From: Adineta vaga
Taxonomy: Eukaryota > Animalia > Rotifera
Direction of reading: 5' to 3'
Length of the DNA stretch: 64,000 nucleotides
Assembly (NCBI GenBank): GCA_021613535.1
Contig: CP075495.1
Coordinates: 15,190,001 to 15,254,000 of the forward strand
Made by a program: the position numbers and the translations under genes. The notes under the pieces were generated by a model, which had not been told where the DNA came from, ran no database searches, and saw only the letters and a program-made list of their open reading frames with translations. How positions within the stretch are numbered: the stretch's first letter is position 1; every line of letters starts with the position of its first letter. Below, one piece after another: positions 1-64,000 of the stretch.

Positions 1-187
1 ATATATGTGAACAAGCAACATCTATCGAGCCAATTTTGTGTTCTGCCATTTTCAGTTTTTTTTTGTCATTTGACTCATTGATGACTGATATCATTGCACA
101 ACAGAAAAAAAAAGTTGCACACGTGGCGTATCAGTGTTCTTGAAATGTATATAAATTCTTTTATCTATCGTCAGTTCTGTATTCAAA

Positions 188-1439
188 ATGTCGGTAACTG
201 ATGAGAAAGATTTACATTCCACTACTGCATTTCCAGATTCTGATGGTTTTACAAAATCTTTTTCTATAGAACAAACGACGGAATTTGTAGATTTCTTTCA
301 AAAATATGGATTTGTCGTTATACGTGATATTATTGATTCAAAATTACAAATTGAAGATACAATTAATGAAATTTGGGATTTACTTCGAGTATTAAATCCC
401 AAAATCAATAAAAATGATAGTTCAACATGGGAAAATACATACTGGCCAATTCAAATGGGTCTTAAAGATGGTGGTTTTATATCACATATGTCTGATGTTG
501 CAACAAAAATGTGTTGGCAAAATCGACAACATCCAAATATTGTTAAATTATTTCAAATTCTTCTTCAACGAGATGATATTTGGGTTAAATTTGATCGCTA
601 TGGAATGATGAGACCAACAAAAGGTATTACCTTCAAAAATCCTGACGACGGATCAAACACAATCGAAGATCGATCTGAATGGCGTTCAAAACCGAATTGG
701 TAGGACCATTGTATTCTTTTTTTTTTTTATTCAAAATAATTTCTTTGTTTACTTCAGGTTGCATTGGGATCAAGTAAGTACAGATAATTGATACTTTTAG
801 AATATTCATCAATATCTATTTTGAAAGAATCCTTGGAAATATCCAGATTTTATGGGTATACAAGGTCTCTTAGCATTGAGTGATACAAATCCAAATACAG
901 GCGGTAAATATTCTTTCAAATCCACGTTCTTTTCGGCTTATTATTTTCTATGTTGTAAATAGGATTTCATTGTGTTCCTGGATTTACTCATCGTTTCAAA
1001 CAATGGTCAATTGATAATGAAAAAATGCATCGATCTCGCGGTGGACTTGTTAATGTTCCAACAGATGATCCTATACGAAGTGAAGTTAAACAAATTCATG
1101 TTCGAAAAGGTTCTTTTATTGCTTGGGATTCACGATTACCTCATGGTAAACAATGAGAATTCTTTTCTTTTAAAATAAAAATGAGTTTATTTAGGAAATT
1201 TTCCCAATGAAAATAATCAATTTCGTATTGTTCAATATATTGCATTTGAATCAGCAAAAGAAGATGATGAACGTGAATTAATAAGTCGAATCGATGCACT
1301 TCATATGCGTCAACTTAGTTCAAAAGCTGCTGAACAACTTGAAGGATTTCCTGAACCACAATTAACAGAATTAGGTGAAAAGATTATTGGAATTCGAAAT
1401 TGGAAAACCAATGAAAAAGTGAAAAGTTCTTTTGAATAA
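188..1439 (+). CDS. Phytanoyl-CoA dioxygenase (PhyH)-family Fe(II)/2OG dioxygenase, 5 exons
   Basis: FFQKYGFVVIRD near the N-terminus. Spliced reading gives WLHWDQNPW (HxD), QGLLALSDT..GGFHCVPG and WDSRLPHGNFPN..RIVQY (distal His, Arg). Introns are GT-AG; stop TAA at 1437-1439. Confidence 0.85.
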
Positions 1440-1462
1440 GGAAAAAAAGAGTTTTATTTTAA

Positions 1463-3214
1463 TTATTTGTAATTTATAATGACAAGTATCAATATAACAA
1501 TAATAATAAGAATAAAAACGATATAAAACCATGGTTTCATAGTTGATGATGAATGAAGAATTTTTGATTCTTCTTCATTTATTTTTTTAATTTGTTCGAG
1601 ATTTATACCAGTTGCAAATAATCTCAATGCTTGATGATGAGCACGAATTGTTATTTCTTTTGCTTCTAGTAATTCACCATCACATGCCCAATTACCAAGT
1701 TCTTTTTCTTGATTAATAATTGGATGAAGACATACTTCCGTTGCTCGAAATCGTTCGACAGTGGACAATCGTTCGATTGCTCCGCTATTATTTGCTATAT
1801 GATGAAGAAAACGAAGAAATTGTAAACGCCATGAATGTTTCACAAGAATAACATCAAATGAACCATCAGCTGAAAAGAGAAATATTATATTTCTGGGGAA
1901 GACATCAAAGTAAGTTTATATACCTAAATGAACAGTTGGAGACATGCCAAATTTACTTTTGTCACAACGACAAGGCATATTAAGACAAATAATTGTTTCA
2001 TAATGACCTTGACGTTTAATTTGATCAGATTTGTTCGATGCTTGAGTTAATGTTAAATCTATATTATAAGATGAATTTCGTAGAAATTGAACAATACCAG
2101 CTAAAGTATAACGTAGTGGTCCAAAAAATCGCCATTTGTCCGATTGTTCAATAATATTACCAAAAAATCCATACGTAAACATTGTAGCCATAAAACGTAC
2201 AAAACCACGTTCATTATGTATCTAAACAAAGCTAAGTTTTTCATCTATAAATGATTTTAGAACAGTCTTCTTACTGTAGTTATATCAGTAAGAAGAGATT
2301 CACCAACAATAATTTGTAGAGTATTTGTCATTACATCATTATGTCCGGTTGTTCCAAAAGCCACTGCATCAGTAGATCCAGCTGGAATAACACCAATTCT
2401 TAAATCAGGTGGAATTAAACGAGTATTGGAATCATTTAAATCAAGTCCTGTTTGTTCTGCTTTTCGAAGTAATAAACTATGACATATTTCTGAAAACATA
2501 CCATCTCCACCGATGGATATAAGACCATCATATTCATCGAGTGAATTTTCTTTGATATAATCTCGTGCATGATTAGCACGTTCTGTATAAATTGTAGTTA
2601 CAGTTATATTCATTTCTTCAAATAATGGTGAAACTTGTTCTTCATACACTGAATTTCCAATACCTAGAGAAGAAAAAAAATACATTCATTGTATCGATTG
2701 AAAAGAGAATATAGTTTAGTTTACCTTTTCCACATTCAGGATTAATAAAAACTAATAAATTTCGAGGACGATTTTTTAGTTTGGATAAGCATTGATTTGA
2801 TAATAAACATAATTGTTGAGCAAATTTAGAATCTAATTCGATTTCTAATCGTTTTATTGTCCAAAGAAACGTTTCAGATACATCAATATAACTGAATTGA
2901 AGTTGTATTAATTGGGAAGACTTTGTTTCAAATCGTTGTGTGGCTGATGATGAAATTGATTCATCAGATGATTTCTTAATTTGTTTAATATTTAATAATT
3001 TATTAAGATCAACTATTTTTGGTATTTCATCATCAAGTTTTTTGTTCGTTAATGATCTAAACTGAAATTGAATCGATTCTAACTTATCGATTAACAATAG
3101 TATTTCATCGATAGTTGTCGCAGATATACTGTTGGAATCATTCTCAATACAAACACCAAGGTCATACGGTTCTGTTTTAATGTAACATGTTGTGGAAGCT
3201 AAAGTAGATGACAT
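1463..3214 (-). CDS. CERK: Ceramide kinase-like (DAGKc family) with C-terminal hydrophobic tail
   Basis: Motifs LLVFINPECGKG, GLISIGGDGMFSE, IGVIPAGSTDAVAF, GFFG..SDKWRFFGPLRY, NMPCRC, DGSFDVILV and WACDGELL across short introns; ATG at 3212-3214. Confidence 0.85.
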
Positions 3215-3593
3215 CACAGGATAGAAAAAATATCTGAAACGAGAATAACATTACACGGCTTAACACTACACATAGATAAATCCACGTGGCATAGGCTTAC
3301 GACTATTTTCATTTACTCGTCAAATGTTAAAGAGTTCTTTTTCAAGATAATGAAATGTATAGAAGATAAAAACATCGAGTATAAAATAATATGTCTTGTT
3401 CCATCTATCTATTCATTCTCTTCTTTTCTCTCGTTTTATTTTCCTATTACGGAATTTTTTTCTTCTCGTTCTCTATACAACACGTCTGATTATTTTCGCT
3501 TTGTTTTTCCTCTTATTGTATTAGATTCAATGCTTTTATTTGTGAAGAAAAAAAATAAAAATAAACAAGTGAAATGTTCTCTTTTTTAGAAAT

Positions 3594-6033
3594 CTAATGT
3601 TTGAGAAATCGAACACCAAGAAAAGCAATTGTACGATAAAAAACAATAAAAGATAATAACACAGCAATACAACCACCAATATTAATATAATCATATCCAC
3701 GTTCTTGAATTAATTCTTCGCCACGATGTATACAAGTTTCTGTTATATTATACGTTGCATTAAAAACAAAACTTTTTAATCCTTGACAACTCAGTTTTAA
3801 TCCTTGTAATTCACTTAAAGTTACACCAACAAATGTATATTTAACATACGATAAAGCATCAACCCAAGAAAGATATTTTGGTAAACGTGATGGTGCGATA
3901 TAAATTCCTCCAAATAAACGTGTAACTTCAAGTGCCATTGCTAAAATAGTGACGCTCAATGATGTTGTTCGACATAGAGCAGATATCATTAATGCCATTG
4001 ATGTTGAAGTTATTGAACAAAGAATATTAAATAGCATAAAAAGAAAAAATTTGCCAGCTATAGGTTGAAAACCAACAATAAAATAAACAATACAAGACTA
4101 AATAACAAAATAGAAATACAATTAATGGTTTCTTGTCTCTCAAATTTGATATAATCTACTTACAAATATCATTGGTACAGGCAATTGAAATAGAAGATCT
4201 GAAAAGAGTCTAGCAATATAATAAGCACTTGCAAAATATGTACCACTCGCTCGTTCACGTAATATTAATGTACGTTCAAATGGATATGAATTGATAACTT
4301 TTAGAGCAGCAAATACACCTTGATTAAGAACAGCAAAGAATAGAACTGGCTCACGACGAACAATACTTGTTTGTGTTGTACCAATGTTAAAGAAAACAAA
4401 TGCAATTACAGTACCCATGATAATTCCGTGAACTATTGAAAATAATAATATAACTAATTTACGGGTTTGTTCTCGTATATTTCGACGGAAAAGAATATGA
4501 ACTTGTTTAAACCATGATGGATTTTGTGGTAAATTAGTCATTTGATCAGTATGTCTATCAGTGCCCATCTTAAGATCAACTATCAATGGTGGTTGTGCCT
4601 CGAGAAGTGCTTCCATAGTAGAATTTTTTCTTTCCAGTGATTTCGAAGGTACATCATTGTTTAATTGAGCATTCTTTGGTGGTGTTATAACATCTAATAT
4701 ATGATCAGCTGGATTTGTATATAATGGACAAGCAAAACCAGCGTTACGAAATATTTCCTAAATTAAAAGAAGAAGAAAATTAGAAGAAGAGAGTCGAAAT
4801 AGGAATTTTTCTTACCGTTGATTGTTTTCTTGAACCTTGATAAGCAATATGTCCATCTTTAAGTAAAATAATAGAATCAAATAAATTAAATATTTTTGTT
4901 TGTGGTTGATGAATTGAACAAACAATTGTAATTGCTTTTTCTTGAATTTTACCATGAGCAAGTCCATGAAGAATATATAATAAATCAAGAGCTGTCACAG
5001 AATCTAAACCAGTTGTTGGTTCATCAAGAAAAAGTAATTGTGGACGATTAAGTAATTGCATTCCAACACATAAACGTTTACGTTCACTACCTGATATTCC
5101 ATGTTTTGATTGAATACCAATAAGACTATGTCGAACATGTACAAGATTTAAATCAGTCAAAGCTTCTTCAACACGTTCTTCACGTTGTTTTTGTGTAAAT
5201 ATACGTGGTAAACGTAATTCCGCTGTGAACATTAATGTTTCTTCAACAGTTAAATAACCATTTAATAAATCATCTTGCATTACATAACCAGAAATACGTT
5301 TTAATTCAGCATTTCTATACGGAGCACCATTAAGACGCATTTCACCTTCCACGACAGTATTGACATCTAACCGACAAGCTAATGTATTCAATAGAGTTGA
5401 TTTACCAGAACCCGATGGACCTAATCAAAATGATTTCAAATAATACTTGATTTTCATATGTATATAGAAAACTTACCCATCACTGCCCATAAGCCACCAG
5501 CAATGACTCCACTTACACTATGTAATAAACGTTTACTTTCTGTTTCAGTATTTTTCGATGTTATACAACGATAAAGAGGATTCTCCTTTTTTTCTCGTGT
5601 CGATACAGTCAAATCTTTCCAAACAAGAATCGTAGAACGATGTGATTTTAAATCAATTATTGATGACTGTTGATCCGATAGTTTCGAACGAGTTGAATGA
5701 TAATGACTATATAAAGTTGAGGAAGGAGAAGATATGTATGAAACTTGAGGTATTGTTGTAATCGCACTAACAACAGGAAATGATTCAGATGATGTTGACT
5801 TATCTCGTGATAATTGTTTCATTTCTGCCTTTTGTTTTTGAATCGAACTTGATAGTTTATGACCTTTATTTGATTCATCACTACTCTCAGTATGAAGTGA
5901 ATGAATATCTGCTTCATTGTTCTGTCAAAACAAAACAAAACTATTGATATTGACTTAAAAAATAAGAATTATCTATTTCGATGAATATATTCAGTTTTTT
6001 CACAAGTTTCTTCAGTTCTTTACTCACCTCCAT
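3594..6033 (-). CDS. ABCG half-transporter (NBD-TMD)
   Basis: Walker A GPSGSGKS, GYVMQDD, signature GISGSERKR, Walker B LLFLDEPTTGLDS, CSIHQP, NPADH, ERASGTY and an ABC2 membrane domain. First coding exon is ATG GAG|gtgagt at 6028-6033. Confidence 0.92.
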
Positions 6034-6986
6034 ATTAGTATCGTCTTGAGATAATTTTATTTGGACGCAATTTCAGATCTCTACATATATTGACTAATGA
6101 CGCGTATCAAATCATTCTATTAACCGAAATCCATTAAAGCATGACTATGTGTCCCTCACTATATGTACATGTATATATTTATTAAATGTTCTACAAGTAC
6201 AAAAATGTTTGAGTCATTTATTAACACAAGTATAAGCATGAAGATGAATGAATATATATACACATATGATCGATCATACCCTCAAAATTATCAATACACG
6301 AGACACAAGTCGATGTTTATATCAAAGATAGTAATCATATTTTTATTTCTATACTATTCATGTCAACGTTTCGAATTGAAATTCGTAAGAGAAGAAATGG
6401 TTACAGCATCTGATAAGCGATATTGCATATTGCTGTCGAAAATAATATTTTTGCTGTTCGAAATTTACTTTCGATTCAACGTGTATATAAAGATGTGAAG
6501 ATAGATATAGAAGATTATTGTGAATATGAACATCTACACTGATGAGAAATCTCTCTTTATGAAACTACTAATAGCATCAAACTTGTAAATTGAATGTCAT
6601 TCGTCAATTATTCAACTCACATTCAGTCATTATATCGCTTTTTACCCATCCAAGATATCGGATATATGTTATTGTTTGATTTCCATTAACCTTTTACGGA
6701 CATCCGATGATATAAAAACTAGTGAAGTTGTCTTCACATAAATTCAACGATGTACAGTTTATAAAAAGTATTCTACAGCATCGAAATCATTGCTTTATTT
6801 TTCAGTGAAACTTTCGTTTTTACAATAAAACAAATCGTTATAATTATTGTAATGATTTTATTTAGATTATTAGAAGTCAGTCGCTGTTTTTGAATAAATT
6901 AACTTAATGGAATCGTTTCTAAATAAAATTTGAGATGATCTATAAAAGAAAACAATAATTTTTAATTATTAAATCAATCTAAGAAA

Positions 6987-9900
6987 TTACTGTTGAATTG
7001 CTGAAGAATTATAACGTATTATGGTTGGATTTGTCAATGTAATAATTGCATTTCTATCAGTACTATCATTATCTCGCGCTTTTGAAAACCAAATATGAAA
7101 ATCTAAATGAATTGAAGAGAATTATGATGGAAATATGTTCCATATATTTTAACCTGTTCGAATCGATGTTTGTGGATACATAAGATATCGAAGACAACAA
7201 TTATAAATTCTCATATCAACTGTCATGGATGTTCGTGGTGAAAAAATCACAACTGAAATGAAGAAATAAAACTAACGAAAAGAAATACAACGATAATTAC
7301 ATACAATATCGATTGATTCGTCGTATAATTATAGTTATTTTTGAATGTAATGTTGGTAGAAATTGTAAAAGAGGCATTAATTTATTAAGTACTGCTTTTG
7401 ATAATTGAATATCACCAAGAGCCACCTTTGCACCAATACGCCATCTAAAATGAAAGAAGAATTTAGAGTGTATGGACGGATAGAAATCGTTTTTTACTTT
7501 GTTAACGTTGGATGATTCGAATAATTACATTTGTAAAAACAAATATCAATTAAAGGTGTTCGTTGAAGAATATATAAATGATTTTTATCTATGAGAAAGA
7601 AAAAGTTTATTTCAATTTTGAATTAAATTTTGCATACTTGAATCTGAATAAACAATACGTAGATCACTTAATTCAAATTGATATTTTGCATAGAATTGTC
7701 GTTCTTCAACGTTTTCCTTTAACAAAATAAGATATACAATACACGGAAAAGAATTCTTTCTTTTGTAAATGATCATACTTGGAATAGATTATTATCATCG
7801 ATTTTCTTATCAAAACAAGTTTTCAAAATCAATTCATTAAATTGAACACGAAGAGTTGAAAAATGTCTAAAACAAATACAATAATCATCATCATCATTGA
7901 ATAATAGAGTGAAAAGAAACTACATACTGTTGAGAAATATCATTTTGACGAAAAGACAATGCAGCACCTTTGAAATTGATATTTATATCAAAGACTTTCT
8001 TCGGTGATAAATTCTGTAGTAATTCTACATTAGTCGTTTGTTTTATTCTAAATAAGAAGAGTCATAGATGTTCGTTTTCATATAAATTAATTATACGAAC
8101 TGTTCTTGAGGATACGAAACTAAATTATCTCTCGTTGAAAAACAATCGACAAGCCAATTGACAATTGCCTATGAAATGAAATGAAATGAAATAACGAAAT
8201 AGGATGAATCATAGTTTTTAATTTACATGATTATAGAAAACTTTGAGAGGTTGTATAATTAATTGAAGACGATAATCACATTTTTTATCAACAGGAAATA
8301 ATTCAAATTCAACATGTAGAAATGGAGAAAATGATGAGATTCTTCCCATGATTAATATCGGTCGTTGTTCTCTATTCGACTGCATACCATAAATATGTGT
8401 AGTTTGTAAATCAATGAGACATCTGAATAAATTGAAACAAAAAGAAAATCATTTAAAGAAACATATTTTCCATTATCATACTCGATACTTCTTGAAACAG
8501 ACATTCGTTTAACAGTCATCCAGATATCAGTTACACAAATATATGCAATTCTTTCATCATTTTGTTCAATATTTGTATTCGAAGATATAATATTCAAATC
8601 AGCTTTATTTAAAATAAGTTCAACATCAATTTTCGGTAACTTCAATGAAAAGAAAAACATCATTTCACTGTTAATCTTTTAATAATTACTTACATCTTCA
8701 TAAAAATATCCTTGTTCGTTTTGATTATATGCTGCAGCTGTTGCAGCTATGGTTGTTTTTACTTGATCGATAACTATGGATAAAAATCGATGAGGAAATT
8801 CTTTCAAAGACTTCACTTTTACCTTTCGTTATATGATTAAAGCCATGTTTCATCTTCGACAATGATTTCCATCGATGTTGATGTGTTGAATTATTCATTG
8901 ACGTTTGAACTTCTTTTGTCGGTGGAAAAAGAATATTTATTTCTGTTTCTACTTTATATTTAATATATGCCAAATTAAAAACATCCAATTTAGTTTCAAG
9001 AAACTACAAGAATGAAATCGAATATGATTAACAAAAAAAGAAGATATTACATGAATACGTTGTTTTTGTTCGGATGTTACTGGTTCAAAACCAAGAGATT
9101 CTTGCATTAATAATTGACGATATTCGCGACAACGATCTTTTAAATAGAAGTTAAATATTTTCTTTTGTAAATTGATGATTTATTTACCGAAAAATGTCGT
9201 ATATTTTTGAACTTTTATAAAAGCTAATATATCCGAAATTTGTTCGGAATTAATAAAGACGCTAACTTGTTCAACTTGAATATCACAATAGACTCGAGAT
9301 CGTTCATAATAACTTTCCTTTGGTTTTAATACAACGATACATTCAATAACAAGATTCATTGGACGAAGAACTTACAGAAACAATGAGAATAATTCTATAC
9401 TATAATAAATGAAAAGAAAAACAAACTATAATTCATTTCAACATCATTTGGTATGTGATGATCGGTTGCTATTTTTGATCGAAGATCATCCTAAAAGAAA
9501 TATTTTAAAAGAGAACTTCATTTGTCAAAACAAATTCGTCTTACCAAGACATCTTTAAATGGCATATCAAGTCTTGATTTACATTTGATATTCCAATACA
9601 ATGATAGAAATTTCATTTCTTTGATCTAAAATTACGAAAGATGCGAATCAAATACGAAGAAGATCAAATTGAACAAACTTTGTAAACTAAAAGTGTATTT
9701 CCTTCAATTCGTCTATTCAATCGAGCATCGTTTGCTGTCTAGAATAAAGTATTGTTTTCCGTTGAAAATCTATCTTAACACGAAAGATCGAACCCGTAAT
9801 TCTAAATAATGAAGTGTAATTCCAAATGAAAATGGATGTCCTAATTTTGTTGATGATTTCATTTCATAACTAATATGAACATTTTGTATTGTAATAACAA

Positions 9901-10605
9901 GATTTTGCATAATTTGTAATCTCATTTTTTCTACGAATGGTGTTTCTTTATTATGAATCTTTCCATTGTCTATTATATAATGTTGATAAATAAAGTAAAG
10001 ATCAAAATAAAGATTCTTAACCTGGATTAGATTTTCGTAGATTTTCTAATTTCTGTTGAACTCGTGTCATTTTATCCGAATAATGTTCGTTTAAATCTTG
10101 ACTTAGTTCTAAATCAAAAAGAAAAACTTAAATCGATAAATTGAAATATTCTAATCATCTTACCACTTTTTGGTACAATTAATAAATAAAGTCCATTGAT
10201 ATTAACTTCAGTTGGTTTGCTAGTCAAATGCATCCATGGAATTGTTATTTGAAGTTGTTCTAGATCAATTTAATACTTTCAATCAATTTCATGGTCGAAA
10301 GAAAAATTCTTACCGATATATCCAACGGCAACAGTTGCAGGAATATTAAGATAAGCCTAAATGTTGAACAAATACATTATATATGAAAAACAATAATCAA
10401 TTGAATTTACCAAAGCTTCTGGCTTTAAACGAAGATTATCCAAAAGAACATGACCTATCATACAAATAAAAATACATAAAAGAATAAATAAAGAAATCAA
10501 TGAACCATTTTTAAAACTAAGTTTTAGTTTTTCATAATCTAATCGTTCAATATAATTTTTGAGATATTTATTGATTAAATAATGAATAAAATTTTTCCAA
10601 ACCAT
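6987..10605 (-). CDS. Short VPS13-like protein (Chorein-N plus following repeats only), about 20 small exons
   Basis: MVWKNFIHYLINKYLKNYIERLDYEKLKLSFKNGHVLLDNLRLKPEAL, ITIPW..L.SKP.EV.I.GLYLLIVP, QNLVITIQNVHISYE..HPFSFGITL, FLSLYWN and LETKLDVFNLAY are VPS13 N-terminal hallmarks. The last exon reads ..IIRYNSSAIQQ* (TAA at 6987-6989). Confidence 0.75.
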
Positions 10606-10999
10606 TTGTATGTTTATATGAAGACGATTTACGATGGTCTTACATGTGCCCAAAAGGTAATGATCAAGTGAAAAAAATACATTCAACTGTTTGTCATTCT
10701 TTTCTTTTTCTTCCTTTCTTTCTTCCTTTCTTTCATTCATGATCATTACTCATCAATCATAGAATCAAGCGAAGCGACTACATGTTTCAATCATTTATAT
10801 TTATCATTGATATAGTATACGAAAGAAAGAAAATGATGATATCATTCACTCTACCCACTTGTGACTGTAGAAAATGTGTTCATTCTAATCTATTTTTATT
10901 ATTCTGTTTTGAAAACGTCATCTTTCACTTCTACTATACGTTCTTTTACTATAGACATGTGTTTATGTTTTCTTTCTTTCAAGATATTTCTTTGTTTAA

Positions 11000-11524
11000 A
11001 TGTCCACCGATTGGAAATCAAATCCACCTTATTCAAATTCCAAACAAGATGATAAATTGATACAATATAATGCTTCATGTTATTGCGGTTTAGTTCAATA
11101 TGTTATCTATGATGAATTTCCAGTAGATTCGACATATTGTCATTGTCATGGATGTCAAATATTACAAGGAGCACCATATCAATGGGCGTGTATATTTCCA
11201 AAAACATCTTTATACTTTCAATCAGGTTTAGATTCATTAAAATTTTATAATAATACAGAAAATATACAAGATCATGTTTTACCATGTAAAGTTAGTTGCA
11301 AACAATGTTCAACACCATTGGCTGATGAAGGACGTCGAATGTGGTTGGCATTTCCACAATCATTCCAAGAATTTCGTCAATCGGAAATGATTCGAGAGAA
11401 ATTAAAACCATCGTGTCATATTTTTTACGGACAAAGAACAATTTTAGGAAGTTTTTTAAAAAATGATGGTTTACCAAAATATGAAGGACATAAAAATAAA
11501 TCGAAAGATATTTCAGATGAATAA
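11000..11524 (+). CDS. GFA / CENP-V (Mss4-like) zinc-binding protein, intronless
   Basis: CxCG.V.Y, YCHCxxCQ..GAP, CKVSCKQCSTPL.DEGR, CHIFYGQR and DGLPKY motifs. Confidence 0.88.
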   Translation: MSTDWKSNPPYSNSKQDDKLIQYNASCYCGLVQYVIYDEFPVDSTYCHCHGCQILQGAPYQWACIFPKTSLYFQSGLDSLKFYNNTENIQDHVLPCKVSCKQCSTPLADEGRRMWLAFPQSFQEFRQSEMIREKLKPSCHIFYGQRTILGSFLKNDGLPKYEGHKNKSKDISDE

Positions 11525-11850
11525 TGTACGAAAAATATTCTTAATAATCAATATCGATCGTAGAACATTTTGACAGAAGTTTGCACTTAGTTCGCTTTGA
11601 CAAAATTTGTTTGTGTTTGATCAGACTGGAAAAAAGTATCTTCTGTTTCAATACATAATCATTAGTTCTTTGATTGGTTTCTCTTTTGAATTTGAAATTA
11701 TTTTATGTTTTCATTATAATTCAGTACCCACACCCTCTCTCGACTGATTATGTATCTTACTTTTCGTATAAATTCAATTTTTTTTTATTTTCGAAACAAA
11801 TAAAAGTAATATTTGATCTTATTGCTCTTAAATTCGTTGAGACGATTGAA

Positions 11851-13936
11851 ATGATGATATTCTCATCTCTTCTGATCTATTTTATTATTATTTTAAACTT
11901 TTATTCAATCGAATCGAGACATTTTCTTGGTGGAACAATTTCATGGAAAGTAATAAATAATAAAAATCTAACAAATTCCACCGTACCTGTCGTATTTACT
12001 CAATCATATCAATGGAAAGAAGCAGCGACATATTGTAGTCAATCTCTTATCTATGTTTATCCACCTTTACCATCAAATCCTGATATACTTCAATGTGTTA
12101 GTTCAGTCAATTCTTGTGGAGGTTACAACACCGTCAGCACGCAAGGATATTGTACTGATTCGAGTACTGTTGCTGATACACGGGCAAGTCAAATTTTTCA
12201 TACGGAGAATATTACAATTGGATCACAGTTTTGTATTGCATTTCAAAATATGTATTGGATGACACTGCAAGCACCTTCATGTACTACTAATTGTCCATTA
12301 ACATCTGCTAAATGGTCAATTGGATCATGTATTGATTTAACAATCCGACCCGGTGGATTTATTAATACATCACCAGTGGCAACAGTGATTTCTCGTATGT
12401 ATGAATATATATTTTCTTTGTGTGTTATTCGAAATTATCTATACTTTAGCTGTTAAAGTTCCAAAAAATAGCGTTACAAATATCAAGATTCCTGTTCTCG
12501 ATGTTGATAATGATATTGTAAAGTAAATAACTAAAATATTTCAAATTACTTTCCTATAGTTCGATGATTCCATTTAAGATGTCGTTGGGCGATGAATACA
12601 GCAATATTAGATGAATGTGGTGATGTTTGCGGTACTATATTTGGAAGTCATCTTGACAATAACAACTGTATATTAACATTTAATAGTACAGGAAAAACTG
12701 TTGGAGATTTCTATGCTGCTACTTTAATGATAGAAGATTTTGCCAATGAAACATCAAACAAATCATTCAGTAGTATTCCAATACAATTTCTTATTGAAAT
12801 TGTTGATGTACCTTTATGTCCTTCGAAACCAACGATTAGTTTAAATTTATCAGAATGTGTTGCTATTCAAGTTGGAATTGAATTTAATTTTACTGTAATT
12901 ATTTCACAAGGATGTCCAAATACACCGATATTGGATTTGGTTACACTATCACCATTAAAGATGTCTAAAAGTAGTCTTATTCGAATAGGAGCCAGTAATC
13001 AGTGGACAGTATCACATAAATGGATACCAATGATGGAACAAATAGGTTCTCAAATATATTGTGCCATGGCAATTGATAAGTAAGATACTTTAGTAAATCA
13101 CAATGTTTGTTTTATTCAAGTTTGATTTCAGTGTCGACGTGACATCGGATCAATACTGTGTAACATTCACCGTTGTTGATTTAAATCAAAATCTTCTATG
13201 TATGTCATTGTAAACTTTTTGTCGCGTTTTTATTGAACTCTTAGGTCCTGGTGAAACGAACAACAAGCACATCAACAAGTTCTAGTACTTCAACAACAAC
13301 AACAGCAACAACAAGTACTTCAACGACATCAATCATTATAACAGGTTAATTAGAAGATTTTTCTGATTCTAATATCTGTTCTTTTATAACATAGTATTAG
13401 TACCAATAGAATCCAATGATGATTCTCGCTTAGTTGCAATAGGTCTGACTTTTGGTATACTCATGTTATCGCTGCTTTTTGGATTATGTCTTTATTGTTG
13501 CTGTTGTCGTGAACTATGCAACGCTTTCTGGTATTTTATCATGATCAACAAAAAAATAAATAAATAAGACTGAATATTTCTTTTTAGTGGAAAAATTCGT
13601 CGACGATTTCGTAATCGTACTGAAGATATTGATGATAACTATAATTGGAATGAAACATTTACTGATAATTCAAGTGAACGAAGAAATGTTCCAAATTCAT
13701 CAACTGATTATCGTCAATTATATATTAATGAGAGAAATAATTCTCAAATGAATTATCGACCTTTTTCTCCAGCAGAAAGTTCATTTCGTTCAATCTTATC
13801 ACCGACTGTTTGTGGACTTCCAAGTGATTATGTTTCTCGCACTCGCACAAGAACAAGTTTCAATTCGACAAATCATGGTTCAATCTTAGTTCAAGCATAT
13901 ATAACTCAAGAGAGTCAAAAATCAATCGATTTATAA
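11851..13936 (+). CDS. Type I membrane cell-surface protein ('HFLGGTISW' / integrin-beta-like family) with Thr/Ser stalk
   Basis: Signal peptide MMIFSSLLIYFIIILNFYSIES, then HFLGGTISW, NTSPVAT, IPVLDVDNDIVKCRWA..DECGDVC, a Thr-rich stalk (~13260-13345), TM helix LVAIGLTFGILMLSLLFGLCLY followed by CCCC, and a Ser/Arg-rich tail; short introns. Confidence 0.7.
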
Positions 13937-14083
13937 TAGGTTTATATACAAAACGACAAATTTTTCGAGACGACGATATTTATTTGCTCAATAAATATAA
14001 AATACAACACAACAATAAAAGCTTGTTTTCGATTATTTGCATGGTTTTGAAAAAGTAGATAGAGAATATAAGAAATTGCGTGA

Positions 14084-16549
14084 TCATTCTTCCCAAAATC
14101 CTTCAATTTCTGTTAATCTTTTATGTTTTGTTTCTGGCATCTGAAATAAAAGTGTAGTTTTTTTAAATGAAGAACAGATAATAATTGATCTACCTTCATA
14201 TAAAGAAAGAGAAACGATATTAAAGAACAAACACAAAAGACGAGAAAAACATAACTTCCAAATGCTGATTGAATTAATGGAAATAGAATTACAACGACTA
14301 GAAATACAAAAAACGATTCATTTTAATCGTATCTTCTAAAGAAATAATAACATACTTAAATTTGTTATAAAAATAAAAAAGATCGTAACAGAATGTGCGA
14401 CAGGTCGAATACTAATTGCAAATACTTCATTTGGGTAGAGAAAAGGTATAGGCCCAAGCCCGACAGCAAATAGCATAATATATAGAAGTATCAAAAACAC
14501 GGTTCCAACAGCCAAACCCTCTGATAAAAATGACAAAAATTGAATACGTAAACATAGGTTTTTTCAACTCTACCTGGATTAACTTGTAAAAATATACAAA
14601 GTAAAATCATTATGATAACTGTTAATGCCAATGGATAGATAATTAACGGACGTCGACCAAATTTTTCAATTAGTTTGATCGATGCAATCGTTGCAACTAA
14701 ATTTACTAAACCAGTTGATAAACCACCCCAATAAACGTTTTCATTAACAAAACCCATTGTCGCAAATACTGAACCAGAATAATAAAATACCTAAGATAAA
14801 ATTTAGAATTGATCTTTTTTAGAATAAAATAAAATATACTTACTGAATTAATACCAGAAAATTGAGCTGAACCACTAACAAATAAACTTGTTATTAATGG
14901 CCAACGAAATCGAGGTGAGGTAAATAAGCGTATCAAAGATGCATCTTGAGAACTAACGGTAGCTTCTTGTCGTTCAATTTCGTCTAATTCGGCATCGATT
15001 TGATTACTTTGACGAAGAATACGTAAGATTTCCGTAGCTTCAGCTTTACGACGTTCTTGTGCAAGCCATCGTGGACTTTCATGTAAAGTCCACATTAAAA
15101 AACAACCAACTAAAGGAAATATTCCAATCCATGCCATACCCCAATGCCATTTACTAGAAAAGACAAATAATTATCTAAATGAAATGATTATAAACTTTTA
15201 CTCATGTTGACCAAGTAACCAAGGAAGACTGGTAATTTGACCAACAAGTATACCAATAACGATTAATAATTGATGATATGTTACTATTTCACCACGCATT
15301 GTTCGAGGACTAATATCAGTTAGATAAATTGGTGTTACAACACAACTTAGACCTACAAATATCCTACATAAGCGAAAACATTGAAATGAAAGAAGACTTG
15401 CCAGCGGAACAACCAGAAAGAAAACGTGATACATAAAATAAACCTATTGCCAAATCTTTATTTTCTAATGCATTCCTTATTTGCAAGAGAGTTGGATCAT
15501 CTAAATCATATGCATGATACATTTGTAATGTGCAAATCATCAAAATTGATGCGACGATTTGAAATAACATTGCCATAATAAGTGCATTTCGTCTATTTAC
15601 AAAATCTGTATAATCGAAAAAAGGAACGACATCTTATTTATACAAACCTTGTTAAAAATAAATACCAATATTGTCCAGTAAAACCTCCAACTGCTGCTCC
15701 AATAACAAAAATAATTCCATGAAGTGAATCAATAAAATTTTGTGCAACACGTCGTTTTTCTGGAATAGAAGGTAAATAATAATAACCATTTCGATTTTTC
15801 GATGCTGTATTGACATAATCACATCCTAACCAGATATGTGCGATCCATTGAGATGTACTACCTTCTTTTTGACAAGGAAATGGATATCCTCGTAACCATG
15901 GAGTGATAAACTGTAAATATCATAAATTAAAGATAAACATCTTTTGAAAACTAAAATTTATTACTCCATTGTACAAGCTGGGACCACCTGTGTTGACTCC
16001 CATCACAAAACTTGTTGAAAACGTTACAACAATTACAGCCCATACTAATGGTTTTGTCCATTTCTAAAGAAGAAATTTACAATTTGCATTATTTATGCAT
16101 AAATTTCATATGTCAATCATGGAAACTATACAAAAGTAGTACAAACAAACGGACAAACATCCGTTCAATTGAAGTCAATTGAAATCTAATAAACATTTTA
16201 CTTAGACTTAAATAAGTCTCAAAATATAAATTAAGGGATTCATTTTTTCATTTTATATCTTTAAAAAAGTCGATTACTTAAATATTACTAAGGTTACTGA
16301 GACTAGAGCTTTTGTAAAACTTCTTATGACGCTTTTACTAAATGAAGTATTTTCTATTGTAATTTCAATCATTGTTGTCATGTTCAACAAAACTAAAAAA
16401 TTCTCTAATTTATCTATAATTTGCTGATCCTTAGTTTTTACCTGACGATTATTGATGAGTTGAAAATCTTCTGGAACAATCACAGCAGTAGCATGAGCTA
16501 TGCCTGATTCGATTTCACGTATAATATTTCGACCTTGTGATGACTTCAT
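14084..16549 (-). CDS. SLC2A/GLUT facilitative sugar transporter
   Basis: Sugar-porter motifs SRFLSG, P.YL.DISP..MRG, HESPRWL, QFSGINSVFYYS, IEKFGRRPL, GLGPIPF and PETK. Exon 1 MKSSQG..NNRQ|gtaaaa splices to KWTKPLVW. Confidence 0.9.
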
Positions 16550-17860
16550 TCGTCACTACGTTAATGTACTTGATGAGAAAAGAGGAGAACGAATTTTCTG
16601 TGTAATTCCTTTCTTTTTTTCCTCTGTATTTATAGATCGATGAAAACTATATACGAAGAAATATTTCTTTTTCTTTTTGGTAGATTCTCAAAATAAGAAA
16701 TCTTCTAACATTTTTTTTATCTATATCAATTGTAAAACTTCGATATTCAATGATTAAAAACGATATTGTTCTATTCGAAATAAATGATCGTTTTCTATTT
16801 GAAACAATGAAATTGTATTTTTACACCGTTGATGAAAAATCTGTTTGTTTGTTCAAATTGTTACAGAGATATTCGTTGTTTTCCTCTGGATAATATTGTT
16901 GTCATAATGAATAAATCTACCATTTTTCTATGATTTCAACTCATGACACATTGCACTTAGATTAATCTTATTCGATGTTTTTGTCTTTTAATACTGAATC
17001 TATAGTATTATGCAATGCTTCATATTATTTGTCCAGGCAATTCTTATTCTAATTAAATAATACCTAACAAAAATGTATTTCATATAAGGATTCGAAACGT
17101 ATTTTACTGTTTTATGATAAAAGTACTTTGTGAGAACAACAGAATCCTTTTATTACTATACTATCAGTTATAAGAGAGTCATCTTGACACTATTTTTTTT
17201 AAATACATTAATGTTACTGATTTTGTATACATCGTGCCTTTGCTATGAAATAACATTATTCTTTTTCTTCAACTCGATGTCAGTATAAACATTTATTGTC
17301 TAAAGATTAAGAAACAATTGATCAAGTTAACCAACGTATGAATGAACAACTGAGTCTGAAAATCATGTAAAAAAATAGTTAAGCATTTATAAATCATTCC
17401 AGTTATTCATTATGTAATCTTATCATAAGTTCAATGATTGACAGAAAAAACGCAATAACATTTGTTGATTGAGTACGTACAGAAGAATAAAAAAAGAAGA
17501 ATCATATAATGTCTCAATAGTATTTTTTTTTCTTCTTCCTTCTTTCTTGTCTTAGTCGTAATGTACTGAATCAACTCAACTCGAAGATATTTGATGTATT
17601 CTATACAATAGACATACATTCTTGCACGATCACATGGTTCTCTTTTTCTTTTTCTTTCTTTTGCACGATATAATACGCATATAACGGGAAGAAAATACTC
17701 ACATCCTATTTACTTTCTATACATTATCATTCTATTTTTTTTTGTACTCTATGAATGCGATACAATAAAAATCGGATTAAGTCGTCTTATGGTTTAATAG
17801 ATCAGTCTCTTTTTAAAGTTCAATGAAAAATTTTACATCATTTTATCCTTTCAAATAGTG

Positions 17861-19432
17861 ATGATATCGAAAAAACGATCAATATTTTCTGCTGAAGAAA
17901 AACGAAATATCATTATTTATATATTCGGAATTGTTCTTTATAAATTTGGATTAGAAGCATTTAATGGTTCAATCATAACTTTGGCAACAAATCGATTTGA
18001 TCGAGATGCATTGAAAAGTCGTGTCACACCACATACATTCGAAAAAGTTGGATTAGTTGCTGGTTTAAATCAAGCATTACAATGTGTTGGTGCGATCTGT
18101 ATTTCACCTCTAATTAAACATTGGCCTACACGAAATGTTCTTTCAATTGCTATTTTTATCTTTGGTTTATGTACAGCTATTTTAATCATTCTTGATTCAG
18201 CGACAGGTGGTTATATAAAACCAAAAAATTTTAATTCAACAAATAAAAATGATTTTAGTTATTATGGTGATTATAAATCGGATTGGATTATATTAATTTT
18301 TGGTTTGACTGGTATTGCTTATGGAACAGTAGAATCCATTAATCGAGTTATTCCAACTGATATTGTAGGAAATCATATTGAAAAATTACAAAGATTTGAT
18401 GCATTAGTTCATATTTTCTATGCTATTTCGGGAGCCATTGGTGCATTTATTACTGGTCTTATTTTAATACCAAAACTTGGTAATAATTATGCATTTATTA
18501 TTACACCTATTCTATTTACTGCATCAGGAATGGTTTGGTCATTGATGAGTTCTTTTAAGAAAAAGAAAACCAAACGAAAAAATCAACTCGTCACAATTGA
18601 AAAGAAATCAAAATCAAATTATTTGAAAATTATTCTGAGAAAAATCATTGCTTTTGGACAATCTATTTATATAGGTGGAAAAATTATTCTTAGCAATCGA
18701 AAATATATTTGGTTGTACAGTTGTTATTCATTAACACTCTATGCTCATCGATATCTTGAAGATGGAATTGCACCACAAGTTGCTCGACGATATTTGGGTA
18801 ATTCTGCTTGGTCAGAAATTATTATTGGTGGCTCAAATTTTGGTGAATTACTTGGTTCTTTTTGTCTCTTATTTTTATCAAATTCAATTCGAACACCAAT
18901 ACCTTGGTTAAGAATAAGTGCATTGATTTTACTTGTTATTTGGTATGTTCCATTTTACTACCCTTCATTTCATAGTATTAAACATGCTTGGTTTGTTGCT
19001 TTAACATTTCTTCCTATTTCATTTGGATGGGCAGCTAGTGATATTGCACTTACTGCTCACATACAATCTGCAATGACACGTCTCGAACCTTTATATGAAG
19101 ATATTTCTGTACTTGGAGCAGTAATGTCATTTCTTTATTCATCTTATATTATTATTTATGCAATTGCAAATCCATTTCTTGGAAAATTTATTGATAAAAC
19201 TTATGAAAAAACTGGAACGATAAGACCAGCACTTATTTATACAGCCGGTGTTCAATTTACAATTATTATGATAATTGTATTAATATCGACTTTTATTCCA
19301 CCTGGTGCATTAGCTTGGAATCCTACAATAACTGATAATAATGAAGATGATGAAGATTCATCAGAGGATACGGATAATTCAAATGAATTACTTGGTACGA
19401 ATCATCCTCATGATGAATTGAACACGAAATGA
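17861..19432 (+). CDS. Multi-pass MFS-type transporter of fungal-like family
   Basis: Uninterrupted 524-aa ORF with ~12 hydrophobic segments, N-terminal EKRNIIIYIFGIVLYKFGLEAFNGSI and an acidic tail. A possible small upstream exon starts at ATG ~17755 (MRYNKNRIKSSY). Confidence 0.75.
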   Translation: MISKKRSIFSAEEKRNIIIYIFGIVLYKFGLEAFNGSIITLATNRFDRDALKSRVTPHTFEKVGLVAGLNQALQCVGAICISPLIKHWPTRNVLSIAIFIFGLCTAILIILDSATGGYIKPKNFNSTNKNDFSYYGDYKSDWIILIFGLTGIAYGTVESINRVIPTDIVGNHIEKLQRFDALVHIFYAISGAIGAFITGLILIPKLGNNYAFIITPILFTASGMVWSLMSSFKKKKTKRKNQLVTIEKKSKSNYLKIILRKIIAFGQSIYIGGKIILSNRKYIWLYSCYSLTLYAHRYLEDGIAPQVARRYLGNSAWSEIIIGGSNFGELLGSFCLLFLSNSIRTPIPWLRISALILLVIWYVPFYYPSFHSIKHAWFVALTFLPISFGWAASDIALTAHIQSAMTRLEPLYEDISVLGAVMSFLYSSYIIIYAIANPFLGKFIDKTYEKTGTIRPALIYTAGVQFTIIMIIVLISTFIPPGALAWNPTITDNNEDDEDSSEDTDNSNELLGTNHPHDELNTK

Positions 19433-20085
19433 ATAAAGTTAAATATTTGATTTTTGTAACTGTTTTTTATTTAAATAGAACTGAAAAGAAAAAAATCATG
19501 TTTATATGCATTGACATTTCTTTAATATATATGAACAGGAAAATAATATCATGATACAATTTAATCTTTGCTTTTAAAGCAGAAGCAGCAGTAGGAAGAC
19601 AAAATACTTAATGTGAATCGGTCAAAGATGAGCCTCACCCACACCCACACCCTCATGTAAAATATATGCATAAGTTGCGAGAAATACTTTCTGTGCGTAA
19701 GGATCTCGACTCAGACTATTTAGATATAATTAAAAGAATTTATGGATTGTTTTCTCATTGATTGATGCGTAAAACAACATCGTCGAGTGCATAACATGCC
19801 TACCGATTCAATAAGAATTTCTTTGTTATACTCTTTTATTGATAGTGTCATTTAACCGATTGTCGGCCGCGTGTTCAATGTTAAAAACAGCGGAACATAT
19901 GTATATATATTTCTCATCATTAATGCTTATGCTTTCCCCTGTAGGTCAAATTACAAGTCAACCACGGAAAACCGATCTAATTATGTGCGTCATTCATCTG
20001 TTAGATAAATTATGCATAACTGCCAGCTTAGTAAGATTTCGTAGCTACTTTTCGACCTAATTTATGTTACAATTAGGTCAAAAAG

Positions 20086-20214
20086 CACGTGACTTAGGAA
20101 GCATTACGACTTGACTTGGGAAGCATTGCGACTTGACTCGACTTGACTTGGAAATTTTTTTGATAGCTATTGACTTGACTTGACTTGTAGAAACCTCTGA
20201 CTTGCCCATCTCTG
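20086..20214 (-). mobile_element. Probable DNA-transposon end (hAT-like terminus with subterminal GACTT repeats)
   Basis: About ten GACTT/TTGAC units ending in GACTTGCCCATCTCTG (reverse complement CAGAGATGGGCAAGTC). No partner end was found. Confidence 0.4.
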
Positions 20215-20568
20215 AATTTTACATTAAAGGTAAAGATCAATTTTTCATATTAAATATATCGTTCTTTAAGCGAATAAAACAGTGTTACATATTGTATGAG
20301 AGGGATTGAACAGAATTAAATTCAAGAAACATATCTGCAAGATAAGATGCGGATCTAAAATCCTCTGGGATATATTTTTTATATGTACGATATATAATTC
20401 CAAATAGATATCCAACATTAAGCGTTCTGTATCGTATATTTTGGCTTCTATCCAGTTAATACCTCCCTGTATTTACGAACCAACGTCTTTGTCTTTGTGA
20501 ATGTGCATAAGATGAAATTTATTATATGAAAGATAGTTGAAAGTACTTTTTCACTTGTTTTGTTTTTG

Positions 20569-21264
20569 ATGCCAAAACTTTTTTATCCTGCTTTTCAAAT
20601 AATACAAAAATCAAAAAAACTTCGAATAATCGAACACATGCGTACCAGGTTCCAACGGCATCTGAACCGATCAATAATGCTCATGGATTTAATAGGCCAC
20701 AATTACATTCGATTCGTCGTAATCAAAATAACTATCCTGTTGAACACAGAAATTTCTTAAGAACCAGGGAATCAGTTAGTGATCGCAATACAACGCATCA
20801 TTTACATGACTCAAATGGAATACGTTTTACTGCACATGAACCGAGTGATTCATCATTGTCGGACTCTGATATTTTCCAACAACCAAGATCTACTCAACAG
20901 GTGAATTTATCAAATCCATCGTTTTCGACGTTAAATAGACATTCAGTTATAAATCACAACAGCGTTGATCGCTCAAATGTAAATACACCAGCATATTTTT
21001 ATCGACGTCATTATTATGATAATGATATACCAATTGGGATAAATACTGGTAAAATATTTCAAGATAATCAACAAGTAGGATGACATTGAGGAATATGTTT
21101 TATTTATTTGATTAATTTTTGTATAGATGGTACCAAGCAATAAATCGAATTCGCGTTCGTCTAGTGTTAATGGTCGTAAATCATCTAGTGAAACATTATT
21201 TACTGTTGGTACTCCAAGCAACTATTCGAATGAAGCAGCTGAAGTGCCTGCAATGTATTTATAA
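20569..21264 (+). CDS. Candidate two-exon Ser/Asn/Arg-rich disordered protein, apparently frameshifted at a 5' T-run
   Basis: Stop-free frame 20541-21074, intron gtagga..gtatag (21075-21126), then exon MVPSNKS..PAMYL*. The ATG at 20569 joins the frame only with one extra T (MPKLFLSCF..). Confidence 0.4.
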
Positions 21265-21441
21265 GAGAATTTTGAAATTATTTGGTTTTTACCTACTGAT
21301 TGATAATAGGAATGAAATTGTAAAGAGAAACATGGATAAAGTGGAGATTTCTGAATATACATTTCATGAATTGATGGAATTTTTTTCATTATCTTCAATC
21401 TTTGTATTGAAAATATTTTCGTATTTGAAGCTGATATCTTT

Positions 21442-21738
21442 TTGTTATTCATTTTTCATTTTCTCGTTTTCTATATAATTATAAATTCATTTTTGGAAAA
21501 ATATATTGATCAAGTATATAAAAAGAATGACTCGTTAAGACTACCTCTTGTTTGTACAGCGAGTATTCAATTTAGAATTATTATGATAATTGTATTAATA
21601 TCGACTTTTATTCCACCTGGTGCATTTGGTTGGAATCCGACAATAACTGATGATAATGAAGATTCATCAGAGGATACAGATAATTCAAATGAATTACTCG
21701 GTACGAATCATCCTCATAATGAAATCAACATTGCTTAA
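21442..21738 (+). pseudogene. Partial duplicate of the 3' end of the MFS gene at 17861-19432
   Basis: IIMIIVLISTFIPPGAFGWNPTITDDNEDSSEDTDNSNELLGTNHPH nearly matches the MFS C-terminus; no 5' portion is present. Confidence 0.85.
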
Positions 21739-22253
21739 CTGAAGTTTTTCTCGTCAATAGAACAGTTTCAATGTTTGATCGTTTTCGTATTTTTTTTCTA
21801 TACGAAGAGAATATTAAAAGAAAATTTTCATGTACTTTATGTGAATAACCAGTGAAAATGATTAGGCTAGAATATTTACGCATATAAATATGCAGATCGG
21901 AGATGAAGACTTCCTGTTTCCCTGTCTACCTATTGATGAAGATATGAGAAGTATAGTCTATTATCACTCTCTATACGTGACGAAATAAGCTCATATTTCT
22001 CGTTCGATTTAGTTTTAGATAATCGAAAAAAGTATATCTAACTATAATAGGGTCTGTTCGAACTAAGATCTTCAATAAAGAAAACCTATACTAATGAATG
22101 AATGAATCAATATAATTTATATAAGTTGTCGAACTGAATATCTATTTATAAATCGGAACTACAAGTTTATACTTATCGAATGTATCTGAGACAGTTTTAT
22201 TATCTTAAATACACTTTTCTTTAAAAAAATAAGATTTTAAACTTTTTAGGTGT

Positions 22254-25200
22254 CTAATATTGACAACAATCGATCAATACTAGGTCTTCCATTGTTTCTC
22301 GATCATATGAATATAATGGGTTTAGTTCATAAATGGATAATGCTCGTCGATAATAGTCTAATGCGATTTTAAATTGATTAAAATATTCATAATATGTGCC
22401 CATTTTTGATAAACTTTCGGCAATCCTCGGATCATTTGCTAGTAATGTTCTTTCACATATTGAAAAGATTTTCATCTCATAAAATAAGGACAAATCATAA
22501 TGGTCACAAGATTCATGAATTTTACTGTGATACATCAAATTATACACTATACGTAAATCTTCAGAAGGTAGGTTGGCTTCTCTGATTTCTAAACAACTTT
22601 CAAAATGTTTAATTGCATGAGCATAAAGTTCTTGTTCAAAGAATATAGTTGCCATGGATTCCAAAGCATTTATTATCAAATAATAATTAGTTGGAGCAAA
22701 CTCATTTAGCATCAGTACTGATCGTGAATAATAATCAATAGAATCTTCGAATTTTCTTTCTCTGTTTTTAAGAGCAGCAATATCTTGTAAACTAAAAATA
22801 ATATCTATATAAGATTCTGGATAATGTTTTTCTCGAATCGATAGTAATCGTTCTCGATAGTTTATTTCATTTTCAGAGTCACTACAATTATTCAAACAAC
22901 TAATTATATTTATGACACTTGAAATTATATCTTGAATAGAAGATGAACCGTATTTCTCGTAGATTACCAATGCTTTTTCATAATAATCTTTTGCTTCAAC
23001 GTACTTGTGTTCCTGTTCTCTTGTTATTCCAATATCCTGTAATACATAAGCAATATTTGCATACTCTAAAGGACAATACATTTCTCGCATATTTAATAAT
23101 CTTTGTTGAAACTCAAAAGCTTCCGTATAGTTTCTTTGTCTTCGTAAAACATGAATAATATTTCGAAATATTGTGGCAATATATGTATAATCGAATGAAA
23201 CCAATTTCTCTTTAATTTCTAAAGCTCGTTGATAGAATTCAAAAGCTTCATTGTCTTTTCTTTCATTATATTTTATAGTTCCCATAGCATTATAATTAGA
23301 AGCAATACTTGCATGATTGACAGGACAGTACGTTTCGCGCATGTTCAATGATCTTTGTTGAATGCTCGATGATAGAATTCAAGAGCTTGATCAAACTTGT
23401 TTTGAGCATTTAATATATTACCTATATTAATTAAACCAGAAACAATCTTTGTACTATTTACAGGATATAAATTCTTTCGCATTTCAAATGCCTGTTGATA
23501 ATAACTGAGAGTTTCGTTAGCATTGCGTTGATCCTGATAAATATCACCAATAAGTTCTAAAGTAAAAATGATACTGGAGTGTCCCAATGGATAATATGTC
23601 TTTTGAATTGCAAGTGCTTGTTGTTGGTATTGAATAGCTTCATCAAAGGTTTTTTTCTCTCTTAATAAATTACCAATACTATTGAAACTATAAGAAATAT
23701 AAATATGATCTGGTGGATATAGGTTCTGTTGCATTTTTAACGCTCCTCGGTAGTAACCAAAAGATTGATCATAGTTATTTTGATTCAAAAACGCATGACC
23801 AATACTTATAAGTGCTGAACTCATTTCAATATTGTCAGATGAAAAATACTCTTCATACAATTTCAATGCACGATTATAGAAATCAATTGATTCAGTTATT
23901 TTCTTTTGTCATCGTAAAATATCTCCAGTATGAAGAAGAGAGATGCTAATATGAGCATAATACGATGAATAATATGTTTCTAACATAGTAAGAGCTTCTT
24001 GTTGAACACAGAGAGCTTTTTCATGATTAACGAGTGTTGATTGTACATTACTAATACCTGTTGGTATAACTCTAAAGCTTCTCCGTACCTTCCTTGTTCA
24101 TCTCTAATAGTGCCAATACCGTGCAAAATTTTAGCAATAGTATAATGACCAGATGGATATAGATTTTTGGTCATAACGAATATGCGTAGATAAATATCTA
24201 GTGCTTCTTCGAATTTTTGTTGATGAAAATAATAGAAAGCCATTGTCTGAAGAGTTCGAATAATATTTATATGACTTGATTGGTAATAGTTTTTATAAAT
24301 AGACATCGCTCGATTTAGATAACTAAATGCTTCATTGAACATACCGTTATAAAGTAGTGTTATACCAATATTATTAGAATTTGTTGCAATATCAACATGG
24401 TCATATTTATAATATTCTTCGCGAATGCTTAATGCTTGTTGAAAGTAAACATGTGTTTCATGATATTTCTTTGTTCTACGATGAATTCGACCAAGATTTT
24501 CTAAACTATCGGCAATATATGAATGAGTTGAAGGATAATATTCTTTTCTAATGGCTAAAGCTTTTTGATGGAATTCATTTGCTTCTTCATATTGTCCTTG
24601 TAAATGCAAAATATCACCAATATCAGAAAGTATCAAAGTAGAATCTTTAATACGACTTGGGTTAGCTTTTATTATTCGATCATAAGCACGATCATAAAAT
24701 ATTTGTGCTTCTTTCCATTCACCTTTCCAATAATAAGTTTGACCAATTGAATGTTCAATCCATGCTAAATCTTCGTTGCAGAAATCCTCATATAAATGTT
24801 CAAAATATTTTTGTGCTTGACTCCATCGATTCATATCACACATCAATTTACCAAAAATAATTGGAATACTAAGATTTTCTATTTGACGATGTATATCTTT
24901 AATATATTTTTCTATAATCAATTTTATCAACCATATTTGCCCTTTTTGCTCAATACATTCTAATTTAAATGTTGTATTTTAATCGAAGAGAATTGTATTT
25001 GATCGAGAAAGATTAGCAAAATTAAAATTATTCTGAACGTTCTTTAAATTACATTCAATTCGTAGTGTGATGTCAATTAATTCGTTTTCTTTCAAATTAC
25101 TTAATTGATTCTTTGTTATTTTGATTTGTTGATGAAAACAAAAGTTTTCTAAACCGGATTGAATGACTTTTTGATGTTCACAAGATAAACAATCGATAAG

Positions 25201-25905
25201 ATCAACAAAAAATATCGTAAACTGTACAATTGATCCATATTTTTTGTTTGTGAAGCTTTGTAAATCATTTTTTGTAACGAAGAATCATTTCGATAGCATT
25301 CAAGAACATTATTTGTTTGATAATCATCTTCAAAATTGTCAAATAAATTCAGTTCTTGAGAATTTTCTTCCGAATAAACATGATATGCATCGAACATTTG
25401 TTTCTTGGCTTCTTCATTACGTGGAAAATGAGAAATAACACGATGATATAATTGAATCCAGACAGAAAATCACTGACTTGTTTTGATAAATCGTTTTTGA
25501 AATAATTATCTTCATGAAAAAATGTCCATGGATAAGATTGTTCATTGATTAACGCTATTTGTTCGTTTAGTGATGAAAATAATAAAGGAATCTTATCATA
25601 AATACCAATTATATTTAAATCTGGATGAAAGAAATACTTATATTCATCTTTTGTTGAATGATATAGAAAGATTAAATTAACGCAACGGAAAATATCAAGA
25701 TGAGATAAAATTTCCGCTGTATATGAATTAGAAGTAACGAGAAGAATATTTTCATTTTTAATTAATTCAATTAATGTTATACATGATTGAATACTGGAAT
25801 AGAAAACAAAAGAATGATCAATTTCATATAATTCATCTTTTAAATCTTTGATTTCATCATTTGAACATAAACAAAATATTCAACTAAATGATGTGAATCA
25901 TATCA
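22254..25905 (-). pseudogene. Frameshifted TPR-repeat gene (N-terminal domain + degenerate ART-like region + many TPRs)
   Basis: Kinesin-light-chain/NPHP3-type TPRs (G.Y.EA..F.QKAL.I...Y...H..IA.SL.N.G) are split over three ORFs by frameshifts (~23345, ~23870-23990). There is an in-frame TAA near 24980 and further breaks at 25150-25460. Confidence 0.75.
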
Positions 25906-26477
25906 TTGATTAGCGCGACCACACAAGTGTGACGACAACACGTGCTTCATAGATATCTTTGATCTACAACGAAACGCATAAGAATATATTTCATTAAAAT
26001 AACAAACAAACAATTTATAAGAATAACTTTGCGTAACATTAATTTCTTCTTTAAAAACTCTAAACATTTAGACTAATACAATATCGAAGTTTGTCATTTG
26101 AAAAGAATTGAATCGTTTTAATGATAACGATCATATTTGCTCATATTGTTTATTTGAAAGGAAACTATCATATAACGATAATAACTACTTTTTTTCATCA
26201 ATGAAAGTTCAATTTCAAGATCTCAATCAACTAGCAAACGTAGGTGAACACTTTCTTTTCTATTTTCTTCATATAGACGTAGCAAAGCATTCATATTTTT
26301 ATTTTATCTCATTGTTTTCAATATATTGTCTTAAGACACGTGCTAAACAGTTTTTACATAATCTTTTTTTTTATTTCAAAGTAAATTTTAACGTTATGTC
26401 GTACTATGCAGAATTTATGACGAACTTTAGTCCTAAAAATTCGGGATACCGATCAGATCCATATATTACGAAAAATT

Positions 26478-26613
26478 AAAGTAACTTCAAGTAGGTCCAA
26501 GTGTTTTCTAACTAATCTAGAGTACCACTAAAGTAATTTAAAGTATCACTGAAGTACTAGTGAAGTAGCTCAAAATACATCTCAAGTACTTAAAATTCCG
26601 CCATTTCTCCCTT
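26478..26613. repeat. Degenerate ~11-bp-periodic AAGTA repeat, possibly a transposon subterminal region
   Basis: aagtaac/aagtagg/gagtacc/aagtaat/aagtatc/aagtact/aagtagc/aagtact at ~10-11 bp spacing, ending in ccgccatttctcccttg. Confidence 0.35.
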
Positions 26614-27639
26614 GTCTACTAGCTATACATATTTTTAGTAGTAAGCTTATCTACTTAAAAAACGACAAATCCTATTATCTTGTTTTGGCAGGTTCATAAT
26701 GTATCCATATATAATTATGTATAAGTAGATGTAACTGATGCGATGATGATGCACTAGAATTCAAATGAAAATAAAGCAAGTTTCCGAGATGAATATCATC
26801 TAGTATAATATATCTATGATTCATTATTTGATACATATTCACATTTACATTAGCTTTTATAAAATTTCATTGTTACAAGAAAAATAAAAGACGAATTCTT
26901 CTTTTATTTACTCTTTTCAATTGAGAACATGTATGAAATTTCATGTAGTAGATGGATTACTGAAAGGATTAATATTATGTAAAATCCATGTTAGTCAATT
27001 TTAATCCGATGAAACACCCTTGAGTGCTTTTCTAGCAAACACAAAGCTTTTGGCTTGATTAAAACTTCTTTTTTTAACATCATTTTCTAAAGACGATCTG
27101 AATTAATATATCATTACATCCATCCTTTAGTTTTTAGTTCGGAAATGTTAGTACTCATCGCATTAATTTTGCCGACATGCATCGACATACTTTATTCCTT
27201 TGACAAACAGTGAAGGTCAAATTAGTTTTTCTTCAAAGTTTTCACATGATTCAATAGAGCTTGTTAAACTTTAAATAACTGAATCTTTCTCTCTGGTTTT
27301 AACCATTTTTTCTCAAATCAAGTTCGCATTATTCATCGTTCTGAGTAGAGCATACGTCTTGGCATATACTCATGAAATATATACTGAAAAAAGGTCAGTT
27401 CTAATACTATTCATCTAGTATCAGGTTAGTTTTGGCATTCACATATAAATATATGTAAACATTTTTATCGCTCCATAAAACAAAAACAATATAAATTATG
27501 CCGTAAGAGGAGAAGTAATTATCAGAAAAGCATTTGTTTTATCTCATTAAAAATAAAGCTGAATATTCTCGCATAAAATACTTTAACTCATTCAGATCTA
27601 CAACAGACTGCTTTCAATATTATTCTTCATCTGCATGTG

Positions 27640-28638
27640 ATGTTTATGACGCCAATCAAAAGTGCTGGATTGATTCTTAGTTATTTGCAACTATTGGAGT
27701 ATTGTTTGCAAATCTTTCATCCATAGTAATATTGATTATTATCATTTATAATTTCTATCATAAACGTATAAAACAAGAAGATAAAATAAATATTATCCTT
27801 TGTCTAAATATCTATTTATTATCTTTACCTTCTATGGTTTTATCTTTTGTATATTTTCTTCAATCTGTATTAGGTGATATTTATGAACGAGAATTCAATT
27901 CACCATGGTGTAATTTTCTTGGATATATCTATGCTGTTTGTATCTGTATTTCATTTTTGTCATTTATTAATCAAGTAATGAACAGTTATATTTATATTTT
28001 TATAAGAAATATTTCAATACTTATTTTAGGCATTTTTCCGTCTCTGTCGTATTATTTACCCACAATATAAATATCTTCAAAGTTCGCAATTTTATTTTTT
28101 AATAATTCCTATAGAAATAATCATTGCTTTTATTCTCTTATGTCCTATTTATGTCTGGAATGATATTAATTATTTACCCGATGATCATTTTTGTTTTGTT
28201 CCATTATCGAATATTCGAGGTTATCTTTGGATACTTTTTACTGCTTATACTGTTCCTGTTTCATCATTATTTTTCATGTATATACGTATAGTGATATATA
28301 TTCGTAAACAATCAAATCTAACAATTAGAGATAAACAACGACAAGCTCGTGATTTTAATGCCATTCGACGTATTCTAACCGTAGTTGGATTTTTGATGTT
28401 TTGTGGAATGCCGGTTTTAATTTTTGTAATAAGAATGTTTATTACAGGTGAAGTATATCCGTTAACTAATCGTATTATGTCCATTTTAATTGGAATATCG
28501 ATGTTTGGATTGAGTATAGCAATGGTATTATGTGTTTCTCAACTAAAAGATCTGTTATGGAAAACTTTGAAAGTCAATCAGGCCACATCAGTTACTAGAA
28601 GCCTAACGAATTCTGTTCAACTTAGAATATATCGATGA
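27640..28638 (+). CDS. Class A-like 7TM receptor, paralog of 33941-34876; 1-nt frameshift near the 5' end
   Basis: Seven hydrophobic segments; FINQ|AFFRLCRI across intron 27976-28030; RQARDFNAIRRI. The ATG frame (MFMTPIKSAGLILSY) needs one extra T at ~27684 to join FATIGVLFAN. Confidence 0.75.
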
Positions 28639-29150
28639 GTTTATCTCTTCCAATACACGATTATAGATAATAATAATAATAAGTTTTAATTGAAAATTTT
28701 ATCTGTTCGCCAACGTAATTACACATATTCTTTCAAATAATATTTTATGTTACACGTGAATACTTAAGATTTCTTTTAATTTCTTGTTCATAATGCAATA
28801 AAATATCATTTACACAGATATGAAACTGACAATGAATGCTTCAAACCATATCTTGCATGCGCCAGATTATATTAAATTCATAATTATAAATTCATTATCT
28901 ATAAAAATAGACAGTGCAGTGTAGCACATAATTTAAAAAAATGACTTTCAGTTATATAAAAATCTCATTGTTATAGATGACGGTTTTTTACAATACGACA
29001 TATTTAATTCGGAATATTCTTGTATATTTACCAATATTTGAATTCTTTTTTTCTCATTTCTTGCTAAGTAATCTTATGTTTTTTTTAGGGAAGAGTACTT
29101 TTCAAACTTAATTAAAAACATGTTTGAAGAACATGTTCATGAACTATAGG

Positions 29151-29460
29151 TATTATTCCCTCAACTGAAAGGAAGGTCATATGGAAAAAAAAAGTTTGTT
29201 TGTCCGTGTCAGGGACAAAGATCAAAAAGACATTTTCTTCAAAACAACAGAAAATATTGAAAATCAACGGTAGAGTGAGATTGGGGTGTATGAGGAAAGC
29301 GATGTGCGAAGACTGAAATTTTTTTCCTTTGAATCAAAGGAGGGTGATACGCAGAAAACTGGAAATGCATTCGTTTGTTTGGTGTGGGTGAAAGATCATT
29401 TATGAAAATAGAAATTTTAGGGAAACCATTCTATGGGAACGTCCTTGACTCTCCTTATAT
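29151..29460 (+). mobile_element. Possible non-autonomous repeat (HINE/DINE-like) remnant
   Basis: Locally GC-richer intergenic block starting ttattccctc..gaagg with a gtttgtttgtccgtg microsatellite-like motif; resemblance only. Confidence 0.25.
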
Positions 29461-31238
29461 CACCTAAGACGGCACCATTGGACCTCATGCACTCCGAGAT
29501 TGAAATTTACCACTAAATAAACTACCTAACTGTGAATCTAAATATAGAAATTTATTCAGAAAGACGTCTAAGAAGGTGACTTGTTAAGTTTTGGTTGAGT
29601 CTTCTCATGTATCCAGGTCATGGAAAAGCTCAAGTAGGAGAAAGATCTTCACAGAGTTACCAAGTTATGTATTATAACGAAATCCATCACTCATATCGAA
29701 CTTTGTAAAAATGAGTATAAACCATCCAACCCGATTTGAATTTTGTCATCAAAAATGTAGACAACTAATCTTGTGTTGTTCACGACGATAAATCTTCTTT
29801 ATTTAATAGTAAGCTGTTGCCGTTGTAAGATTGGTTATGTTTTTCAGATCAGAAGACGAAGATAAAGCTTTGCGACTTATCTAATGAATTAAATATCTAA
29901 TGGAATACGTTTGTGTTTCCAACAAATGCATTATTACTTGTCTTTTTCTACTTTGATTCTGAATTAAGTGACACATATTATGGTCAAAAGTGAAAAGTAT
30001 GATCTTGTTCATTAACCCGTCACGATTTCTTCGACCACTAAAAGTAAAACAAAACTGTACATCAAATTTCTAACAATGGAGAAATGCGTATAGATGAATA
30101 TGATTATTGGAAATGGATTTTTGTTATTATTATATAACGGTGAAACCATAAGAAGTTTTACAATTGATTCTGAAATTCTTAAGAAATCATTGTAGCTTAG
30201 GTGAAAGTTTTCAGCATCTCAACATCTTCTATTAAGTCTATTTATCGTTTTGAGTATTTCAGATAGATTTTAAATTCTGTGAATGCTCATTTATCTATAG
30301 CCACTTCAGATTACAGTAAAAGACAAAAATTGATTGATTGATTGATCGAAAAAATAAACATTTATTTATAGATTAGAATAATTGTCTTTAGTTAATATAT
30401 TAACTATATGATGTTCGCATGTTGAGAATGAAGTAACATGTCGAAAAATTTTAGGATCATCAACAAAATGTTGGAAACATTTCTTTAGCTTTATCATTTG
30501 TTTCTATCAAAAATGTAATCACAAATTGAACATGTAATTAATAACGAACTTGAAGAATAGTTCGACGACGATCTCAAACACGATATTCAAATAAAGGTTC
30601 GACATCAATTAATATATGATTAAACCTACTAGTGAAATAAAATCAAACGTTTATCGAAAATATATTTACTTATCTATACATTTGTTTTCTTTGTATAAAA
30701 CGTTACGGAAATTAATCGCTTTTAATAAATAGACCCTCATTTGCGCTAATTTGTCGACTATGTCATATTGACTTGTTTTCATTCGATCATTTTTCAAATA
30801 TCCCTTTCATGCGTTACTAATCCCATGTGTATTATCTATCAGATTCTTGTTTTTTCTTTCTTTTAAATTATCCTTTTGCATCTGATGATACTGAAATCAC
30901 CTATCGATATTTCGGCATACAAATGAAAATCCCAAATCATATAACCTTAGATTTTATTCATTATATTAATTAATCCATATTTATTTTTTTAATAATATGT
31001 TTTCAGATTATAATCTATTGATGTCATTCTTCCGCCTCTAACGACATCAACACACATTTGTTAATTAATATTACTTTTCAAAACTATATGAAAAAAACTT
31101 TCGATTTAATCTAAGATTATTATGTATTGTTATGACATTTGTCACCCACGTCATTAGTATTGACGTAGAAATTAGATATATAAACAAGGACTCTCTTTGA
31201 GATATTTTATTTCGACAATATAATCTCATAGTACATTC

Positions 31239-32231
31239 ATGTCAAACGCAGCAGTTAACGAAGAAATTCTTCGTCTTCAATCTATTTCAAAAATCTTTGA
31301 TGGCTATGTTATGCTATTCTTTATTATCATTGGAACAATAGGAAATTTAATGAATATCATTGTTTTTCTTCGACATAAAACACTTCGCCAAATGTCAAAT
31401 TGTATCTTCATGATTATGTTTTTTGTTAGTAATCTAACCTCTTTATGGGCATCTCGTTTTCAACGTTCCACACTTGCTATTACTGGTGTCGATCTATTAG
31501 TTGGTTCAATATTTTATTGCAAATTTCGATGGTTATTTGGTCGTTGGGGTTTCAATATGTCATTTACATGTATCTGTTTGTCAAGTATCGATCGATTTCT
31601 CAATACTTCACGCAATGAACGATATCGACAACTCGTTACATTCAAACGAGCTATTATAATTACAATTCTAATCACTATTTCTTATACAATTATCTTCGTA
31701 CCAGATGCTATTTATTATTCGGGATATCGATGTACAGCATCAAGCAGTGATCGAGCTATATATCAACAATTCATTACTTATTTTAATTTGACCATGACCA
31801 ATAGTATTCCACCAGTTATTCTAGGTATTTTTTGTTTGCTTACATGGTATAATCTTTGGTCAATTCGACGTCAACGACAAAGTCAACTTCATCAACAAGT
31901 TAATAGAATGATGATAGTTGAATTTACTGTGATATTTATCAGTTCAATACCTAATTTTATATTCAATATGTATTCACAAGTTACTCAATCATGGATTAAA
32001 TCCAATTTGCAATTAGCACAAGAAAATATTTGGAGAAATGTGTGCGTCACTCTTAGCCTTCTATTGAATACTGTAACATTTTACATCTACATTTTAATGT
32101 CCAGTGCGTATAGACGAAATGTCAAAACCATTTTTTGTTGCAAAAATCAAAACAAAGTGATGTCACAACACATACAATTGCAAAATACAAAATGTATCCG
32201 CCGAATTGCAACTTTCACGGTTTCTCCATGA
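31239..32231 (+). CDS. Rhodopsin-like (class A) GPCR, intronless
   Basis: GTIGNLMNIIVF (TM1 GN), YCKFR (TM3 Cys), CLSSIDRF (DRY-like), FYIYILMSSAYR, and CC in the tail; 330 aa. Confidence 0.9.
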   Translation: MSNAAVNEEILRLQSISKIFDGYVMLFFIIIGTIGNLMNIIVFLRHKTLRQMSNCIFMIMFFVSNLTSLWASRFQRSTLAITGVDLLVGSIFYCKFRWLFGRWGFNMSFTCICLSSIDRFLNTSRNERYRQLVTFKRAIIITILITISYTIIFVPDAIYYSGYRCTASSSDRAIYQQFITYFNLTMTNSIPPVILGIFCLLTWYNLWSIRRQRQSQLHQQVNRMMIVEFTVIFISSIPNFIFNMYSQVTQSWIKSNLQLAQENIWRNVCVTLSLLLNTVTFYIYILMSSAYRRNVKTIFCCKNQNKVMSQHIQLQNTKCIRRIATFTVSP

Positions 32232-33940
32232 TTAGATATATATCTTTCATTCCAGGACTCTCATTCTACATGTTATGTTAAGATCATTAAAAAGTATCGA
32301 CTCAGACTGCTTGTCGTTGTATTGAAATAATAATTTACATTTAGAAATATATGTTGTATTGAAAGATATATCTATCACTTTGTACATACAAGGAACGCTT
32401 AAAACATCTCGACTCCTGAATAAGGAGAGTATACTAAGAATTTAATAATACCAAAGACACCTACATCGATATCCAATACCACATAATATCATTAGTATCA
32501 CTGTTGTTACATCCCTAATCGATCTGAAGTGGTTATCGTCGCCGTTGGATTCTAAGTATAGAGAACATACATTAAATATTGTCTCATTATACTTAATTTT
32601 TTATAATATCATTCTCTTCCTCGTTTTCCCTATGTTAATAGAATATTTTCGTGTCGTGAAGGTAAAAAATATTCCACATCAAAAACAATGTGAGCATTAT
32701 TGACAACACAGGAAAAGGACACATAACTAGTAGGCAAAAAAGGTCACAATTATGTTAATTAAAGTTGGTGTTCGTTACAGTACACGATTCGCTGATTCTT
32801 TTTTCCTTACAAAAGCTTAATGTCACTAATTATAAATATATCAAAAAGACATCATCCGTTAAACCCGTATTAATACCTTTTAATCAACGATTTTTGAGAT
32901 CCTGATATCTGAACTCATCAGTTTTCATAGAAAGATAATAATTATGTCTTTGATTAGTATATTAACGTCTTTTTACATCAGTTTTCATAAAAGAATTGAA
33001 TTTCTACCTTGAGAGTGAAGGTGTAAAATGAACACTCTCTTTGAATTAATAATAAAAACTAAATTATACTACTTCGTTAACATTTTGTACACAGTTTTTT
33101 AAACTTCGTTGACGAAAATATACGATCAGACTATTAATAAAATAGTTCTCATACGAATGTTTAACTTCCAATATCGTCTTTTTAAAATTGGTTCATTCTT
33201 TTATTACAAATATATTCACAAGAAGCAAAAGATTGATTGTTATTCGATATTATCCTAACATGATAACGTTTCAAAGTACAAAATCTAATCTATATCATCA
33301 ATCTTTTACTTCTAATTTACATTTTCGTAGAATATACTTTTACAATTATATTGTTACATCAAACGAAGAACACGATGAAAGTTATAAATATTTCAAGGTC
33401 CATAAGTATAATTGTATGACAGATATATACGTTGAATGTTTTATTTATCTAGAAAAAAAAACTCAAGAGGAACAGGAAACGATTGAATGAAGAAGCCTAG
33501 AGCTGTTTTTTGTCTGATGAACTATCAATATTTATTATTTGAGATCATGTTTTTTGTTTTTCTTCATTATAAATGATATAGCATAATTGTCAAAGTTTTT
33601 TTTTCATCGAATAAATGAAGATTTTTCGAAGATGATTATTTTAAGCAAAGGTTTCTATTTTATAAATAAAGATACAAAATATGATCTTATCAATATTACC
33701 ATTCATTCTATTTGTCATCTTGAAAGTAACTTTCAACGAGTAAACTCGTTTACATGACTATTGAAAGATGAATAGAAAGAAGTCATTATCCATCGTGTCA
33801 TATTTTTTCTTCCTTCACTTCATAAATTATCAATTCCATTGACAAAGTATTTCCGTAAATGAATCTTCGCATATTTAGTACATCTGTCTCTAACTCGTGA
33901 GTTCATTTCTTTATACGTCTTCACAGTTCAATTGAAGGTA

Positions 33941-34876
33941 ATGTTAAGTGATAAATATCAATTCATTGGATTTCTTCTAACATCATTTTCCATTGGTGAA
34001 ATTATCTTTTCATGTGTATTAACATTAATTATATTAATGCTAATACTTTATTATATTTTATCTAATCGAATAAAACAAGATGATAAAATAATTCTTATTC
34101 TTTCAATAAACATTTATTCATCTTGTTTAATTTATATGTTTCTATTTTTTGTACTTCTTCTTCAATCAGCAATCGGTGATATTTTTCACAAAGAATTCGA
34201 TTCATCGTGGTGTATTTTATTTGGATATATCTATGCTGTTAGTCTTTGTGTTCTATATATTTCATTTATTAATCAAGTAAATCAACATTGATACTTCTTT
34301 ATTACATTTATCTTGTTTTTTTAGGCTTTTTTTCGTCTCTGTCGTATTGTTTATTCTCAATATAAATATCTTCAAAGTTCTCAATTATATATTCTAATTA
34401 TTCCAATTGAAATTATAATTGCTTGTATTCTCTTATGTCCTATTTATGTCTGGAATGATATTATTTATTTACCTGATGATCATTTTTGTTTTGTTCCTAT
34501 ATCAAATATTCGAGGATATCTTTGGATATTCTTTAGTGTTTATGGTATTCCTGTTTTATCATTAGCATTGATTTATATTCGTATAATAATTTTTATTCGT
34601 AAACAATCAAATCAACCCATTCGAATAAAACGAAGACAAACACGTGATTTAAATGCTATTCGAGGAATATTCATTATGATTGGTTTTCTTTTACTTCTTG
34701 GATTACCAACTTCAGTTTTAATTATAATGATGCTTGTTACAGGTGAAGCACATCCATTGACATTTCGTATTACATGTCTTTCAATTGGAACATCAATGTT
34801 GGGATTAAGTATTGCTATGATGATTTCAATTCCACAATTGAGAACTATCGTTTGGAAAGGTTCACAATCATCATAA
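33941..34876 (+). CDS. Class A-like 7TM receptor, intact paralog of 27640-28638
   Basis: Same architecture and intron position (FINQ|gtaaat..ttttag|AFFRLCRI, 34277-34324); shared KQDDKI, SWC..GYIYAV and YLPDDHFCFVP. Confidence 0.85.
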
Positions 34877-35316
34877 TTTCTTTTTCTTTTTGTTCGATAA
34901 TAAATAATATAAAAGTTTTATTGTGTAAATCATAGTTAGAACAGATCAATCAATGATTTATAATAAAAATAATATTCAGATTCTGAACAAGACTAACAGA
35001 TATAAATGTTTTTTTTTATAGAATAAGAATTTCTGTCAACAATCATAAAATATTTCTTACTAAATTCATGTACAGTAACATTAATGATATTTATCAGTTC
35101 ATTATCTTACCGCGTTTCTATGTAATTCATTTGTTGGTCTACTCGATGTTTATTAATCCTTCTCACCTTTCATCTAACATGCATGAATAATATTTCATGT
35201 CTTTTTTTTATCTTTAATATATTATTATGTAAAGATTTTGTTTCGATACATCAGTATATTCAATAATTTATTTCACGAAATATCTAATCAAATCTATCTG
35301 CATGATTAAGACAATA

Positions 35317-35340
35317 TAATAATAATAATAATAATAATAA
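35317..35340. repeat. (TAA)8 microsatellite
   Basis: Direct reading; lies downstream of the zf-PARP/WGR stop codon. Confidence 0.8.
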
Positions 35341-35418
35341 AACAAATACACACTGTTCTAAAAACATCAAATACATTTTATACATATAAAAAACATCACT
35401 ATATTGCTAAAACAGAGT

Positions 35419-36198
35419 TTATGATAATCTTCTTTTCGAAGCAGTTCGCGTCGGTTGTTTTCGAGTAGCAACAGTTGTTGTCTGTTTCTTTGTTCGTTTT
35501 GCTGGTGTTGCTTTAGCCGGTGTTGATGATTGTTTACGTTTTCGTGTCGTTCCATCGGATGTTTGATTGTCCGTAGTTTCACCTGTTTGTTTTTTTAATG
35601 TATATCCATTTTTAAGTTTTTCTTTAATTTTTGTTTGATAATATTTTTTTGCTTCGGATTGATTTGAAAAATCTTTATATAAAATAATTGCATTAGAATC
35701 AGCTTCATTTAAAAGACCATATTTTGTTTTAGTTGATTTCTTATCCAGAGATATTTGCCAATATTTCTTCTCTTGATCATGTTCAAGGTAAGTTGTACTT
35801 GCTGTTGTTGATGTTTCCGAAAGATTTCCTTGAAGTTTTTCTTCATAATTGAAAAGTTTTTTAAGTTTATCTTGATCTTTCTTTTTCAAATCGATAAAAC
35901 CTTGAAGATCTTTTGTCACATCAGTAATACGTTTTTTCTTTTCATTTCCGGATCGTAGATAACTAATCATACATTGAACATGATAATAAACAGGCATTAA
36001 TTGTTCTTCGCGTGTCGATGATCGAGGAATAAATGGATTAGGAATTAAACGAGATAAACGAAGTGTTTCTTTACTAATTTCATTGTCACAATTTTTACCA
36101 TGACATTTTGCATTACTACTTTTAGCATAATCACAACCGAATGAAATAGTAGTACCATCATCATTATCACCCGCAGCAGCAGTAGTAGTTGAAGCCAT
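35419..36198 (-). CDS. Stand-alone PARP-type zinc finger + WGR-like domain + basic tail, no catalytic domain
   Basis: DYAKSSNAKCHGKNC..LRLSRLIPNPF..YYHVQC..DLQGFIDLKKKDQDKL (zf-PARP, C-x4-C..H-x2-C); KKYWQI..KTKYG..YKDF..EAKKYY..KIKEKLKNGY (WGR-like); Lys/Arg/Thr tail; single-exon CDS. Confidence 0.8.
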   Translation of the reverse strand: MASTTTAAAGDNDDGTTISFGCDYAKSSNAKCHGKNCDNEISKETLRLSRLIPNPFIPRSSTREEQLMPVYYHVQCMISYLRSGNEKKKRITDVTKDLQGFIDLKKKDQDKLKKLFNYEEKLQGNLSETSTTASTTYLEHDQEKKYWQISLDKKSTKTKYGLLNEADSNAIILYKDFSNQSEAKKYYQTKIKEKLKNGYTLKKQTGETTDNQTSDGTTRKRKQSSTPAKATPAKRTKKQTTTVATRKQPTRTASKRRLS

Positions 36199-36844
36199 TG
36201 TTTTCTTTGTTCAACAAATAAGAATATCTGAAAAAGAAAAGACTCTAATTCAAAGAATTTCAATTGAATATTAGGCCAAATATTTGTCATTTTGGCCTTC
36301 ACTCCCGCTCAAGCTCAATCGTCCGTCCGTCTATCTGTCAAGATAATGTTTTTGACAACCAATACGAAATTCGATTGACGATCATCGATGGATTGAATAG
36401 ATTTAGGGCTGAAGAAAAATTTTACTAAAATAAATCGTGTATTTTAAAGATAATCAAATAAGTTTTTCTATCAATCTGATTTTTTTATACTGTAGATGCC
36501 TCTAGTTGCACGATTTAACATACATTCATGGCAACTATTTTAATTTAAATCACTTCATACTTCTATGTCAAAGCTTCACAAAATAGATCTTTCCACCATC
36601 TCGAAAATCTTTGTTCAATGTGTGAATATGAGTAAAAGTGGAAACAAACACTGTACATGTACTGGTATTTTCAACCATACAATTAATTGGTTACACCCAA
36701 AAAGTATGTAATCGTACACTATCGAAGAATGGTTATATACCTTATTCACTATTTTAACTTTCAGCAGGTATCTTTAATGGCAAATAGATTTTATCTGATA
36801 ATCTGTAAGAAATTTTCATATATTAGATATAACTTAAATTTCAA

Positions 36845-38029
36845 CTAAGCTGCATATACAAAAAAATTCGATTGCTCCTCTTGTGCAGCAATTTCCAAAG
36901 GAATAGCAGTCGCAATCAATGGAGTCGTTGGTATTTGAACTTCGAAACTGTTTTCTAATATAATTTCATCATCATCATCATCATCACCACTTAATGATGA
37001 TTGTTTATCTGATATAATGCTAGCGAGTTTTTCAATATTATCGGGCACGACAATAGATAATCTGGTTGAACCATAGATTTCTTCATTCTTCTTCTGTATT
37101 TTTTCAATATCGAAATTAAGAATAGTTCGGCAGTAGGTAATATGTGCAAGACCTAAACAACCAACAATTGCACATGGTATTAGAATTGCTTTGTCATGAA
37201 GTATTTCATGAGCAAACCAACCAATGATAGCACCAGAAAAGAAAGATAAATATAATGGGATTAAAATTTTTAATTTCCATAAATGTTTACGAGTTCGTTG
37301 ATGAAAAACTGCTTGACCAAGAATAAGTCCTATATCTGTTAATGTTCCTGTCACATGTGTTGTACGAATAACAGCACCTGAATACGTAGTACACATACCA
37401 TTCTGTAATCCAAATCCAAGACATACTAAATATGCACTTGGAGACAATGCTTCCCAATGATTATGCAATGTAATATGAACATTCTAAAAGAAAAAGTGAA
37501 GATCAAAAATCGGAGAGTCATGACGTCGTTTCTTTCTTACTTCGAATAGACTACCAATACCAAGAGCGATTGATTCGAGAAAAAGTACTAAACCATAATG
37601 TCGTTGAATTCGAAAAGAAGAACCACCAATAATAGCTGCTGAGATAAAACTTCCCAAAGCAAATGAGATAATCAATAAGAAGAAATGAAAAGCTATATCA
37701 AAACGACCTTGTGCTAAGACAATAGCCATTTTTGATGTACTGCCTGTAAGAGCAGTGAGTGGAAGACGAAAAGTATTAACAATACAAATTGTATTGACAT
37801 ATCCTGCAACGAAACCAAGAAGACATGCAATCGTAACTAGAACAGACAATGCATGCCAATGCCAATCATGAATATATCGAGTTGGAGAAATAATTGTTGA
37901 ACGACGAGGTCGTTGAAAAGGATTTAATTTCTAAAAATTATCAATTAAAATTTTACTAAAATACTCTTCTTTTTTCTCATCGAATCAATGTATACATACT
38001 ATGATAGATTGTTTTCGATGTGGAGTCAT
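36845..38029 (-). CDS. DUF1275 / YoaK-family membrane protein, 3 exons
   Basis: LLGFVAGYVN, LTALTGSTSKM, FALGSFISA and GLQNG..YSGAVIRTTHVTGTLTDIG motifs. ATG at 38027-38029 (MTPHRKQSII|). Confidence 0.88.
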
Positions 38030-38559
38030 TTGTAACAGCTGTAAGTCTATGGTTACAGTCAATCAAATATTAAAATTTACCACAAATGATTTCTTTTTAT
38101 TTATCGAATGCATTTCATGTAACAATCTTTATTTTGTACACTGACAAAAAATATTATTTAACGCTTCATCAATATAACAAGTACAAGTACAGTGCGTGAT
38201 GTTTGAATGATCAAATAATTAACTACCGATATGTTTTATTCAAATAGCAATATTTCATTTTTTAAGTAAAAGAAAAAGAAAAGGAAGATGTTTTTTTCTC
38301 TCGCCATAGGTGAGTTACATGATCAGATCTTTATCAGATTTTAATAAACTTTCAATGAATATATATAGATCATTCATATGAACTGAAAGATTAAAATCTT
38401 ACGTATTTATTATTCATAAAAGAGTAGTTATGTATATACCTATAAGAGAATTCTATGATGAAATAATAAATCAAACCATTAAACTGTATATGGTTCTTTC
38501 TTTCACATCACTCTCAATGTGTTAACTATGGATAGAAATTTTTCATAATTTTATTTTAT

Positions 38560-39714
38560 TTATGTTAATACATCTTCTTCTAAATGTGAATTTTGTTCAG
38601 CTATTTGTTTCATATTTGAACAAATTGAACAATATTGAAGATTCTGTTCATTTGGAAAACCTGCAGTGTAATATCCACCATCGAACATTGATAAATTTAA
38701 TTGATTCCAATTATGAAAAGATGATGTATTTGTATTTGAAGTCGAATTTTTCATTTTCATTATAAATTGAATCCATGTATTTACAATTAAACATGCTCCC
38801 GAAACACAAACACCAATCCAACTTCCAACTGTTCGTGTTGGAAATGATCTATCCTTTGGTATGAATTCTATCGATTGATGTCTCTGTATGAATTCTGGAA
38901 GTAATAATTCGAGTACTTTTTTCTGATAGAGAGGCATAAATAATGTGACTAATTCAGATGGTGAAGGTTGATTTAAATTTAATTCATTGAGACAATTATT
39001 TATAATTAATTGTGATTGTTCACCGGAGATTGAAGTCATCTCTTTTAGAAATAATTGAATATTATTTATATTTTCTAGTTCTTTCATAGAAAATTTAAAT
39101 GAATCATTTGTAGAATTATTACATGCCCAACATGAATCATTCAATAAACCAGAGAACAAATTTATTTCAATATTATTCGCATATGTTGAACCAGCTAGAT
39201 AGATAATACCTAATGATTTACATAAAGAATTGACTGCATAATCAAATACTGCTACATAATCAATATTATTAAATATTACTGTACATTTCTTTGCTATATC
39301 GACTACTGTAAACCAATTGGTTACTGCATCCAAATGATAATGATAAATATTCGTTCTTAAATTATGTTGTTCTTTTAAATGTTGTGCAGCTATTTCTACT
39401 TTTGATTTACCAACATCTAATAAACTAAATAAAATTTGTCGATTTAAATTTGATGCATCGATTAAATCCCGATCAAGTAGATGTATAGTATCTACACCTA
39501 ATCTTACAAGAGACATTGCAATACTACTACCAATACCACCAACACCCAAAACAAAGACATGCTGTTGTTCAATTAAAGATTGATTAAAATTTTTCATCAC
39601 ACGTTGCCGATCAAAAACATCTCCATGTATTTCAGTTGGTGGTTGTTCATCTTCTGATACGACGTAATTCAAATTCGATTTACTTGTTGCATTTACTTCG
39701 ACTATGTTGGACAT
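38560..39714 (-). CDS. ThiF/MoeB/E1-like adenylating enzyme, intronless
   Basis: FDRQ, VFVLGVGGIGS, LLDRDLIDASNLNRQILF, DVGKSKV, and Zn pairs CWAC and CSIC; likely ATG at 39712-39714. Confidence 0.88.
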   Translation of the reverse strand: MSNIVEVNATSKSNLNYVVSEDEQPPTEIHGDVFDRQRVMKNFNQSLIEQQHVFVLGVGGIGSSIAMSLVRLGVDTIHLLDRDLIDASNLNRQILFSLLDVGKSKVEIAAQHLKEQHNLRTNIYHYHLDAVTNWFTVVDIAKKCTVIFNNIDYVAVFDYAVNSLCKSLGIIYLAGSTYANNIEINLFSGLLNDSCWACNNSTNDSFKFSMKELENINNIQLFLKEMTSISGEQSQLIINNCLNELNLNQPSPSELVTLFMPLYQKKVLELLLPEFIQRHQSIEFIPKDRSFPTRTVGSWIGVCVSGACLIVNTWIQFIMKMKNSTSNTNTSSFHNWNQLNLSMFDGGYYTAGFPNEQNLQYCSICSNMKQIAEQNSHLEEDVLT

Positions 39715-39976
39715 TATTTTTCGATTTCTATACGTCAAATTAAAAGGTGTAGAAGCGAAAGGCACGTGTTTGTTCTATGACATACAAAACCGTAACACAA
39801 TTTTGATTACCATTGAAAAAAAAATATGTGGTAGAGAAATGCGTAAGTTACAGATGAAATGTAGAAGCGTTTTCCTAGTGTTATAATTAAACTTGCTTTA
39901 TTCAATACCACTACATAAGATATATATTTTTCAAAAGACAAAAAAAAATTATCCTATAAAAAATAAAGTAAACGCA

Positions 39977-40675
39977 TTAAGCATCTGTTTCGTAGGAGAA
40001 TCTCATTGTTCCTGGAAGGAGAGAATCACGTTTTTTTGGTCTTGCTCGCATCCAAAACTGTGGTACGAAACCGAGAAAGTAGAGAAATGGTGTTGCAGCA
40101 GCAATGTATTCTGGAATACCTTGTGCAGTGATTAGCCAATAAACGAAAAACGCGATCAAGATTAAACTGCATACTAAAAACCATATTGGCCAAATTATAT
40201 TCGAATGTTGTGGGGCATTCGATCGTCGAATAAAAAGATAAATAACAATCATTGTATGAAGAAAACAATATAACGAAATAAGACCAAACATTCCGAATGC
40301 TCCTGTGAGATGTATTGAAGCTTGTTTATCAATACTAAAACTTGCCATAAGAAGCATAAAAATACAAGCGAGTAAAGCGAAAGCATGAACGATCGATATA
40401 ATAACTCGATGAATAATATATTGTGTTTGAAAAAGAAATTGAAGTCTACCAAGAACAATGATCAATAATTGGGGTGATAATAATGCAAATCCGGTAACAA
40501 AGTAATAATATGCTTCACCTGTACCAAGTTGAGAGATTTGAGGAAATTTTTCTTCTTTTGGTGCATTATTGGGAACATGGATGCAAATGATCAATGTTGC
40601 AACAAATGTGAGTATAGCAGTGAATGGTAAAATGGTTAGAGACCAAAACCAAATTAACGGTCCAATTCTTGCCAT
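39977..40675 (-). CDS. Frag1/DRAM/Sfk1 (TMEM150-like) membrane protein
   Basis: Six TM segments, FPQISQLG..YYYF and ASF......IHLTGAFGMF. Confidence 0.75.
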   Translation of the reverse strand: MARIGPLIWFWSLTILPFTAILTFVATLIICIHVPNNAPKEEKFPQISQLGTGEAYYYFVTGFALLSPQLLIIVLGRLQFLFQTQYIIHRVIISIVHAFALLACIFMLLMASFSIDKQASIHLTGAFGMFGLISLYCFLHTMIVIYLFIRRSNAPQHSNIIWPIWFLVCSLILIAFFVYWLITAQGIPEYIAAATPFLYFLGFVPQFWMRARPKKRDSLLPGTMRFSYETDA

Positions 40676-41098
40676 TCTTTTTAAAAAAATTGTCTTTTTT
40701 TTTGTTAAATGGTTTCTTTTATGATGAGTACGTGTTGTTGTTCGTATTTGCTTATTTATACAACAGAACGAAAATGATAATGTAATGATGTCATGTTTAT
40801 TTTGTTTTCCTTATCATTTTACCTAATTGAAATAACGAAAAAATTCATGACAGATATATGACTAGTTGCAGAATTCTTTGTCATAGAATAGGTTTAAATA
40901 ATCGTGTAATTCTTTTTTCGAGAATATATATATAACATTCATATATAGGTTAGTATACTTCATCCTCTCATGAGAGCGTGTGAATGTGAATATATGAAAT
41001 TTGGTCGCTACTAAAATTAGCCGTACGCAGATGATCAAATTACGATAATATGATTAAATCAAAACAAAACTTCAATGTCTCATAAATATGACGTTGAC

Positions 41099-41830
41099 TT
41101 AGTGTGTTAGTTCATCCGACCATATAGATAAAATTGCAAGAAAAATGATCAATACTAAAGCACAAAATGTCAGAAGAAAGAAGAAAAGTCGATTCGAGGA
41201 ATTTGATTTTTGAAATACCGAAAACAAAAGTTCTTCTACAAATATATTAATAATTCAGTTGTACTTGATTCCTCGATGTATTTCTTAATACTCTTTTGAA
41301 CTTTGATATCATTTATTGATAATAAACTACATACTATTCGAAAAGGACATGATACTTATTCAATATCACCGCCTCCTACTAACAAATGTAAATTCTCCAA
41401 ATTTGAAAAAGAGTTCTTTGAAAAAAATGTTTGAAATGGCTATAAAAATCATCTTTAATTCCACCGAAAATAAGTTTTAAAATCTGTAATGGATGCCCAT
41501 TAAAAAACATTTCTGTGTGATCTAGATGAGAAAACGGTTTGCTCTCATAATCACCGGTTAACAAAAGAAATTTGCATCCCGATAATCCATATGATCCAAT
41601 GGTTGACGGAGCAAAACGAAGAGCACTTTCCATCTTTATGCAATTCACGAACAATTCTGAAACAAAGTCGAAAGAAATTATAATAGTCAAACCTAATTTT
41701 AGATGAAATAAATTTACCATCAGCATTAGGCAGATCTTGTAAATATTGAAATTGACTTGGTAAAGGATCAACTGGCATTTCTTCATACAGATTAAAATGT
41801 CTTCCTTTACTAAACGATTCAGAATTTTGT
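41099..41830 (-). pseudogene. Decayed gene with a CheD/CNF1-like G-L-S-G-C...H motif and a hydrophobic stretch at the 3' end
   Basis: After an intron (gatg|gtaaat..tttcag|) the frame reads ELFVNCIKMESALRFAPSTIGSYGLSGCKFLLLTGDYESKPFSHLDH; after a frameshift it reads NLENLHLLVGGGD. In-frame stops follow; no start exon was identified. Confidence 0.4.
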
Positions 41831-42677
41831 GATGCATCTGTTGGTATTTTGACTTTTTACGATTAATTGTTTGTGCTTCGAAAAACACAACTTCGAGAAA
41901 ATATTTTCGATCAAAAGAGTCGCATTTTCTAGTGCCAACTGTCTCAAAACTTGGTTTTTGCGAGAAATACTCTTTTTAAGAGAATACTTTCTATTTCGTA
42001 AAGTTACACATTATAGGATCATAGTTTCATCGATTCCAAAATCCCATCGCATACTACTTTTATCCAAATCCTTCCGATTCTGAAATAGAATGACTGCTTC
42101 TTTTTCAAATCAGTTGATGCAGAATTTCAAGCTCTACAATTTTTTAGCTGATGATGAGACTAGGATTTTTTTGTCTGACACAAAAAGCATTAAAAATTGA
42201 ACTATTATGTCTTTTTTTACAAGAGTTACAATATGGTGGTTGAATAATAAATGAAAAACATTTTAAAAAGAAAATTAACACTTTAGTCCATAGAATCCTA
42301 AGTGAACTATGTATTTATGGTAATCATTATCTTTACAGACAAATACGATTTATGAAAAGAACGTGTCGATTAAATGCCCACAACACTCTGTATTTTCTCA
42401 TCTAATCTAACTTAAAAAAACAACCCATCCAAAAGTTGCTGTTCGTCATAATATTTTCTGACAGAGAGTTAAGTCTATCAAGGAGAACGACTAATATAGT
42501 TAAAGTGATGAAGAAAATAGCAACAACAAAATATTTTCATGGAACGAGTTTCAAATAACTGTGTAATTCTTCTTTAAAAATATGTATAATAATCAAGTAG
42601 TTCAATGTATTTTTTTCTCGCGAATATCAAATAGAACAAAAAGACTATTCATCATAAAAATAGAGACTTGTTGTTGA

Positions 42678-44467
42678 TTATGGTTCATCATCCAAGAGCA
42701 TATACTCGACCGTTTCATTGCTAGATGCTGAGATTGTTTCACCGTTTAGTTTTCCTAGAAATAAAAGAAATATAAAATTTTTTATGAAAAATCAATGAAT
42801 AGAATCATTTACTATTTCCTTCAATCTGTTGATTGAAACAAACAATGGAATTTTGTATTTCACATTTTGTTCCAATTGTTGAACGAGAACACAAGATTGA
42901 ATTTTGCAAAGTAACTCTACAAAAATCGAAATTAAAATCACGAAATGTAATTCTACTTTTCAATTTACCCTTCTTTAACATTAACATTATCTAAAAGTAC
43001 ACAATTAGTGATTTTACATTTATCTTCAATTCGACAATTTTTTCCAATCATTGTTCGTCTTATTGTTGTTTTCTTTCCTATGTCATATCCATCACCAACA
43101 ACACAATCTGTACCGATCTATAAACAAAAAAGAATCAATTTTTTTTCGATGTGAAATTAGTAATATTTTACTTGAATCTGTTCAAGTCGATCTTTAAATG
43201 TAATATCCTCATTTGTGTATGATGAAATTAATAATGAAGCCTTTCAAAGAAAAGAATTAGAATAGATTGAAATATTTTGTCAATAAAATTACTTGTCGAT
43301 TAGCTTCAAGATATGCCAAAACATGTTTAACACGAAATAATTGTGTATCATTAGTATGATAATAACAACCACCTCGAATTTGTTTATCATCGCAATCATA
43401 TTGTTCCAATATTCTTGTTAAATCTCCATGATCATCCATATCCATTGCTATACGATATCAAGTAATTTATATATCGAGGTGAAAAAAGAAAAGAAATCAA
43501 CGTACTTTTCTGTCGCATCATCATTAGTTTGCTATTATTTCCCTGTGCAATCAGATCTTCAAGTGGTTTATCAGTTGCAATTTGTTGAATTAATTTTGGA
43601 AGAAATTCTTTTCGAAATGATGAAAATGAAGAACGATTAGCAATATCTAAACATGATTTTTTGATTAAATAAAAATGAGCATCAACTAAATCTGTTCGAA
43701 TAGTCGTTCGCGGATATCTAAAGAGCATATAGAAAATATATCCAAGAGTTTTAACGGATGATTTTCTTACTTGACAAGAATGGCTTGTCTTAATGAGAAA
43801 GATTCATCTAAATCAGCTTTTAATCGAATAGATGTAATGCTATTCGTTGATTGATCGACTGTATAATATTCTGGTTCTAAAAATAGAACATCAAGAATAT
43901 CATTATGTTAAAATAGAACGAAATTATCATACCTGGTGTAAATTTTGTTTTTTGTCCAGGTTGAGCAACTGCTTCTTTTCCAGTTGCTGATGTTGTTGTT
44001 TTAAGTAACAGCATACATAGTGATGCATCTCTTACTCGAAACATATTAATCAATGGTGTTAAATTCACTTTACCAAAAAGATCACATGTTAATAAACAAA
44101 TTGACTCGGTTCGTATACGAGAATAACATGAACGAAGAACATCTAGTGTTCCCAATTCATCTTGTACTTGTTGTTGATCATCACCACCACCACCACCAGT
44201 ACTTGTTGATTCATGATGTTGACGATAAATAACTATTTCATAAGTTATATTTAATGTTGAAAGATAATCATCAAAAGCTTGTCGATATTGTCCAGATGTT
44301 AAAACTAATAATGGTGACGAAGCAAGTGATGGATGTGATTGAATAATTTGAAGTGTATACCAAATTAATGGACGATTAGCAACAGGTAATAGAGCTTTTG
44401 GAAGAGATGAATCTGTGATGACACGATTATGTCCACCAGCATATAATACTATTGTAAATTCTTTCAT
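42678..44467 (-). CDS. EIF2B3: Translation initiation factor eIF2B subunit gamma
   Basis: VLYAGG..LPKALLPVANRPLIWY nucleotidyltransferase-like domain, LLTCDL, TDLVDAHFYLIKK, and a C-terminal left-handed beta-helix (IGKNCRIEDKCKITNCVLLDNVNV). Confidence 0.88.
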
Positions 44468-46032
44468 TGTTTTTTTTTCTATTAAAATAATCTTTAAGAG
44501 ATAATATAACTAATTTATTTTATGAAGAAATCCTTAGAGAAATGATGAAAACTGTTTATAAAATGATTTTGATTTTATTTATATGATTATAACATTTTTA
44601 CATGTAATAAATGATGCAATATTACATCAGATATTGATTTGATATGTCAGAGAAACATCCATACAACAATTGTTATTGTTCTGTAGTATTCATGTACAAA
44701 AAAAGGTACTATTGGAATAATCATCTGAAAGCAAAATCAATATATTGTTTTTTAATATTTCTGAACTGGATGAACAAATAAAAACTTCTATTTGAAAGCT
44801 AAAATGTTGTTTTTATATGGTTTTAACCTTTTCTAAAAATGCATTTGTTGAACAATTCAACAGTAATTGTATATGAGAATGTCTGGCGAAGAGAATTCAA
44901 TGAATATTTCTTAAAAATAAAGAAAAATCGTGATTCCAGTAGTCAATGAATGGATTAATAAAACTCTGAACATGACTCACTGTTATATTAATTGGATGAA
45001 TATATATTATCCATGTAATAAATTTTTCTTCGATTTTCTCAATATTATTTATCATTTTCACCATAATTGTTTTGCCTTTTGTTTTGAAGAATCATAAAGA
45101 TGTCGCTATTAGATAGTTCACACAAAACTCGTATCATCGTTTAAATTCCGAGTTTGTTGTGATTTTAAAGTGACTACACTAGTATTTCAACATGAAAACG
45201 TATTCAATATAATCTAAGAATACTATTCATTCGTTTATTTCGCTGTGTTTCGATTTACATTCGAATATAAATAAGTTAGTTATTCTATTCCGACAGTAAT
45301 TGGTCAGAAAAATTCTATTTAAATGATTTTAAATTAATTATTTAAAAATATTGTTCTTATATCTATTCGATCAATTTTCATGTTTTCTAGTATGAATTTA
45401 TCGTACAATTCTTTCTAATAGAATGAGTTTATGACAAGATCCAGCTCATTAATGAGAACTCAAGTAGAAATATAGATCAAAATATATTTAATTGAAGAGT
45501 ATGTTAGAACTGTTATGGCCTATAATATTCATTGAACTATCTGTTTTTCGTACTGAACGAAAAGCGACCATTCATAATATAGAAAGGCTTTTCAATCGAA
45601 TTTTCGACAATGTAAAGATATAGATAAACATATAACTATAACGAAGAAAGAAATTCAATTAACACTAAAAATAAAGCTAACGATTTGATTTTTCTTTTTG
45701 TCTTATCTAGATATATTCATGCCTTCTCGTTTAGTCAATGTTTCAGTTGGAAAAGCATCAATTAATTGATACTGCTTTAACAGCATACATACATGCTTCA
45801 TATAGATCCATATATATTTGATTTAGAACATAAGAAAATGGAACATGAAGTTCAAACTACTATTAAAAAATCGATTTTTATATGTTTAATCAATCCAGAT
45901 CGACCAATCCGATCGGATTCGTCGATCTGAGAATATTACTGATGGTCTCTGAATTGGTTGAATATTTATTAATGGGTCTATGGTTTTTGTCATTTTAATT
46001 ATTTGTTTTCTGAAAATTTCAAAAAACAAACA

Positions 46033-46968
46033 TCCAGGTCAAACAATCCGGTCCAGAACCGTCTAGTTCCAGGACCTTCCGGAGATTTAATGGAAGCAGT
46101 ATTCTAATGACTAAATCCTGTCATCGGATTTATCCCGTTTTATTCGGAATCGACAAGAACAATTCCTCTTTTAAAAACATTTTTATCTTAGGTGGTTTGA
46201 ATAATAAGTTGTATAAAGCATTTAATGATGAACTGAATCGGATAAAAAACAATTATGCTGCAATTACACCAATAATTAGTGGATTGGATATTAATCAATT
46301 ACACGATTTTCTAAAATGTATTGAATATTGTAATAAAATCATGAATCTATATCATCCTGATATTGACGAAATCAAATGATTGATATTTAGTACTGATCTC
46401 ATTATAGTTTCCGATCAAACGATAACACCATCAGTATTTTTCTTATGTCAATATTATGATTATGAAGTTAACTTACATGGTGGTGTTAGAAAAATAAAAC
46501 CGCTAATATTATATATGTACAATTTTAACAGGCAATTGTGGAATATTATCGGTATGGGATTATCGACTTTGGAATCAAATTATATGAATCGAACTTTACA
46601 TGAATTCAATCATAACTTTTTATCAGGCGATGATCTAGACAAGACAAAAGATGTATTAATGAATTATATCTCAAAGATTAAATATTGATTCTTCATCATA
46701 TTCCAGAACGATGATTCCTGAAGCAGTATTCCATGATTTTCCAGCTAAAGGCTTCAAGAAACGCCCCGGTTCTGGTCGAAGCCCTCAGAAAAATGTCAGG
46801 AAATAGACGCAGGAATCCGGTGATCGTATTCGATTGCCGATTATGCCAGGTTCCTGTCACTTTCGACTGGAGCCAGATAAAATTCTGCCAAAGGATCCAT
46901 TCACGGGATTACTGCTTCCATGAAAACTTCAAAACCGACCGTTTCCGCGCCGGATTGTCCAACCTGGA
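46033..46968. mobile_element. Non-autonomous element with imperfect terminal inverted repeats enclosing a coding-like segment
   Basis: Left end tccaggtcaaacaatccgg...atggaagcagtattc; right end reverse complement tccaggttggacaatccgg...atggaagcagtaatc; an internal gaagcagtattcc copy lies at ~46720. Confidence 0.65.
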
Positions 46969-47225
46969 ATATTAAATAACTTTCATACTTTTTTCATATG
47001 ATTATTAACTTGTGATTGAATGTATTTTCTTTGTATATGTGCAATCATGATATTTTTTTATTATTAATACAATTAAGAACACAGTTGAATACCTTTTCAT
47101 TCAGAAATATAAACAGATTTTGTGAACCCGATTGTATGTATTAATCTTGTATTTTGAACAATATCAGTTGACGCCATACTATTTTAATGAATTTTATTGG
47201 TTATGTAGTTGTATCTATACGAAAT

Positions 47226-47372
47226 ATGGAAACAAGAATTGACTTAAATTTAGAACAAAAGGTTAATTTAATGAAGGACAATGAACAAGGAATGTCCTAT
47301 CGACAGTTGAAAGATAAATTTAATGTATCATAGTTGGCAGTATATCAAATATTCTTAAAAGAAAAAATGAAA
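47226..47372 (+). mobile_element. Pogo/Tigger transposase N-terminal (psq-type HTH) remnant
   Basis: METRIDLNLEQKVNLMKDNEQGMSYRQLKDKFNVS, then a frameshift to VGSISNILKRKNE; the rest is absent. Confidence 0.7.
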
Positions 47373-47976
47373 CAAAAAAGTATTGATGAGTATCTTATGA
47401 TAAATTCCATAAAAATACGTTTTTTAATTATTCGTTTCAAAATAAAGATGAATCGATGAATAATGATGTTTTCCTCTTGGTATGAAATTGATGATAAATA
47501 GAGTTTACTGTGTCATATAAACGTTAAGCATAGAATCTTTCACATACTATAAAACTGGACTTGGATTCCACACCTCTTTCGATCATCCTTAGTATTACGT
47601 TTATAACATCTGTAGTATATAGATCTTTTCATGACTGCTTGATTTTATAATCATTCGTTCTCAATTTCACATACTTGTTCACTTGAGTTTTGTGTTGGAG
47701 TTGAAGTCAAAATCGTCATTCTATTGGAATTCTTAACGCTGCTTTTTGTAATGTCAATACATCGAATTTCATTCATATATTTTTTCGCTTGTTTTCGTCT
47801 CTACTTTATTGAAAATAGTCACAGATCGATAGATATTCATGTTTGTTTATATTCTGAGAAGGACGCATATCTACACTCGTGGTAATAGTAATGATGAGCG
47901 TTATGCATGATCGAATCATCAAATACATCATTGCCGATCAGTAAATAAACATATTTGGTTCTAATTATTCGACAAC

Positions 47977-49705
47977 ATGGACGCATCGGAGCCTACTCGT
48001 TGGCATCGTTTTTTTTCACCTAATCGCGTGAAACTGAACTTGTTTCATTTATCAGCCATTATATGTCTACAAGTACTTTGCTATAGTGTTATTTTATCTA
48101 TAGACACGTATATTAGTTCACTATCAAATACAAATAGTAGTGGACTATATGATCAAATAGGAAACAAAAGTAATAATGAAACTTGTCCTCAAATCGACAA
48201 TGAAACTTCAACACACGAACTAAATTCGCAGTCGAATCAAACTGTTGCTTATGAAAGAAATATCGCTAATAGTATTCCATCGGTTATTATGATTTATGCA
48301 CTTGGTATATTGATGCCATTTGTTGGCAAACGATTTGTACTTCTGTCATGCATGTTAGGTATTGGTATACAATTGTTAATTGCACTGGCAATTCTGTATC
48401 TGAATCTAAGCGTTTATTGGTGGTATATGAGCGGCTTCCTGTTAGGTTTATTTGGCGGTGCTAGTATTATAGGTAAGTGTAATTGACTCATTATCACACA
48501 CTAACGAAATGAGTTTTCTATTTTTTCCCCTTAGATTTTGTTACTTATTTGATTATTGTCGACATTACGACTGAGAATAATCGTTCCTTGTGGTTTGTTC
48601 GTTTTTATGCTTTAAGAAAAGGACTAGAAGCATTGATCACCTTCTTTATTAATTGGTTTGTTCAATTTCATGGTTATATTGCATTATTTTGGTGTGGTTT
48701 CATTTTACATTCGATTGCGATTGTTGTTATTTGGCTATATTTCGATTTGTCTCTTTATAATCATACGAATCTAAGTGGACATCATCAAGTTAGTTTAAAT
48801 TTTGATATAATCACAATTTTCTATGGGAATCGTCGTTCGACTGCACAAAAGATTACTGTTTTATTCACTATTATTGCTTATTGCTTTTATTCTTTGCTAC
48901 ATTCGATGTCGTCGGCATTTTATCTCGCACTGGCCAATTATCCTGTGTGCTGGTCAGAAATGTTAATTAATATCTATAAATTAGTCAACGGCATTAGTCT
49001 AGCGATTTTTAGTGTTCTCGGATATCATCTGTTGGCTCTATTAACGAAATATAATGATGAACTAGTTTGTGCTATTAGCCATGCTTTTCTTTCTATCTCA
49101 TCTCTTTGGATGGCATTTGCACAACATCATTGGCAAGTGTTTACCAATAGTGCATGGTATACTTTAGCGAATTATCAAAATCCATTGACTTTATCAATAT
49201 TAGCAGCATGGTTAAAACCACATGAAATCAATATAGCATTCATATTTATTATCGTTATTAATCAACTGATTACTTCATTTGGTGATCTATTTTTCAATTG
49301 GATCTATACGAGTTCTTCTAATCAACACAAAAATATAATGTTATTTGTACGTAGTGGATTATGTCTCATTCCATTGATTCTTAACATGTAAGTAGAATTA
49401 TTTGTGAATATACAAAAGAAAATGTTTCAATCTCTTAATACAGCTGCATTTACATTGTCAAACGTCGTATGCTAGAACGATCATCAGTTATAATTGATGA
49501 AAGAACTTCTTTATTAGCAAATGCCAACGAGAATAATAATTCATCTGATTCTAATACTTTGAATAATCATGATGATTTACCAATTTCTGTTACATTGTTC
49601 CAAATTGGAAACCTTACTCTAACTGTTAATATCACATCAACATCAAAAGCTAATAGTCAACAAACAAGTGAAGTTGAAACAAATCAAAATGCAATCAGCA
49701 CTTGA
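47977..49705 (+). CDS. SLC46 (PCFT-like) MFS transporter, 3 exons
   Basis: VGKRFVLL, IVDITTENNRSLWF and YPVCWS motifs; multiple TM segments; introns ~48473-48534 and ~49389-49443; DERTSLL dileucine-type motif in the tail. Confidence 0.72.
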
Positions 49706-49919
49706 TCTGTTGTTTAAAATGTTAATTATGTATATACGATTGAAATAAAACTTCGAAATTAAGAATTTAAAAGCAAAGGAAATGTTTTATTTTTATTTTA
49801 GAAGAAATCATCAAATAATCTTTTGTTGTTAAAATCTTTGTTCTAAACTTTGACATAAAACTGAATACACGAACACACAGGGAAAAAAACTACTAGTTGT
49901 GTTTATCTTTGGAATCTTG

Positions 49920-51288
49920 TTAAAGGAAGAATGGAATGATCGCTTTGCGTTGTTTAGGATATTTTTCGGCAAATTCTTTTTTATATGCACGATGTTTTCC
50001 TTGTGCCCAAATTGTCATTTGTACTGCTCCAGCAATAGTAAATAAAACTGCAGTTAATGTTTGTGTCATCAATGAAAAACCTAACCATGAACCAATTTCA
50101 TAGGTATAATTTGGACATGAAACAAAATGAAATAATTTTGTGAATGGATTTGTTGTATTTGGATATGGAATACGACGTTCAGTTGTACCAGGTGGACGAA
50201 GATCACGAAGAAGTAAATGAATTGATAAATTACCAAGTTCATTGAGCTAAAATCAATAGTTATTTATATTTATATTAGAAAAGAAACAAACTTACAAGAA
50301 AAATAGCTAAACCTAAATAAATCTGAGCAATACCAAATGATGGTGGTGTATATTTAGGATGATTAACAAAATATGAAACCATAGCAGTAAATCCCCAATA
50401 ATAACTACAATTCTAATCAAGATAAGAAGATAAAATATTGATTTCATTAGAAGAATGAAAATAACTACTTTGAAAAGATTAAGTATGGGCATTGTTGAAT
50501 GCGAAAATCGATGAACGAAAATTGTTTCTAAAATACGTTTAGCATAATGAAATGTCCAACAAGCTGCACCCAAACTAAAAGTTTTCATTCAATCGAAAGA
50601 AATAGAAAAGTAAAAAAAAACAATGTTACTAACTGAGCAGCTAAATGTATTGGTTTCGAACTTGCTGATGAACCATAAATAATACTTGGTCGAATATAAA
50701 ATAATAAATAGATAAACAATGGACCAGCATATTCAGCCATAAAAACCTAATAATCAGAAACATTCGTTTACATCAACGAATTGTTCTTTTTGAAAGGAAT
50801 ATTTACTGTACTCCAACCAATTTGTGGTCCTAAATCTTTGAAATAGATTTTACCAGTTTTATCGACATTTAATTCAGAAAGTTTTTGTGAATCTTTCACC
50901 GATTTTCCAGCTAAGAAAATATAATTCAGAATTCACTATTGAAAAATAACGCATTTTATCTTCTTACTAGCTTCAGTTCGATATGATTGACGGTCAGGAT
51001 AAAGTTTTGGTTCTATAAGGAAATTTTTGTTTAAGAAAATTCATTGATAAGAAAATTTACTTTGTTGAGCAACTTGGGTTTTTAATTCAGCAATTGTTGC
51101 ATTGCCTGAAATCTTTTAACGAAAATTTTTCAGTTTAATTTTCTCTTCTTTAAAGAAAATAACGTACATTTTCAATGGTTGTCACTACACCATTTCCACG
51201 TGCTTTGAGGACTTCGAGCTAGACAAAAATATTAGTAGAAAATAAAAGGAATATTTATATGAAAATATGATTAATACTCGAAAACCAT
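49920..51288 (-). CDS. TECR: Very-long-chain trans-2,3-enoyl-CoA reductase
   Basis: [80 protein letters not shown] and RKAIIPF. Confidence 0.95.
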
Positions 51289-52180
51289 TGCTTGAAGATT
51301 TTGAAGACATTTTTCTATCTTTGCAAATAGCAAAACTATGAAATTCCAAACAAATGAATAAGTTTCAATTCAAATCTCTAGAACTAGAAAAATGACTCAT
51401 TATTTGCAACTTTTTAATAAATATCTTCGATATATTTTGTGAAGTTGTTTTCTATATCTTTTTATAATTTTCTTAATTATATTTTCTTGTTGAGATATGA
51501 TTTTGTTATGATTGATTTTCATCAATTGAAAAAGATGTCACTAGTATCTGGTATTCATTCATTGCATTTCGTCAGATACATAATCGTATTAAATCAATAA
51601 AGCTTGATATTGCATGCATATTATCAACTAAAAGCACTAATCCTTACATCATCTGGTATTTTTCTATACTTAAAATTTGTCTACTGATAAACTTCTATTG
51701 ATAATCATTACACATTCGTCGATGTGTCGGATACTTACTTTCCAGAAGCTTTCATCCTTTTACCATGTGAAATATTTTATTGATATTTATTCGCATACTT
51801 TTCCTGCTGTCTTTGTTATTTAGCTTTATGTTGTGCCGGAAATAACAATCTTAAACTGCAACAGCAATCGGGAAAGTACAATGTATTTACTTGTGAAATA
51901 GAGGAAAATACTCTCGGATTTGATGCCTATTGACAATCATTTTGCTTCAATCATTTCATAGATCAGCTACTACAACTTATAGCAAATAGCTCGTTGAAAT
52001 TGAAGTTAGTTATTCCGCTAATTTAATTATAAAATCTAGATAAATTTATTTTTCGAATATCTTGAAAATTTATTTATATGATCAAATATATAGAATATAA
52101 CATTAAGATCGAAAATATCTGAATTTCCGAGATATTTTCGAACCAGATAAACATATTATTGAACAAATGAAAAAAGTCTC

Positions 52181-53191
52181 TCAATTGTTTTCATCACAAC
52201 TATAATAATTTTCTTCAAATTCATTAACATCTTTTGCGATATGTCCCAGTTTGTGACGCATATTGTTTGCAGGTGCAAGTTCAGCTTGATTATTACAATG
52301 GTGATTATAAAATGACGATGCGCTTGATAAACATTGACCACCGTGATAAGCATTGTTGAAATTACATAATCGGTATTTCGTATTCTATTTTCAAAAAAAA
52401 ACAGAGAAATTGAAAAATCATATGATTGACACTTACTTCGTGCATTTCGAAGTTACTCTCGGATGAAAGTTCGGTTGACGAATATACATATTGACGATTT
52501 TTATCAGCTTTATATGAAGTGTCTCGTACATTCTACAAAAGAAAGTTCCAATGTAAAATTCATCTGATGAAATATTTCTTTCAATTCTTCTTACTGTATG
52601 ATAATTTGAAACATCTGCACGTTGAGAAATGCTCGATAAACTGTATGATCTATTTCGTGACGAACGTGAACGACCACGATTTTTACTAGAATTACGTCGA
52701 TTTATTGTCTCATACTATAAATCAAACAAAGAAAAATGTTGAACATTATGTAATAATCATTGCTCACCTTGTTTATTTCTTGACTATTTGACAATGGAGA
52801 TTCAGTTGAAGAATATGGATATCGACGTTTACTATTACGGATCTTATATGATTCACGTTCGACTCTCTACAAAAGAATGAAATCATCTGAGTTTTATGTG
52901 ATTAAATATTTACTTTATTTCGGTTTGCACTGCGATTTGATGAATGACGAGAACGACGTTTGTTTTGACTATAAGAAGATCCCACAAGAGTCTACGATAA
53001 AATCACGTAAATATATGATTTCTCTTTTTTATCGATATACTTACTTCATGATTTCTTGCATTGACACCTTTCGCAGATTGATTACTACCTATTTTGGAAC
53101 TTTTTATACGTTGTTCAGCATCGACGTTGCCATTGCCATCAGTGAGCTTTTGTCTGAGGCCGAAACAACTCGTTATCAAATTTCTTGGCAT
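52181..53191 (-). CDS. Small multi-exon Ser/Arg-rich disordered protein, array gene A copy 1 (diverged)
   Basis: Starts MPRNLITSCFG, has GT-AG introns, and ends ..VNEFEENYYSCDENN*. Confidence 0.6.
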
Positions 53192-54611
53192 GTTCAAGTT
53201 GATCTATATAAAAATGAAGAATAAATATTAGTGGAATAAGAAATGGAAACATAGTATGAATGAAGAAAAACGACTGTGCGAATGTATATATGGATATTTT
53301 TTCCTTTTCTTTTCTTCGTCCAGTCAATTTACTGACTAGACATGAGGAAAGAACATGTGTGATATATCTGGGGATCGTCTAGCGAATATGTTATATAACT
53401 ATTCGATATCATGTACATCCTAAGAACTTGTATGTTCAATATTTATAAGAATCAGCATATGCTTTCTTTTTGTGGAATGGATCAACAATTGTTTTATTCC
53501 TAATATGATGTCCTCGATGAACTAAATCACTCGAACTGTTTTTCAGAAGCATTTATAATATTGAAAATATAGAAATTAGCTTCACGTTGATTCAAAGATT
53601 TCATTTAAAGAGATACATGTGACTCGATATGAGAACGTTCATTTATTCGTTATTTATCGAAAGAATTATATAATTGTTCAATCCTTTCACAAGGCATCAA
53701 ACAAATTGTACCTATGATGATTTCAATCGAATACTCTTTGCAAATTCTTTCTGTTTTAGTACTGAAAAACAAAAATTCTTCGCGATTCTCTTTTGACAAA
53801 GTGAAATTGTATGAATTAGTGTTTATGATACAAATACTGTTAAAAGTAATATGATCACTTTAAGACGACTAATCATGGAAAAACTACAAGATCAAATGGT
53901 TCTTACTATACATGTATTTGTAAACAAAACTTGCAAATAGCTGTATATCTCGAATAAATATGTTCTCATACTATCTGACTTTCTCATATGTATACATAGT
54001 CAAAATGGTCTTTTACTATACATACTTTTCCATGAAAGGAAACGTGAATATGATAATGCTTTACGACAGTGGTTGATGAAGACATATAAGCTGTTATTTG
54101 ATGATTTTGCGACAAGTTTTTATCTGATAGTCAATCATAAAAATGACACGTCTATTTATAGGTTCCCTCTAACGACTCGTCTATTGATGATCTCATGAGT
54201 ATAATTGCCTGATATTCACATGCCTATTTACAAAAAGGAGCAGAGATAAGTGTGACCGCTATCGTCAAATATATTCATGAAAAAATGATGACTTCATCGA
54301 ACGGATATTCGGATATAGTCATAAATAAAGATAATTAATCTATTTTACAGATTGAATCAGTGGCCAAGCATTAAACTTTAATACTAACTTAAATTCAGAA
54401 AAAAAATAATAAATTTTCAAAGCAGAAAATCAATCAAACATATTATGTAAGAAGTACGAGTTCTATGAAATATTTAAGTTAGAAAGATTTTCATCGGTTT
54501 TTATCACTAAATACGTCGTCAATAATCACTTTTTTCCAAAGAAAAAATAAAATTACCCAAAATAATTATCTCATTATTTGTTAAAAATAAAATAAAATAA
54601 AAGATTTGCAG

Positions 54612-56080
54612 TTAATTCAAATCTTGTTGTCGTCGTTCATAAACAATCAAGTAGGTTGGTAAGGCTAAACAAGCATCGTCGTTCGATAAAAGCAGAAAAT
54701 TATTATCGTCATCTTTTGCTAATTCCACAGCAAATAAATAATGTTTTCCATCAGTTGATCGACGTGTTCCATATAAATGACTATTCAAAGCATCACGTGT
54801 CAAACAAATCGATCCAATCGAATCATTTTCAAATTGTTCACCTAAAAAGAACAAATTAAGAAAAAAACATGGAGTGATCGAAATCAACAAACCATAATGT
54901 GATGCATTTGTCGAATGTAAACCATAATGAATAATTGATTGAACCGATGCAAATGAACAACCATGAAAATATAATTGTATTTCATCTCGTTTTCGACTCA
55001 TAAAATGTTGATATAATGGATAATTTTCGATTGATTCAATCTATTTAAAAAATGAAATAATCTTATTGAAGTTTTTCTTTCAAATCTGTTCTTTTTACTC
55101 GATCAATTTGCCAAGCCGACATTGACATCGTTTCTTGAAAAACTCGAACACATTGTAAAGATTCATATGATGATTTGGTTATTTCTTTTGTACGAATCAT
55201 TAAAAATGATGTTGACCATGATGATGGAATTCGGCTCTTTGATACTATTCATGCAAAAACATTTGTTTTATCAAAAGACTTTCATTATTCTTTCTTTACC
55301 ATCGAATTGTTTTTTTACAAGAAAAGCATTTCGTCTTGTTTTTGTTGGTCGAACTTGTAATTTAGTTAAATCAATATCAAATACTAATTGTTGATTATCT
55401 TCAATTCTTATCTAAATGAAAATACATTTTTGCAAATTGAAATCAACAAAAGAAATACGAAACAAACATTTTTTTCTCCCACAGTAAAAGCTTCATCGAT
55501 TTTCAATGATATATAAGAATTGAATTGAATTTCTTCCGATTTTTCTCCATTCTCTGTAAACACATAACTATATTGATGAATATATTTTTCTTGTCGTAAA
55601 TTAGAAAAACATTGTAAACATGATTCATGATCACCACGTAGTATTAATTCACTACGAGAATAATCAATGTGTGGAATTACATTGTATGATAAACAAATAT
55701 CAATTAATAAATCCACCTAAAAAATCAAAAGAGAAAGATCCATTAGTGAAAGAACTAAAATCCAAACCTGTGAAATTATTTTTGATTCGACTAACGTGAG
55801 ATCAAATGTTTGTTCATGCATTAATTTTTCTAATGATTTGATTAAAAGTTGATGATGTTGATCGATGTTTTTTAAATCGGATAAAGTTATTATTCGTTTA
55901 CCTAAATAAAAGATTATATTCGAGAATGTATTCTTCATTCGTATATTTACTTTGTATATCGCGTTTGATTGTTCGCTGTTTTATTCCTACGGACTTGATT
56001 GGTTTTCTTTCATTTGATATTTTTGGTGTTGAAGTAATTTGTTCACGAAGACTACATGTATGTTTTTTATATCGATTCAT
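54612..56080 (-). CDS. KH-like + WWE + shortened PARP-like domain protein, array gene B copy 1
   Basis: SELILRGDHESCLQC (KH-like); HQYSY..FNSYISLKIDEAF..VFDIDLTKLQV (WWE-like); IPSSWS, IESIENYPLYQHF, LYFHGC, ALNSHLY, GKHYLFAVEL and LPTYLIVY (PARP12/14-type catalytic scaffold). The start codon is uncertain. Confidence 0.72.
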
Positions 56081-56471
56081 ATACTTTTTGTATCCTCTGC
56101 CTCCACTGTTCAGTTTTCTATGTTGTCAGAGTAAGCTTTTGAAAAGCAACAGCAACATAAGTACAGCATGCTTCGATGTGATGGATGTTTGCAATTATTT
56201 TGTTTTAACCGTTTTACAGATTATCGACAAGATCTGAATCGACAACTCGATGAAATGCAAGTCCATCGTCGTGATCTATTTCGATAAACACAAGGATCAA
56301 AGAAACCAATGGATGGTTAAAGATTGTATCAATAAAATACGATACACTATGCAAAATAAGCTAGACAACTTCTACGCAAACATTTCATTGGTATTTAAGA
56401 TAAATATAAACATTTATTGAAAAAACCGAAGAAAAAGAGATTCTGTTCAATAAATATTAAGAGGAAAAGAT

Positions 56472-57221
56472 TTATTTCTCATTACAACTGAAATATTGTT
56501 CGATTTCGTCTTGTGCTTGTTTAACTGGACGATTTCGAATTAAATGCGACTTGTTATGATCATACGATTGATATTTCACTTTCTAGAATAGAAAATATAT
56601 TTAAAAAAAGATGCAAGTCATACGATAAACTCTCACTTTACTTTCCATGGTACACGTTGATGAAGATATATCTGAGGAATATGAAAGACGAGGAATATTT
56701 TTATTACCGAACATATGACTGCTTCCATTCTACAGAAGAAATATATACAAGTTTTAAATTCGCATGATCAAACGTTATTTGAATTAATTTTTACATCTTT
56801 TCGTGATGAACATGAGTAACGATGAGTTTTGTTAGAAAAAATACGTCGATTTCCTGTTAAATGCTACAAATCAGACATGAAAAATATTTGAAGTCAAACA
56901 ATAAATTTCGCTTACTTTGCTTTTTTCTTGGTTACTAGATGATGATGTCGATTCAATAGAAGATGATGAATACGTATATGGACGAATATCATTAGGAATT
57001 CCATGCGATAGTTGTTCAACTTTCTATAAAAATATGAGACAATTTGGGTTATATGTTTTTCAAATTTATTTTATTTTGTTTACATTACGATCACTTGAAT
57101 GATTACGACGGAATACGTTGTCATTATTTTTCTTCAAATTGTTATTGTCACGAACATTATTATTACCTGTTGATGAATTGTTTTGTTTTGCGCCGAAGCA
57201 ATTTGCTATCCATTTCGACAT
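56472..57221 (-). CDS. Array gene A copy 2
   Basis: Starts MSKWIANCFGAKQNN and ends AQDEIEQYFSCNEK*; short GT-AG introns. Confidence 0.6.
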
Positions 57222-57471
57222 ATTAAGATTTATCTAAACGAAAACAATAAATATTCGTCCGCTGGAACAATTACTAGTAATAAGACAACGAAATGAAAAT
57301 GTATTACGAATAAATAAAACGACTGTGAATACATCATAGACTTTTCCTCTCCCACTCGATCTCTTGTTCATCCAGTCAATTCAAACACTGGGCGCTACGA
57401 AAGAAATATATAATATGTATATACTACGTCTAGAGGATGCTACACGAACAATCGATTTCAAGTACGCTTAA

Positions 57472-57635
57472 CCTCTTGAATACCGATGTCTTCAAATTGA
57501 AGACGAGATAGAGGCACGAGATATTTTCTTGCGTTCTGTCAAATCGTTCACCAGTTAAATTCGCTAGAGAGAGTGATTCGCCATCTTTTTTCGCGTATCT
57601 AACAGAACGAAAAAATTTTGTCGGTATTCAGGAGG
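57472..57635. mobile_element. piggyBac-like MITE (164 bp) with TTAA target-site duplication
   Basis: TTAA|cctcttgaataccga ... tcggtattcaggagg|TTAA (15-bp TIR, 1 mismatch). The empty site gtacgcTTAAaaaagatg is present in the next repeat unit (~61625-61642). Confidence 0.92.
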
Positions 57636-58729
57636 TTAAAAAAGATGTTCTATGTTCAATATTTATTTAGATCGATGTCTGTTTTCTGCTCTATGGAAAG
57701 GATCGACAATGTTTTTTCCTAATATAATATTTTCGAAAAACTGAAGCATCCAAACTGTTTCTTTAAAATATTCATATCGAAAGAATGCAAAAAAAGCTCG
57801 AATTTGATTTAAAGGCAATAATTCCACGCTGTATGTTCAAAGATTTCACATGGATAGATACTACGGCTCACTATGCTAACGGTTATTTATTAGTTGTTCA
57901 TATAAATAGTTATCTGATTGATTGGTCAAGTAGTTCAATCCCTTTCGTAGGTATCACACAAACTTTGCTAATGATATTTTTAATCGGATATTTTTGGCAT
58001 CTTCCCTATAATTATCTTCTGACGACATGAAAAAATGGGAATCAATATTTGTAATGCGACCCTTAAAACAGCTAATCATCAAGGAGATCTGACAAATAGA
58101 ATGGGTTTTACCATACATCTCGAGTAAATTTGTTTATAGCGTCTGACTCAACATATGGATAGCTGGTGAAGATGGTCTTTTACTACACACTTTTCCAATG
58201 CAGGAGATATGAATATGATAATGATTTATAACAGGAGTCGATGAAGACATTGACATAGTCTGTTGTGTGAAACTTCTGTAATAAATAGATATTCGATATT
58301 CTAGCATAAAAATGATATCTATATTTATACTTATCTTTTAATGACCTGTCTATTGACGATTTCATACCTGTAATTGCCTAATGTTCACATGTAAATAAAT
58401 AAAAAGCGGTAGAGATAAATATTATTGTTTTCGTCGGATATGTTCATGGAAAAAAATAATGGCTTCGCTTTACGGATATTCGCATACAGTCATATACGAA
58501 GACAAGATTATCTATTTCACAGATCAGTTCAATCTTCAAATATTGAAGTATAATCTTGATTCGAATTCAAAGAAAATCAATCAAACAATATTATATATAT
58601 TATATACACAAATTGAATGCAAACGACACAAGTTCAATAAAATATTTAAGTTAGAAAGATTTCCACCGATATTTATTACTAAATAATTAGTATATCATTA
58701 ATTATTAAAAAGAAAATAAACTTTGAAAA

Positions 58730-60201
58730 TTAGTTCAAATCTTGTTGTCGTCGTTGATAAACAATCAAATAGGTTGGCAGAGCTAAACAAGCATCGTCGT
58801 TCGATAAAAGCAGAAAATTATTATCGTCATCTTTTGCTAATTCCACAGCAAATAAATAATGTTTTCCATCAGTTGATCGACGTGTTCCATATAAATGACT
58901 ATTCAAAGCATCACGTGTCAAACAAATCGATCCAATCGAATCATTTTCAAATTGTTCACCTAAAAAGAACAAATTAAGAAAAAAACATGGAGTGATCGAA
59001 ATCAACAAACCATAATGTGATGCATTTGTCGAATGTAAACCATAATGAATAATTGATTGAACCGATGCAAATGAACAACCATGAAAATATAATTGTGTTT
59101 CATCTCGTTTTCGACTCATAAAATGTTGATATAATGGATAATTTTCGATTGATTCAATCTATTTAAAAAATGAAATAATCTTATTGAAGTTTTTCTTTCA
59201 AATCTGTTCTTTTTACTCGATTAATTTGCCAAACAGACATTGACATCGTTTCTTGAAAAACTCGAACACATTGTAAAGATTCATATGATGATTTGATTAT
59301 TTCTTTTGTACGAATCATTAGAAATGATGTTGACCATGATGATGGAATTCGACTCTTTGATACTATTCATGTAAAAACATTTGTTTTATCAAAAGACTTT
59401 CATTATTCTTTCTTTACCATCGAATTGTTTTTTCACAAGAAAAGCATTTCGTCTTGTTTTTGTTGGTCGAACTTGTAATTTAATTAAATCAATATCAAAT
59501 ACTAATTGTTGATTATCTTCAATTCTTATCTAAATGAAAATATATTTTTGCAAAACTGAAATCAACAAAAGAAATACGAAACAAACATTTGTTTCTCCCA
59601 CAGCAAAAGCTTCATCGATTTTCAATGATATATAAGTATTAAATTGAATTTCTCCAGATTTTTCTCCATTCTCTGTAAACACATAACTATATTGATGAAT
59701 ATATTTTTCTTGAAGTAGATTAGAAAAACATTGTAAACACGATTCATGATCACCACGTAGTATTAATTCATTACAAGAATAATCAATGTGTGGAATTACA
59801 TTGTATGATAAACAAATATCAATTAATAAATCCACCTAAAAAATCAAAAGAGAAAAAGATCCATTAGTGAAAGAACTAAAATCCAAACCTGTGAAATTAT
59901 TTTTGATTCGACTAACGTGAGATCAAATGTTTGTTCATGTATTAATTTTTCTAATGATTTGATTAAAAGTTGATGATGTTGATCGATGTTTTTTAAATCG
60001 GATAAAGTTATTATTCGTTTACCTAAATAAAAGATTATATTCGAGAATGTATTCTTCATTCGTATATTTACTTTGTATATCGCGTTTGATTGTTCGCTGT
60101 TTTATTCCTACGGACTTGATTGGTTTTCTTTCATTTGATATTTTTGGTGTTGAAGTAATTTGTTCACGAAGACTACATGTATGTTTTTTATATCGATTCA
60201 T
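58730..60201 (-). CDS. Array gene B copy 2 (KH-WWE-PARP-like)
   Basis: Same exons as copy 1 with several amino-acid substitutions (YSCNE, NLLQE, SGEI, AVGETN). Confidence 0.72.
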
Positions 60202-60592
60202 ATACTTTTTGTATCCTCTGCCTCCACTGTTCAGTTTTCTATGTTGTCAGAGTAAGCTTTTGAAAAGCAACAGCAACATAAGTACAGCATGCTTCGATGT
60301 GATGGATGTTTGCAATTATTTTGTTTTAACCGTTTTACAGATTATCGACAAGATCTGAATCGACAACTCGATGAAATGCAAGTCCATCGTCGTGATCTAT
60401 TTCGATAAACACAAGGATCAAAGAAACCAATGGATGGTTAAAGATTGTATCAATAAAATACGATACACTATGCAAAATAAGCTAGACAACTTCTACGCAA
60501 ACATTTCATTGGTATTTAAGATAAATATAAACATTTATTGAAAAAACCGAAGAAAAAGAGATTCTGTTCAATAAATATTAAGAGGAAAAGAT

Positions 60593-61387
60593 TTATTTCT
60601 CATTACAACTGAAATATTGTTCGATTTCGTCTTGTGCTTGTTTAACTGGACGATTTCGAATTAAATGCGACTTGTTATGATCATACGATTGATATTTCAC
60701 TTTCTAGAATAGAAAATATATTTAAAAAAAGATGCAAGTCATACGATAAACTCTCACTTTACTTTCCATGGTACACGTTGATGAAGATATATCTGAGGAA
60801 TATGAAAGACGAGGAATATTTTTATTACCGAACATATGACTGCTTCCATTCTACAGAAGAAATATATACAAGTTTTAAATTCGCATGATCAAACGTTATT
60901 TGAATTAATTTTTACATCTTTTCGTGATGAACATGAGTAACGATGAGTTTTGTTAGAAAAAATACGTCGATTTCCTGTTAAATGCTACAAATCAGACATG
61001 AAAAATATTTGAAGTCAAACAATAAATTTCGCTTACTTTGCTTTTTTCTTGGTTACTAGATGATGATGTCGATTCAATAGAAGATGATGAATACGTATAT
61101 GGACGAATATCATTAGGAATTCCATGCGATAGTTGTTCAACTTTCTATAAAAATATGAGACAATATGGATTATATGTTTTTCAAATTTATCTTATTTAGC
61201 TTACATTACGATCACTTGAATGATTACGATGGAATACGTTGTCATTATTGTTCTTCAAATTGTTATTGTCACGAACATTATTGTTATTACTAACAGTCGA
61301 ATTTTTATTGCCACGACCATTATTGTTATTACTAACAGTCGAATTTTTTTGTTTCACGCCGAAGCAAGTTGTGATGCAGTTTGGCAT
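60593..61387 (-). CDS. Array gene A copy 3
   Basis: Starts MPNCITTCFGVKQK with an internal duplication of KNSTVSNNNN; the 3' exons match copy 2 (..EQYFSCNEK*). Confidence 0.6.
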
Positions 61388-62718
61388 GTTGAGATTTATC
61401 TAAACGAAAACAATAAATATTCGTCCGCTGGAACAATTACTAGTAAGACAACGAAATGAAAATGTGTTACGAATAAATAAAACGACTGTGAATGCATCAT
61501 AGACTTTTCCTCTCCCACTCGATCTTTTGTTCATCCAGTCAATTCAACCACTGGACGTTACGAAAGAAATATATAATATGTATAAACTACGTCTAGAGGA
61601 CGCTACACGAACAATCAACTTCAAGTACGCTTAAAAAAGATGTTCTACGTTCAATATTTTTTTAAATTGATGTCTGTTTTCTTTTCTATGGAAAGGATCG
61701 ACAATGTTTTTTCCTAATATGATGTTTTCGAAAAACTGAAGCATCCAAACTGTTTCTTTAAAACATTCATATCGAAAGAACGTAAAAATAGCTCGAGTTT
61801 GATTTAAAGGTAATAATTCCAAGCTGTACGTTTAAAGATTTCACATGGACAGATACTACGACTCAATATGCTAACGGTTATTTATTAGTTGTTCATATAA
61901 ATAGTTATCTAATTGATTGGTCAACTTGTTCAATCCCTTTCGTAGATATCAGACAAACTGTGATAATGGCATTTTTAATCGGATATTTTAGGCATCTTCT
62001 TAATGATTATCTTTTGACAACATGGAAATATGGGAATTAATATTTGTGATCCGACCCTTAAAACGGCTAATCATCAAGGAGATCTGACAAATAGAATGGG
62101 TTTTACCATACATCTCGAGTAAATTTGTTTATAGCATCTGACTCAACATATGGATAGCTGGTAAAGATGGTCTTTTACTACATACTTTCCCAATGCAGGA
62201 GATATGATAATGATTTATGACAGGAGTCGATGAAGACGTTGACATAGTCTGTTGTTTGAAGCGTTTGTGATAAATAGATATGTGATACTCTAGCATAAAA
62301 ATGATATCTATATCTATACTTATCTTTTAATGACCTGTCTATTGACGATTTCATACCTGTAATTGCCTAATGTTCACATGTAAATAAATAAAAAGCGGTA
62401 GAGATAAATATTATTGTTTTCGTCGGATATGTTCATGGAAAAAAATAATGGCTTCGCTTTACGGATATTCGCATACAGTCATATACGAAGACAAGATTAT
62501 CTATTTCACAGATCAGTTCAATCTTCAAATATTGAAGTATAATCTTGATTCGAATTCAAAGAAAATCAATCAAACAATATTATATATATTATATACACAA
62601 ATTGAATGCAAACGACACAAGTTCAATAAAATATTTAAGTTAGAAAGATTTCCACCGATATTTATTACTAAATAATTAGTATATCATTAATTATTAAAAA
62701 GAAAATAAACTTTGAAAA

Positions 62719-64000
62719 TTAGTTCAAATCTTGTTGTCGTCGTTGATAAACAATCAAATAGGTTGGCAGAGCTAAACAAGCATCGTCGTTCGATAAAAGC
62801 AGAAAATTATTATCGTCATCTTTTGCTAATTCCACAGCAAATAAATAATGTTTTCCATCAGTTGATCGACGTGTTCCATATAAATGACTATTCAAAGCAT
62901 CACGTGTCAAACAAATCGATCCAATCGAATCATTTTCAAATTGTTCACCTAAAAAGAACAAATTAAGAAAAAACATGGAGTGATCGAAATCAACAAACCA
63001 TAATGTGATGCATTTGTCGAATGTAAACCATAATGAATAATTGATTGAACCGATGCAAATGAACAACCATGAAAATATAATTGTGTTTCATCTCGTTTTC
63101 GACTCATAAAATGTTGATATAATGGATAATTTTCGATTGATTCAATCTATTTAAAAAATGAAATAATCTTATTGAAGTTTTTCTTTCAAATCTGTTCTTT
63201 TTACTCGATTAATTTGCCAAACAGACATTGACATCGTTTCTTGAAAAACTCGAACACATTGTAAAGATTCATATGATGATTTGATTATTTCTTTTGTACG
63301 AATCATTAGAAATGATGTTGACCATGATGATGGAATTCGACTCTTTGATACTATTCATGTAAAAACATTTGTTTTATCAAAAGACTTTCATTATTCTTTC
63401 TTTACCATCGAATTGTTTTTTTACAAGAAAAGCATTTCGTCTTGTTTTTGTTGGTCGAACTTGTAATTTAGTTAAATCAATATCAAATACTAATTGTTGA
63501 TTATCTTCAATTCTTATCTAAATGAAAATACATTTTTGCAAATTGAAATCAACAAAAGAAATACGAAACAAACATTTTTTTCTCCCACAGTAAAAGCTTC
63601 ATCGATTTTCAATGATATATAAGAATTGAATTGAATTTCTTCCGATTTTTCTCCATTCTCTGTAAACACATAACTATATTGATGAATATATTTTTCTTGT
63701 CGTAAATTAGAAAAACATTGTAAACATGATTCATGATCACCACGTAGTATTAATTCACTACGAGAATAATCAATGTGTGGAATTACATTGTATGATAAAC
63801 AAATATCAATTAATAAATCCACCTGATAAATCAAAAGAGAAAAAGATCCATTAGTGAAAGAACTAAAATCCAAACCTGTGAAATTATTTTTGATTCGACT
63901 AACGTGAGATCAAATGTTTGTTCATGCATTAATTTTTCTAATGATTTGATTAAAAGTTGATGATGTTGATCGATGTTTTTCAAATCAGATAAAGTTATTA
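62719..64000 (-). CDS. Array gene B copy 3 (5' end beyond the window)
   Basis: Same exon series as copies 1 and 2; truncated by the window edge. Confidence 0.7.

Follow-up and report, generated by a model that had tools for sequence, protein, structure and literature searches.

The window, by which we mean the whole stretch of 64,000 nucleotides analyzed here, is AT-rich (26 to 32% GC) and carries on its minus strand a gene for a 259-amino-acid protein in which Pfam recognized a PARP-type zinc finger (zf-PARP) and a WGR domain, with no catalytic domain. An earlier note, made from the DNA letters, had described a single-exon open reading frame (ORF) of this length, and it is indeed found there, with a coding part free of introns; the motifs quoted for it (YAK..AKC-x4-C, PNPF, YH..CM, KYWQI, KYGL, and I.EK...GY) are likewise all present in the sequence. 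Table 1 collects the features of the gene and its flanks.

Table 1. Features of the finger-WGR gene and its flanks (window positions; residues are those of the encoded protein)
Feature	Position	Strand	Remarks
Coding sequence (P0001, 259 aa)	35419..36198	minus	Coding part intron-free; covered unspliced by RNA-type contigs
PARP-type zinc finger, residues 19-118	35845..36144	minus	Ligands C32, C37, H73, C76; Pfam and fold match
Long helix, residues 106-125	35824..35883	minus	Predicted; helix H95-114 of the model, pLDDT 91-98
Compact WGR domain, residues 134-201	35596..35799	minus	Y-G-L replaces W-G-R
Basic Ser/Thr-rich tail, residues 203-259	35422..35592	minus	Predicted disordered; net charge +13
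3' untranslated region	35245..35418	minus	AATAAA at 35267-35272; longest contig end at 35245
Conserved upstream element	36277..36300	minus	Pattern built from the window, L001, and L010

RNA and DNA contigs from 8 of 23 runs were aligned to the window, the RNA-type status of the runs being a prediction. The whole ORF was covered by contigs of X1, X2, X3, X5, and X17, and part of it by contigs of X6 and X7. No splice joint inside the finger-WGR gene or leading out of it appeared in any of the eight runs aligned; a contig of X5 did contain a spliced 48-base GT..AG intron in a neighboring gene. Contigs covering the whole ORF ended at 35386, 35354, or 35245, past the stop codon, and none ran into a catalytic domain. 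Contigs of X17 and X7, which come from two studies, both stopped at 35245, 27 bases past the AATAAA, and the DNA-like X15 crossed both flanks; this is a weak hint that the 3' untranslated region (UTR) ends there. Along the same strand, the 16 ORFs of at least 60 amino acids between window positions 22000 and 35400 held no PARP or ligase domain, and a TAA stop followed the basic tail in all seven examined loci that reach the 3' end. By Pfam, transcript ends, loci, and downstream ORFs, then, no PARP or ligase catalytic domain belongs to the same polypeptide, and the contig ends, stops, and downstream ORFs bear out the proposal of a stand-alone protein. Eight of the 11 allele differences within the ORF were silent and none introduced a stop, and dN/dS values against eight loci ranged from 0.16 to 0.36 for the finger and from 0.14 to 0.37 for the WGR domain. 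The gene is under purifying selection; it is an intact, transcribed, and complete gene for an enzyme-less protein made of a zinc finger and a WGR domain.

By Pfam, the neighbors are 7TM receptor, DUF1275, ThiF, and Frag1 genes. Among 11 metagenome loci compared with the window, the order ThiF, Frag1, DUF1275, finger-WGR gene was kept in L004 to L007, which are near-identical to one another, and L010 kept the DUF1275 neighbor. The available part of Table S2 of PMC12220480 gives for Adineta vaga the order eIF2B-gamma, Frag1, ThiF/DUF1275, FUN_005240, which is that of the window, and lists for the syntenic gene FUN_005240 only PF00645 and PF05406, with no BLAST match and no flag for horizontal gene transfer (HGT). 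In the same source, ThiF and DUF1275 form one merged model (they are separate ORFs in the window), the best matches of the ThiF gene are to Acanthamoeba, Symbiodinium, and Thecamonas, and an MFS gene close by carries an HGT flag together with fungal matches. Within the window, neighbors of non-animal appearance lie at 36845-39765 (minus strand) and 17801-19432 (plus strand), and a long TPR-repeat gene in several ORFs, without a Pfam catalytic domain, occupies 22254-25879 (minus strand). At L002 (1-1335), a 62%-identical copy lies directly 3' of the gene that stands at ca. 42800-44500 in the window, which is eIF2B-gamma by the A. vaga order; ThiF, Frag1, and DUF1275 are absent between the gene at the eIF2B-gamma position and the finger-WGR copy. 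L002 may represent another lineage or an ohnologous second region.

Upstream of the gene, an element of ca. 25 bases with a near-palindromic core has counterparts at 436-460 of L001 and 2495-2519 of L010, and the window and these two loci share it despite a synonymous-site difference of ca. 0.6 to 0.75. Its pattern occurred in 2 of the 11 loci; upstream DNA is present in five of the nine loci without a match, and the element was not found in L002 or in L004 to L007. Two further matches within the window, each with two mismatches, are near chance level. The element is a possible promoter site. Closer to the gene, ca. 30 bases before the ATG, there is a pyrimidine-rich run ending in CAG (36228-36235, minus strand), with like runs in L001, L002, and L010, and the longest RNA-type contig begins at 36229, at this run. 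It could be an acceptor for splicing in the 5' UTR or for a spliced leader, and trans-splicing occurs in bdelloids; no splice joint was seen at the run in the runs aligned. As for expression, the accessible data of PMC12220480 give FUN_005240 a mean of 28 to 38 in unirradiated animals (values taken as TPM), compared with 7 to 8 for the A. vaga LIG3 gene FUN_007371, which retains its own finger, and 3 to 5 for a PARP1-like gene. Spaceflight left FUN_005240 unchanged (FDR, 0.65) in the same data.

A search of 879 candidates of 142 to 454 amino acids returned 28 homologues with 57 to 80% identity and lengths of 184 to 270 amino acids. Six of them are named, and all six are bdelloids (Adineta steineri, A. 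ricciae, three Rotaria, and Didymodactylos carnosus), which agrees with the bdelloid host suspected at the outset. No longer fused form turned up among 7991 candidates of 474 to 2000 amino acids, a search that also missed the tandem relatives of ca. 500 amino acids described below.

The zf-PARP match (PF00645) extended over residues 23 to 115 with 59 bits, against a cutoff of 39.3. The predicted structure of the finger superposed on PARP1 Zn1 with a Z score of 13.1 (rmsd, 2.5; 87 aligned) and on the LIG3 finger with a Z score of 11.2 (rmsd, 3.3; 100 aligned), and all 28 full-length family rows have the four ligands of the C-C-H-C type (P0029, whose N terminus differs, was excluded from these counts). 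On these three grounds, the finger assignment holds. Alignment to PARP1 places the base-stacking loop at N54-P55-F56-I57 and R47 opposite PARP1 R34; R47, N54-P55-F56, and M68 were invariant in the 28 bdelloid rows, and residue 57 was always Ile or Leu. The position of PARP1 R18 is taken by N29, with Arg in none of the 28 bdelloid rows versus 52 of 56 compact protist-type modules (see below), and two residues further on, at 31, all 28 rows have Lys or Arg. A Pro stands at the position aligned to PARP1 D45.

The finger had also been placed close to that of DNA ligase III. Such a resemblance exists, the best single-domain match among PDB sequences being the LIG3 finger with 38.6 bits (ca. 19 for each PARP1 finger); descent from LIG3 does not follow, as a grouping of the bdelloid finger with LIG3-like fingers was rejected (AU test, P = 0.001; 95 columns, with four LIG3 rows, none of them bdelloid, and seven LIG3-like rows picked after the first tree). 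The R-A-R nucleosome anchor of LIG3 was found in 0 of 28 bdelloid rows and in 2 of 4 LIG3 rows. The picture suggested by these residues is of a finger still built for stacking on an exposed base pair, with an altered backbone grip.

The second domain passed the Pfam WGR cutoff (PF05406, residues 142 to 203, 24.1 bits against 22), as did seven of eight homologues scanned. Among eight PDB profile matches up to an E value of 10, the only WGR was Bacteroides 2ra8 (E value, 3e-4), and the predicted model of this part of the protein does fold as a WGR, closest to 2ra8 (Z, 10.4; rmsd, 1.5; 68 aligned) and further from the PARP1 WGR (Z, 7.7; rmsd, 3.3; 78 aligned). Pfam, profile, and fold thus confirm the bacterial-style compact WGR, with YGL for WGR, that had been read from the letters. 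The W-G-R triplet was Y-G-L or Y-G-I in all 28 bdelloid rows; its third position, Leu or Ile here, is Lys or Arg in 116 of 132 other WGRs, of the stand-alone or multi-WGR type.

Finger and WGR are separated by a spacer of 14 to 16 residues in all bdelloid rows. A model of residues 12 to 206, based on a 71-row alignment, reached a mean pLDDT of 93 and a pTM of 0.85, with one helix spanning the end of the finger and the spacer region (Table 1). Because the pTM is high, the two domains are predicted to be held in a fixed arrangement by this long helix. The model superseded one from a bdelloid-only alignment, which had resolved the WGR alone (mean pLDDT of the finger, 58.8); a homodimer prediction computed without an alignment scored 0.00 and is evidence neither way. 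The tail is the least conserved part after the N terminus, and its basic nature, as claimed earlier, is plain from its charge. It carries basic clusters, which we take to be NLS-like, and T-P-x-K motifs (20 of 28 rows), putative kinase sites; in our reading, such a tail resembles those of histone H1.

Searching 1.84 billion representatives with a profile yielded 433 matches at E values up to 0.001, of which the best 150 were listed, and a second search gave 104, with named animal entries that were PARP1-type or finger-only. Among 110 proteins scanned with Pfam, 29 had both domains without a catalytic domain and 2 were PARP1-type enzymes, and our own profiles found both domains in 122 of 300 proteins. 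These 122 were of two types: in the compact one, spacers measured 14 to 16 residues in bdelloids and 10 to 16 in most other members, and in the long-linker one, they measured 40 to 204. Two finger-WGR units were present in a Didymoeca costata protein marked as complete (P0033) and in Vermistella antarctica (P0035, P0182); we take the former species to be a choanoflagellate and the latter an amoebozoan. A search by architecture, as the earlier note had proposed, therefore does find the enzyme-less unit, frequently as a tandem, in a choanoflagellate, an amoebozoan, and many other sequences. Origins were looked up for 30 proteins, and most were metagenome or run-assembly records, which we infer to be from microbial eukaryotes. 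Many of the protist-type matches lie on contigs of ca. 1 kb and may be fragments. All four zinc ligands were kept in 9 of 58 compact non-bdelloid (protist-type) fingers.

Several relatives have partners of the DNA or repair type: SAP domains in P0032 and P0034 and BRCT plus SAM in P0056. In P0240, a WGR of the same clade is joined to a DNA 3'-phosphatase, and in P0052 and P0080, other compact WGRs are linked to DNA ligase domains. Compact WGRs were also paired with LRR, SMI1/KNR4, TPR, and DUF4132 domains, and P0063 had a weak CCCH-finger match (E value, 0.005, below the cutoff). The ESM Atlas gave no usable match for the window protein or the choanoflagellate module, peptide-pattern scans of prokaryote genomes and viral contigs, which detect close relatives only, gave none either, and a viral fold library returned single-domain matches only, as judged by aligned length.

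Three further groups were observed in these searches. The long-linker proteins (P0051, P0059, P0068, P0070, P0087, P0118, and P0124) are a second enzyme-less family with a clade of its own, in which a LIG3-like finger is joined to one or two WGRs via long charged linkers and an R-A-R or R-G-R motif occurs in 8 of 15. A large compact branch (P0033, P0040, P0044, and P0189 to P0192) is left with one of the four zinc ligands and retains the grip arginine, a pattern that suggests a zinc-free version of the PARP finger. Finally, P0248, P0257, and P0268 combine an enzyme-less PARP finger with PBZ, HMG box, or SAP domains.

A tree was built from 41 modules, 8 of the 28 bdelloid rows among them, over 173 columns and with eight long-linker rows as the root. 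In it, the bdelloids were nested within the compact type, their sister group being the C-terminal units of P0031, P0032, and P0034 (99/91), and a simpler model without the outgroup gave the same sister group (97/94). An arrangement with the compact type apart from the bdelloids was rejected (AU P = 0.02). So was a grouping of bdelloids with the D. costata sequence (AU P = 0.002), a result that paralogy could also produce. The origin was not settled by the larger of the finger-only trees (125 rows, 95 columns), which put the bdelloids near PARP1 Zn1 and compact modules (unstarred), a grouping that a smaller finger tree repeated (99/95); in the finger-only trees, the bdelloids sit with the C-terminal units of the same three proteins and PARP1 Zn1. 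Judged from the finger alone, there may be a link to PARP1 Zn1. The bdelloid finger profile scored highest against compact modules (76 bits), followed by LIG3 (52) and PARP (36), and the bdelloid WGR grouped with protist-type modules, not with stand-alone or multi-WGR proteins (86/80, unstarred). No named non-bdelloid animal had the unit in the homologue search, in the second profile search, or among the 30 proteins with origins looked up, the sisters being nameless and monogononts lying outside the direct search.

On these comparisons, the finger-WGR pairing is not a bdelloid invention; the unit is also present in protists. Bdelloids are nested among protist-type modules, and therefore, a horizontal gain is likely. 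We consider it fairly probable that the source was a microbial eukaryote with a tandem finger-WGR gene, that the C-terminal module of this tandem gave rise to the bdelloid gene, and that the gain predates the divergence of the sampled bdelloid genera. The less likely alternative is that the gene is ancient and was lost from other animals.

How such a protein might act can be discussed from its better-known counterparts. According to the available text of PMC8150716, PARP1 fingers meet single- and double-strand breaks with a backbone grip (R18/R122, called key to DNA binding) and a stacking loop (F44 or L161/I164), D45 is the activation contact, and the WGR of PARP2 bridges ends, with the WGR arginine as the main contact to the second DNA end. 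The LIG3 finger, in the accessible part of PMC4538836, senses breaks and promotes intermolecular joining. The reading that we prefer, tentatively and at somewhat less than an even chance, is that the bdelloid protein is a candidate constitutive nuclear binder of DNA ends and nicks that works with separate enzymes. The hydrophobic loop F56/I57 would stack on the exposed base pair at a break, like F44 of PARP1, and R47 together with the invariant lysines of the family would touch the DNA backbone; the WGR sheet would provide a second DNA contact at a fixed distance, and the basic tail would serve nuclear entry and lend extra nonspecific affinity. Nicks and ends would be held in this manner for separate repair enzymes, with catalysis in trans, for example, by ligase E, DNA 3'-phosphatase, or PARP2, which, like polymerase beta, are irradiation induced in the accessible data of PMC10665377.

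Support for this end-binding role comes from the folds, which match break-binding domains of PARP1, LIG3, and PARP3; from the invariance of the ligands, R47, N54-P55-F56, M68, and I/L57; from the SAP and BRCT partners of relatives and the WGR fusions to 3'-phosphatase and ligase; and from an expression of FUN_005240 above that of the LIG3 and PARP1-like genes in unirradiated animals, as far as the available data of PMC12220480 go. It is weakened by the loss of both the R18 equivalent and the WGR arginine in all 28 rows. The former loss is softened by the LIG3 finger, which has Thr at that position, and by the invariant Lys or Arg at 31; nick binding is compatible with it because of the same Thr. 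Nonetheless, the two missing arginines make break sensing less certain than first assumed. The role is also weakened by the small fraction of protist-type modules with all ligands, which indicates that the family can drift from the canonical finger, and by irradiation data: the accessible Table S1 of PMC10665377 contains no protein described as zf-PARP or WGR among those induced, two of its entries being nameless and unmapped. Since the LIG3 of A. vaga keeps its own finger, there is no finger-less LIG3 there that would need complementation.

The loss of the two arginines is also what lends some weight to the chief competing reading, in which the protein would be a general chromatin or architectural DNA binder with a preference for bent or nucleosomal DNA and none for breaks, and may shield DNA passively. 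The basic tail with its T-P-x-K motifs and the steady expression of FUN_005240, undisturbed by spaceflight in the data of PMC12220480 that are available, fit such a protein, and the LIG3 finger itself binds undamaged nucleosomes in the accessible part of PMC12748704. However, the R-A-R motif that the same source identifies as the nucleosome anchor of LIG3 is missing from the bdelloid rows, and the base-stacking loop, which requires an exposed base pair, is invariant; we regard this reading as somewhat unlikely.

As a break-binding decoy, the protein would occupy ends silently and limit PARP overactivation and NAD+ loss after massive breakage. It has only the DNA-reading domain types of PARP1, and the activating residues are absent (Pro at D45, WGR arginine lost). 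Isolated PARP1 finger fragments inhibit PARP. In the available data of PMC12220480, expression of the A. vaga counterpart exceeds that of one PARP1-like gene several-fold, and irradiation induces 17 PARP genes according to the accessible text of PMC10809525, which does not mention the finger-WGR gene. Against this stands the occurrence of the family in protists not known for mass DNA breakage, and a decoy seems improbable to us. We give as little weight to a role, defensive for instance, in which the target would be RNA, foreign DNA, or a partner protein: the LRR, SMI1/KNR4, TPR, and DUF4132 partners of compact WGRs and the subthreshold CCCH match of P0063 would suit it, but the zinc ligands and stacking loop are intact in bdelloids, the tail is NLS-like, and the nearest relatives have SAP partners. 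It is scarcely credible that the gene is a contaminant, or that it is a fragment or mispredicted first exon belonging to a larger PARP or ligase, for although many protist-type matches lie on short contigs, here there is no splice joint in the eight runs, contigs continue past the stop into the 3' UTR and terminate there, TAA follows the tail at seven of seven loci, the 16 downstream ORFs lack a catalytic domain, and L004 to L007 and L010 have syntenic neighbors.

Returning to the binding of ends and nicks, a bolder version of it, which we hold to be unlikely, is that bdelloids use a rigid finger-WGR clamp of microbial-eukaryote origin that is in place before damage, caps or tethers ends, hands them to ligase E, and restrains PARP overfiring. 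If true, such a clamp, acting during drying or irradiation and feeding a ligase E pathway that was itself acquired horizontally, would add a new component to bdelloid break tolerance and be the first characterized member of a widespread, unstudied eukaryotic family. More generally, as to how bdelloids maintain a shattered genome and piece it together again, the known players are enzymes; the finger-WGR gene, small, conserved, and steadily expressed, is a candidate nonenzymatic end binder missing from the inventories examined. WGR is not mentioned in the available main text of PMC10809525 or in the readable supplements of PMC10809525, PMC10665377, and PMC6264785. Databases already label the bdelloid proteins automatically as PARP-type domain or WGR domain proteins, and we could find no description of the enzyme-less zf-PARP plus WGR architecture, bdelloid or protist, in the literature outside subscription journals. 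It is thus a conserved bdelloid gene in an unstudied enzyme-less family held in common with protists, with an architecture that is apparently undescribed. The wider family, in which the two DNA-reading domains of PARP form a fixed unit free of catalysis, bears on the evolution of PARP-type break sensing.

Compared with PARP1, the rotifer protein shares two domain types, the equivalents of R34 and the stacking loop, and the fold of the finger, whereas it has no Zn3, BRCT, helical, or catalytic domains, consists of one finger joined by a fixed spacer to a shorter WGR, and lacks R18, D45, and the W and R of W-G-R. With the LIG3 finger it has in common the P-N-P-F loop, the K-K-(R)-I.D segment, and the absence of Arg at the R18 position; it differs in having neither the ligase nor the R-A-R anchor, and the two do not group in the tree test. 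The closest solved WGR, Bacteroides fragilis Q64V53 (PDB 2ra8, PF05406), also has Y-G for W-G but no finger, and the basic residue that follows Gly in most WGRs of stand-alone or multi-WGR proteins is absent from bdelloids. Members in microbial eukaryotes differ in that the complete-looking ones consist of two units in tandem, in some cases with SAP, and retain the equivalent of R18, and many have lost zinc ligands. Even so, the nearest relatives by score and tree are found there: like the bdelloid protein, D. costata P0033, V. antarctica P0182, P0031, P0032, and P0034 are enzyme-less by Pfam and have basic tails, and P0031 to P0034 and P0182 have, for the most part, the same short spacer of 10 to 16 residues.
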